48,781 nucleotides of DNA from the NCBI GenBank assembly GCA_040752125.1, contig JBFMFK010000004.1, positions 1 through 48,781 on the forward strand, given 5' to 3'. Positions within the stretch are counted from its first letter, which is position 1, and each line of letters starts with the position of its first letter. The notes under the pieces are model-generated. The model was not told where the DNA came from. It saw only the letters and a program-made list of their open reading frames with translations, and made no database searches. Below, piece by piece: positions 1 through 48,781 of the stretch. Source of the DNA: Patescibacteria group bacterium. Lineage in GTDB: Bacteria; Patescibacteriota; Minisyncoccia; UBA9983. The translations under genes were made by a program, and so were the position numbers.

Positions 1-207
1 TATCGTAGGGCATCTTCATATAGCTTCACAAAGCCCCTGACGCCGGTATATACGCAATGAATATGATGATAAAAGGCCACAACTATTGCTTTCCTAAAGA
101 GTGCAATATGTATGTGGCCTTATGCAACTTGTGTATCTATTGGACAACGCATGGTTTGATTTAATTATTTTTTCTAAATACAAACCTGGCACCGCATGGT
201 TCTGGGA

Positions 208-278
208 CTGCCGGGCTTGGATTCGAACCAAGATACTGGGCTCCAAAGGCCCATGTCCTACCATTAGACGACCCGGCA
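208..278 (-). tRNA. tRNA-Gln(TTG)
   Basis: Minus strand folds as a cloverleaf: acceptor TGCCGGG/CCCGGCA, anticodon arm TGGGC-CTTTGGA-GCCCA, GGTTCGAATCC T-arm; CCA not encoded. Confidence 0.95.
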
Positions 279-284
279 ATAAAT

Positions 285-1205
285 TTATATCTTTTTCACA
301 AAATCTTGGATCATTGCCTCCGGCTCCATCAATTCAATTGCAAAAGGAATAGTAAAATAAAATGTCGTTCCCTTACCCTCATCTGATTCCGCCCAGATCT
401 TTCCTCCATGTGCCTCAATGATGTTTTTTGAAACATACAATCCCAAGCCTGTACCTTCTGTCTTAATACTGATTGCATTTTTTGCCCTAAAGAATCTCAT
501 AAATAATCTATATAAATCATCTTTGGGAATGCCGATTCCTGTATCTTTCACCGAAACCCTAGCAGAACTTCCGAAATTTTCAAGGGTTACTCTGACATTC
601 CCGCCTTCGGGAGTATAATTTAAAGCATTGTCTAGCAAGTTTTCCAAAACCATTCCTAATTTATATGCATCCGCCTCCACCTCAGGAAGTTGCTCTTCGG
701 GAGAATAAAATTCCAGATTGATTTTTTTCTGTTTCGCTACAAATGAAAATTTTCTGACAGCATCCATAACTATATTTTCTATCGGCAGCTTCGCAAATTT
801 ATATCCAAAATAAGCATCCTCTGATTTTTCTACATTTAAAAGAGAGTTTACAACCTCCACCATTTTATCATTAGCATCAAAGGCTGTATGAAGAATCTCC
901 TTTTGAGTATCATTAACATTTCCTACATCGCCGTTAATTACAGACTGCAAAGCCCATTTTATTTTTGTCAGCGGAGTCCTTAATTGGTGCGCCACGGTGG
1001 TGATAAACTCCGTCTTCATTCTTTCTGTCTCAATGAATTCTTTTGCCGATTTCTCAGATTTTAATTTTTCCAATTCAAGAGAAGAATTCTGCTTTTTTAA
1101 TTTTATTATTTTAAAAATTAATAGAGATAAGAAAATTAACAAAACTGCCAGAACTGTCAAAAGAACACTTTTGTTCAAATTTAAAATAAGATTAGTAAGT
1201 AGCAT
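285..1205 (-). CDS. Membrane-anchored sensor histidine kinase (HisKA + HATPase)
   Basis: N-terminal TM helix, H-box VAHQLRTPL, N-box NLLDNA, G1 DTGIGI, G2 GTGLGL. Confidence 0.93.
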   Translation of the reverse strand: MLLTNLILNLNKSVLLTVLAVLLIFLSLLIFKIIKLKKQNSSLELEKLKSEKSAKEFIETERMKTEFITTVAHQLRTPLTKIKWALQSVINGDVGNVNDTQKEILHTAFDANDKMVEVVNSLLNVEKSEDAYFGYKFAKLPIENIVMDAVRKFSFVAKQKKINLEFYSPEEQLPEVEADAYKLGMVLENLLDNALNYTPEGGNVRVTLENFGSSARVSVKDTGIGIPKDDLYRLFMRFFRAKNAISIKTEGTGLGLYVSKNIIEAHGGKIWAESDEGKGTTFYFTIPFAIELMEPEAMIQDFVKKI

Positions 1206-1207
1206 AA

Positions 1208-2248
1208 TTATTGTCTTGATGTAATTTTAATAACTGCCAGTTCTAACGGGATTTGAGGAAGATAAGAATTTCGCGATTCATAGGCGTCAAGAAGAATCTT
1301 CAGAATAGATTCTAATTCAATTGGCAAAAGCGCATCATTGTATTTTTTTACGAAACTAAATTCTCTGTCACCCAATATCTTCTTAAGATTATCTGAATTT
1401 TTCGGCGCTAGATGCAAAAGAAGCATAGATCTAATATCTCTTAAAATAAGCTTCAAGAACATTCTTATATCTAGATTACCTTCCGATGCTTTTTGAATAA
1501 TATCTATTCCCTCTTCAATATTTTTTTCTATTAATGATATTATCAGATTTTCTACCATTTCTCTAGGGGGCGCTGATAAGAAATTTCTCACCTCTCCCCC
1601 ATTTATTTTTTTATCATTATTTTTGTCTCCTAAAGACAAAATCTGATCAAGCAAACCCTCGGCATCACGAAACGAACCATCGGCAAACAAGGCAATAAGG
1701 CCAGCAGCTTCATCATCAATCTCAAAACCTTCTTTTTTGGCAATGGAAGAAATGGATTTTCTCAAAATATTTTCAGGAATTTTTCGGAAAGAAAAATTCT
1801 GACATCTTGAGATAATTGTTTCTGGCACTTTATCAATCTCTGTTGTAGCTAAAATAAAAACAGCATGACTGGGCGGTTCCTCAAGGGTTTTTAAAAGGGC
1901 GTTAAAGGCCTCTTTTGTCAGCATATGCACTTCATCAATTATATATACCTTCACTTTGCCTTGGAGAGGCACAAAATACACTGATTCACGCAATGCTCTG
2001 ATATCATCTATCCCGCGTGAAGAGGCAGCATCTATCTCTATCAAATCAACATCTGCACATCCAATCTCTTTGGCTAAGATTCTTGCCACGCTTGTCTTGC
2101 CTGTCCCGCGCGAACCAGCAAAAAGATAGGCGTGCGAGACTCTATTAAACTTGACTGCATTTCTAAGGATAGTCACGATATGGTCTTGTCCCAAAACCTC
2201 TTCAAAAGTCTGTGGCCTATATTTTCTGTACAGTGCCAACTTGCTCAT
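1208..2248 (-). CDS. dnaX: DNA polymerase III subunit gamma/tau (short form)
   Basis: LYRKYRPQTF start, Walker A GSRGTGKT, EIDAAS, IIDEVHML, SRC motif. Confidence 0.96.
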   Translation of the reverse strand: MSKLALYRKYRPQTFEEVLGQDHIVTILRNAVKFNRVSHAYLFAGSRGTGKTSVARILAKEIGCADVDLIEIDAASSRGIDDIRALRESVYFVPLQGKVKVYIIDEVHMLTKEAFNALLKTLEEPPSHAVFILATTEIDKVPETIISRCQNFSFRKIPENILRKSISSIAKKEGFEIDDEAAGLIALFADGSFRDAEGLLDQILSLGDKNNDKKINGGEVRNFLSAPPREMVENLIISLIEKNIEEGIDIIQKASEGNLDIRMFLKLILRDIRSMLLLHLAPKNSDNLKKILGDREFSFVKKYNDALLPIELESILKILLDAYESRNSYLPQIPLELAVIKITSRQ

Positions 2249-2307
2249 TGGCTTTCATTTTACCAAAATTTCTCTTTTTCTTCTATTCTATTGCACCATT
2301 GCACCGA

Positions 2308-2336
2308 TTGCACCGACCCTACGGGTCGGTTATAAT
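2308..2336 (+). promoter_or_regulatory. Sigma70-type promoter of RAYT-1, with the palindrome as its spacer
   Basis: TTGCAC (2308-2313), 17-nt spacer, TATAAT (2331-2336), ATG at 2343. Confidence 0.7.
2312..2330. repeat. REP-like palindrome A, upstream copy (ACCGACCC-TAC-GGGTCGGT)
   Basis: 8-bp perfect arms; identical copy at 2963-2981. Confidence 0.92.
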
Positions 2337-2342
2337 AAAAAT

Positions 2343-2958
2343 ATGGTAACAATAAGAAAAGAAGTATTTGTGCCGGGAGAATATTATCATGTCTTTAGCC
2401 GCACGATAATTAATACTCCTGAATTTCAAAATAATTCAAGTGCTAGAAGACTGTTAATGGCTTTTTTGATTGCCAACTCTACAAAATCATCGGACGGATT
2501 TCAGTTTTTGAGAAATAATAAAGATGCCACACTTAAGGATATAAAATGGAATCACGAATTTTATCCTGAAATGTAATACTTCAATCGCAAAATATATTAA
2601 TATCAAAAATAATAGAAAAGGACCTCTTTTTGAAGATACATTTAAAGCAAAACATATAGATTCAAATGAATATTTACTTCATCTTTCTGTGTATATTCAT
2701 TTAAATCCTTTGGATTTTCTTGTCAATAAGAACTGGAGAATTCATAAATTAAAAGATTGGAATTCAGCCAAAAAGAAATTGCTTAATTATCCTTGGACAA
2801 GCATAAAGGCGTTTCTTGTAAAAAATCATCAGGATCTAATTTTATCCGACTTAGACATATTAAAACAACAATTTTCTAATGAAAAAGAATATGAGTCTTT
2901 TCTGCAAAGTTGGTCAATAGAATCAGCGGATAAAATGGAGAATTTTATCCTTGAATAG
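2343..2958 (+). pseudogene. REP-associated tyrosine (HUH/Y1) transposase, internally deleted and frameshifted
   Basis: N-part GEYYHVFSR and C-part KCNTSIAKYIN...YIHLNP are colinear with the ORF at 37228; about 32 codons including the HUH motif are missing at a frameshifted junction near 2545. Confidence 0.85.
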
Positions 2959-3604
2959 TTTCACCGACCCTACGGGTCGGTTTAGTGTCGAAGACGATGA
3001 ATTTGTAACCGATGAAATTCCAAAAGAGAGCGGCTATTGCCGCTATCATAGCAGAAAACTGTGCCCAAGTTTTTAAGGGCATTCCTCCAAATGGGTTTAT
3101 TATATTCACAAAAACATAATCTACTCCTAAATTGATTAAAAGACCAATGATACTAACTGTTGCAAATTGAAAAAACTCCTTACTGACACTTTCTGTACTA
3201 ACACGTTTGAAGGTCCAAAATTTATTCCATAAATAACTATTGATAACTGCTACTGAAAAAGAAATTCCTTTAAACCCTGACTGAGTCAGCCCTCCTGATA
3301 TACTAGTGTAAAAAACTAAGAAATTCAAAATACCCATATCAATTAAAAAATTTAACCCGCCGACTAAAAAAAATTTGGCAAATTGATAGATAAGAGGAAT
3401 TGCCTTGCTTAACAAATAAGCGAGAAAAAAACCAGCAACGCAAAGGAGCGGGAATACTAGTGGTAAATAGTTCAAATAATGTAAAGCGACCCCAATACCC
3501 GGCACTTCAATGGCAAGATTGCGAGCAATCAAAATCATTAGCCAGGCTGCTGCTTCGCCGATGATAGCTGCCAAAAGTAAATCAAGTTTTTTTATTTTTG
3601 ACAT
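2945..3604 (-). CDS. GtrA-family membrane protein (putative lipid-glycan flippase)
   Basis: QFAKFFLVGGLNFLID, NSYLWNKFWTF, WNFIGYKFIVF motifs; multiple TM helices. Confidence 0.88.
   Translation of the reverse strand: MSKIKKLDLLLAAIIGEAAAWLMILIARNLAIEVPGIGVALHYLNYLPLVFPLLCVAGFFLAYLLSKAIPLIYQFAKFFLVGGLNFLIDMGILNFLVFYTSISGGLTQSGFKGISFSVAVINSYLWNKFWTFKRVSTESVSKEFFQFATVSIIGLLINLGVDYVFVNIINPFGGMPLKTWAQFSAMIAAIAALFWNFIGYKFIVFDTKPTRRVGETIQG
2963..2981. repeat. REP-like palindrome A, downstream copy
   Basis: Identical to 2312-2330, same orientation; lies within the GtrA 3' end. Confidence 0.92.
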
Positions 3605-3621
3605 AAATTGATAAAAGATAA

Positions 3622-3648
3622 GGGCCTCTTGCTTTAAACAAGAGGCTC
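3622..3648 (-). terminator. Probable intrinsic terminator
   Basis: GCCTCTTG/CAAGAGGC stem followed by a T-rich tail on the minus strand, directly after the stop at 3648. Confidence 0.55.
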
Positions 3649-3857
3649 TAGGCTAAAAATTGGGCAAGTTCTTCTAAAACTATCTGGTCGATCTCTTGAG
3701 TAGTCAAATGGATGTAATTATAGAAAAAAGAGCAATCATAACCATCGCATCCAAAAAGCACTTTTGGGCAAATCTTGATTTGATTTTCTGTCCCTATTAC
3801 AAAAGTAATAATATTTTTTTGAGCGTATTGACAAAAAAATTCTTCTCCTTTTTTCAT
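3648..3857 (-). CDS. Small hypothetical protein
   Basis: 69-aa ORF with strong SD-like GGGGGGTGA, upstream TATAAT and its own terminator. Confidence 0.65.
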   Translation of the reverse strand: MKKGEEFFCQYAQKNIITFVIGTENQIKICPKVLFGCDGYDCSFFYNYIHLTTQEIDQIVLEELAQFLA

Positions 3858-3937
3858 CAGCTCACCCCCCTTTTTTAAGATCTATTTATATTATAAACTT
3901 CTTAAAGAAGTAATACAGGTCTGATTGTGGATAAGAT

Positions 3938-6337
3938 TTATTGATAGCGTCTGTTAATATCTTCTTCAATTTCTAAACGAGGACGGCCATATTTAAGGGA
4001 AGAAATTCCAATGATTTTTTCAGCCAGGGCTGAATTCCCTTTTTGAAATGGCAAAGTTTTTATATTGAAAGGTCTTGAAGTCTGGCCGTCAATAAGAATT
4101 TTAAGATAAGCATTGTAATTGTCCAGATTTATGAGGTCTTGTGCATTAAAAATTGGCGCAAATTGCTTCTCAACGAACTCCGCATCTTCTGATCCTATTC
4201 TGAAGCAGGCGATTGATCCAACATTGCCAAAGACAGACTTCTTTATATTTTCGTCGAGCTGACCGATAAACTGATGGGCAATGGCAAGATTTAATCTATA
4301 TTTTCTTGCCTCTGATAAAATTGTAGAAATGGAATCAGTGGTAATATTCTGGAATTCATCAATGTAAAGATAAAAATCTTTTCTTGATTCTTCCGGAATG
4401 TCCACCCTAGATAAAGATGCCATTAGCAATTTGCCCACCATTATCAAACCTATTAATTTTGAATTAATATCGCCGAGCCTACCCTTAGAAAGATTAATTA
4501 AAAGGATTCTCCCTTCATCCATTATCTCTCTAAAATTAAAGGCAGATTTTTCCTGGGCGATGATAGGTCTCATAATCTCATTTGTGAGAAAGGTATCAAA
4601 TTTACTAGTAATGTATGGTGCAATGTTCTGCAATCCAGCTTCTCCACTAGCTTTTTCTGCCACATTCCTCCAGAAGGCAACGACAACAGGATTTCTGCAT
4701 CGAGATAATTTATGATCCCTGAAATTCTTATCACTTAAAACGCGCGGAATCTCTAAAAGTGTATTTCCAGAAACCGGATCTTCCATTACTAGAAGAACTG
4801 AATTCTGATAATACTGCTCAAACATCGGTCCGAAGGCCTCGGGTATATCCTTCCAGATTTTTCTGAAAATTCCATAAAGTTCATGAGCAATAAAAGTTTT
4901 CTGTTCAGGATAATTAGCATTATATTCAAGTATATTTAATCCCATCGGTCTTGAAATTTCTGAGGGGTCAAAATAGATTACATCTTCAATTCTCTCTTGG
5001 GGAATTCTTGCCAATATATCCTGTAGGTCTGAACCATGGGGATCAATAAAACAAATGCCCTTGCCGTTTTCTATGTCCTGAACAGCCATATTCTTCAACA
5101 TGGCTGATTTACCTGTGCCTGTCTGACCGATAACATAGAAATGTCTCCTTCTATCATCATCTTTAATATAGATCTTTTTTTCTTCGCCTCGGTAAATATT
5201 TCTTCCTATCAATAATCCGCTAGAAGGCAGATTTAATGGCGGAGCTGATTCTTTTGTTTTCACATATTTCAGTTGCGGTGCCACAGAAGAACCGAATTCT
5301 AAAGGAAAATGAAAAACAGAGGCTAGTTCTGCAACGTTTAAATGAATGGCATCTTTTTTATTAATGATCCTAAAAGAAAATTCGTAAAAAAGATTTTTCA
5401 GCTTTTTTCCTGATAAGCGTTTAAACCAGAAGTCATTGCCATGCGGCTCATTGAATTGCAAAAAGGCACTTTCCAGCTCTGAAAGGATAGATTGGGCCCG
5501 TTGCCTATTTTCTGCTGAAACTAACAGACGAATATTGGCAGACATTATTTGACGTGATGATTTAGATTCCAAAAGCTTAACTATTTCTTCATCTACTGTT
5601 TTTGAAGATTCTTGTTTGGTATCTTTTTTCATATCCGGCGAAGAAACCCATCCCTTTCCTTCTTTGACCAGTGCCTCTCCAAATCCTTTGGGTTTTATTG
5701 CTTCATAAAATTTCTCTCCTTCTTTCATTCTTGAAGCGACTTTTTTCACATGTTCGGTATGCAATCTTTTGCTAGCAGAGACGATTATCTGCAACGATGC
5801 TCCTTCACCTTCAGTTTTTAATTTGGAAAAAGTGTTGATGATAACCTGTAAAGGATCAGTCTCAAATTTGTCGTAAGTTTTGATGGGTAAAAAATCATCT
5901 TTCTTAAATTGCGCCACTGAACCCAAAGAATATCCCTGCGGCTTAAAAATGTTATAATCTTCTTTTTTAACAATAACTTTAACATCTGGGAAAAATCCAT
6001 GAATCTGTTTTTCAAAAATCTGGCTATTGTTTCTATCAACTGCAGTGTAAAAGACAATCTCATCACCTGTGAATGGCAAACCAATCTCTAAAACAAAATA
6101 CTGACCGGCCGTAGTCATACCAGTATAAAATTGTTCCATTGCAGCAATCAACTCTTTAAAGTCTTTTTTGTCTTCTTTTCCGCCTTCCTGCGGGAAGGTA
6201 ATCTCGTACAAAATTAAGTTCAGAGCATTATGAAGTTTTGATCTGGCGCCCAACCGAAAAATAAAAAACCAAGCAATTATTGCAGAGATTAAGGTAAGAA
6301 TTAAAATACCGAATAAATAGAATATTAAATTAAACAT
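3938..6337 (-). CDS. VirD4/TrwB-like (type IV coupling protein family) P-loop ATPase
   Basis: N-terminal TM, RRHFYVIGQTGTGKS, FIDPHG, YIDEFQN, SEARKY, AHQFIGQL. Confidence 0.88.
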   Translation of the reverse strand: MFNLIFYLFGILILTLISAIIAWFFIFRLGARSKLHNALNLILYEITFPQEGGKEDKKDFKELIAAMEQFYTGMTTAGQYFVLEIGLPFTGDEIVFYTAVDRNNSQIFEKQIHGFFPDVKVIVKKEDYNIFKPQGYSLGSVAQFKKDDFLPIKTYDKFETDPLQVIINTFSKLKTEGEGASLQIIVSASKRLHTEHVKKVASRMKEGEKFYEAIKPKGFGEALVKEGKGWVSSPDMKKDTKQESSKTVDEEIVKLLESKSSRQIMSANIRLLVSAENRQRAQSILSELESAFLQFNEPHGNDFWFKRLSGKKLKNLFYEFSFRIINKKDAIHLNVAELASVFHFPLEFGSSVAPQLKYVKTKESAPPLNLPSSGLLIGRNIYRGEEKKIYIKDDDRRRHFYVIGQTGTGKSAMLKNMAVQDIENGKGICFIDPHGSDLQDILARIPQERIEDVIYFDPSEISRPMGLNILEYNANYPEQKTFIAHELYGIFRKIWKDIPEAFGPMFEQYYQNSVLLVMEDPVSGNTLLEIPRVLSDKNFRDHKLSRCRNPVVVAFWRNVAEKASGEAGLQNIAPYITSKFDTFLTNEIMRPIIAQEKSAFNFREIMDEGRILLINLSKGRLGDINSKLIGLIMVGKLLMASLSRVDIPEESRKDFYLYIDEFQNITTDSISTILSEARKYRLNLAIAHQFIGQLDENIKKSVFGNVGSIACFRIGSEDAEFVEKQFAPIFNAQDLINLDNYNAYLKILIDGQTSRPFNIKTLPFQKGNSALAEKIIGISSLKYGRPRLEIEEDINRRYQ

Positions 6338-6722
6338 TATGAGACTGTATGAAAGGTATTAAGGCATCATGAAATTCATCTTCAAGATGGGGATCATTGA
6401 TATCTCTAACAATAGAGATTGCATTTAAAATTCCCTTATCCTGTGCAATCCGCAGAAGTTCTTGGATGTGTCTTTGATGTTCTGGTTCAGTACTTAAATT
6501 GATTATATTTTCCTTGTGTTTTTCTGCTTCTTCTTTAGATATCTGCAATTCTTTTGACAGTAAATTCTCAGGAGATTTTTCTGAATGCTCCTTGATCACC
6601 TCTTTTATTATCTCACCTTTACCTTTATCAGGAGAAATTCTTTCCAGTTCAGCTATCCTTTTTTTTAGTATCTCAATCTCCTCCTGCGATGATCCTATTT
6701 TATTTTCTCCCTCAATCTGCAT
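6330..6722 (-). CDS. Hypothetical protein coupled to the ATPase gene
   Basis: 130-aa ORF, overlaps ATPase start by 8 nt; C-terminal DPHLEDEFHDAL. Confidence 0.75.
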   Translation of the reverse strand: MQIEGENKIGSSQEEIEILKKRIAELERISPDKGKGEIIKEVIKEHSEKSPENLLSKELQISKEEAEKHKENIINLSTEPEHQRHIQELLRIAQDKGILNAISIVRDINDPHLEDEFHDALIPFIQSHNV

Positions 6723-6725
6723 GGA

Positions 6726-6998
6726 TTATAATTTTTTTCTTAAGGCTTCTTCTATTTTATCTATCTTCTCTTTTGATATTCCATGAACACTTTTATTTTT
6801 TCTCATCCATTCTATTCCTTTTTTCACTTCTTCTGCATCGATGCCGCCAAAGCCGCTGGATTCATCGAGATCTCCTCTAAAAATCTCTTTGACCTTGTTT
6901 CTTTGCAATTTTGAAAGACCCTTGACGCTTAAAAACGACTCAACCTCTTTGAATTCTTTACTTGATACTTTTGGTTTATTTGGCTCGAAAATACCCAT
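6726..6998 (-). CDS. Hypothetical protein
   Basis: 90-aa ORF, co-oriented and 3 nt from the next gene. Confidence 0.7.
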   Translation of the reverse strand: MGIFEPNKPKVSSKEFKEVESFLSVKGLSKLQRNKVKEIFRGDLDESSGFGGIDAEEVKKGIEWMRKNKSVHGISKEKIDKIEEALRKKL

Positions 6999-7133
6999 GT
7001 TATTAAAATTATTTTTTAAAATATTCCTCGACCAGATTTATATTAAATATTATAAGAAAAAATCTTTGCCAATCAAAGTAAATTATACACAGTTCTGGGG
7101 ATTTTAACGGTTTGCTGTGTTAAAATCCCATTA

Positions 7134-8753
7134 ATGCAAAAAAGAGTATTTTTTTTTCTTATTCTCATCATTGCCACAGCGGCATTTTTTCGCTGGTGGC
7201 ACTTCTCCACTATCCCCCCCGGCCTCTATCCTGACGAGGCCATGAATGGCAACAATGCTCTAGAAGCCATCAAGACTGGAAATTACAAAGTTTTTTATCC
7301 TGAAAACAATGGCCGCGAAGGATTGTTTATCAACATTCAATCTTTATCAGTAAGAATTTTCGGCAATGAACCCTGGGCATTAAGATTGGTCAGCACTATC
7401 TTTGGCATCTTAACGGTCTTGGGAATATTTTTCCTGACAAGAGAATTGTTCAAAAAAGATTCCGTAGCTCTTTTTGCTTCATTCTTTCTTGCCACGAGTT
7501 TTTGGCACATTAATTTTTCACGCATCGGCTTCCGGGCCATTATGGCACCAGCGTTTTTAGTTTTCTCCTTCTGGTTATTGTTTAAGACTATCAACAAAAC
7601 TAAAAACGCAAATTCAAATAATCAAGAAACAAATTCCGAAAATTGGTTATTGTCTCTTGGTGATTGGTTATTGCCAATCCTTTCAGGATTGCTCTTTGGC
7701 CTTGGTTTCCACTCTTATATTGCCTATCGTATTGCCCCACTTCTGCTTGTTCTACCGTTTTTACTTCTAATAAAAAACAAAAATTATAAGCCAATTATCC
7801 TATTTCTTCTTGGCGCATTTATTGCCGGACTGCCCCTTGGTTTTTATTATCTAAACAATCCCCAGGATTTTTTCGGCAGAACATCGCAGGTATCAATTTT
7901 TTCAACTGAGTTTCCTCTATATGAACTCGGAAAAAATATTTTTTTAACAATTGGAATGTTCTTCTTTAGTGGCGATAGTAATTGGCGCCACAATTTCGCA
8001 GGCGCTCCCGAACTCTGGTGGCCCCTAGCGATATCGTTTCTGATTGGTTTTATAATAAGTATAAAAAAATTACGTGTTATGAGTTACGGATTACTCATTG
8101 CTTGGTTTGTAATTATGCTCCTTCCAGTCATCATTTCTTCAGAAGGTATTCCCCATGCTCTTCGAGCAATCGTAATCATTCCTCCAACAATGATAATTGC
8201 CGCACTTGGATTCAATTGGCTGATTGAAAAAATTAATCAGCAACTTGATGCACGGATCATAAAATTCCCAGATTCAAAAAATCAACTTTTGCGCATAAAA
8301 AAAGAAGGGAAGATTCTTATTTTTGCAGTACTTTTTGCAATTGGCCTTAATACATTTAGTCAATATTTCTTAAGATGGGCTTATAATCCGAATGTTTATT
8401 ATGCCTTTGCTGGAAACTATGCGGAGATCGGAAGATATTTAAATAAAAATCAGAATGATGCAAAAAAATATGTTATAATAAACGCCAATGGAGTTGATGT
8501 CAGGGGTGTGCCAATGCCTTCCCAAACAATAATGTTTCTGACAGACACTTTTTTGCAAGAACAGCAAAGACAAAAAAATATCTATTATATTCTTCCGCAG
8601 AACCTTGATATCTTTATTGAAGTGGCAAAAAAAGAAAAAAATATAGAAATTTACATGCTTGAAATTGATAATATGTTGAGGAAAAAACTTGCAGATAATA
8701 TATCCGGCCTTACTACTTATCCTCTAGATGGAGTCTTAATGCAAAAAAAATAA
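7134..8753 (+). CDS. ArnT/PMT-like (GT-C fold) membrane glycosyltransferase
   Basis: PPGLYPDEA acidic motif after first TM, ALRLVS, WHINFSR, many TM helices. Confidence 0.85.
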   Translation: MQKRVFFFLILIIATAAFFRWWHFSTIPPGLYPDEAMNGNNALEAIKTGNYKVFYPENNGREGLFINIQSLSVRIFGNEPWALRLVSTIFGILTVLGIFFLTRELFKKDSVALFASFFLATSFWHINFSRIGFRAIMAPAFLVFSFWLLFKTINKTKNANSNNQETNSENWLLSLGDWLLPILSGLLFGLGFHSYIAYRIAPLLLVLPFLLLIKNKNYKPIILFLLGAFIAGLPLGFYYLNNPQDFFGRTSQVSIFSTEFPLYELGKNIFLTIGMFFFSGDSNWRHNFAGAPELWWPLAISFLIGFIISIKKLRVMSYGLLIAWFVIMLLPVIISSEGIPHALRAIVIIPPTMIIAALGFNWLIEKINQQLDARIIKFPDSKNQLLRIKKEGKILIFAVLFAIGLNTFSQYFLRWAYNPNVYYAFAGNYAEIGRYLNKNQNDAKKYVIINANGVDVRGVPMPSQTIMFLTDTFLQEQQRQKNIYYILPQNLDIFIEVAKKEKNIEIYMLEIDNMLRKKLADNISGLTTYPLDGVLMQKK

Positions 8754-8754
8754 T

Positions 8755-10581
8755 ATGGGCGATAAAATGGCAAAAATCTTAGCGGTAATAATCTTAGGAT
8801 GGATGTTTATCCTTATGTTTGCCTCGCAGTGGAATGAATCTGCAACTATGGATGAACTTGCTCATATACCTTCTGGCTATTCCTATATGGCTCTTCAGGA
8901 TTACAGATTAAATCCGGAGCACCCGCCATTGATAAAAGATTTATCTGCCGTTCCATTGCTGTTTCTGAATTTAAACTTCCCTACAAATGTTCCTACTTGG
9001 ACCAAGGATGTTAACGGACAATGGGATATGGGAAGAATTTTTATTTATGAATCAGGAAATGATGCCGACAAGATAATTCATTTTTCAAGATTCACTATTA
9101 TGCTCTTGGCAATCATCTTTGGATGGCTCCTTTTTAATTGGACAAGAAAATTATACGGCAACAAGGTTGGGCTGATGACAATTTTTCTCTTTGCCACATC
9201 GCCAACTTTCATTGCACACTCAAGATATGTTACCACTGATTTAGGGGCCTCATTCGGATTTTTCATCGGACTTGCCACATTTATCAATTTTCTTAGAAGC
9301 CAGACAAAGAAAAATCTGATCATTGCCGGCATAGCATTCGGCGTTGCTCAGCTTTTGAAATTCTCTTTAGTGGTGCTGATTCCGATTTATTTTATTCTTG
9401 CCATCCTCTGGGTCCTTGTGGAAAATCGGCTAGATGCCAAAAAAATAATGGGGGGGTCTTTGAAAATCTTGGCCAAGGTTATCTTGATAGGAATAATCGG
9501 CGCGATCGTGATCTGGCCAATCTATCAGTTTCATATATTAAATTATCCTCTGGAAAGGCAAATCCGAGATACGCAGTTTATTCTTAGCTCCTTCGGCGTT
9601 AGACAACTAGCAGAGATGACAGTCTGGATGGCAGATAAGCCGATTTTAAGGCCGTTTAGCCAATATCTATTAGGACTTCTTATGGTTATCCAGCGGGCTG
9701 CTGGAGGAAATGATTCTTATTTTTTAGGCACAATTTCTGCTGCTGGATCACATATTTATTTCCCGTTGCTTTATATAGTGAAAGAAACATTGCCGTTTCT
9801 CATTTTGGCATTTATAGCTCTAATTTTTGCAATAAAAAATATTATCAAGGCCAAAGAGAAAACTCTAAAAATTATTGCTGAATGGATACATGATAATTTT
9901 GCAATAACAGCAGCAATGATTTTTATTTTTATATATATGGGACAATCGATATCCAGTTCCTTGAATATCGGCATACGGCATATCATGCCAATTTTCCCAT
10001 TTATGTATCTTTTAGTTTCCCGCCAGATAGTAAGGTGGGCGCAATGTTACTCACTTGACACTCCGGGCAACTTTTTTGAATGGCTGAAATATCTCTATCA
10101 TAGTTATATCAAAAAACTGGAAAAATATTCTCTTGTCTTTGCTTTATTGCTTTGGATATTTTTGGAAAATATTATGACATTTCCCTTTTATCTGTCTTAT
10201 TATAATGAATTGGGAGGCGGTACCAGAAATGGATATAAAATTGCAGTGGATTCTAATTATGATTGGGGTCAAGATTTAAAACGACTGAAAGATTTTATAG
10301 AAAAAAATAACATCCAAAAAATTGCCATTGATTATTTTGGCGGAGGAAATCCCAGTTATTATTTTGGGACTCCGCCATTCGGCAGATTTGAACCCTGGTG
10401 GTCATCACGAGGAGAACCACCTCCGGGTACATGGTTTGCTATATCTTTAACTTTCCTTCAAGGTGCTCAAGCCAAACCGGTTCATGGTTTTTATAGAAAG
10501 CCGGATGATACTTATTATTGGCTAAAAGACAAAGAACCAGTCAGCCGCGCCGGCACCTCAATTTTCATCTACAAGTTTTAG
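8755..10581 (+). CDS. ArnT/PMT-like (GT-C fold) membrane glycosyltransferase
   Basis: ATMDELAHI, NPEHPPLIK, VTTD, DSNYDWGQD; many TM helices. Confidence 0.85.
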   Translation: MGDKMAKILAVIILGWMFILMFASQWNESATMDELAHIPSGYSYMALQDYRLNPEHPPLIKDLSAVPLLFLNLNFPTNVPTWTKDVNGQWDMGRIFIYESGNDADKIIHFSRFTIMLLAIIFGWLLFNWTRKLYGNKVGLMTIFLFATSPTFIAHSRYVTTDLGASFGFFIGLATFINFLRSQTKKNLIIAGIAFGVAQLLKFSLVVLIPIYFILAILWVLVENRLDAKKIMGGSLKILAKVILIGIIGAIVIWPIYQFHILNYPLERQIRDTQFILSSFGVRQLAEMTVWMADKPILRPFSQYLLGLLMVIQRAAGGNDSYFLGTISAAGSHIYFPLLYIVKETLPFLILAFIALIFAIKNIIKAKEKTLKIIAEWIHDNFAITAAMIFIFIYMGQSISSSLNIGIRHIMPIFPFMYLLVSRQIVRWAQCYSLDTPGNFFEWLKYLYHSYIKKLEKYSLVFALLLWIFLENIMTFPFYLSYYNELGGGTRNGYKIAVDSNYDWGQDLKRLKDFIEKNNIQKIAIDYFGGGNPSYYFGTPPFGRFEPWWSSRGEPPPGTWFAISLTFLQGAQAKPVHGFYRKPDDTYYWLKDKEPVSRAGTSIFIYKF

Positions 10582-10592
10582 AGATTATTCTG

Positions 10593-10622
10593 TCAACCTG
10601 CCACGTCAACGTGGCAGGTTGA
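10593..10622. repeat. REP-like palindrome C (TCAACCTGCCACG-TCAA-CGTGGCAGGTTGA) between convergent genes
   Basis: 13-bp perfect arms; 18-nt core TGCCACGTCAACGTGGCA recurs inside topA at 14320-14337. Confidence 0.88.
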
Positions 10623-10633
10623 TTATAGGTTGA

Positions 10634-11428
10634 TTATAATTTGAATTTATAGAAAACTTTATTTGGCAGACGCAAATCTATATATTCTAAACCTCTACGC
10701 ATTTCTTTTATTTGTGTCTCCAAGGTAAGTTTTAGATTATTGTAAGCAGATTCCGGATTATTGCTGTTATTTAGAATTAAATACCATCCTTCATCGCTTT
10801 TCAGATGATATATACCATCTTTTTTCAAAACAATCTCTGTGATCTCTATGTTATCATTTATAAGAAGATTGGTAAAATCAAGTAATTTCTTGTATTCCTC
10901 AAGAGCAAGAAGCTGTTTTTTTATTGAAAAAAAGTTCCCTTCTCTTTCATCAAAAAATTTCAGGTATATTTTACCGGAAAAAAACGGTGATTCTTCAAAA
11001 ATATATCCCTCTTCATCAATAAAGGCGCAATTATAATCCTTACAGAATAAAGTTTCGGGTTTCCTCTCTTTAACCTCAACAAGGATAGAATCCGGCAAAT
11101 CTTTTCTTACAGAGACAGACTTTATCCTGTGAAAATTTTCAAGGAGGTGATTTTTTATTTCTTCTTTAGATGCAAGAAAAATATTTGATTTTGGAAAAAG
11201 ATAAAAATATTTGCCATCTAGAGATTCTCCGATATTTAATCTTAATGTTTCTGCACCAATAAAAGAATTGCCTGAAATGGATATATTTTTGATCTTGAAA
11301 TAATCCACGTAAAAAGTGACAACAATGCCTGCGACCAAGATTAAAAATAAGATAAAGAATGCCAAAATTTTAAGAAGAAATTTTTTTCTTCTCTTTTCTC
11401 TAGATTTTGCCAATATGTCCCGCTTCAT
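10634..11428 (-). CDS. ftsQ: FtsQ/DivIB-like cell division protein
   Basis: Basic N-terminus, single TM, POTRA-like region (IKNISISGN...LPDSILVEVKERKP), C-terminal YIDLR. Confidence 0.75.
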   Translation of the reverse strand: MKRDILAKSREKRRKKFLLKILAFFILFLILVAGIVVTFYVDYFKIKNISISGNSFIGAETLRLNIGESLDGKYFYLFPKSNIFLASKEEIKNHLLENFHRIKSVSVRKDLPDSILVEVKERKPETLFCKDYNCAFIDEEGYIFEESPFFSGKIYLKFFDEREGNFFSIKKQLLALEEYKKLLDFTNLLINDNIEITEIVLKKDGIYHLKSDEGWYLILNNSNNPESAYNNLKLTLETQIKEMRRGLEYIDLRLPNKVFYKFKL

Positions 11429-11442
11429 CTGATTAATGGCAA

Positions 11443-12702
11443 CTAAGAAATTATATCTTTATTCAGATATTTACGGAGAATCTCGGGTACAATTACCTTA
11501 CCATCTTTTTGCTGATAATTCTCTAAAAGAGAAATTAAAATGCGGGGGACAGCAATGGCTGTATTATTCAATGAGTGGACGAAACGAATCTTGCCTTCTT
11601 TATCCCTGTAACGGATATTTAATCTACGCGTCTGAAAGTCATGAAAATATGAAGAAGAATGTGTTTCTTTATATCGCCTTTCCGAAGGTACCCATGCTTC
11701 AATATCATATTTTTTCACTTGCCCAAGTCCAAGATCAGCCCCGCAATTCACGACAACACGATAAGGTATTTTCAAAGACTGCATTATATCTTCAGAATTT
11801 CTGGTAATCTCTTCGTGCCATTTGACCGATTCCTGATGTTCTGCTTCGCAAAGAACCGCTTGTTCTATTTTCATAAATTCATGTAAACGATAGAGTCCTC
11901 TAGTATCCTTGCCATAACTTCCTGCTTCTCTGCGGAAACATGGAGAAAAAGCAACGTATGTTTTTGGCAGGTCTTCCTCTTTTAAAATTTCATTCATATG
12001 GAAACCCATCATTGGCACCTCTGCAGTGCCAGACAAATAAAGATCATCTTGTGTTTTGTAAACTTCGTCTTTTCCCTGGGGTAGCCAGCCTGTACCCAGC
12101 AAACTTTCTTCTTTTACCAAAGAGGGTGCAATCAAGGGCTCAAAGCCATTTTCAATAAGTTTCTCCAGAGTAAACTGCATAATGCCAAAAACGAGAAGCA
12201 CTGCATCACCTTTCAAAAAATATCCTCTGAATCCTGCTGTCTTTGATCCTCGCTCCAATTCTACCAATCCCAAAGACTCCATTAATTCAATGTGATTTTT
12301 GGGATCAAAATCGAAGTGCGGAATCTCACCCCATTTTTTTATTTCTTGATTATCAACATCGCTCTCACCTTCGGGCACGGATAGATCAGGAATGTTGGGC
12401 ACCTGAAGCATTGACTCATACCATTTCTCTTCTATTCTTTTTAGTTCTTTTTCTTTATCAGATAGTTCTTCTTTAAGTTGCTCTGCTGCCCGGATATTTA
12501 AATTTCTTTCTTCTCCTCGTAGAGATCCTATTCTTTTAGATACGGCGTTATGATAGGCTCGTTTTTCTTCAACAAATTTTAAAAGCTCACGACGGGTGTC
12601 ATCAATTTCAATAAGTTTATCTACATCAAAATTTATCCTTTTCTTTCTGGCTGCTTCTTTAATTAAATCTGAATTCTCCCGAATAAATTTTATATCTAGC
12701 AT
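11443..12702 (-). CDS. serS: Serine--tRNA ligase
   Basis: MLDIKFIRE start, GTAEVP, CFRREAG, HSLNNT; start set at 12702. Confidence 0.97.
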   Translation of the reverse strand: MLDIKFIRENSDLIKEAARKKRINFDVDKLIEIDDTRRELLKFVEEKRAYHNAVSKRIGSLRGEERNLNIRAAEQLKEELSDKEKELKRIEEKWYESMLQVPNIPDLSVPEGESDVDNQEIKKWGEIPHFDFDPKNHIELMESLGLVELERGSKTAGFRGYFLKGDAVLLVFGIMQFTLEKLIENGFEPLIAPSLVKEESLLGTGWLPQGKDEVYKTQDDLYLSGTAEVPMMGFHMNEILKEEDLPKTYVAFSPCFRREAGSYGKDTRGLYRLHEFMKIEQAVLCEAEHQESVKWHEEITRNSEDIMQSLKIPYRVVVNCGADLGLGQVKKYDIEAWVPSERRYKETHSSSYFHDFQTRRLNIRYRDKEGKIRFVHSLNNTAIAVPRILISLLENYQQKDGKVIVPEILRKYLNKDIIS

Positions 12703-12796
12703 TAATAATATAATAAGCAAAGAAAACAAAATTTGCAAATCGTAGGTAGGGGCGTGCAAATTTGGTTTTCAAAGAGTAGATGCTAAAATAAAACAA

Positions 12797-13648
12797 ATGG
12801 AAATAAAAACTTTAAAACCTAAGCAATTCCCGAAACTTTTGCAAGAAATTCCCTCCCCGCCCAAAAAACTTTATATTTTAGGAGAATTACCAGATGAAAA
12901 TTACACTTTTCTTGCGATTATCGGCTCAAGAAAGTTCACCAACTATGGCAAAGAGGCGTGCGAAAAGATTATTTCTGGATTAAGAGGATACAAATTTATT
13001 ATTGTCAGCGGATTGGCGATTGGCATTGATTCAATCGCCCATTGCATAGCCATTGAAAATAATCTCTTAACAATATCTGTGCCGGGTTCAGGACTTGATT
13101 TTTCCGTACTTCATCCTCATTCAAACAAAAGACTGGCTGAAAAGATAGTGGAATCAGGCGGATGCCTACTCTCTGAATTTGAACCGAAGATGCCGGCTGG
13201 TTTGCATACTTTTCCTATTCGCAATAGAATTATCGCTGGTATTGCTCACGGTGTTTTAGTCATAGAAGCAGCGGAAAGAAGCGGGACATTAATAACAGCT
13301 AATTTTGCCCTTGAGTTTAACAGAGATGTTTTTGCCGTGCCCGGCTCTATTTTTAATGAAAATTCCAAAGGAACAAATCAACTGATAAAAGCGGGTGCCA
13401 CACCTGTAACTTCTTCTGAGGATATCCTTGATGCTTTTGATATACCTTTTGAAAAACAAAATTTGAAAATAGACTTTCAACTCTCTCCTCTTGAAGAAAA
13501 AATTATTGAGGCACTTTCTGAACCGATGACTAAAGATGATTTAATAAGAAAACTCAATATGACAGCAACAGAAATAAATTCTGTCCTTGCCTTGATGCAG
13601 ATCAACGGCTTCATTAAAGAATCCGGCGGAGAGATTTATAGAGTGTGA
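12797..13648 (+). CDS. dprA: DNA-protecting protein DprA
   Basis: AIIGSR, VSGLAIGID, FPIRNRII, EAAERSGTLITA; adjacent to topA. Confidence 0.96.
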   Translation: MEIKTLKPKQFPKLLQEIPSPPKKLYILGELPDENYTFLAIIGSRKFTNYGKEACEKIISGLRGYKFIIVSGLAIGIDSIAHCIAIENNLLTISVPGSGLDFSVLHPHSNKRLAEKIVESGGCLLSEFEPKMPAGLHTFPIRNRIIAGIAHGVLVIEAAERSGTLITANFALEFNRDVFAVPGSIFNENSKGTNQLIKAGATPVTSSEDILDAFDIPFEKQNLKIDFQLSPLEEKIIEALSEPMTKDDLIRKLNMTATEINSVLALMQINGFIKESGGEIYRV

Positions 13649-13700
13649 AAAATAAAAGTTGAAATTTAGTTCAATTTTGTTAATCTTTGATATAATTACA

Positions 13701-15749
13701 ATGATGCAATTAATTATTGTTGAATCACCGACGAAGGCAAAAACCATAAGCCGCTTTCTAAGCGGTGATTTTAAAGTTGAATCATCATATGGACACATCA
13801 GAGATCTTCCGAAATCAAATCTTGGCATTGATATTGAAAATAGTTTTGAACCAAAATATATAATTCCTACTAAATCAAGAAAAAGAGTTAATGAATTAAA
13901 AAAAGAGGCAGAAAAAGCAAAAGAAGTTATTTTAGCAACTGATGAAGACAGAGAGGGAGAAGCAATCGCCTGGCATCTTACCCAAGTTCTTAATTTGGAC
14001 AATCTCAAATCTACAAAAAGAATTGTCTTTCATGAAATTACTGAAAATGCCATAAAAGAAGCGCTGGAAAATCCAAGAGATATAGATTTAAATTTAGTAA
14101 ACGCCCAGCAGGCACGGAGAATATTAGATCGTCTGGTTGGTTATGAGCTTTCTCCTTTTCTTTGGAAGAAAGTTTTTAAGGGGCTGTCAGCCGGCCGAGT
14201 GCAATCAGTAGCTGTTAGACTAATTGTTGACCGAGAGAGAGAGATTGAAAAATTTATACCGCGGGAATATTGGAGTATTGAAGCCCTGCTTCAAAAAATG
14301 TCAACGTGCCACGTTGACGTGCCACGTCAACGTGGCACGTTAGAATCGTTGGAATCTTTTAAGGCGAAACTCATTAAAAAAGATGGCGAACTCTTAGATA
14401 AATTCGCTATTCAAAACAAAGATGAAGCTGATGAGATTATTAAAGATCTAAATGATGCAGAATACAAAGTTGAGAAAGTAGAAAAAAAAGAAACCAAAAG
14501 AAATCCAAATCCTCCTTTTACAACAAGCACTCTCCAGCAAGAAACAATAAACAAGCTTCATTTTTCTGCCAAACAGACGATGATGCTTGCCCAACAATTG
14601 TATGAAAACGGCTATATCACTTATATGAGAACTGATTCTGTTAATCTTTCTGAAGAATCTTTAAGGTCTGCAAAAAAATTTATCAAAGAAAATCTGGGGA
14701 AAAACTATGCATTGGAAGAGTCGCGCAGATTTAAAACAAAGTCAAAAAATGTTCAAGAGGCGCATGAAGCCATTAGACCTACCGAACCTTTTAATACTCC
14801 CGATGTCATCAAAAAAAATCTTGATAGCCGGCAATTGAAAATCTATGACTTGATTTGGAGGCGTTTTATAGCATCACAAATGAAAGAAGCGATTTTTGAT
14901 TCTATTACAGTTGACTTGGAGGCTCAGCCTCCAAGTACTCTGGGTGAGGGATCTAAATCATATACTTTTCGGGCTGGTGGACAAATCTTAAAATTTGATG
15001 GGTGGCTCAAGATTTATCCCAATAGTTTTTCTGAAAACATACTTCCTCAATTATCAAAGGGAGAAGTTCTCGAACTTAAAAAACTTACGCCTCTCCAGCA
15101 TTTTACTGAACCTCCGTCAAGATATACAGAGGCCTTGCTTGTAAAAGCGCTTGAAGAATACGGAATTGGAAGACCATCAACTTATGCACCGATTATTTCA
15201 ACTATCCAAGAAAGAAATTATGTCAGAAAAAACGAGCAAAAAAGATTTGTGCCAACAGAAACTGGCACCATCGTAAATGATCTATTGGCAGAACATTTCC
15301 CAGACATCATTGATGTCGGCTTTACTGCAAAAATGGAGAAAAATCTAGATGAAATTGCAAAAGGCAAGATCAATTGGATTCCGATTATCAGGACTTTCTA
15401 CGAACCTTTCCATAAAAATCTCGAAAAAAAATATCGCGATGTGGAGAAACAGAATCATGAAGAGAAAACAGATGAGACTTGCGAAAAATGCGGAAGGCCG
15501 ATGGTAATCAGACAAGGTAGGTTTGGAAAATTTATAGCCTGCTCTGGATTCCCAGAATGCAAAAATACGAGAAATATAAAACAAGAACCTAAAACTATAG
15601 GAATGAAATGCCCTAGATGTGAAGAGGGTGATGTGATAATCAGGCGCACAAAAAAAGGAAGAATTTTCTATGGCTGTTCTAGATATCCTCAATGTGATTT
15701 TGCCTCATGGACTAATCCGCATCAAAAAAAATATAAAGCCGATGATTAA
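13701..15749 (+). CDS. topA: DNA topoisomerase I
   Basis: IVESPTKAKTI, ATDEDREGE, SAGRVQS, ITYMRTD, two C4 zinc ribbons; start 13701 or 13704. Confidence 0.97.
   Translation: MMQLIIVESPTKAKTISRFLSGDFKVESSYGHIRDLPKSNLGIDIENSFEPKYIIPTKSRKRVNELKKEAEKAKEVILATDEDREGEAIAWHLTQVLNLDNLKSTKRIVFHEITENAIKEALENPRDIDLNLVNAQQARRILDRLVGYELSPFLWKKVFKGLSAGRVQSVAVRLIVDREREIEKFIPREYWSIEALLQKMSTCHVDVPRQRGTLESLESFKAKLIKKDGELLDKFAIQNKDEADEIIKDLNDAEYKVEKVEKKETKRNPNPPFTTSTLQQETINKLHFSAKQTMMLAQQLYENGYITYMRTDSVNLSEESLRSAKKFIKENLGKNYALEESRRFKTKSKNVQEAHEAIRPTEPFNTPDVIKKNLDSRQLKIYDLIWRRFIASQMKEAIFDSITVDLEAQPPSTLGEGSKSYTFRAGGQILKFDGWLKIYPNSFSENILPQLSKGEVLELKKLTPLQHFTEPPSRYTEALLVKALEEYGIGRPSTYAPIISTIQERNYVRKNEQKRFVPTETGTIVNDLLAEHFPDIIDVGFTAKMEKNLDEIAKGKINWIPIIRTFYEPFHKNLEKKYRDVEKQNHEEKTDETCEKCGRPMVIRQGRFGKFIACSGFPECKNTRNIKQEPKTIGMKCPRCEEGDVIIRRTKKGRIFYGCSRYPQCDFASWTNPHQKKYKADD
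14299..14341. repeat. Nested palindrome-C insertion in topA
   Basis: GTCAACGT-GCC-ACGTTGAC overlapping ACGTGCCACG-TCAA-CGTGGCACGT; translated as STCHVDVPRQRGT. Confidence 0.85.
14914..14936. repeat. Palindrome D in topA (ACTTGGAGGCT-C-AGCCTCCAAGT)
   Basis: 11-bp perfect arms around one base; translated as DLEAQPPS. Confidence 0.8.
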
Positions 15750-15759
15750 ACTATCGGCT
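15737..15759. terminator. Hairpin at topA 3' end
   Basis: AGCCGAT/ATCGGCT stem; T-run is on the minus strand. Confidence 0.45.
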
Positions 15760-15881
15760 CAGATAATAATACTAAATGTGGTATAGGATTATTCTGTCAT
15801 TTTTATCTTCAGGTAGAATTTCTTCTTCTTATTTACCCCCTCCTTTAATTTTTTCTAAAAAAGAGTATACTAGAAAATGCC

Positions 15882-17375
15882 ATGGATGTCAAGGAAATTA
15901 TAAGTCTCTTAAAAAATCCGAGCCATAAAGATATTGAGCTTATTTCCAGGGCGTTTGAATTCAGTCGAAAAGCACATGAAGGTCAAGAAAGATATTCTGG
16001 AGAAAGTTATTTTATTCATCCCTTTGAAACTGCAAAAATTTTAGCCAAGCTCCAAATTGATGCTGTGACTGTGGCTGCAGGACTTTTGCATGATGTCTGC
16101 GAAGACTGTTTGATAACGGGCGAGAAGACTCATATAGATTATAAGATAATTAAAAAAGAATTCGGAGAAGAAATAGCATTTTTAGTGGAAAGCGTCAGTA
16201 AATTGGGGATGTTAAAACTACAAGAGGAAGAAAGAAGAGTGGAAAGTCTAAGAAAAATGTTTTTGGCAATGGCAAAAGATATCCGTGTTGTCCTGATCAA
16301 ACTCGCTGACCGGCTTCATAATATGGAAACATTAGAGTATGTGCCCCAAGAAAAAAGAAAAAGAATCGCCATGGAAACCTTAGAAATTTATGCACCTCTG
16401 GCAAACAGACTCGGAATCGGAGAATTCAAAGGCAGACTTGAAGATCGTGCCTTCTTTTTCATTTATCCAGAAGAATATCAACAAATAAAAAATATAATGG
16501 AAGAGAACTATAAACGACGCGAGATTGATTTGGCTAAAATAAAATATAAATTAGTTGAAATATTAAAAGAACATAATTTTAAGGATTTTAAAATTGACTC
16601 AAGAGTTAAGCACTTATACAGTCTTTTTAAAAAACTTCAAAGACCAGAAATTAATAATAACATCAATCTTGTTTATGATCTTATTGCCTTAAGGATTATT
16701 GTTAAAACTATTGAAGAATGTTATCAAATTCTTGGAATAATACATCACCTCTGGAAACCATTGCCCAAAAAAATAAAAGATTATATAGCTCTGCCAAAAC
16801 CTAACGGTTACCAGAGTCTGCATACCACTGTCTTTGCAGATGAAGGTAAGATTATTGAAATCCAAATAAGGACTGAAAAGATGCATGAAGAAGCAGAATT
16901 TGGTATTACTGCCCACTGGGCCTATGAAGAGTCAGGCAAACCAAAGAGTGGGGGGGTGCTTAACCCGCGATTAAAATGGGTCAATCAGCTTATTGAATGG
17001 CAGAAAGATTTGTCCACTAGTGAAACTGGCACCTCTGACACAAGGGATTTTTTGGAATCATTAAGGTTGGATTTTTTTAATGATAGAGTCTTTTGCTTCA
17101 CTCCCAAAGGACATGTCATAGACCTGCCTGAAAGAGCAACCGTGATTGACTTTGCCTACGCTATTCATAGCGATATTGGCAATCATGCTGTGGGCGCGCT
17201 GGTTAATAACAAATATGTCTCTCTGGATTCTGTTCTGAAAAATGGTGATATCGTAGAGATACAAATCCAGAAAAATAAAAAGCCAAGCCTAGAATGGCTT
17301 GAGCATGCAAAGACTTCTCTCGCACGGAAACAAATAAAAATTGCCTCAAAAAAGAAATTTATGTTTAAACAGTGA
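15882..17375 (+). CDS. rel: RelA/SpoT-family (p)ppGpp synthetase/hydrolase (HD-SYNTH-TGS, no ACT)
   Basis: LLHDVCED, KLADRLHNM, PKPNGYQSLH, EIQIRT, FTPKG, DFAYAIHS. Confidence 0.93.
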   Translation: MDVKEIISLLKNPSHKDIELISRAFEFSRKAHEGQERYSGESYFIHPFETAKILAKLQIDAVTVAAGLLHDVCEDCLITGEKTHIDYKIIKKEFGEEIAFLVESVSKLGMLKLQEEERRVESLRKMFLAMAKDIRVVLIKLADRLHNMETLEYVPQEKRKRIAMETLEIYAPLANRLGIGEFKGRLEDRAFFFIYPEEYQQIKNIMEENYKRREIDLAKIKYKLVEILKEHNFKDFKIDSRVKHLYSLFKKLQRPEINNNINLVYDLIALRIIVKTIEECYQILGIIHHLWKPLPKKIKDYIALPKPNGYQSLHTTVFADEGKIIEIQIRTEKMHEEAEFGITAHWAYEESGKPKSGGVLNPRLKWVNQLIEWQKDLSTSETGTSDTRDFLESLRLDFFNDRVFCFTPKGHVIDLPERATVIDFAYAIHSDIGNHAVGALVNNKYVSLDSVLKNGDIVEIQIQKNKKPSLEWLEHAKTSLARKQIKIASKKKFMFKQ

Positions 17376-18246
17376 AATTGTCTATCAATTCATCATTATC
17401 TTCCGAAAAATCTTGCTCTTTTTTTTCTTTGCTGAGTATCTTATCTATAAATTCTTCAAGTTCTTCATTTGAAAAGAAATCTATAGAAATTCTTCTTTTC
17501 TCACCATATTTTTCTATCTGCACTTTGGTGCCCAAACGTTCAGAAAGTTGGTTCTCAAGAAATTGAGTCTCTGCATCAGATAATTCTTTTTTGCGTGCTC
17601 TTTCTCTGGCAATTATCCTAGATAATCTTTCTGTCTCTCTTACAGACATTTTAGTTTCTACTATTGATTTAAAAAGATTCATCTGCGCTTCTTTTCTTCC
17701 CGCGAGCATCAATAATGGTCGCATGTGCCCTTCGCTCAATATCCCCTCTTTTAAACTTGTTTGCATCTCTTCAGGTAACTTCAGAAGGCGAAGAGTGTTT
17801 GTCACAAAAACGCGACTCTTACCTATCCTGTCTGCAATTGCTTGATGTTTTAAATTAAAGGTTTCTATTAATTTTTTAAAGGCCCGGGCGCGCTCTAAAG
17901 GATTCAAATCTTCGCGTTGAAGATTTTCTATGATGGCTAATTCCAGTTTCAGTTTATCTTCTGTATCTTCACGAATAATCACCGGCACTTGATTTAAACC
18001 CGCCATTCTGGCTGCACGCAATCTTCTCTCTCCGACGATCAATTCATATTCAACAATCGTACCACTGGGAACTTCCATCTCTTTTCTATTGACTATAAGC
18101 GGCTGAAGAACGCCGTATTGTCTAATGGATTCCGAAAGGTCTTGCAGTTTTTCTTCATTAAAAATAGCTCTGGGCTGCATCGGATTTGGTTTTATCTTGT
18201 CAACCTCAATCCAAAAGACGCTTTGATATTTTTTAAGATTATCCAT
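17365..18246 (-). CDS. parB: ParB/Spo0J partition protein
   Basis: PNPMQPR, GVLQP, GERRLRA, ENLQREDL, HTH. Confidence 0.95.
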   Translation of the reverse strand: MDNLKKYQSVFWIEVDKIKPNPMQPRAIFNEEKLQDLSESIRQYGVLQPLIVNRKEMEVPSGTIVEYELIVGERRLRAARMAGLNQVPVIIREDTEDKLKLELAIIENLQREDLNPLERARAFKKLIETFNLKHQAIADRIGKSRVFVTNTLRLLKLPEEMQTSLKEGILSEGHMRPLLMLAGRKEAQMNLFKSIVETKMSVRETERLSRIIARERARKKELSDAETQFLENQLSERLGTKVQIEKYGEKRRISIDFFSNEELEEFIDKILSKEKKEQDFSEDNDELIDNFTV

Positions 18247-18312
18247 AAAATTAAATTATAAGCTAATTGATTTTCTGAAGCAAGTTGATTAAGATAAAAA
18301 TAAGTTAAAATT

Positions 18313-18396
18313 GCCGAAGTGGCGGAATTGGAATACGCGTACGACTCAAAATCGTATGGTCTTACGACCTTGAGGGTTCAAGTCCCTCCTTCGGCA
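18313..18396 (+). tRNA. tRNA-Leu(CAA)
   Basis: Cloverleaf with long variable arm, TACGA-CTCAAAA-TCGTA anticodon arm, GGTTCAAGTCC; no CCA. Confidence 0.95.
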
Positions 18397-18408
18397 TATC
18401 GGGAGTAT

Positions 18409-18582
18409 CTATTTATGTTTCTCTACTGTGAAATAACATTGTCCTGTCTTAGAGATAGTCACGAAAACACCCGTCCTTCGAGAATAAAATTCTTCTGGTA
18501 AATCTCCCAGATGAGAAATAATTTCTCCTTTTTTGATGTAATTCTCAACTGTTTCTTTAGCCAATTTTACATATTTATCCAT
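18409..18582 (-). pseudogene. AMMECR1-family (AmmeMemoRadiSam protein A) remnant
   Basis: 57 aa: YVKLAKETVE...GVFVTI N-terminus, lacks the LRGCIG motif that should follow, ends FTVEKHK. Confidence 0.75.
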
Positions 18583-19189
18583 ATAATTGTGCAACCAAAT
18601 AACCGACACCAAACGGTCCCTCATAGGATAAAATCTTTGCCTCCCAATTAACTTTTGAAGCTTCCAAAATTCCCAAAAGAAAACAAAAAGAACGCAAACC
18701 GCACTCTCCTGCTTCAGGAAATTTTTCATTAAGTTTCAGAATATTTTCAATGTCTTTTTTTGTTAAATATTCTATTAAGGTCTTATCAAATCTAGGCCCA
18801 TGAGGATGAAAACCATAAGGTCCTTCTTCTTTCAAGCAATGTGATAAATCACCAGAGGCAATTAATCCAGTTCTCAATTTATAGTTTTCAATTTTCAATT
18901 TGTAGAATTTCTTTCCTTCCTCAAAATAATATTGTGGAGGCTCTAGTCCAGTTAAAATCGTTTGTATTTGTCCGTTAAAATCTTTGGCTAGAAAATGCAA
19001 CGGAACGTTGATTCCCCAATCAGGATGAGGTGAAGAAATAATAATAGAATCAGGTCTTATTTTTTTAAATTCCGCTCCCAATATTTCTAGGGCCTTTAGA
19101 GTCTTCTCTACTTTTTTACGATCATTCACTGAACTAATATCAGGTAAAAGCAAGGGAGGATGCGGAACAATGGCAGCAAAAGTGATCAT
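18575..19189 (-). CDS. AmmeMemoRadiSam protein B (Memo/LigB-like)
   Basis: AAIVPHPP, SSPH, ASGDLSH, ECGLRS, YEGPFGVGY. Confidence 0.85.
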   Translation of the reverse strand: MITFAAIVPHPPLLLPDISSVNDRKKVEKTLKALEILGAEFKKIRPDSIIISSPHPDWGINVPLHFLAKDFNGQIQTILTGLEPPQYYFEEGKKFYKLKIENYKLRTGLIASGDLSHCLKEEGPYGFHPHGPRFDKTLIEYLTKKDIENILKLNEKFPEAGECGLRSFCFLLGILEASKVNWEAKILSYEGPFGVGYLVAQLYG

Positions 19190-19193
19190 AGAA

Positions 19194-20228
19194 TTAGAAA
19201 ACACCGTCTAATTTTTTACCGCAATGAGAACATTCGCCTTTTTTGTCTTGGCGAACCACATAATAACCAATTCGTTTTATAATCGGCTTTTTGCAAAAAG
19301 GACAAAAAGTATCTTCCATTCCCTGCTCTAGTACATTTCCAGAATAAACATATTTCAATTCCTCTTCTTTGCCGATTTGGTAGGTCTTTTTGATTATCTC
19401 TATAGAGGTATCGGCTAGATGCTGAAGCTTCCAAGAAATAATACCGGAAAAAGCACTGATATGCCAAGGAATAAAATCGCCCAGATTATTTTTAATAAAT
19501 TTAGCAATATTGCGGAGCATTTTTTCATCGTCAGAAAGTGTGGGAATAATTAAAGTAGTTATTTCCAGCCAAATTTTTTCCTTAACAAATCTTTTGCAAT
19601 TATTAAGCACTGGCTCTAGACGGGCGCCGCAAATAGATTTATAAAATTCATCATCAAAAGATTTAATATCCACATTAATAGCATCGAGATATGGAGCAAT
19701 CATATCAATGGTTTTATCTGACATAAACCCATTTGAGACCCAGACATTTTTTAATCCTTTTTCTTTGGCGATTTTCATTGTATCCAAAGCATATTCCAGA
19801 AAAATCGTTGGTTCAGTGTAAGTATAAGAAATACTCGGGCATTTATTTTTGATTGCTTCTTCTACAATCTTTTCTGGCGCTAAATCTGCACCCCAATAAA
19901 TTTTTTTGTATTTTTCAACTTTGCCTTTTGCTCCGTACATTTGGGAAATATCATAATTCTGACAATTGGCACATCTAAAATTACAACCAATAGTAGCAAG
20001 GGAATAAGATAAAGTTCCCGGCAAAAAATGGAAAAGTGGTTTTTTTTCAACAGGATCCACATTAACTGCCATCGCCTTGCTATAATTCAAAGCGTATAAC
20101 TTGCCGCCGATATTCTGGCGGACGCCACAGATGCCAGTTCTATTTTTTTGAATTTTGCAAAAATGCGAACAAGTCTGACACTGCAAAGTCTGCTCATTTA
20201 TTTTTTTATACAAGTAGCATTCTTTCAT
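19194..20228 (-). CDS. amrS: AmmeMemoRadiSam radical SAM enzyme
   Basis: DPVEKKPLFHF, GCNFRCANCQN, YTYTEP, N- and C-terminal Cys clusters. Confidence 0.92.
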   Translation of the reverse strand: MKECYLYKKINEQTLQCQTCSHFCKIQKNRTGICGVRQNIGGKLYALNYSKAMAVNVDPVEKKPLFHFLPGTLSYSLATIGCNFRCANCQNYDISQMYGAKGKVEKYKKIYWGADLAPEKIVEEAIKNKCPSISYTYTEPTIFLEYALDTMKIAKEKGLKNVWVSNGFMSDKTIDMIAPYLDAINVDIKSFDDEFYKSICGARLEPVLNNCKRFVKEKIWLEITTLIIPTLSDDEKMLRNIAKFIKNNLGDFIPWHISAFSGIISWKLQHLADTSIEIIKKTYQIGKEEELKYVYSGNVLEQGMEDTFCPFCKKPIIKRIGYYVVRQDKKGECSHCGKKLDGVF

Positions 20229-20248
20229 AAAATTGTTAATATTATACC

Positions 20249-21229
20249 ATGTCAAATGTTAAAAAATATCACATGATTACTTATGGATGTCAGGCCAACG
20301 TTGCGGACTCAGAAAGAATTGCTAGCCAATTAGAGACGATGAGATATAAAAAAGCCAAAAAGGCGGATGGTGCCGATCTGATTGTGCTCAATGCTTGTTC
20401 GGTGCGGCAATCAGCGATAGACCGCCTTTACGCAAAAGTAAATCAATTTAAAAATAAAAAAATTATTTTAACAGGATGTATTCTTCCAACTGATCGAAAA
20501 AAATTAAAAAATCAAGCAGCTGCAATCTGGCATCCGGATGAATATTTTGATTTAATACCGAATTATTCTCATTTTCCCATTGCTTATATTCCCATTATGA
20601 CTGGATGCAATAATTTCTGCACTTTTTGTGCTGTTCCGTATACTCGCGGCCGAGAACGTTCAAGGCCAGCCAAGGAAATAGTAAAAGAAGTCAGTAATCT
20701 AGTTAAAAAAGATTATAAAGAGATTTGGTTGTTGGGTCAAAATGTAAATTCTTATCCTAATTTTCCTGATTTATTGAGAAAGGTAAATAATATCCCCGGG
20801 GATTTCAAAATCTATTTTATGTCGCCCCATCCGAAAGATTTTTCTGATGATTTGATAAAAGCGATGAAGGAATGCAAAAAAGTTGTGCACTCTCTTAATC
20901 TGCCTCTACAATCAGGCGATAATAAAATCTTAAGAGCAATGAACCGACCATATACAGTCGGATATTACAAAAGATTAGTGAAAAAAATCAGAAAAGCGAT
21001 TCCTGACATTTTTTTGTCCACTGATATTATTGTCGGTTTCCCAGGAGAAACAAAAAAGCAATTCCAGAACACTGTTAAACTCTGCAAAGAATTAAAGTTC
21101 AACAAGGCCTACATCTCTAGATATTCTCCTCGCCGGGGCACTGCGGCCGCAAAATTAAAAAATAATGTTTCGCTAGAAGAAAAAAAACAGCGCTGGAAAA
21201 TATTGAATGATTTAATCAATAATAATTGA
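20249..21229 (+). CDS. miaB: MiaB-like tRNA methylthiotransferase lacking TRAM domain
   Basis: TYGCQAN, NACSVR, TGC, GCNNFCTFC, LLGQNVNSY, DIIVGFPGE; only 326 aa. Confidence 0.88.
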   Translation: MSNVKKYHMITYGCQANVADSERIASQLETMRYKKAKKADGADLIVLNACSVRQSAIDRLYAKVNQFKNKKIILTGCILPTDRKKLKNQAAAIWHPDEYFDLIPNYSHFPIAYIPIMTGCNNFCTFCAVPYTRGRERSRPAKEIVKEVSNLVKKDYKEIWLLGQNVNSYPNFPDLLRKVNNIPGDFKIYFMSPHPKDFSDDLIKAMKECKKVVHSLNLPLQSGDNKILRAMNRPYTVGYYKRLVKKIRKAIPDIFLSTDIIVGFPGETKKQFQNTVKLCKELKFNKAYISRYSPRRGTAAAKLKNNVSLEEKKQRWKILNDLINNN

Positions 21230-21256
21230 GTAAAATAATTGTAATTTTTAGACCGA

Positions 21257-21286
21257 TCAAGTGGAGTCAATTCAAGTGGAGTCAAT
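21257..21286. repeat. Tandem 15-mer (TCAAGTGGAGTCAAT)x2
   Basis: Two exact adjacent copies. Confidence 0.85.
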
Positions 21287-21302
21287 AAAAATTCTATCCT
21301 AA

Positions 21303-21322
21303 ACAAAATAAGCGATCGCTTA
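21303..21322. repeat. Palindromic direct repeat downstream of PaaX/Cas2-like gene
   Basis: ACAAAATAAGCGATCGC (17 nt) identical to 22024-22040; here completes the palindrome TAAGCGATCGCTTA. Confidence 0.85.
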
Positions 21323-21354
21323 AAGTATATAGAATAAAAATTTAATTGAATTCT

Positions 21355-22008
21355 TTAAATTCTTTTTTTAATAAAATCTTTAAAATGATACAGTACTTTT
21401 CCATCATCAATTTCATTAACAATAAAAAGTTTTACAAACGGTTTGATATTGAAAAAATCTTTTAGAAACTCAATTTCCTCTGTGCAATCAAAAGGATATA
21501 TCCAGATGCTTTTTTGACATTGATAAAAGCCGAGATCTTTTAATTTACGCCTTAATGCTTCTCTGAACTTTTTGCATGTTTCCGGTATGTCAAAAATTAC
21601 TAATCTCCATCTATTATCCCATTTTTGAGGTGTTTCTAATTTTAATTCATCAATTACAAATTTTCTTAATTTTTCTTTGCCGTTTTTATTGAATTTGTAT
21701 ATTAAATACCCATTTTCTTCTTTTACAAATTCTAAGGCCCTTTTCTTTTTAAGATAATTGAAACTTTGCCAAAATTGTTGATAATTTTTATAACTTTCTC
21801 GTCTTTGTCGGCTTCGGATTTTCCCAATTTCACTTAAAAGAGCGGGAAATGCCGCGCCAAATGTCAGTATTCCGCCAAGGGCAATGAGTCCTAAAGTGGC
21901 GTGAAGCGCTGTCTTGGCTTTTGGATTCTCCTTGAAGATTCTTACGATATATTTTCTTAAATTTGGTTCTAAACTTGTTTCGAATTTTATTGGTTTATGC
22001 TTAGGCAT
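21355..22008 (-). CDS. PaaX-like protein with Cas2/VapD-like C-terminal domain
   Basis: WDNRWRLVIFDIPE...REALRRKLKDLGFYQCQKSIW; preceded by winged-helix-like segment. Confidence 0.8.
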   Translation of the reverse strand: MPKHKPIKFETSLEPNLRKYIVRIFKENPKAKTALHATLGLIALGGILTFGAAFPALLSEIGKIRSRQRRESYKNYQQFWQSFNYLKKKRALEFVKEENGYLIYKFNKNGKEKLRKFVIDELKLETPQKWDNRWRLVIFDIPETCKKFREALRRKLKDLGFYQCQKSIWIYPFDCTEEIEFLKDFFNIKPFVKLFIVNEIDDGKVLYHFKDFIKKRI

Positions 22009-22023
22009 ATATATCTATTCTAT

Positions 22024-22040
22024 ACAAAATAAGCGATCGC
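22024..22040. repeat. Palindromic direct repeat upstream of PaaX/Cas2-like gene
   Basis: Identical to 21303-21319; lies between minus-strand TTGCGC (22044-22039) and TAGAAT (22022-22017). Confidence 0.85.
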
Positions 22041-22074
22041 GCAAGATATATAAAATACTACCGAGTAAAATAAA

Positions 22075-22098
22075 AAAGGGTAAGAATTCTTACCCTTT
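22075..22098. terminator. 24-bp perfect palindrome, probable bidirectional terminator
   Basis: AAAGGGTAAGAATTCTTACCCTTT flanked by A-run and T-run. Confidence 0.55.
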
Positions 22099-22222
22099 GA
22101 TTTTTTCTTTATTATTTATAACTTTTATTTATCATTCCTCTATTCAAGATATCTAATATTGTTTTATCTTCCTCATATGATTTTACATTATTCTAAAGAC
22201 AATCTATTCTATATTAATAAAT

Positions 22223-23209
22223 ATGTCAAGAACAAAAATTATCATGATTCTTGGCCCTACAGCTAGTGGAAAAAGCGAGTTGGCGGTAAAAATCGCCAAA
22301 AAAATAAATGGCGAAATTGTCTCTGCTGATTCAAGGCAGGTCTATAAAGGACTGAATATTGGAACAGGAAAAGTAAATGGGAAATGGAGAAGAAGAGTTG
22401 CCAAATCCCGTATATGCGGAAAAGAGCAATTGGTCTTTATGTATAAAAATATTCCGCATTATTGTATTGATTATGTTTCGCCGAAGAAAAGATATACTGT
22501 GATTGATTTCAAAAAATGTGCGGAGGGGGCAATTAAAGATATTTTTTCTCGCCGGAAGATTCCGATTATCTGCGGAGGGACAGGATTTTATATCAGTGTC
22601 ATCACTGGTGGAATTGATATTCCGGAGATAAAACCTAATTGGAAATTAAGAAAAAAATTAGAGAAAAAATCTACAGAGGAATTATTCAAGACGCTGAAAA
22701 AATTAGACCCAAAACGGGCGAAAAATATTGACAGATATAATCCGAGAAGATTAATAAGAGCTATAGAAATAGCTGAAGCGATATATGATTTTCGAGGCGG
22801 CGTCGGAGCCCGCTTGCGGGTTAAGACGCGAGAAAATCAAATGCCGCTTGAACAGATAGATTTTCTTGTGCTAGGCATTAAACTTCCGGAAAAAGAATTA
22901 AAAAAGCGCATAGAAAAACGAGTGAAAAAAATGTTTCGTGACGACCTGATCCGCGAAGTAAAAAATTTGCGTAATCCGCCGACTGGCAGAGGTCTTTCTT
23001 GGAAACGACTTTATGAACTTGGTTTTGAATATAAATATCCAGCCATGTTTTTGCAAGGCAAAATAAAAAAGCAGGGGATGATAGAGCGAATGATTTTAGA
23101 AAACTGGCATTATGCCAAACGCCAAATAATCTGGTTCAAAAAATACCAGCCAGAAACAAAATGGATTAAAAATTATAAAGAGATTGAAAGATTATTGTTT
23201 ATAAGATAA
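22223..23209 (+). CDS. miaA: tRNA dimethylallyltransferase
   Basis: GPTASGKS, SADSRQVY, GGTGFY, NPRRLIRAIE, YAKRQ. Confidence 0.96.
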   Translation: MSRTKIIMILGPTASGKSELAVKIAKKINGEIVSADSRQVYKGLNIGTGKVNGKWRRRVAKSRICGKEQLVFMYKNIPHYCIDYVSPKKRYTVIDFKKCAEGAIKDIFSRRKIPIICGGTGFYISVITGGIDIPEIKPNWKLRKKLEKKSTEELFKTLKKLDPKRAKNIDRYNPRRLIRAIEIAEAIYDFRGGVGARLRVKTRENQMPLEQIDFLVLGIKLPEKELKKRIEKRVKKMFRDDLIREVKNLRNPPTGRGLSWKRLYELGFEYKYPAMFLQGKIKKQGMIERMILENWHYAKRQIIWFKKYQPETKWIKNYKEIERLLFIR

Positions 23210-23731
23210 TAAAAACTTATTTATTTTTTCTCCAAATTCTGCGGCAGCTAATGGGCCGCAGGCAGTAATTATATTGCCGTCTTCTACTACATTCTCTCTT
23301 GTGTAATTAGCCCCATTTGATTCTAAAATATCAATCGGACTTCTATCTATCGGGGAATTCCAAACAGTCGCTTTTTTTCCTTGTAAAATTCCAGCCTTAG
23401 CCAAAATCACTGGAGCAATGCAGATTGCTGAAACAAGTTTCTTCTTTTTAAATGCTTCCCTAGACAAATTATAACTATTTTCATTATCCAAGTTTTCTAT
23501 CGCGCCTGGACCTCCGATAAAGATGATAACATCAAAATCATCGGTATTAATTTCTCCTAAATTCATATCAATACTTGTCTTTCTGCCAGATGCACCAACA
23601 GCAATCTGGCCGGCCTTTAGATTACTGGCAGTTTTTATGAGATGACCTGCTTTCCCTAAAATTTCTTTGGGAATAAAATATTCTTCATCCTTGAAATCTT
23701 CTTTTGCAATGACAAATAAGATCTTGGCCAT
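23192..23731 (-). CDS. DJ-1/PfpI family protein
   Basis: FKDEEY, FIGGPG, SAICIAP, DGNIITA; start moved to 23731 to avoid tRNA-Trp. Confidence 0.92.
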   Translation of the reverse strand: MAKILFVIAKEDFKDEEYFIPKEILGKAGHLIKTASNLKAGQIAVGASGRKTSIDMNLGEINTDDFDVIIFIGGPGAIENLDNENSYNLSREAFKKKKLVSAICIAPVILAKAGILQGKKATVWNSPIDRSPIDILESNGANYTRENVVEDGNIITACGPLAAAEFGEKINKFLLSYKQ

Positions 23732-23736
23732 AGATG

Positions 23737-23807
23737 CGGGAACTGGAGGAATTGAACCCCCGACTGCGGTTTTGGAGACCGCCATTATACCACTTAACTA
23801 AGCTCCC
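23737..23807 (-). tRNA. tRNA-Trp(CCA)
   Basis: Acceptor GGGAGCT/AGTTCCC, GCGGT-CTCCAAA-ACCGC anticodon arm, GGTTCAATTCC; no CCA tail. Confidence 0.95.
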
Positions 23808-23965
23808 TATTTTTTAACCTCCTTATGAAGCGTATGCTTCCTGCACCACTTACAAAACTTCTTGAGTTCTATCTTCCGCTCAACCTTCTTTTTGTTTTTT
23901 CTGCTCCAATAATTTATTCTTTTACAAACTGTGCATTGCAGTTTTATCAATTTTTCTTGCGCCAT
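23807..23965 (-). CDS. rpmG: 50S ribosomal protein L33 (Cys-containing form)
   Basis: Manual translation MAQEKLIKLQCTVCKRINYWSRKNKKKVERKIELKKFCKWCRKHTLHKEVKK; below the ORF-track cutoff. Confidence 0.95.
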   Translation of the reverse strand: MAQEKLIKLQCTVCKRINYWSRKNKKKVERKIELKKFCKWCRKHTLHKEVKK

Positions 23966-23995
23966 TTTAATTTATATCTTATACTTACAATTTAG

Positions 23996-24080
23996 GGGTA
24001 GGTGGCGGAGTGGACAATCGCACCAGACTGTAAATCTGGCGGCCTAACGGCCTTCGGGGGTTCAAATCCCTCCCTGCCCA
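23996..24080 (+). tRNA. tRNA-Tyr(GTA)
   Basis: CCAGA-CTGTAAA-TCTGG anticodon arm, long variable arm, GGTTCAAATCC; no CCA. Confidence 0.95.
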
Positions 24081-24087
24081 CAACTTA

Positions 24088-26766
24088 CTACACCCTGATT
24101 CTTTCTTTAGATTCTTTTTTTGTCTTGCTTTTTCCTATTATCTCTGCCTTTAAATATTCATTCTTCAAATTAATAAAAACAGTGTCGTTTCTTTTTGCCT
24201 TGCCGGCGATGATTAGATTGGCCACTTGGTTTAGAATGTGGTTCTGGATAAAACGTTTCAAAGGACGGGCGCCATAATGAGGATTATATCCTTCCTTTGC
24301 TAAAAAAGAAAGTGCCTCTGAAGAAATTTTAAAATTGATATCTTTCTCTATTAATCTTTTCCTCACTATATCGATTTGAATATTTACAATATCTCTTAGG
24401 TCTGCTGGCGTAAGATTATTAAAGAAGATTATTTCATCTAATCTGTTTAAAAATTCTGGCCTAAATCTGTTTTCCAAAGCATTCATAATCTTCTCTTTGA
24501 TCTGTAACTCTTCCTCTTTACCTTTTTCATCAACTGTAAAACCAATCCTTTCCAATCTCCTGACATATTCTGATCCGATATTTGAAGTCATAATTAAAAT
24601 CGTATTCTTAAAATTGACATGCCTACCTTTGGCATCAGTAAGACGGCCATTATCTAATATCTGAAGCAAGATATTAAAAACCTCAGGATGAGCTTTCTCT
24701 ATTTCATCAAAAAGAACAATGGAATAAGGTCTATGCCTTATCAATTCCGTCAATTGGCCTCCTTCTTCATAACCAACATAACCCGGCGGCGATCCAATAA
24801 ACTTAGAAATGGCGTGTCGCTCCATATACTCTGACATATCAACCCTGACAAGTGCTTTTTCATCATTTAACATAAATTCAGCTAAGGCTCTGGCAAGTTC
24901 AGTCTTACCTACGCCTGTTGGCCCAAGAAACATAAATGATCCAATGGGCCTGTCTTCATAGGCAATGCCGGCCCTTGATCTTCTTATGGCATTGGCTATT
25001 TTATCAATTGCTTCATCCTGCCCCACTACTCGTTTTTTAAGAATGCTTTCCATTTTTAGTAATTTTTCCGATTCGCTCTCCAACATCTTCAGAACAGGTA
25101 TACCGGTCCAGCGGGAAACTACATTTGCCACATCTTCTTCTGTTATCTCCTCTTTAAGAATTCTCCTCGATGCTTGAAGCTTTTTCAATCTTCTCTCTTC
25201 GTTTTCAAGATTTTTTTCAATCTCTGGTATTCTTCCGTAACGAAGCTCGGCTGCATGAGCAAGATCAACTCTTCTCTCCGCCATCTCTGCTTCTACCCTT
25301 GATTTCTCAAGATCTTTTTTATACTGCCTGATTAAAGTAATAGCATCTTTTTCATTTTTCCATTTTAACTCTAGGGCTGAAATTTCTTCTCTGAGATTCC
25401 CTATTTTTTTCTCTATATCTCTTATTCTCTTTTTTGCCTTAATGGCCTCCTCATTCTTTCCTTCTGCATCCTTTCTCAATGCCTCTTTTTCAATCTCCAG
25501 CTTGGTTATTTCTCTATTCACTATTTCTAATTCCTCCGGCATGCTATCTAATTCTAATCTTAATGCCGACGCCGCCTCATCAATCAAATCTACTGCCTTG
25601 TCAGGTAAAAATCTGTCTGAAATATATTTACTGGAAAGAGTGGCAGCTGATATTATTGCATCATCTGTTATTCTTATGCCGTGATGAAGTTCATATCTTT
25701 CTTTCAATCCTCTCAAAATAGAAATCGTATCTTCAACAGACGGCTCTTCAACAAAAACTGGCTGGAATCTTCGTGTTAAGGCGGGGTCTTTTTCAATATA
25801 CTTCTGATATTCTTTTAATGTTGTGGCTCCGACAGCGTGAAGTTCTCCTTTTGACAAAGCAGGCTTTAACATATTGGATGCGTCAATAGCTCCTTCTGCT
25901 GCGCCTGCACCTACCAAAGTATGAATCTCATCAATGAAGATGATAATGTTGGAAGACTTTTCTATTTCTTTCAAAACTGCCTTTAGGCGCTCTTCAAACT
26001 CGCCCCTATATTTTGTTCCTGCCACCAAGGCACCAAGATCCAAAGAGATTAATTCTTTTTCACGAAGAGATTCTGGAACATCGCCTTGGGCGATCCTTCT
26101 TGCCAAGCCTTCAACAATTGCCGTCTTGCCAACACCAGCCTCTCCTATCAAAATCGGATTATTTTTTGTCCTGCGGCTCAAAATCTGCATTATCCTTTTG
26201 ATTTCATTTTCTCTTCCAATAACTGGATCTAGCTTATCCTCTCTTGCTAATTGTGTAAGATTTCTGGAATATTTTTCTAAAGATCTTGACTTCTGAACAG
26301 GTCCTGCCTCTGCAACATTGGATTGCCTTAATTCATTGAGGACTCTTGCCACTCCCTCTTTATCAATTCTGAACTTATTAATGATATCTCTTGCCATTGA
26401 TGGAACTTCAAGAATAGCCATAAAAAGATGTTCTGTGGACACAAAATCATCTTTCATCATCCTTGCTATGCGATGAGAAGCTTCCAAAACTTTAGCTAAT
26501 TCAGTGGTAAGATAAATCTGATAAGATGGCGTCAGAATAGAAGTCTTTTCGCTTTCATTCAAATGATCAAAAATTGAATCTGACAAAAAAAGAGCATCCA
26601 CTCCCATTCTTTCCAAAATAGCAATGACCATACTGTCTTCTTGGGTTGTTAGAGCGGCGAGCAAATGTAAAACATCTACGTGATTTTGACCGCGCTCTAT
26701 TGCAATCTCATGAGCGCGACGTATAGCCTCTTGAGCTTTGGATGTAAAATTTGAAAATGGTGGCAT
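24088..26766 (-). CDS. clpB: ATP-dependent chaperone ClpB
   Basis: Two AAA+ modules (GEAGVGKT, GPTGVGKT), long middle domain with AAELRYG. Confidence 0.9.
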   Translation of the reverse strand: MPPFSNFTSKAQEAIRRAHEIAIERGQNHVDVLHLLAALTTQEDSMVIAILERMGVDALFLSDSIFDHLNESEKTSILTPSYQIYLTTELAKVLEASHRIARMMKDDFVSTEHLFMAILEVPSMARDIINKFRIDKEGVARVLNELRQSNVAEAGPVQKSRSLEKYSRNLTQLAREDKLDPVIGRENEIKRIMQILSRRTKNNPILIGEAGVGKTAIVEGLARRIAQGDVPESLREKELISLDLGALVAGTKYRGEFEERLKAVLKEIEKSSNIIIFIDEIHTLVGAGAAEGAIDASNMLKPALSKGELHAVGATTLKEYQKYIEKDPALTRRFQPVFVEEPSVEDTISILRGLKERYELHHGIRITDDAIISAATLSSKYISDRFLPDKAVDLIDEAASALRLELDSMPEELEIVNREITKLEIEKEALRKDAEGKNEEAIKAKKRIRDIEKKIGNLREEISALELKWKNEKDAITLIRQYKKDLEKSRVEAEMAERRVDLAHAAELRYGRIPEIEKNLENEERRLKKLQASRRILKEEITEEDVANVVSRWTGIPVLKMLESESEKLLKMESILKKRVVGQDEAIDKIANAIRRSRAGIAYEDRPIGSFMFLGPTGVGKTELARALAEFMLNDEKALVRVDMSEYMERHAISKFIGSPPGYVGYEEGGQLTELIRHRPYSIVLFDEIEKAHPEVFNILLQILDNGRLTDAKGRHVNFKNTILIMTSNIGSEYVRRLERIGFTVDEKGKEEELQIKEKIMNALENRFRPEFLNRLDEIIFFNNLTPADLRDIVNIQIDIVRKRLIEKDINFKISSEALSFLAKEGYNPHYGARPLKRFIQNHILNQVANLIIAGKAKRNDTVFINLKNEYLKAEIIGKSKTKKESKERIRV

Positions 26767-26791
26767 ACAATTTTAAACTCTAATTTAAACT

Positions 26792-28078
26792 CTAAAGATT
26801 TTCTGGTCTTGCTTCAAGAGTCAATGTCACCTCTAATTGTTGATTCCCTCTTAATATCTTCAAGGTAATCTTCTGGTTGACTCTACTTTTATTTAATAAT
26901 GAAGCAAGAATATTATTGTTTATTAATTTTGTGCCGTTAAATTCCAAAATAATATCTCCTTCTCTTAATCCTGCTTTGTCAGCTGGTCCATTTTTAACAA
27001 TTGCTGGTTCAGAATTGGGACCTTTTGTTAAAAGCAGACCGTAATCAACGGGTAAATTCTTTTCTGTTTTTATCTTTGCTGTTACCATTTGATATCTCAC
27101 GCCCATAAAGGGATATTTTATCTCATTAAATTCTTTCGCATCATCAATATCTCTCTTGGCAATATTAATGGGCAAGGCAAAGCCAACATTTTGAGCACCC
27201 TGGGCCATTGCCGTATTGATTCCCACAACTTGGCCTCCCAAATTGATCAGCGGTCCGCCAGAATTTCCAGGATTGATGGCAGAGTCAGTCTGAATCAACC
27301 CTTGCAATTCTTCCTCGCCAGAAAGTGCACTGCTGGCAGTGACACTTCTGTTAAGGCCGGAAATTATCCCAAAGGAAACAGTATTCTGAAATTCTCCAAG
27401 AGCATTACCAATGGCAATAACAAATTCACCAGTTTTTAACTTATCTGAATCTCCTAAAGACAAAAATTTAAATCCATCTGCTTTTACTTTAAGAATGGCA
27501 ATATCTTGGAAAGGATCTCTGGCTAAAACTTTTGCATCTAATGTTCTGCCATCATTTAAGATGACTGAATAATCGGCACTCCTATCTTCCACAACATGTC
27601 TATTGGTGATAATCAAGCCGTCCGGAGATACAAAGAATCCTGTTCCGCTGGCAATCTGTTTTTTTTCCACACCTTTTTGCTGATATTGAGGAATTTCAAA
27701 ACCAAACCCTTCAAAAAACTGCTGGAAAAAGGGATCGTTCTGAAATGGATTGACATAATATTGTTCTATAACCGGAATATCCTTAGTTGCCACCACGCTT
27801 ACAACTGCTGGAGAAACACGTTGAGCAACATCAGCTATTGCTTCTTCTAAAGAAGCGATTGAGGCAGACATTGGCTGGGGTACAAGAGGAGAAGGTGTTT
27901 CAAGTATTCCAGGTGCAACTTTTTCAATAGTTTTTTCAACAACTCTATTTATTGTCTGAGTTAATGGCGGAGGCGCCTGATCCATAAGTGTGACAGACAC
28001 AATGCCAGTAGCAAAAGATGTTATAAAACTGACGAGAAGAACTAATAAAATAACTTGTGTTTTTGTGAGATTTTCCAT
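26792..28078 (-). CDS. htrA: HtrA/DegP-family serine protease with PDZ domain
   Basis: N-terminal TM, TNRHVV, DIA, INPGNSGGPL, C-terminal PDZ. Confidence 0.93.
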   Translation of the reverse strand: MENLTKTQVILLVLLVSFITSFATGIVSVTLMDQAPPPLTQTINRVVEKTIEKVAPGILETPSPLVPQPMSASIASLEEAIADVAQRVSPAVVSVVATKDIPVIEQYYVNPFQNDPFFQQFFEGFGFEIPQYQQKGVEKKQIASGTGFFVSPDGLIITNRHVVEDRSADYSVILNDGRTLDAKVLARDPFQDIAILKVKADGFKFLSLGDSDKLKTGEFVIAIGNALGEFQNTVSFGIISGLNRSVTASSALSGEEELQGLIQTDSAINPGNSGGPLINLGGQVVGINTAMAQGAQNVGFALPINIAKRDIDDAKEFNEIKYPFMGVRYQMVTAKIKTEKNLPVDYGLLLTKGPNSEPAIVKNGPADKAGLREGDIILEFNGTKLINNNILASLLNKSRVNQKITLKILRGNQQLEVTLTLEARPENL

Positions 28079-28112
28079 ACCTGATTGTTAATTTAAGATA
28101 TTACCATTAAGC

Positions 28113-28529
28113 TTATTTTTTGTCAATTTTTTCTGCTGCATTTTTAAAAGCGAGATTAACCAAAACAGAACAGTGAACCTTTCTGGGTGGAAGCCCGTGA
28201 AGACGTTTTAAAATATCAAGGGAGGTAATTTTTAAGGCGTCTTTTAGTTTCATTCCGCCTTTTTCAGTAACCATTTCAGAAAAAACCGATGTGGCTGCAA
28301 TGGCTGAAGCGCATCCCCATGTCCGCCATTTGAATTTTTTTATCTTTGTTGTCTTTGGATCAATTTTTATCCAAACTTTCATTATGTCGCCGCAGGCAAA
28401 ATTACCAGCCTCTCCTTCAGCATCAAACTCGCCCGTTTTTGGTTCTCTCATTAAGAAATTTTTGGGCCTGAAGAAATGCTCTTTGACTTTATTAGAATAA
28501 TACCAATTGTCTACATCTGATGATGACAT
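28113..28529 (-). CDS. iscU: IscU/NifU-like Fe-S scaffold
   Basis: ACGD, GCASAIA, KVHCS; downstream of desulfurase. Confidence 0.92.
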   Translation of the reverse strand: MSSSDVDNWYYSNKVKEHFFRPKNFLMREPKTGEFDAEGEAGNFACGDIMKVWIKIDPKTTKIKKFKWRTWGCASAIAATSVFSEMVTEKGGMKLKDALKITSLDILKRLHGLPPRKVHCSVLVNLAFKNAAEKIDKK

Positions 28530-28535
28530 AATGCA

Positions 28536-29756
28536 TTATATCTTAATCTTAACTGCTGAAATATTTCTTAATTTATTAACAGATTTTATCAAAATTTTCA
28601 TTGTATAATCAATATCGCTCTTTTTTGTTCTCTTGCCAAGAGTGAATCTGATTGAACCATGTGCATACTGATGCGATCTTCCAAGAGCCATAATCACATG
28701 TGATGGTTCCAATTTTGAAGATGTACAGGCTGAACCAGTTGAACAGGAAATTCCTGCCTTATCCAGATATAAAACTACTGATTCTCCTTCTACACCAAGA
28801 ATAGAAACATTGATATTGTTGGCTAAACGCTTTTTGGGATGGCCATTTAAGAAAACATTAGGAATCTCTGAAAGCAGTCTTTTTATAAAATAATCTCTTA
28901 ATGCAGTCAGACGACGGGATTCTCTTGTCTTCTCTTTTTGGCTAATTTTTAAGGCCTCGGCCAGACCAATTATTCCCGGAACATTTTCTGTGCCCGGCCG
29001 CAATGAATTTTCCTGTTCTCCTCCAAATAATATCGGCTGAATTTCTATTCCCTTTTTTATATATAAAACTCCGATTCCCTTTGGGCCATATATCTTTGAA
29101 CCATTAAAGGTCATAAAATCCACTCCCAATTTTTTAACATTGATATCAAGATAACTAGGTGCCTGGCAGGCATCTGTATGAAATAATGGTATTTTGTATT
29201 TAGTATTTAGTATTTTGGATTTATTTGAAATCTGCCGATTTCTGAAATTTTTGATGATCCTAGATACTTCAGAAATCGGCTGGATAGTACCTATCTCATT
29301 ATTGGCATACATTATTGAAATAAGAATTGTTTCTGGCCGCAGAACCTTTAGAAGATCGTCTGGATTAATGATGCCATTTTGACCAACATCAAGATAAGTT
29401 ACCTGAAAACCTTGCCTTTCCAAAAATTTGCAGGGATTTAAAACTGCATGATGCTCAATTTTCGTGGTGATGATATGCGGTTTAACTTTCCTAGCAAGCC
29501 GTTTGGCCACTCCCAAAATTGCCAAGTTGTCGCTCTCTGTTCCTCCATTGGTAAAAATTATCTCTTCAGATTCTGCTCCTATTATTTTCGCGATGCGCTT
29601 ACGTGATTCTTCTATCGCCTGTTTTGCAATTCTTCCCTCTTTATAAATGGAACTGGGATTGCCAAATTTCTCAATCAAAAATTCACCCATTGCCTTTTTG
29701 ACTCTAGAATCAATATAAGTTGTGGCTGCATGATCAAGATAGATGCGTTTTTTCAT
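28536..29756 (-). CDS. iscS: Cysteine desulfurase
   Basis: YLDHAATT, NNEIGTIQP, HTDACQ, KIYGPKG, STGSACT; start 29756. Confidence 0.95.
   Translation of the reverse strand: MKKRIYLDHAATTYIDSRVKKAMGEFLIEKFGNPSSIYKEGRIAKQAIEESRKRIAKIIGAESEEIIFTNGGTESDNLAILGVAKRLARKVKPHIITTKIEHHAVLNPCKFLERQGFQVTYLDVGQNGIINPDDLLKVLRPETILISIMYANNEIGTIQPISEVSRIIKNFRNRQISNKSKILNTKYKIPLFHTDACQAPSYLDINVKKLGVDFMTFNGSKIYGPKGIGVLYIKKGIEIQPILFGGEQENSLRPGTENVPGIIGLAEALKISQKEKTRESRRLTALRDYFIKRLLSEIPNVFLNGHPKKRLANNINVSILGVEGESVVLYLDKAGISCSTGSACTSSKLEPSHVIMALGRSHQYAHGSIRFTLGKRTKKSDIDYTMKILIKSVNKLRNISAVKIKI
29189..29231. repeat. Heptamer-based 43-nt tract in iscS
   Basis: (GTATTTN)n; 39/43 identical to 48715-48757. Confidence 0.8.
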
Positions 29757-29828
29757 AGCCACCTCTCGGATTTGAACCGAGGACCTACTGTTTACAAAAC
29801 AGTTGCTCTGCCGCTGAGCTAAGGTGGC
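29757..29828 (-). tRNA. tRNA-Thr(TGT)
   Basis: Acceptor GCCACCT/AGGTGGC, ACTGT-TTTGTAA-ACAGT anticodon arm, GGTTCAAATCC; no CCA. Confidence 0.95.
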
Positions 29829-29844
29829 AAATTGTCTTGGAGAT

Positions 29845-30258
29845 TTAATGAGAACTATCTTTGTTGTTGCCGTTTAAGTTGTTTTTAAATTCTATGATAT
29901 CCTCCCAATACTTTGACCCGTTACCGTTGGAACCACTATTGATTATTCTGTATTTTCCTCTTATACGATTGTCTATTTTCAAAAGAAATTGTTCAATTTT
30001 CTTCACTACGATCCCGATTTTGAAAATAATTTTTTCAGCACATTGATAGAAAACTGGAATCAATCTCTTTTGAAGAAAAAACTTGGCCTTGATTAAAAAT
30101 TCTTTGCTGATTTCTTTAAGGGAAACCTTTGGTAAAATAATCGTTTCAGTCGTCTCGCCTGAAGAAGATTTTCTAAGTTCAACAAGATGTCTGCTTATCA
30201 TTATTGTCATAATTGATCCTGAAAATAACATTAGAAAGATTAAAATGTAAATTGACAT
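29845..30258 (-). CDS. Hypothetical membrane-anchored protein
   Basis: 137-aa ORF with N-terminal hydrophobic helix, co-oriented 4 nt after tsf. Confidence 0.7.
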   Translation of the reverse strand: MSIYILIFLMLFSGSIMTIMISRHLVELRKSSSGETTETIILPKVSLKEISKEFLIKAKFFLQKRLIPVFYQCAEKIIFKIGIVVKKIEQFLLKIDNRIRGKYRIINSGSNGNGSKYWEDIIEFKNNLNGNNKDSSH

Positions 30259-30262
30259 ATTT

Positions 30263-30715
30263 TTATTTTAGAGAATAACGTATAAAACGGCTTATCTCAA
30301 TATTCTCTCCGAATTTTTGGATGGTATCTTTTAGATATTGATTAACAGTAATCTGAGGGTTTTTAATATAATTCTGGTCAAGCAGATCTTCAACAGATGT
30401 TGGAGCGGAAGCAGTAATGTGCATGGCAATATTATGGACGAATTTCTGAAAGTCTTCATTTTTGGCAACGAAATCAGTCTCACATCTAATTTCTATCAAA
30501 ACGCCTATCTGTTTCGTGGCGTGTATATAAGAATCAATGATTCCTGCCTTTACAGCCCTTTCTGATTTTTTTTCTGCAATTTCAGCTCCTTCCTCTCTAA
30601 GAATCCGGAGAGCCTTCTCCAGATCGCCTCCTGCCTTCTCCAAAGCATTTTTACAGGCCATTACAGAAATATTTGTTTTGTTTCTTAATTCTTTGATTTG
30701 TTCAGTGGAAATCAT
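30263..30715 (-). CDS. tsf: Elongation factor Ts (short form)
   Basis: IKELR...MACKNAL, CETDFVA, GENIEISRF; follows rpsB. Confidence 0.95.
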   Translation of the reverse strand: MISTEQIKELRNKTNISVMACKNALEKAGGDLEKALRILREEGAEIAEKKSERAVKAGIIDSYIHATKQIGVLIEIRCETDFVAKNEDFQKFVHNIAMHITASAPTSVEDLLDQNYIKNPQITVNQYLKDTIQKFGENIEISRFIRYSLK

Positions 30716-30724
30716 ATCTTAATT

Positions 30725-31435
30725 TTATTCATTTTTCTCCTTAGCCTGATCTTTTAAGCCTTCTTTGTAAGCATCTGTCAATTCGCTGATGATATACTGA
30801 ATACTAGAAAGAGAATTATCATTAGCTGGAATCGGATAATCAGCATCTTCTGGATTGCAATCGCTGTTAACAATAGCAATAATAGGAATAGAAACTTTCT
30901 TTGCCTCAGCAATTGCATTCTTCTCCTCTTTTGAATCAACAATTATTAATGCAGCTGGTAATGATTCCCATTTTCCCAAACCTCCAAAGTTTCTCTTTAA
31001 ATCAGAAATCTCTTTTTCAATTTTCAATCTTTCTTGTTTTGTGTATTTGTTTAATTCTCCAGATTCTCTTTTTTTAATTAAATCATCCATATAATTCATT
31101 CTGTTTCTAATGACCTTGAAATTGGTCAAAATCCCACCCAGCCATCTTTCACTAACAAAAGGCATATCAATAGTCTTAGAAAATTCTTCAATAATCTTTT
31201 TTGCTTCAATTTTGGTGCCAACAAAGAGAATCTTCCTGTTTTCTCTCCCTAGATTTCTGACGAAATTTTTAGCTTCTTCCAATTTTTGGACTGTCTTATC
31301 GAGATCAAAGATCTCAATATTATTTCTCGCACCAAAAATATAGGGGCTCATCCGGGGATGTCTTCTGGAACGCGAATAACCAAAATGCATTCCTGCCTTC
31401 GTCATTTCCTCTAATTTATTTTTTTCAGCCAACAT
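30725..31435 (-). CDS. rpsB: 30S ribosomal protein S2
   Basis: AGMHFG, LFVGTK, RWLGGILTNF, PANDNS. Confidence 0.97.
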   Translation of the reverse strand: MLAEKNKLEEMTKAGMHFGYSRSRRHPRMSPYIFGARNNIEIFDLDKTVQKLEEAKNFVRNLGRENRKILFVGTKIEAKKIIEEFSKTIDMPFVSERWLGGILTNFKVIRNRMNYMDDLIKKRESGELNKYTKQERLKIEKEISDLKRNFGGLGKWESLPAALIIVDSKEEKNAIAEAKKVSIPIIAIVNSDCNPEDADYPIPANDNSLSSIQYIISELTDAYKEGLKDQAKEKNE

Positions 31436-31524
31436 TTCTTAAAGATAACAGATTAGTTAAGAGATTACAAGACCGCCTTGAATCTAAACAAAGAAAAGAT
31501 GTTTATTTAGGTTTTATTTCAGGC

Positions 31525-33057
31525 TCAAAGCTGACGCCAACCTCGATTAATGGATGATAAATTAAGGGGAATGGAAATTGTTCTTATAAGACCGCCGCCA
31601 GTACCTGTAACAGTAATGTAATAAAGCCCTCTAGGTGTATTATTGGGAATACTGTTTGAAGTAAATGAAGAGCCGACATTATATTCTGATGAAGTTAATA
31701 AAGAATCAGAAAAGACATCTGTGGCGCCAGGAATGACAGTTGAAATATCTGAAGTCAAGGCAACATCAGAATTAAAACTTGTTCCCATAATATCAATGAT
31801 CAATTGTACTGTAGAACATGTTACTCCCAAGCTGCCTCTGAGAGTGCACAAAAGCGGCTTATCACCTACATTGATTATTCTGAAATCTTGCAAGCCTGCA
31901 CAGGCAATCGGACTGATGGGGCCTGCTTGATTAGAATAACCAGAACAACCCATACCATTGCATGCTCTCATTCTGTAGGTATAATTATTAGCCACAACCA
32001 CAGTTGAATCAGTATAATTAGTAACATTTGCTCCAACTGTTGCTATTTGGCCAAAGGCTCCAGCACCAGTTTTTCTTTCTATTCTAAATTCTGTTTCATT
32101 ATTAGAGTTATCTGTCCAACTAAGTCTGATTTCTTCACAACTAGCATCGGAGGCGAGAAGATTAGTTGGATCATTTGGAACAGAGGGACTGTTGACTGTA
32201 ATAGATTCGTTATCTGTATCCAGAAAACCTATAGTCTGATAGGCAATAACTTTTGGATTATAACCGCCGGGGTTATTATAGGTATGATTTACAATTTTAA
32301 AATCACTAATTTGATCAAGAAACTGTATACCTATGGAACTATTAGAAGGATCGCCGCAGGCAGCTATGACCGTTGCAAGATCTGAACTGACATTACTGCA
32401 ATCCCACCAGAAATAATAATCTATTGGTAAACCAGGCATGCTTGAAGCAACATCAGCCCTGAGAGTAGTATCTAAAGGTGCATCGCCACTAATGGGATTA
32501 ACCGAGAGATCTACCATTAAACCACTTACAAAACCACCCAATACCACCCCTTCAAAATCAATCCAGCCGACTACATCAGATCCCCATGCCCAATTATCAA
32601 GTTCACCAGTTGGTCCTACTGTCACTTTATAATTAGATACTGCACAACCACTGCCGCTATTATTACAATTCAAACTGATCCAGCCGTCCCAACCGTCTGT
32701 TCTGGAGGCACTGTTACAATCACCATTTATAGTGCCAGCGCAGGCTCGGATCCAGCCAGTAAGAGACGCGGAAGGCATATCAACTTCGGCAGATGGATGA
32801 TTGGCATCTGTCGCGTCAAAACTTATCCAGCCGATATTGTCTGACCAGGCATAGCCAGATAATTCAAATGTTGTGTTATTAAATTGGACTCCTCCAAAAG
32901 CAGGGTCAAATTGAATCCAGCCAATTGTGTCTGACCAGGCATAGCCAGTGACAGAAAAAGTTGCTGCCGAAGCAATCTGACAAAAGGATAAAATACCAAG
33001 AGAAACGCCTAAAATACCGATACCGATTTTCACTAATAAAGATTTGGAGTCAGACAT
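31525..33057 (-). CDS. Secreted/surface protein with GYAWSDxIGWI repeats, PKD-like and fibronectin type III domains
   Basis: Signal peptide, repeated GYAWSD(T/N)IGWI, GDAPL..., LSWTDNSNNETEFRIER, YTYRMRACN. Confidence 0.8.
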   Translation of the reverse strand: MSDSKSLLVKIGIGILGVSLGILSFCQIASAATFSVTGYAWSDTIGWIQFDPAFGGVQFNNTTFELSGYAWSDNIGWISFDATDANHPSAEVDMPSASLTGWIRACAGTINGDCNSASRTDGWDGWISLNCNNSGSGCAVSNYKVTVGPTGELDNWAWGSDVVGWIDFEGVVLGGFVSGLMVDLSVNPISGDAPLDTTLRADVASSMPGLPIDYYFWWDCSNVSSDLATVIAACGDPSNSSIGIQFLDQISDFKIVNHTYNNPGGYNPKVIAYQTIGFLDTDNESITVNSPSVPNDPTNLLASDASCEEIRLSWTDNSNNETEFRIERKTGAGAFGQIATVGANVTNYTDSTVVVANNYTYRMRACNGMGCSGYSNQAGPISPIACAGLQDFRIINVGDKPLLCTLRGSLGVTCSTVQLIIDIMGTSFNSDVALTSDISTVIPGATDVFSDSLLTSSEYNVGSSFTSNSIPNNTPRGLYYITVTGTGGGLIRTISIPLNLSSINRGWRQL

Positions 33058-33154
33058 CTTGATATTTATTTTAGCATATTTATAAGTCTGAACAAACAAA
33101 CTGTGGATATAAAAAAAGTTGCTTTTTAATAGAGAGTGTGTAAAATAAGACAAT

Positions 33155-33385
33155 ATGAAAAAAAATATCCATCCTCAATACTTCCCACGGGCAGAAATAA
33201 AATGCACTTGCGGAAATAAACTAATCGTGGGTTCTACAAAGGAAAAAATAGAAATTGAGATCTGCAGCCATTGTCATCCTTTTTTTACGGGCAAAGAAAA
33301 ACTGATTGATACTGCTGGAAGAGTGGAAAAATTCAAGGCTAGAAGAGAAAAATCTCGTCAATCACTAAGAAACAAGAAACAATAA
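33155..33385 (+). CDS. rpmE: 50S ribosomal protein L31
   Basis: MKKNIHPQY, CTCG, CSHCHPFFTG, GRVEKF. Confidence 0.97.
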   Translation: MKKNIHPQYFPRAEIKCTCGNKLIVGSTKEKIEIEICSHCHPFFTGKEKLIDTAGRVEKFKARREKSRQSLRNKKQ

Positions 33386-33435
33386 CCAAATAGTTTGGGT
33401 ATTGAGATTTTGAATTTGTTTGGTTATTGTATCTT
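33374..33435. repeat. 17-bp inverted repeat around a heptamer-like tract
   Basis: AAGAAACAATAACCAAA (33374-33390) pairs 16/17 with TTTGGTTATTGTATCTT (33419-33435). Confidence 0.7.
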
Positions 33436-34164
33436 ATGAACATCAATTCAATTATTTTAGAAATTCGTGCTGGCACCGGAGGTAAGGAAGCCTCTCTCTT
33501 TGCTGCTGATTTGGCAAATATGTATACTAAATATGCTGCCAAAAAAAACTGGAGAATATTAACCATAGATGAATCAAAAAGCGAATTGGGTGGCTATAAA
33601 GAAATAGTCTTTGAAATTTCTGGAGAAAGGGTTTATGAAAAATTAAAGTATGAGAGTGGCGTCCATCGTGTTCAAAGAGTGCCAGTAACAGAAAAGTCTG
33701 GAAGAATACATACTTCCACGGCTTCTGTGGCTATCTTGCTGGAACAAAAACAGGAAAAGATAGATATAAGACCCGAAGATCTGGAAATTTCCTTTGCTAG
33801 ATCAGGAGGACCGGGCGGACAAAATGTCAACAAAGTTGAAACAGCAGTAAGGCTAACGCATAAACCGACAGGAATTGTTGTGGCATGTCAAAGTGAACGT
33901 TCTCAGCAGAGAAATCGAGAAAAGGCTCTGGCAATCCTTAATCTAAAACTCACTGAAATAAAACACCAACAAGAAGAAATAAAGACATCGGAAGAAAGAA
34001 AAAAACAGATAGGCACTCAGGAGAGAGCTGAAAAAATCAGAACCTATAATTTCTTGCAGGATAGAGTTACTGATCATCGCATCCAAAAATCTTGGCACAA
34101 TATTGAAAAAATGATGGAGGGCAATCTTGATCAGATTGTTGATAAATTAAAAATCTTAAATTAA
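33436..34164 (+). CDS. prfA: Peptide chain release factor 1, lacking N-terminal domain
   Basis: [23 protein letters not shown] (PxT), [14 protein letters not shown]; about 242 aa. Confidence 0.88.
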
Positions 34165-35468
34165 AGACTTGCCAAAATATCCATCTGGCCTTGATACTTT
34201 GCAGCTAAATCCATTACATCATCTCCATAGAAGCTATACGCTGGTTTGCTCCAATTTGAACCAGCTAAATATTTTAATGCTGCCTTTCTCTCTGACGCAT
34301 AGCCACCATTTGCAGCACCATTGTCTTTCAAAAGGAGGGCTGCGGCAACAAATGCATCTTTTGGATCCCAGGGATTGGGAGGATAATGACCGGTGATGCT
34401 GGCAATGCTATCTTTGTATAATTGCCAAGTAGTGGGCATAAACTGGGCCGGACCCATTGCTCCTCCGCAATAACCATACCAAGCCTTTTTAGAAACCGGC
34501 ATTGCATCTGGATCCAAACCTAATTCATTGGTTATCTGAATAAAAGCAGTGCGCTGGTTTTTGCATTTAGAATTTGATAAATCTACTTTCCAATTACCTG
34601 TTCCGACATTTTCTCCAAGGTTTGACTCCTCTGCAATAACACCTAAGAGAAAAGCAGCCCTGACCCCAGTTGCTTTACTGGCAAGATTGGCGTATTCCAC
34701 TGCCTTTTCAAAGGGAATGGCGGCTGTGCCTCTTAACATAAAAAGCGCGGTCCTGATTTTGGCTGCATCTTTCTGTTTAGAATTAACAATGTCTTGATAT
34801 TTCTTCTCCTCGCCTTTAGTCAGCTTGAGAATATTTTTTTTCTCAACTCCAGCTTCTTCCAATCTTATTTTCTCAAGCTCTTGCATGGCTTTAAGCTGGG
34901 TTTCTTCTGATTTTTTATTTTCTAAATCGTCTTTTTCTTTTTCAGTGGAAATTTTAGAATCTCTAATTTTATCCATAGAATCCTGAATGTCTCTATGAAT
35001 AGATTCAAAAGTATCAAAATCAACGAAAAAATCAGAAAGTTTGTCATATCCCAAGACAATTTCTATCAAAGACATAGAATCCAATTCATTTGCTTTTCTG
35101 ACAACAGCAGCCAGAGATGCCTTTTCTCGGTCAATCTTATCCATTAGAGATCCAATGACCTCTGTTTTCTCTTTTATGCCAGAATTTAATTCAGCAATCA
35201 TAATATTTCTGGCCTTGATGCTTAGACGTGCTTTCTCAATCTTAGCATTTAAAATATCAATATCGCGTTCTAACGTGGTAGACTGTTTTTGTTTTTCCTG
35301 AATGATGCTGCGGTATTGATCAATCTGACTCTCCAATTGCCTCAACTCTTGCTCAAGTTGCTCCCTTCGCTGTGCAATTGTAGCAGAATCAACTTCTGCG
35401 GAAAGAAAAAACTGCGGCGCAGAAAAAAATGATGAGAGAAAAAGGATAATCAAAAGAAAGATGCGCAT
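34161..35468 (-). CDS. Secreted coiled-coil lytic transglycosylase-like protein
   Basis: Signal peptide, long coiled coil, [26 protein letters not shown]. Confidence 0.85.
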
Positions 35469-35487
35469 GGATAAATTTTCAAAAAAA

Positions 35488-36138
35488 TTATTTACTTTCC
35501 TCAGTTCCCTCTTCTGTGAGTTTCTTGCCTTTTTGCTCTACCTCAATATCTTCTATTTTCATCTCCGTTTTAATTTCTTCCTCTTGAGGCTTTTCTACAA
35601 GAATCACTATCTCTTCAGGTTTTGCAGAAATCTCCACATCTGGAGGAAGATTAAGATCTCCTACGCTTATTTGATCTTCTATCTCTTTCAGGTGGGAAAT
35701 ATCAACAATTATCTCCTTAGGTAAATTTTTTGGCAAGGCCTCTACCTTAAGTTCATGGAGAACTTTAACCAAAATTCCTCCTTTTTCTTTCACAGCCGGA
35801 GAAACGCCTTGAAAGATTATAGGTACATTAGCAGTAATTGGCCTATCCATTTCAACTCTGTAAAAATCAATATGGATAGGTTCATTATTAATCGGTTCTA
35901 GGGCAACATCTTTGATGAGAACATCAATTTTCTTTTTTTCTTCAGCCAAATTCAACTCTATGACAGCTGATTCTCCCGCCTCTTTCCAAATCCTTCTAAA
36001 ATCCATTGCTGGAACAAAAAGAGATTTTGTTTCAAATGATTTGCCATATAAAACAGCAGGGATCTTGCCTTCCTTTCTTGCTGATTTTAATTTTTTCCCG
36101 AAAACATTGCGTTTTTCAGCATATATCTGCAGAGTCAT
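35488..36138 (-). CDS. rplY: 50S ribosomal protein L25/Ctc
   Basis: GKIPAVLYG, HIDFY, LPKNLP; acidic tail. Confidence 0.95.
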   Translation of the reverse strand: MTLQIYAEKRNVFGKKLKSARKEGKIPAVLYGKSFETKSLFVPAMDFRRIWKEAGESAVIELNLAEEKKKIDVLIKDVALEPINNEPIHIDFYRVEMDRPITANVPIIFQGVSPAVKEKGGILVKVLHELKVEALPKNLPKEIIVDISHLKEIEDQISVGDLNLPPDVEISAKPEEIVILVEKPQEEEIKTEMKIEDIEVEQKGKKLTEEGTEESK

Positions 36139-36159
36139 ATAGAATAAATGTTATCTCAT

Positions 36160-37128
36160 CTAACCTATTTTTACAAGATTTGGAGGAACTTGGTTTTCTA
36201 AGGCAGCAATAATATTATCCGCTGCCATTTCAGACATTTTTGATCTGGTCTCCAATGTGGCTGAAGCTATATGAGGAGTCAAGATAACATTATCAAGTTT
36301 TTCCAATCCTTTGGCAAGCTTTGGTTCTTCTTCAAAAACATCTAGGGCCGCCCCTTTTATAATCTTGTTTTTCAAAGCTTCAACTAGCGCCTTTTCATCA
36401 ATGACCGGTCCGCGCGATGTATTGACCAGATAGGCAGTTGGTTTCATTATCTTTAATCTTTCTGTGTTTATCAGATGCTTGGTGCTTTCTAAAAGAGGAA
36501 CGTGGATTGATACAAAATCTGATTCTTTTAGCAAATCATTGATTTCTTTATATTGGGCATTAAATTGTTTCTCAAAATTTTCATCGCGTTTTATGTCATA
36601 ATAAATCACTCTCATATCAAACCCGCGCGCCCCATGATAGGCCACTCGCGAACCAATTCTGCCTAATCCGATAATGCCTAAAGTTTTATGCGACAAATCG
36701 TCTCCTAAAAGAAGCATTGGCCCCCATCCTTGAAATTTTCCTCTTTTCACAAACCTATCTGCTTCAGATAGACGATGCGCAATCGCCATCATTAAAGCAA
36801 AGGTATGTTCTGCCACAGTTTCTGTTAATACCCCGGGTGTATTAGTTATCATCACCTTTCTCTCTTGAGCAGCCTTCAAATCAATATTATTGTATCCAAC
36901 CGCATAATTGGCAAAAATTTTGGCTGTTGGCACTGCGTCAAAAATTTCGGCATCAATCGTATCAGTCAGAAGACAGAAAAGAGCATCATACGGCTTTTGT
37001 TTTAAGGCCTTAATGAGCTCTTTTTTAGAAAGAACTTCATCTTTGGGATTAATATCAATTTCATAACCCCTCTCTTTTAATTTATTAATTCCGCTCTGCG
37101 GAATTTTCCGCGTGATATAAATCTTCAT
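36160..37128 (-). CDS. D-2-hydroxyacid dehydrogenase (glyoxylate reductase/D-glycerate dehydrogenase-like)
   Basis: AVGYNNID, GLGRIG, NTSRG, LDVFEEEP, PHIASA; start set at MKIYITRK. Confidence 0.92.
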   Translation of the reverse strand: MKIYITRKIPQSGINKLKERGYEIDINPKDEVLSKKELIKALKQKPYDALFCLLTDTIDAEIFDAVPTAKIFANYAVGYNNIDLKAAQERKVMITNTPGVLTETVAEHTFALMMAIAHRLSEADRFVKRGKFQGWGPMLLLGDDLSHKTLGIIGLGRIGSRVAYHGARGFDMRVIYYDIKRDENFEKQFNAQYKEINDLLKESDFVSIHVPLLESTKHLINTERLKIMKPTAYLVNTSRGPVIDEKALVEALKNKIIKGAALDVFEEEPKLAKGLEKLDNVILTPHIASATLETRSKMSEMAADNIIAALENQVPPNLVKIG

Positions 37129-37189
37129 ATAATTTAATTTTAACTTATTCACTCAATAAAAACAATTTTCACCTCTCACCTCTTTCCTT

Positions 37190-37212
37190 TCCTCGACAAC
37201 GGTTGTCGAGGA
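37190..37212. repeat. REP-like palindrome B, upstream copy (TCCTCGACAAC-G-GTTGTCGAGGA)
   Basis: 11-bp arms; 19-nt core repeated at 37939-37957. Confidence 0.92.
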
Positions 37213-37221
37213 GATTATAAT
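37193..37221 (+). promoter_or_regulatory. Sigma70-type promoter of RAYT-2 with -35 inside the palindrome
   Basis: TCGACA (37193-37198), 17-nt spacer, TATAAT (37216-37221), ATG at 37228. Confidence 0.72.
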
Positions 37222-37227
37222 TAAGGT

Positions 37228-37932
37228 ATGCTTCGGAAAGAAAAATTTACAACAAATGAATATTATCATATTTACAATCGAACTCTTTCTAATTCCCCGT
37301 TCTTTAGAGAAAAAAGCAATTGCGAAAGATTAATAAAAGCATTGCTACTTGCAAATTCCACGCAAGCCAGCCAAGCTCTTCAATTTTTAAGGGACAATAA
37401 AAATGCCCCTATTGAAAATGCATTAGAAATTGCAAAAAATGGCAAAAAACTTGTTGACGTTGTTTGCTATGTAATTATGCCTGATCATTACCATTTACTT
37501 CTTAAAGAAAGGCTGGAAGGAGGCATTACTAGTTTTATCCACAGATGCAATATTTCAGTTGCTAAATATATAAACACAAAAATAAACAGGCATGGCCCTT
37601 TTTTTGAAAGTCTTTTTAAATCAAAACACATCACAACAAATGAATACTTACTCCATCTTTCACTCTATATCCACTTAAATCCATTGGATTTTATTTCAGG
37701 AAAACAATGGAGAAGACACAAGATTCAAAACTGGAATAAAATTAGAAATAGACTTATTGCTTATCCTTATTCAAGTCTAAAAAATTTTTTAGAAAAAAAT
37801 TATAACGATAAAATTCTTTCAGGAACAGAAATAATAAAAAAACAATTTAAAAACAAAATGGGATACGAGTCTTTTCTACATGAATGGTCAGAAGAAACTT
37901 TTGATGCAATAAATGAGATAATTATTGATTAA
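37228..37932 (+). mobile_element. REP-associated tyrosine (HUH/Y1, IS200-like) transposase, intact
   Basis: EYYHIYNR, CYVIMPDHYHLLL (HUH), YIHLNP, YPYSS; flanked by identical palindromes. Confidence 0.92.
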
Positions 37933-37938
37933 TTATAA

Positions 37939-37957
37939 CTCGACAACGGTTGTCGAG
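37939..37957. repeat. REP-like palindrome B, downstream copy
   Basis: CTCGACAACGGTTGTCGAG, same orientation as upstream copy. Confidence 0.92.
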
Positions 37958-37996
37958 GTAGAGCAAATAAAGATTTTAAAATAGGGTTTTTTATTC

Positions 37997-38866
37997 TTAA
38001 ATGCATATTTTATTCATACTTCCAAATAATCTTAATTTTTCCTCGACTTTTTTTTGCACTGACTCAATGACTGACGGAAAAATTTTATAAGGTACAACTT
38101 CATCAGGATTGTTAGTTAAAAATTTTCTCAATGCTTCAGTATAGGCTACTCTGATTTCAGTATTCACATGAATGTTGGCAATACCAGCATTGATTGCAGA
38201 TCTGATTTGATTATCAGGAATTCCCGATCCGCCATGCAAAACCATGGAAATATGTTTTGGTAGGATTCTTCTGATCTCTTTTATCTTTTGGATATCAAGC
38301 CCTGGTTCATTAACGCTGATTCCATGAATATTGCCGTAGGCACCGGAAAATCTGTCAATGCCGGTTTTTTCAACAAATTCTGCAGCCTCCTCTGGCTTAG
38401 TCAGGTCTTCTGATTTAATCTCAATAATATCTCTCTGAATTTTTGATTCTCCGCGCAAATATCCAAGCTCACCTTCAATTGAAACATCAGGATTTTTTGA
38501 TTTCACATAATCAACAACTTCTTTGGTTCCTTTTAGATTTTCTCTAAAGGGAGAATTAGAAAGATCAATATGAATAGATTCAAATCCCGCATCAAAGGCC
38601 TCCACGGCAGATTCTATTGAATGAGAATGGTCGGGATTGAGAAAAACAGGAAGATCGTATTCTTCTTTAAATGCTTTTATTAAGGCAACACATTGTTTTA
38701 GGCCGATAAATTTCCTTTCCCTTTCAGAGACGCCGATCATAATCGGTGACTTAAGTTTTTTCGCCGCCTCCATGATCGCCCTTAATTGCTCGAGATTGGA
38801 AATATTAAAATGCCCTATCGCCCAATGCTCTTCCGTGGCTTTTCTCAAAATCTCATCGAGTTTCAT
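37997..38866 (-). CDS. fba: Class II fructose-bisphosphate aldolase family
   Basis: AIGHFN, DH, EGELG, GNIHG, VLHGGSG, VNTE. Confidence 0.92.
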   Translation of the reverse strand: MKLDEILRKATEEHWAIGHFNISNLEQLRAIMEAAKKLKSPIMIGVSERERKFIGLKQCVALIKAFKEEYDLPVFLNPDHSHSIESAVEAFDAGFESIHIDLSNSPFRENLKGTKEVVDYVKSKNPDVSIEGELGYLRGESKIQRDIIEIKSEDLTKPEEAAEFVEKTGIDRFSGAYGNIHGISVNEPGLDIQKIKEIRRILPKHISMVLHGGSGIPDNQIRSAINAGIANIHVNTEIRVAYTEALRKFLTNNPDEVVPYKIFPSVIESVQKKVEEKLRLFGSMNKICI

Positions 38867-39870
38867 TATATTAATCTTGGTTTATAATCTGCTGGCGCGT
38901 TTTTAAGATACTGTAAAAGTTCTTCCTGTTTTAATAAGCCAGCCCGCGCACCCATTTTCTGCACTACTGACATTGAATTGATTGGTCCCCACATCAATGC
39001 TTCTTCCGGGCCTTTGCCTAATGCCAGGGCTACAGTAAATGTAGATGAAAATGCATCTCCGGCACCAGTGCGATTAATCGGTGGTTTTGGATCAGGATAC
39101 ATTGGAAGAAACCAAGCCTTGTTCCCATCAGAGGCATAGGCTCCGGATGGACCATCAGTAACAGCGACAATTTTCGGCCCAAGTCCCTGGAGCATCTGCA
39201 TAAGTTTTTTGGGATCATTTTCAGACACCTCAAGTATTTTTTGCGCTTCTTCTCTGTTGCAAAAAAAAGCATCAGATCTCTCATAAATACTTTTCAATTT
39301 CTCTCTACCAAGTTTCATCTGGAAGGTACCGGGCTGAAAAGCTAACTTGATATTGGGGCGATCCTTGAGATATTTTTCTATTTGCGAATGAAAATCCAAG
39401 GAATTTTCTCCAAGGGATGAGATATAAATCCATCTTGGTTCACCGATGTCAGGCATTTCATAATCAAATTCCTCATGCTTGATGAGGATCGTCCTCTCTG
39501 CACCAAACATCAGAACATAATGATAATTGGTCTTTTTTTCTTTGTTAATCTTTACAAATTCTATTCCAACTTTTTCCTGTCTTAACACATTTAAACACTC
39601 TAGTCCGTAATAATCATCTCCGATATTACTCACAAAGGCTGTCTTCAATCCTAGTCTTGCGGCACTTACAGACGCATTAGCACTATTCCCCACCGCAGGA
39701 ATTATTATTACCTCTTCGTAAGGAATCTTGTCACCGAAACGCATGCAGATTTTTTTATATCCAGAATCGTCGGCCTTCTCAACTGTGGCCTCTTTTAATT
39801 TTATAAAGGCATCGGTAACAATATCACCTATGCCAATAAAATCGTAATTTTTTTTATTGAACAAATCCAT
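38866..39870 (-). CDS. PfkB-family carbohydrate kinase
   Basis: GNSANASV...RLG, NREEA, VTDG, TGAGDAF. Confidence 0.92.
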   Translation of the reverse strand: MDLFNKKNYDFIGIGDIVTDAFIKLKEATVEKADDSGYKKICMRFGDKIPYEEVIIIPAVGNSANASVSAARLGLKTAFVSNIGDDYYGLECLNVLRQEKVGIEFVKINKEKKTNYHYVLMFGAERTILIKHEEFDYEMPDIGEPRWIYISSLGENSLDFHSQIEKYLKDRPNIKLAFQPGTFQMKLGREKLKSIYERSDAFFCNREEAQKILEVSENDPKKLMQMLQGLGPKIVAVTDGPSGAYASDGNKAWFLPMYPDPKPPINRTGAGDAFSSTFTVALALGKGPEEALMWGPINSMSVVQKMGARAGLLKQEELLQYLKNAPADYKPRLI

Positions 39871-40847
39871 TATTTTCTTGCAATTACTTTTTTTACTGCA
39901 TTAATAATATCGTTTGAGCCCATACCAAATTTCTCTATCAACTCATTTGGTTCACCTGATTCACCGAATCTGTCTTGAATTCCTATAAATTCTATTGGCA
40001 CAGGAAAATTTCTTACCACTATTTCTGCCACTGCAGAACCCATGCCGCCGTTAATCTGATGCTCCTCCACCGTGACAAGAGCTTTGGTTTTTTTAGCGAC
40101 ATCAATAATCGTTTTCTCATCCATCGGCTTGACAGTATGATTATTGATCACCATTGTATCAATTCCCTCTTTTGCTAATTTTTCAGCAGCCACAAGAGAA
40201 TTATAAACAAGTGGCCCGCAGGCAATAATGGCAACATCTTTTCCTTCTCTAAAGATTTCTGCCTTGCCGATTAAGAATGATGTATTCTTTGTTGTGATAA
40301 GAGGAGTTTTTTCTCGGCTAAATCTTATATAAACCGGACCTTGATGATGTGCTGCCGCCATAGTCGCTTTTTCAGTTTCAATTGAATCACAAGGAATGAC
40401 CACTGTCATTCTTGGAATCACACGCATAAGAGCAATATCTTCAATTGCCTGATGAGTGGCGCCATCAGGACCAACAGAAACTCCTGAATGAGCGCCGGCA
40501 ATCTTAACATTGGTGTCATTATAACAAATTGTTGTGCGGATTTGCTCCCAATTTCTTCCCGGAGAAAACATCGCGTATGAAGCAATAAAAGGAATTTTAC
40601 CCGCAGCCGCCATTCCTGAGGCAAGTGATGCCATATGCTGTTCCATTATTCCAACTTCCACGAATCTCTCTGGAAATTCTTTTTTAAAATCATCTGTTTT
40701 GGTAGAGATGGTCAGATCAGCGCAAAGAGCAACAATATTTTGATTTTCTTTCCCTGCCATAACCAATCCCCTGCCATAGCCAAATCTTGTTGGTTCCTGC
40801 TTCACATCTTTGTCAAACAATTTTGGATTTAATTTCACTTTATTCAT
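39870..40847 (-). CDS. Transketolase C-terminal subunit
   Basis: EVGIMEQ, GPDGATHQ, GPVYIR, TVEEH. Confidence 0.94.
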   Translation of the reverse strand: MNKVKLNPKLFDKDVKQEPTRFGYGRGLVMAGKENQNIVALCADLTISTKTDDFKKEFPERFVEVGIMEQHMASLASGMAAAGKIPFIASYAMFSPGRNWEQIRTTICYNDTNVKIAGAHSGVSVGPDGATHQAIEDIALMRVIPRMTVVIPCDSIETEKATMAAAHHQGPVYIRFSREKTPLITTKNTSFLIGKAEIFREGKDVAIIACGPLVYNSLVAAEKLAKEGIDTMVINNHTVKPMDEKTIIDVAKKTKALVTVEEHQINGGMGSAVAEIVVRNFPVPIEFIGIQDRFGESGEPNELIEKFGMGSNDIINAVKKVIARK

Positions 40848-41703
40848 GTTCTGATTTTATTTTTCCTCCTAATGTTCTTAATTGCGCCAATGCCTTTTCT
40901 GCCTCTTCTTTGTTCGGAGGTTTGCCGTGCCAAGAAAAATCAAATTCCATAAAATCAACTCCCTTGCCGGGAATGGTATGGGCAATGATACAGACTGGTT
41001 TTTCAAAAATCGCTCTTGTTTCCATTATAGCGTCATAGACATCGCAGAGATTATTACCATCAATTTCTATCACATGCCAATTAAATGACTCAAATTTTTC
41101 TTTTAACGGTTCTAAGGGCATCACATCTTCAGTAAATCCATCAATTTGGATATTATTTCTATCTATGATTACGGTAAGATTGTCCAGTTTATTTTTACCT
41201 GCCCACATCGCCGCCTCCCATGCCTGACCAGCATCAAGTTCGCCATCGCCCATCAGGCAGAAAATTTGATTTTTTTTCTTGTCTAATTTAAAAGCATAAG
41301 CCATTCCATCGGCCTGCGATAAACCAGATCCCAGGGGACCAGAAGAAATTTCAATACCAGGCAGTTTTTCTCTGTGCGGATGACCTTGAAGTCGAGAGCC
41401 GTATTTTCTTAATGTCATTAATTCTTCAACAGGAAAATATCCAGCTCTTGCCATTGCTGCATATTGGATTGGGCAAATGTGGCCATTTGATAAAATGATT
41501 CTGTCTCTATCCAACCATTCAGGATTTTTAGGATTCTGTTTGATAGCATCTGTAAAATACAAAACCGTAAAAACCTCTGCCATGCCTAATGGTCCTGCCG
41601 AATGTCCTGACCCTGCTTCTAAAAGCATAGAAATTACATCCTCTCTCAAGGTGCAGGTTATCTCCTCTAATTTTTTTATCTCTTTGTCACTCAAGTGAGC
41701 CAT
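40840..41703 (-). CDS. Transketolase N-terminal subunit
   Basis: GSGH, DRIILSNGH, LQGHP, GDGE...N ThDP motif, HGK. Confidence 0.94.
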   Translation of the reverse strand: MAHLSDKEIKKLEEITCTLREDVISMLLEAGSGHSAGPLGMAEVFTVLYFTDAIKQNPKNPEWLDRDRIILSNGHICPIQYAAMARAGYFPVEELMTLRKYGSRLQGHPHREKLPGIEISSGPLGSGLSQADGMAYAFKLDKKKNQIFCLMGDGELDAGQAWEAAMWAGKNKLDNLTVIIDRNNIQIDGFTEDVMPLEPLKEKFESFNWHVIEIDGNNLCDVYDAIMETRAIFEKPVCIIAHTIPGKGVDFMEFDFSWHGKPPNKEEAEKALAQLRTLGGKIKSEHE

Positions 41704-42334
41704 ACAAATTTTTTATGTTATCCTTTATATTTGCTTCCATGGAGGAAAATATCGCTGTTGCCGCTACTAAAATATTGGCTCCAGCATCAACAACCCTCTT
41801 GGCATTTTCCTTATTTACCCCTCCATCTACCTCAATGATGCAGAGGCGGCAATGCTCTCTTAAATTTTTTATTTTTTCAAAAGTTTCCTCCTGAATTTTT
41901 TGACCCGGCAGGCCTGGTTTGACGCCCAAGATTTGGAAAATATCTGCTCTGTTTTTAAATGGAGATAATTTGGTCCAAGAGGTTTCAGGCCCTATGGCCA
42001 CGCCAATTTCCTTGCAGGCTTCTCTTAATCGTTTTATCACAAAATCAGGGTCTTTGCATTTCTCAATGTGAAAAATTACCCTTTTGACATTTGGCAAAAG
42101 CCAATCCTCTACACGTCTTTCAATATCATTAATCATCAGATGAACTTCAATATTTAAATTTGTCTTTAAATTCAGAAGGTCAGAGGAATTATGCCAGATA
42201 GTATTTTTCGTCAAGGTTCCGTCAGCAACATCTAATTGGATCCAATCAACCAGCTTTATTGATTCAAGAAGCTTTATTTTCTCTTTGATCTCTTCAAAAT
42301 TATCAGCATTGATTGCAGGAATAATTTTTATCAT
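41687..42334 (-). CDS. rpe: Ribulose-phosphate 3-epimerase
   Basis: LDVADG, EVHLMI, PGLPGQ, EVDGGVN. Confidence 0.9.
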   Translation of the reverse strand: MIKIIPAINADNFEEIKEKIKLLESIKLVDWIQLDVADGTLTKNTIWHNSSDLLNLKTNLNIEVHLMINDIERRVEDWLLPNVKRVIFHIEKCKDPDFVIKRLREACKEIGVAIGPETSWTKLSPFKNRADIFQILGVKPGLPGQKIQEETFEKIKNLREHCRLCIIEVDGGVNKENAKRVVDAGANILVAATAIFSSMEANIKDNIKNLYGSLE

Positions 42335-42795
42335 TGGTCAATTTTTTTGATTCTTCTTTTGTGACGCTCTTTTCCAGAGAATGGCGTTTCCAGCCATAAT
42401 TTTACTGCCTTTTTGGCGTCACCTTCGGAAATAAAACGCGCCCCCACCGACAAAACATTGGCATCATTATGTTCTCTGCTTAAATGAATGATGTCTTTGT
42501 CATAATGATATAAAACAATAGCGCGCACTCCCTTAATTCTGTTGGCAACTATGGCTTCACCTTGACCTGATCCGCCCAAAATAATTCCCCTGCATTGATT
42601 GGGATCACGAGCCACAGCTCTCGCCACTGGAAAAATAAAATCAGGATAATCATCCTGTTCTTCATAGAGAGCATTGCCAAGATCATTTACTTGATATTTA
42701 AGCTCTTTTAAATATTTCCTCAGTTTTTCTTTTAGTTCAAAACCAGCGTGGTCAGAACCAAGATAAATTTTCAATTTTAAACTTTCAATTTTCAT
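42331..42795 (-). CDS. rpiB: Ribose-5-phosphate isomerase B
   Basis: GSDHAG, DYPD, GGSGQG, REHNDAN, RHKRRI. Confidence 0.93.
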   Translation of the reverse strand: MKIESLKLKIYLGSDHAGFELKEKLRKYLKELKYQVNDLGNALYEEQDDYPDFIFPVARAVARDPNQCRGIILGGSGQGEAIVANRIKGVRAIVLYHYDKDIIHLSREHNDANVLSVGARFISEGDAKKAVKLWLETPFSGKERHKRRIKKIDQ

Positions 42796-42813
42796 TGAAT
42801 TTTCTTCGAACAG

Positions 42814-43806
42814 TTAAAGATAATTCTTTAATTGTTCGATGTGTTTAATCAGCATGGCACAATAACCCCATTCATTGTCATACCATGAAAGTATTTTTAC
42901 TAAATCGCCGTCTATAACACGGGTAAATTCAAGATCCACAATTGATCCGAAAGGTTCTCCTAAAATATCAGAGGAAACAATTCCTTTTTCTGCAATTTTT
43001 AAAATCCCCTTCCATTCTTTTGATTGGCTAGCCCTTTTGAAAATTTCATTCACTTCTTCAACAGAGGTCGGCCTTTTACTTACAAAATTAAAATCAATAA
43101 TTGATCCAGACGGCACAGGAACTCTCAACGCTATGCCATCGAATTTGCCTGATATTTCCGGCAAAACCTTTGCTGCTGCTTCAGCTGCGCCAGTGCTGGA
43201 GGGCACAATGTTTATTGCTGCTCCTCTTCCTCTTCTCCAATCTTTGGCATCTGGTTTATCAACTAATCCCTGCGATGAAGTATATCCGTGGATAGTGCTT
43301 AAAATCGCCTTTTTGATACCAATTTCTTTCATCATTATAGAAACAACCGGGATAGTGGCATTGGTCGTGCAGGACGCATTGGAAGTAATTTTGTATTTTG
43401 CAATATCATTCAAATTGATATTTGGCGTAAATGTTAAAACTTTTTCTTGGACGTCTTTTGCGTCTTTAACAGGCGCTGTGATTACTACTCTTTTTGCGCC
43501 AGCATCAAGATGTGGCCTTGCTTTCTCATAAGAAGTGAAAAAACCGCTTGCTTCTACAACAATGTCAATTTTCAAGTCTTTCCATGGCAGCTTAGCGGGT
43601 TCTTTCTCTTGAAAAAATTTAATCCCTTGAAGTGTTGTTTTTGGAATCTGAAACCTTCCATAAACAGAGTCATGCTCAGCAAGATAAATTAGATTATCCC
43701 TGTCAGTCAAATCGTTAATTGCAACCACTTCAATATCATGATAACTGCAGATTTGCCTGAAAAATATTCTACCTATTCGACCAAAACCGTTTATCGCTAT
43801 CTTCAT
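42814..43806 (-). CDS. gap: Type I glyceraldehyde-3-phosphate dehydrogenase
   Basis: INGFGRIGR, SNASCTTN, STGAA, WYDNEWGY. Confidence 0.96.
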   Translation of the reverse strand: MKIAINGFGRIGRIFFRQICSYHDIEVVAINDLTDRDNLIYLAEHDSVYGRFQIPKTTLQGIKFFQEKEPAKLPWKDLKIDIVVEASGFFTSYEKARPHLDAGAKRVVITAPVKDAKDVQEKVLTFTPNINLNDIAKYKITSNASCTTNATIPVVSIMMKEIGIKKAILSTIHGYTSSQGLVDKPDAKDWRRGRGAAINIVPSSTGAAEAAAKVLPEISGKFDGIALRVPVPSGSIIDFNFVSKRPTSVEEVNEIFKRASQSKEWKGILKIAEKGIVSSDILGEPFGSIVDLEFTRVIDGDLVKILSWYDNEWGYCAMLIKHIEQLKNYL

Positions 43807-43854
43807 ATGGTAATCATTATAGTTTAGTTTATATAAAAACCAAAGTGTGGATAT

Positions 43855-45048
43855 TTATATCTGTTCAGGAGAACTTGTCGCTTCAGTTGAACTTGACATA
43901 ATATTTTTTATATCTTCAGCAGTAACATCTTCGCATCTTTTTCCAAAAGTTTTGATTTCATTATTCAGCATCTTCGCACAATAAATTTCATGGGTAATTT
44001 CATCTTCCATTTCTAAATTTTTTGTCTTAACAGTTCTGGTACTAATTTCTTTTGTTAAAATTTGTCTGGAAAAAATGGCGTTAGAATCACTAGTTAAATT
44101 AGTGTTGATTTCATAATATGTTGTCCCGCTTTTAAAAAGAGTTGGTATGACACTGATGCCGTCAATAACTGCGGCTGTGGTATCAAATAGTCCAGCATAA
44201 TTTGATTTCATTTCACCGTATACACGAGGAATTTGATTGGAATAAATAAAATAGCCAAATACCAAGACAAAGGCAACCATTGCAGAGGCAAGCGGAATCA
44301 AAGACCGTGAATAAGGAACTGGAATATTTTCTTCAATATTTTTAATTTCTTCCGGTGATATTTTTGGTTCAATCTTCTTATCTTTCTTATCACCATTATT
44401 TTCAGAAATATAGGTGATGGGGAAAACTTGATTTACGAAATCAGCCTTAGATTTCATCACCGACACTCTTACCGGGATTTCAATTTTTTCTTCTTTTCTT
44501 TCACTTAGACCTAAAATTTCCTTATCCCATTCATCCAACACTGGTGCTCTTTGATTAAAAACAGGAATTTTTTCTTCGATATTCTCTTCTTCTTTTTGTT
44601 CTGATTGTTTATTCAGAAAATATTTAAAAGAGGGGGGGATTTCGTCTGTCTTTTCTTTTACCTCTAGCTTTTCTTTTTCTTGACTCTCTTGATTTTCTGC
44701 TCTTTGTTCTAATTGCTGTTTTTTATCTTCTTTTTTTTCTTCCAGAGCGGAAACTTGCTCAGTTTTTATCTCTGTCTTTTCTTCAGATATTTTTGGCGCT
44801 TCAACTTGTGGGACAGCTGGTGTCTCTTCTTTTTCTGACATCTTTTCCTTCTTATGTATTTTGGGTTTGGTCTTATAAGACATAAGGCTTTCATTTTCAA
44901 CAAACCAATCTCGTCCTAAACGTCTGGCCTTTATTTTATTCCCACGGCAAAGCTGGCCAATATAATCTTTAGCATATCCAGTAATTTCACTAGCTCGTTT
45001 TAACGAGAGGTATTTGCCATCTGGAAAATAAATTTCTTCTTCGCTCAT
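43855..45048 (-). CDS. Membrane protein with N-terminal excisionase-like HTH and charged linker
   Basis: YLSLKRASEITGYAKDYIGQLCR...GRDWFV, E/K-rich linker, one TM; start set at 45048 behind TATAAT. Confidence 0.75.
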   Translation of the reverse strand: MSEEEIYFPDGKYLSLKRASEITGYAKDYIGQLCRGNKIKARRLGRDWFVENESLMSYKTKPKIHKKEKMSEKEETPAVPQVEAPKISEEKTEIKTEQVSALEEKKEDKKQQLEQRAENQESQEKEKLEVKEKTDEIPPSFKYFLNKQSEQKEEENIEEKIPVFNQRAPVLDEWDKEILGLSERKEEKIEIPVRVSVMKSKADFVNQVFPITYISENNGDKKDKKIEPKISPEEIKNIEENIPVPYSRSLIPLASAMVAFVLVFGYFIYSNQIPRVYGEMKSNYAGLFDTTAAVIDGISVIPTLFKSGTTYYEINTNLTSDSNAIFSRQILTKEISTRTVKTKNLEMEDEITHEIYCAKMLNNEIKTFGKRCEDVTAEDIKNIMSSSTEATSSPEQI

Positions 45049-45144
45049 TGAATTTATTATACTCCAAATGGCCTTAAATTTTAGCAAACTTAGAGCGAAA
45101 TTTGTGGAAAACTTGACAGTTTAAGATTTTGAATCTAGTCAGCC

Positions 45145-46617
45145 TTATATTTCAATCTTTTTTTGCTCGTTTATTTTTTTTCTTAAAATATTCTTCAATA
45201 TTTCAGGATCAATGCTTCCTTTGGTTAATTTCATGCCTCGGCCTACCAAGAATTGCAAGGCAGATTCCTTGCCTGCACGATAGTCTTCCAAAACCTTAAG
45301 ATTTTCATTGATTATCTGATCTGCGATCTCGTCTATCAGTGATTGATCGGTTTTTTGCATTAAATTTTTCTCTTCTATAATATCTTTTGGTTTTTTCCCG
45401 GTTTCAATCATTATTTTTAAAACATCTTTTGCAACTCTTGAGGTTATTTTTTTGTTGCCAACAAAAAAGATAAGCTCTGCAAAGTCTTTTGACGTTATCA
45501 ACAAAACATCTTCATCGCTCCAGCCAATTGATTTTTCCTTCATTAAGCTTTGCAGATCAGTTGTCAAATAATTAACTGCCAATTGGATAAAATTTCTGTT
45601 TGATAATTCTGAAACTACTCTTTCAAAATATTCTGAAAATTTCTTGTCTTTAATCAGAATTTCTATCTGTTCCTTCTTTAAAGAAAATTCTTCTTTAAAC
45701 CTTTTTCTTTTTTGTTGGGGTAACTCTGGAATAGTTGACAATTGAAAAATAATAGATGATGGCTGCAATGGTGGAAGATCTGGTTCTGGGAAATATCTGT
45801 AATCATGCGATTCCTCTTTTTCTCTTTGGGAAAATGTTCTTTGTTTATTTTCATCCCATCCCCTCGTTTCTTGAATCACTTTTTTGCCTTCATTTAAACT
45901 TTCTTCTTGTCTTTCAATTTCGTAATTTATCGCCCGCTCCACTGCGCGAAAAGAATTAAGATTTTTTATTTCAACCTTAGTTCCTAATTTTTGAGATCTG
46001 AGACCCACCTTGCCGTCGGGCAGGTTTGAGATTTGAAATTGTGGAAGCAAACTTATGTTTGCTTCCACCCGCATTTGGCCTTTTTCCATATCAGCATCTG
46101 AAATATCTAAATAGCGTAGAATTAATTGCAACTCTTCAGCAAATTTTCTTACTTCTTCACCTGATTTTATATCTGGCTCAGTCACTAATTCCATTAGAGG
46201 CACTCCGGCACGATTAAAATCAACCAAAGAACCATCCTTTGTATGTATTAACTTCCCTGTATCTTCTTCAAGATGAATGCGGGTAATTCTTACTCCATTC
46301 AATTCTCCGCCGAGAACGAGTGGGTATTTATATTGACTTATTTGATAACCCTTGGGTAAATCTGGATAAAAATAATTCTTTCGGTCAAATCTTGAATAAT
46401 CAGCAATCTTGCCATTTAGGGCTCTCCCCAACATTAATACTTTTTTTACTGCCTCTTTATTAATTACAGGCAAAGTGCCGGGATGTCCCATGCAAACTGG
46501 GCAGACATTAATATTAGGGTGTTTTTCATTAGGATCATTCAAAGAATTACAAAACATCTTAGTTTTAGTTTTCAATTCCACATGAATCTCAAGCCCAATT
46601 GTAGGTATATACTTCAT
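45145..46617 (-). CDS. gatB: Asp/Glu-tRNA amidotransferase subunit B
   Basis: IGLEIHVEL, FDRKNYFYPDLPKGYQISQ, NRAGVPLME, YRYFPEPDL. Confidence 0.97.
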   Translation of the reverse strand: MKYIPTIGLEIHVELKTKTKMFCNSLNDPNEKHPNINVCPVCMGHPGTLPVINKEAVKKVLMLGRALNGKIADYSRFDRKNYFYPDLPKGYQISQYKYPLVLGGELNGVRITRIHLEEDTGKLIHTKDGSLVDFNRAGVPLMELVTEPDIKSGEEVRKFAEELQLILRYLDISDADMEKGQMRVEANISLLPQFQISNLPDGKVGLRSQKLGTKVEIKNLNSFRAVERAINYEIERQEESLNEGKKVIQETRGWDENKQRTFSQREKEESHDYRYFPEPDLPPLQPSSIIFQLSTIPELPQQKRKRFKEEFSLKKEQIEILIKDKKFSEYFERVVSELSNRNFIQLAVNYLTTDLQSLMKEKSIGWSDEDVLLITSKDFAELIFFVGNKKITSRVAKDVLKIMIETGKKPKDIIEEKNLMQKTDQSLIDEIADQIINENLKVLEDYRAGKESALQFLVGRGMKLTKGSIDPEILKNILRKKINEQKKIEI

Positions 46618-46660
46618 TAAATAAATAATATCTTTTAACTTTCAACTTTTCATTTATTTT

Positions 46661-48097
46661 TTATCCTTTTATGACTGCTAGCGGTTTTAATCGCGCCACT
46701 TTTATGGCTATGCCAGCATTATGGACGACTTCTACCACATTATCAATATCTTTATAGGCCAGCGGTGCTTCTTCAGCCAATCCTTTTATTGAACCAGTTC
46801 GTATGATAATTCCTTTTTTTTCTAATTCATCTTTTAATTCGCTACCACGCACTTCGCGCAGAGCCGCATGTCTAGACATCCTTCTACCCGCTCCATGACA
46901 AGTGGAACCAAAAGATTCTTGCATTGCTTTTTCTGTACCTACTAAAACATAAGAGGCCGTGCCCATGCTCCCCGGAATAATTACGGGTTGATCTGGAAAA
47001 GATCTTGTCGCTCCTTTGCGATGCACAACAACGAAGTCGGACTTCGTCTTGACGGCGAAGTCCGACTTCGTCGGAAAAATATGCTCTTCTATCTTTGCAA
47101 TATTATGCGCAACGTCATACACGAGATTTAGTTGGTTGCTTCCAAATAACTCTTTCCATACTTTTCTTATATGCCAAGTGATCATCTGTCTATTTGCCCA
47201 AGCAAAATTAGCAGAAGCAGACATTGCCTTAAAATAAGCCTGACCTTCTTTTGATTTAAAGGGTGCGCAAGCCAGTTCTAAATCAGGAAGTTTAATGCTA
47301 AATTTATTCAAAGACCGCACAAAAATTTTTATATAATCAGTGGCTACTTGATGCCCCAGGCCACGTGAGCCAGTATGAATCAAAACCGCAATCTGATTTT
47401 TAAAAAGGCCGAAACTTTTTGCCTTTTCTTTATCCAAAACTTCTTCCACTACATCAACTTCCACAAAATGGTTGCCTGCACCCATGGTGCCAATCTGATC
47501 CCTTCCTCTGTTTTTTGCATGTTCAGAAATCATTGAAGCATCAGCCTCCTTTAAGCTTCCTTCTGACTCTATATTTTTTAAATCCTCCTTATTGCCAAAA
47601 CCTTTTTCTATTATCCATTTTGCTCCACCTCCAAGAACTTCATCTAATTCTTGGTTATTTAATTTCAATTTGCCGCCTCTGCCCACCCCTGAAGGAATCT
47701 CTTTATAAAGCATCTCAGCAAGCTTCTCTGTGTAATTTTTAATTTCATTTAAACTTTTATCTGAACGCAAAAGACGCACCCCGCAGTTTATATCATAGCC
47801 AATACCACCAGGAGAGATTACGCCCTCTTCATAATCCATTGCTGCTACCCCGCCAATGGGAAAACCATAACCTTCGTGTATATCGGGCATTGCCAAGGCA
47901 AACCCCCGAATGCCCGGTAATGTTGTCACATTGACCAATTGCTCCAAAGATCTATCTCGAAAAATCTCCTCAAGTATCTTTTCTGATGCATAAAATCTTG
48001 CCGGCACTCGCATATTACTGCGGAATTCCTTGGGTATCTCCCATAGATAATCACCTAACTTTTGAATTTTGAATTTTGAATTTTGAATTTCTTTCAT
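46661..48097 (-). CDS. rtcB: RNA ligase RtcB
   Basis: MPDIHEGYGFPIG, DINCG, GNHF, HTGSRG, HRKGA, HGAGR. Confidence 0.96.
   Translation of the reverse strand: MKEIQNSKFKIQKLGDYLWEIPKEFRSNMRVPARFYASEKILEEIFRDRSLEQLVNVTTLPGIRGFALAMPDIHEGYGFPIGGVAAMDYEEGVISPGGIGYDINCGVRLLRSDKSLNEIKNYTEKLAEMLYKEIPSGVGRGGKLKLNNQELDEVLGGGAKWIIEKGFGNKEDLKNIESEGSLKEADASMISEHAKNRGRDQIGTMGAGNHFVEVDVVEEVLDKEKAKSFGLFKNQIAVLIHTGSRGLGHQVATDYIKIFVRSLNKFSIKLPDLELACAPFKSKEGQAYFKAMSASANFAWANRQMITWHIRKVWKELFGSNQLNLVYDVAHNIAKIEEHIFPTKSDFAVKTKSDFVVVHRKGATRSFPDQPVIIPGSMGTASYVLVGTEKAMQESFGSTCHGAGRRMSRHAALREVRGSELKDELEKKGIIIRTGSIKGLAEEAPLAYKDIDNVVEVVHNAGIAIKVARLKPLAVIKG
47031..47071. repeat. Inverted doublet of palindrome E in rtcB
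   Basis: ACGAAGTC-G-GACTTCGT and CGAAGTC-C-GACTTCG; translated TKSDFAVKTKSDF. Confidence 0.88.
48060..48090. repeat. (TTTTGAA)x4 heptamer tract at rtcB 5' end
   Basis: Perfect tandem 7-mers; translated IQNSKFKIQK. Confidence 0.88.
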
Positions 48098-48510
48098 ATA
48101 TCAAAAACAATTATAGTTTCATATCCACTGTTAATCTTTTTGATTTTTGCTTCATGATAGGTCACCGCTTTTATGTCTTCATCAAAACTATCTATTTTTC
48201 CCCCAAAAATTTCCGCATCTAATTCATTCTCTGTAATTTTTAAAAAATTCACTTTATAAAAAACTGTTTTTTCTTCGTAAGAGGCAGTCAAAACTTCTGA
48301 AAGAAAATCAATCAGTAAAATCGTCTCATTATCAGCTTTTACTTTAATTTTGATTTTAGAGATTTGATATTTAAAATAAGATTTTGAAATATCCTGTTTC
48401 AAAATCTGTGCCATCCCTAAAACAGCCTGCTCAAAAAGGTCTTGCAGATTCTTTCCGCTTACCTTCAATCTAATATCCGCAGTATGAGGCAGAATTTCAA
48501 ACGGGCTCAT
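48094..48510 (-). CDS. Archease
   Basis: FEILPHTADI, IKAVTYH, FDI end; overlaps rtcB start by 4 nt. Confidence 0.93.
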   Translation of the reverse strand: MSPFEILPHTADIRLKVSGKNLQDLFEQAVLGMAQILKQDISKSYFKYQISKIKIKVKADNETILLIDFLSEVLTASYEEKTVFYKVNFLKITENELDAEIFGGKIDSFDEDIKAVTYHEAKIKKINSGYETIIVFDI

Positions 48511-48551
48511 TATTAAATTCTATCAGATTATTTTAAATTATAAATGAAAAA

Positions 48552-48572
48552 GCAGGACGCCTGACGTCCTGC
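48552..48572 (-). terminator. Intrinsic terminator
   Basis: GCAGGACG/CGTCCTGC stem followed by TTTTT on minus strand. Confidence 0.7.
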
Positions 48573-48635
48573 CGCTTATGAAAAAGTAAGGCCGATGTAT
48601 TTGGAAATCAGTATTACTACCATTATATCAGATTT

Positions 48636-48781
48636 TTATTTCTCATGACACTTCTTATATTTCTTACCCGATCCGCAGGGACATGGATCGTTGCGGCCGA
48701 TCTTTGATCGGGAAGTATTTTGTATTTGGTATTTAGTATTTGGGATTTGTTTGGAATTTAGAATCTCGGATTTAGAATTCT
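48636..48781 (-). CDS. secA: 3' end of a SEC-C motif protein, probably SecA (partial)
   Basis: Manual translation ...[22 protein letters not shown]; SEC-C also ends other proteins. Confidence 0.65.
48715..48781. repeat. Heptamer-based tract in the linker before the SEC-C motif
   Basis: GTATTTN and GAATTTA-type 7-mers; first 43 nt match iscS tract. Confidence 0.8.

Follow-up and report, generated by a model that had tools for sequence, protein, structure and literature searches.

A PaaX-type gene enclosed by two copies of its own palindrome between miaB and miaA of a Patescibacteria genome: a candidate self-repressing, relocating unit

A gene for a 217-residue PaaX-type protein (mini-PaaX) in a small Patescibacteria genome is bracketed by two copies of a palindrome that is private to it, and gene and palindromes lie antisense between miaB and miaA. 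The layout recurs in the paralogues of this genome, each with a site of its own, and in most relatives. We regard it as rather probable that mini-PaaX is a minimal PaaX-type protein that would repress itself through its two flanking operators, and that the whole is an accessory unit able to relocate. Literature searches returned no paper on this mini-PaaX family. The features of the locus, numbered along the window (the whole stretch of 48,781 nt that was analysed), are the following:

20249-21229, + strand: MiaB-type methylthiotransferase (UPF0004 and Radical_SAM), short form without TRAM; left insertion border
21228-21238, + strand: 11-nt exact direct repeat, copy 1, overlapping the miaB stop
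21257-21286, + strand: exact tandem duplication of a 15-nt unit (TRF score 60), just beyond the stop-side palindrome
21293-21336, no strand assigned: stop-side palindrome copy, core 21312-21319, direct orientation; proposed second operator
21355-22008, - strand: mini-PaaX gene, 217 aa, from the open reading frame listing, with a PF20803 match
22014-22057, no strand assigned: promoter-side palindrome copy, core GCGATCGC at 22033-22040; proposed autorepression operator
22063-22073, + strand: 11-nt exact direct repeat, copy 2, pairing with 21228-21238
22075-22098, no strand assigned: bidirectional terminator-like hairpin separating the cassette from miaA, 10-bp stem with T-runs on either strand
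22223-23209, + strand: MiaA (IPPT; tRNA isopentenyltransferase); right insertion border

The initial annotation had described one 17-mer on both sides of the gene, and exact copies are indeed present at 21303-21319 and 22024-22040; with up to 3 mismatches allowed, no match occurs elsewhere in the window. The core GCGATCGC has only two sites in the window, 21312-21319 and 22033-22040 (0.16 expected from 100 shuffles, 1 of which reached 2). The 17-mer match widens to a 44-nt direct repeat (37/44 identical; 21293-21336 and 22014-22057), and both copies form imperfect palindromes around the 8-mer, their arms being 71-74% complementary, which bears out the palindromic core claimed earlier. The flank match of the gene is well above chance: its score is 23, whereas 432 control ORFs from this genome have a median of 8 and a 99th percentile of 15.8. 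The stop-side palindrome spans 19-62 nt past the stop codon. Genome-wide, there are no copies of this palindrome beyond the two flanking ones, so that the RAYT-like dispersal for which a count of core repeats had been suggested is not seen.

The protein matches PaaX_M (PF20803) with an E value of 5.7e-22 (78 bits, cut-off 24), and this model finds seven copies in the 572-kb genome; relatives have up to 13 genes of the family. PaaX TIGR02277 matches weakly (E 2.8e-6, 27.1 bits against a cut-off of 264.55), as does cas2 TIGR01573 (E 3.4e-4, 20.8 bits, below the cut-off of 24.5), and the best E values of the PADLOC Cas2 models are 7e-5 to 0.015. Neither PaaX_N nor the C-terminal PaaX domain of Pfam matches at E values up to 1, and the protein stops about 17 residues past the Cas2-like domain; the lack of a match to the C-terminal domain agrees with the earlier proposal that this is no catabolic regulator of the PaaX kind. 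PHROGs gave no match for the protein.

In the AF2 model, the Cas2-like domain reaches a pLDDT of about 90 over residues 130-200, and the N-terminal part is modelled as helices and a three-stranded wing (pLDDT 60-75). A family profile matches MarR, PadR and AspA winged helices (E 0.03-0.7) and Cas2 3exc, all weakly (E values from 0.03 to 0.8 overall). The top Foldseek matches of the model are the Cas2 chains 3exc, 2ivy and 5zyf (probability 1.0, E 0.016-0.018), and PaaX 8a39 is aligned over 145 columns (E 0.058); these E values are weak throughout (0.01-0.1), none being 0.001 or less. When the Cas2-like part was compared with PDB sequences as a single sequence, only chance-level matches came up. 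The family profile was more informative: the profile match to 3exc aligns the Asp of the FDI motif with the Cas2 Asp, as had been proposed from the sequence. This residue, Asp140, is invariant in two alignments (23/23 and 25/25). The protein is thus predicted to consist of a winged helix and a Cas2-like PaaX_M domain.

Homologues were checked for a cognate flanking pair of their own, as the initial annotation had suggested, and such pairs are present in 7/7 paralogues of this genome, with scores of 14-30 (control 99th percentile 15.8), and in most relatives. Scores of at least 14 are reached by 73/95 non-redundant relatives, against 1.3% of 470 mismatched pairs, and scores of at least 16 by 63/95, against 0/470. 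Here, non-redundant relatives are loci thinned to less than 75% protein identity; the loci were obtained by an alignment-based metagenome scan, a single-protein search of genome contigs having yielded 4. The site of each paralogue differs from those of the others. Since the paralogues are only about 35% identical to one another, no recent burst has taken place.

The sites share one architecture. Over 70 loci, the dyad centre has a median position 46 nt upstream of the start codon and 41.5 nt downstream of the stop codon, and the G+C fraction is 0.8-0.9 at positions +/-3-4 from this centre, 0.0-0.2 around +/-10 and 0.4-0.5 in the arms at +/-12-20. Purifying selection acts on both copies, which are far better conserved than the neighbouring DNA: among 10 related loci, 35/63 columns of the upstream site and 32/51 of the downstream site are invariant, whereas the adjacent intergenic stretches have 5/78, 14/78, 10/74 and 6/48 invariant columns; third codon positions are 52% invariant in the same loci. 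Non-palindromic positions shared by both copies indicate the direct orientation in 49 cases and the inverted one in 20, with 4 ties. The downstream site is kept with a co-directional next gene in 41/54 cases and with a convergent one in 22/31. That the downstream palindrome might serve the next gene as an operator was considered and rejected as a general reason, bracketing being equally common with convergent neighbours.

The upstream copy had been placed between a candidate -35 (TTGCGC) and a candidate -10 (TAGAAT), and the geometry is as claimed, though TTGCGC matches only 3/6 of the -35 consensus. On the - strand, TTGCGC (22044-22039) is followed by a 16-nt spacer, TAGAAT (22022-22017), 8 nt and the ATG. 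A consensus promoter scan did not call this proposed promoter. The promoter-in-operator geometry is repeated in orthologues, in which the right arm coincides with a -10-like hexamer (TAGAAT, TACAAT or TAGGAT) and a TTG-beginning element from the spacer and core lies 16-18 nt upstream.

In the reading that we favour, a dimer would recognise the private tripartite palindrome, which combines two arms about 27-30 bp apart with AT-rich spacers and a GC-rich 8-bp core. One copy would be part of the promoter of the gene itself, with the core placed between the -35 and the -10 and with the -10 formed by the right arm, so that binding there would shut off the gene's own transcription. The other copy, 20-60 nt past the stop, would be a second operator, which probably cooperates with the first by looping the approximately 720 bp that hold the gene, or else insulates the unit from neighbouring transcription. 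We infer the binding, the dimer, the repression and the looping, and likewise the route by which the unit moves. The genome lacks further copies of the palindrome, and the protein, as a regulator, would therefore control only itself. Such self-only control is unexpected in a useful gene and would also suit a selfish unit.

The cassette separates two co-oriented genes, as first described: miaB and miaA are both on the + strand and the mini-PaaX gene is on the - strand. Empty miaB-miaA junctions, which had been proposed as a test, were sought and are present in relatives, in 9 of which miaB and miaA overlap or are fused. The C-terminus of the MiaB-type protein ends at the same place as the short forms of two relatives (G007 and G013). 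The cassette has thus been inserted antisense, as an operator-gene-operator unit and with the bidirectional terminator, into an otherwise overlapping miaB-miaA pair; in other genomes, the subfamily occupies other places. The hairpin at 22075-22098 (-8.6 kcal/mol, z -3.3; terminator-like sites number 4 against 0.6 expected) would act as an insulator between the antisense cassette and miaA and could also end the miaB transcript. The neighbours of the gene in the window are tRNA-modification and housekeeping genes.

The 11-nt repeat at 21228-21238 and 22063-22073 is a possible target duplication of the cassette, for which it is weak evidence. Outside the palindromes, the longest exact direct repeats around the seven cassettes measure 11, 9, 8, 7, 6, 6 and 5 nt, against 5-10 nt in the null. 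Target-site duplication as a rule is therefore rejected: only the miaB-miaA locus beats the null (11 against a maximum of 10), the other six reaching 5-9 nt. Tandem repeats are found near the cassettes, where some 25 lie within about 7 kb (the genome-wide density is 1.1 per kb, a baseline not confined to intergenic DNA); the 13-mer core of the 15-nt tandem unit occurs exactly in the genome only at 21257-21286.

A class-wide genome search found the subfamily in 12/401 genomes. Its gene tree conflicts with taxonomy (an AU test rejects family monophyly, p 0.013), and its members occupy about 17 neighbourhoods, several of which are collinear with cassette-free stretches of this genome. One such empty site (C2:10923-10970) has no palindrome left, and one slot that holds a cassette in a relative (G037) holds a solo palindrome here. 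Two slots that hold a RAYT in this genome hold a mini-PaaX cassette in relatives. By these comparisons, the operator-gene-operator unit belongs to the accessory DNA and changes place between genomes. The mobile unit proposed by the initial annotation is thus retained in part: relocation, patchiness and tree conflict agree with it, but the likeness to a RAYT fails, and dispersed copies and consistent target duplications were not found. Synteny is divided, too, since this subfamily is not fixed but other subfamilies are stable and keep the same slot across genera.

Such relocation invites the alternative that the unit moves itself, its Cas2-like domain being an active nuclease or recombinase at the GC-rich cores, which would excise and insert the unit in a lox-like or RAYT/REP-like manner. 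This is unlikely, in our judgement, and it has several observations on its side: the insertion into a conserved operon, the spread over neighbourhoods collinear with empty stretches, the patchy and incongruent distribution, the sole two sites of the gene in the genome, the 11-nt repeat and the slot with a solo palindrome. It would also take in three points that trouble the autorepressor reading. The bias towards direct orientation is unpredicted by a purely symmetric operator, though promoter polarity may explain it; the invariant Cas2-type Asp has no role in a plain repressor and counts against that reading; and autorepression supplies no mechanism for movement among the 17 or so neighbourhoods. 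However, no Tyr or Ser recombinase, HUH domain or Cas1 was found, flanking duplications exceed the null in only 1/7 cassettes, and no near-identical copies exist inside a genome. The empty site without a palindrome and the stable slots of the other subfamilies also argue against self-mobilisation, as do the differences between upstream and downstream copies, which are old and separately conserved and do not point to fresh duplication. Finally, three other lineages have unrelated small genes inserted between miaB and miaA, which means that insertion there needs no special machinery.

In its most specific form, this alternative would make the cassette a new kind of minimal autonomous mobile element, in which a winged helix guides a Cas2-fold enzyme whose Asp, at the dyad centre, would nick or exchange strands at the cores of two lox-like sites. 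We give this version a lower chance still. If it were true, excision and reinsertion would be possible, the Cas2 fold would gain a role in DNA transactions outside CRISPR, and there might be an evolutionary link to the repeat duplication that accompanies spacer integration.

Another alternative regards the protein as a membrane-anchored DNA tether: a hydrophobic N-terminal helix would anchor the dimer, the sites would attach this part of the chromosome to the envelope or else organise the nucleoid, and regulation would be a side effect. The Kyte-Doolittle maximum (19-residue window) is 1.94 at residues 40-58 and, for the C10 paralogue, 2.42; the small genome has seven private site pairs in scattered places, and no regulon is apparent for the gene. 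Nevertheless, 5/7 paralogues fall below the usual threshold of 1.6, the AF2 model is unreliable over the helix (pLDDT 41-50), and the overlap with the promoter points to regulation. The helix may presumably be helix 1 of the winged helix, by analogy with PaaX_N, which also counts against a tether. We hold this explanation to be very unlikely.

Slightly less likely than the tether is the idea that the palindromes act as nucleic-acid structures, either as hairpin terminators or insulators around the gene or as mRNA-stabilising stem-loops. A place just past the stop codon suits a terminator, the sites of some paralogues can fold at about -12 to -18 kcal/mol (RNA parameters), and several cassette sites are framed by A-runs and T-runs. 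The two sites studied here, however, form weak single-strand structures (-4.6 to -6.4 kcal/mol, z -1.3 to -1.65; 14-22 of 200 shuffles did as well), and a separate, proper terminator hairpin is at hand at 22075-22098. The would-be loops, i.e., spacers and core, are the most conserved parts and the variable positions lie in the arms. In addition, the upstream copy overlaps the -10, so that most of it would be untranscribed, and a terminator needs no sequence-specific matching of upstream and downstream copies within each gene.

That the cassette is a passenger, which one of the 8 Y1-transposase-like genes would move in trans, is highly improbable: the genome does have RAYT genes with flanking REP hairpins, and the two shared slots speak for such a passenger, but the cassette palindromes are unrelated to REP sequences and fold poorly as single strands, REP-type hairpins are absent from the outer cassette borders, and each cassette has a different site, whereas a RAYT generally acts on one REP family.

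Returning to the self-repressing unit with two operators, Patescibacteria genomes are tiny and yet seven genes of this one are devoted to the mini-PaaX family. If the reading is right, these would be the simplest PaaX-type repressors, forming closed protein-site pairs that can be read from sequence; they would amount to dozens of naturally occurring repressor-operator pairs, each distinct from the others, in which the part of the Cas2-like domain in DNA recognition could be tested. The miaB-miaA insertion, together with the patchy and incongruent distribution, suggests that a regulator can travel with both its operators. As a caution, mini-PaaX genes should not be counted as CRISPR remnants in candidate-phyla genomes.

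PaaX is the GntR-type, phenylacetyl-CoA-responsive repressor of the paa genes in E. coli and Pseudomonas, with PDB entries 8a39, 3l09 and 3kfw. Like PaaX, mini-PaaX has a predicted winged helix followed by a PaaX_M Cas2-like domain. It differs from PaaX in lacking the C-terminal helical ligand domain (it has 217 aa, the 8a39 chain 305) and in having an N-terminal hydrophobic helix and a retained Cas2-type Asp. A review (PMC9493321) describes, for E. coli PaaX, a site of two 6-bp inverted arms 27 bp apart, hindrance of RNA polymerase at PaaX's own promoter, i.e., autorepression, and a middle domain regarded as a dimerisation motif. The mini-PaaX sites, known from sequence, likewise have short inverted arms about 27-30 bp apart, and their geometry fits a PaaX-type double-stranded operator that would overlap the promoter; autorepression, reported for PaaX, is suggested for mini-PaaX by the overlap of the site with -35 and -10. 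Unlike that of PaaX, the mini-PaaX operator has an extra GC-rich core and a second copy past the stop codon, there are many paralogues with a private site each, and gene and sites behave as a relocating accessory unit.

In databases, members of the family often bear the label Cas2, and otherwise PadR or PaaX. As in Cas2, the domain is predicted to have a ferredoxin-like fold, an Asp stands at the end of strand 1, aligned to that of the Cas2 YDV/YDI motif, and a Q-x-S-V-F-like strand motif is present; unlike in Cas2, the domain is fused to a predicted winged helix. The absence of cas1 noted for the window extends to the whole, 100%-complete genome, in which no match to Cas1 (PF01867) was found, control genomes being positive. 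Unlike the repeats of a CRISPR array, those of mini-PaaX are two, private, palindromic and placed around a whole gene.

Mini-PaaX cassettes resemble RAYTs in that a small gene is bracketed by intergenic palindromic repeats, and both kinds occur in this genome, in part in shared slots. Of the two RAYT cassettes attributed to the window, one is supported by a Y1_Tnp match (37444-37674) and the second was not found; there are 8 such matches genome-wide, all in other genes, the mini-PaaX protein having no match to the Y1/HUH domain (PF01797). The proposed likeness of layout does not extend to the sites, for which the weak folding reported above contrasts with a z of about -4 for the REP hairpins by the RAYT of the window. 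Unlike REPs, the mini-PaaX sites are AT-rich tripartite palindromes of duplex type, with one private site per gene.

In phage lambda, the cI repressor gene lies between the operator regions OR and OL, cooperative looping tightens autoregulation, and the module can be exchanged between genomes. The mini-PaaX gene is likewise a putative repressor gene between two operator regions, which may loop, but it differs from cI in being one gene of about 650 bp with single sites instead of triple operators, another fold and a chromosomal, non-phage context.

The mini-PaaX gene is located on the minus strand between two plus-strand genes that code for a MiaB-type methylthiotransferase and MiaA, on contig C16, which is the window, of a genome of 571,753 bp (21 contigs, 36% G+C, rated 100% complete). 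Its 217-aa product contains a PaaX_M domain (E 5.7e-22), and its matches to the PaaX and cas2 equivalog models are sub-threshold. The features of the locus are the following:

20249-21229, plus strand, MiaB-type gene whose C-terminal TRAM domain, retained in other relatives, is absent here and in relatives G007 and G013
21257-21286, two exact tandem copies of a 15-nt unit, just beyond the outer edge of the stop-side palindrome
21293-21336, stop-side palindrome, +19 to +62 past the stop codon in gene orientation
21355-22008, minus strand, mini-PaaX gene
22014-22057, promoter-side palindrome, -49 to -6 in gene orientation

The 17-mer pair initially described at 21303-21319 and 22024-22040 was confirmed, and no further match to it exists in the window with up to three mismatches allowed. 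The complete direct repeat is 44 nt long (37/44 identical), both copies being imperfect palindromes centred on the 8-mer GCGATCGC. This 8-mer is present in the window only at these two sites (0.16 expected), and nine times genome-wide versus once for the reversed control. Regarding the candidate promoter, TTGCGC, 16 nt, TAGAAT, 8 nt and ATG are arranged as the initial annotation claimed, but the -35 is weak and a consensus scan made no call. The 13-mer core of the 15-nt tandem unit does not recur exactly anywhere else in this genome. Several other cassettes are likewise accompanied by short tandem repeats, with about 25 in 7 kb versus 1.1 per kb in a genome-wide baseline that is not restricted to intergenic DNA.

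The region between miaB and miaA was compared in 29 relatives, overlaps and fusions being defined by longest-ORF calls. In 13 of them miaB is directly upstream of miaA, and all 13 junctions are devoid of a PaaX-like gene: the two genes overlap in seven, are fused in a single frame in two (L061 and L062, from G029 and G031) and lie 136-846 nt apart in four. One relative carries a PaaX-like gene just after miaA. The end of miaB in this genome is the exact end of the short forms of two relatives which, together with the empty junctions, indicates that the approximately 990 nt that separate miaB from miaA are added DNA. This stretch comprises the 15-nt tandem duplication, the gene with a site on either side, a bidirectional terminator and the promoter region of miaA. 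Three other lineages contain unrelated small antisense genes at the junction (L054, L059 and L063, from G020, G032 and G016), two coding for predicted membrane proteins and one being a response-regulator-like ORF. The fusions and the varied inserts indicate that this junction has been split repeatedly.

Self-bracketing is a family rule and not a local accident. The genome contains seven paralogues (phmmer on six-frame ORFs, and the same seven by the Pfam model), and each has its own flanking pair, one palindrome lying no more than about 90 nt ahead of the start and the other 20-60 nt past the stop. Their cores vary between paralogues (GCGATCGC, ACGATCGT, GCTATCGC, GCGATAGC and CGCATATGC). Flank-match scores, which compare the sequence before the start with that after the stop of one gene, are 14-30 for the seven paralogues; 432 control ORFs of the same genome gave a median of 8, a 95th percentile of 11 and a 99th of 15.8. 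Apart from these paralogues, only four RAYT-like genes and ssb score high. The latter (C1:4471-4935, outside the window) has the top score of the genome, 43, with a long repeat of AGTCAG-like units plus a palindrome both before and after the gene.

Scores of at least 14 were found in 19 of 27 evaluable loci (the best match per related genome, the window's own included) and in 15 of 19 other paralogues of two relatives. When these loci were pooled with 80 metagenome loci and thinned to less than 75% protein identity (n=95), 73 scored at least 14, versus 1.3% of 470 mismatched upstream/downstream pairs, and 63 scored at least 16, versus none of the 470. Orthologues L009 (G023) and L011 (G035) carry an in-frame TAG and TGA, respectively, and could be decaying genes or cases of recoding; L009 still possesses both palindromes (score 20). 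No papers on the mini-PaaX family were found in the literature on PaaX/Cas2-like proteins, candidate phyla radiation and Patescibacteria.

Conservation argues that both palindrome copies are functional. Among 10 related loci, invariant columns amount to 35/63 in the upstream palindrome and 32/51 in the downstream one, and to 5/78, 14/78, 10/74 and 6/48 in the adjacent intergenic stretches; 52% of third codon positions are invariant. The copies also differ in a conserved manner, with TACAAT in the upstream arm and GACAAT in the downstream arm in 8 of the 10, which points to old, separately selected sites rather than fresh duplications. The presence of the downstream copy is independent of the gene that follows: 41 of 54 loci have it where that gene is co-directional, and 22 of 31 where, as in this window, it is convergent. 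Family members share the strand of their downstream neighbour in 54 of 85 cases, and adjacent genes in this genome do so in 405 of 509 pairs.

In 70 bracketed loci aligned on the dyad, the median distance of its centre is 46 nt from the start codon, on the upstream side, and 41.5 nt from the stop, on the downstream side. The G+C fraction is 0.8-0.9 at ±3-4, falls to about 0.1-0.2 at ±1 and near ±10, and is 0.4-0.5 in the arms at ±12-20, a profile that indicates a tripartite site: arm, AT-rich spacer, core GC-N-AT-N-GC, spacer, arm. The right arm of the orthologues is a -10-like hexamer (TAGAAT, TACAAT or TAGGAT), and a TTG-containing -35-like element, formed by the left spacer and the start of the core, lies 16-18 nt upstream of it. 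The site would thus be a putative operator built into the promoter.

With respect to the protein, the AF2 model places helices and a three-stranded wing, at moderate confidence, N-terminal to a Cas2-like domain modelled with a pLDDT of about 90 over residues 130-200; a predicted hydrophobic helix at 29-49 is unreliable in it. The hydrophobic segment exceeds a simple transmembrane threshold here (1.94) and in one other paralogue, and is below it in the other five. Foldseek retrieved Cas2 chains 3exc, 2ivy and 5zyf at probability 1.0 and PaaX 8a39 over 145 aligned columns, with weak E-values (0.009-0.1 over all matches). Weak matches to MarR/PadR winged helices were obtained with the N-terminal half of the family profile, and a match to Cas2 3exc with the C-terminal half. 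In this alignment the Asp of FDIP corresponds to the Asp of Cas2 YDV, as proposed from the sequence. The Asp at this position is catalytic in Cas2 nucleases. Asp140 is invariant in two alignments (23/23 and 25/25 sequences), as are W130, D131, W134, R149, Q165, S167, P172 and E178. No Cas1 is present in the whole genome.

A self-repressing DNA-binding protein with two operators is the reading best supported by the site geometry, the overlap with the promoter, the selection acting on both copies and the precedent of PaaX, and the gene probably codes for such a protein, to judge from these sequence features. For some paralogues, additional solo sites precede other genes, such as ndk and alaS, as would suit regulators. 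No third copy of this gene's site exists in the genome, so the gene seems to regulate itself alone. At C17:39582-39627, a solo palindrome of the C7-paralogue type lies between ndk and a conserved gene. It may be an operator that was retained or what is left of a lost cassette; in G037 (L083) this slot is occupied by an entire mini-PaaX cassette whose palindrome is different.

That the cassette is instead a selfish or self-mobilising unit, as first suggested, seems unlikely to us. Relocation of the subfamily (members 42-77% identical) speaks for it: about 40 loci are distributed over some 17 neighbourhoods, as defined by the homologues of the nearest neighbours in this genome. Synteny is thus not fixed here, although three further lineages of paralogues keep their synteny across genera (beside dnaE/rnhB in four genomes, beside rplU in two, and the C10 type in two). 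The subfamily is also patchy, with members in 12 of the 401 genomes sampled from the class and in 4 of 18 from its own taxonomic family (this genome counted), and its tree is incongruent with taxonomy. Among 13 members and 2 outgroups, a same-family member is paired with a sequence of a different family (support 95/94), and the AU test rejected monophyly of four same-family sequences, a group named beforehand (p 0.013). Direct site pairs exceed inverted ones, 49 to 20, and the invariant Cas2 Asp would be compatible with mobility as well. However, no recombinase or transposase chemistry is recognisable, target duplications are inconsistent, there are no near-identical copies, and an empty site in this genome bears no scar. 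This site is a 48-nt gap, without palindrome, between two genes whose homologues enclose the cassette in the largest group (12 metagenome loci), where the flanking gene order is otherwise collinear.

Other slots vary in content. In L010 (G011) a subfamily gene is one slot from the C10-type paralogue position (C10:8748-11199 here) in an otherwise collinear stretch. In G004 (L006/L084) the orthologue of the mini-PaaX gene follows a ddl-like gene, a slot that in this genome (C15:41852-41977) holds two REP hairpins and a lone armless ATGCGATCGCAT palindrome instead. RAYT and mini-PaaX cassettes appear to use the same permissive gaps (L019, L007, L090 and L091). Two intergenic slots are occupied in this way: where this genome has a RAYT-like gene with REP hairpins, at 37228-37932 of the window and at C15:4669-5355, relatives have a mini-PaaX cassette, G001 in the first slot and G037 and two metagenome loci in the second.

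The analogy with RAYT cassettes holds for the layout but not for the rest. The folding energy of the two sites as single strands of DNA is -4.6 to -6.4 kcal/mol (z -1.3 to -1.65), which 14-22 of 200 shuffles match, whereas the REP hairpins on either side of the RAYT-like gene in the window reach -11 and -8.8 kcal/mol (z about -4). The invariant positions in the 10 related loci are the spacers and core, and the variable ones are the arms. Weak folding and invariant spacers and core fit recognition of duplex DNA, and the single-strand hairpin logic of RAYT/IS200 is not matched. PaaX offers a precedent for a self-repressing protein. The review PMC9493321 describes the Escherichia coli PaaX site as two 6-bp inverted arms with 27 bp between them, PaaX as a repressor of its own promoter that hinders RNA polymerase, and its middle domain as a dimerisation motif. 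The sites of the 10 related loci have the same geometry, with arms CATTGT and ACAATG 30 bp apart.
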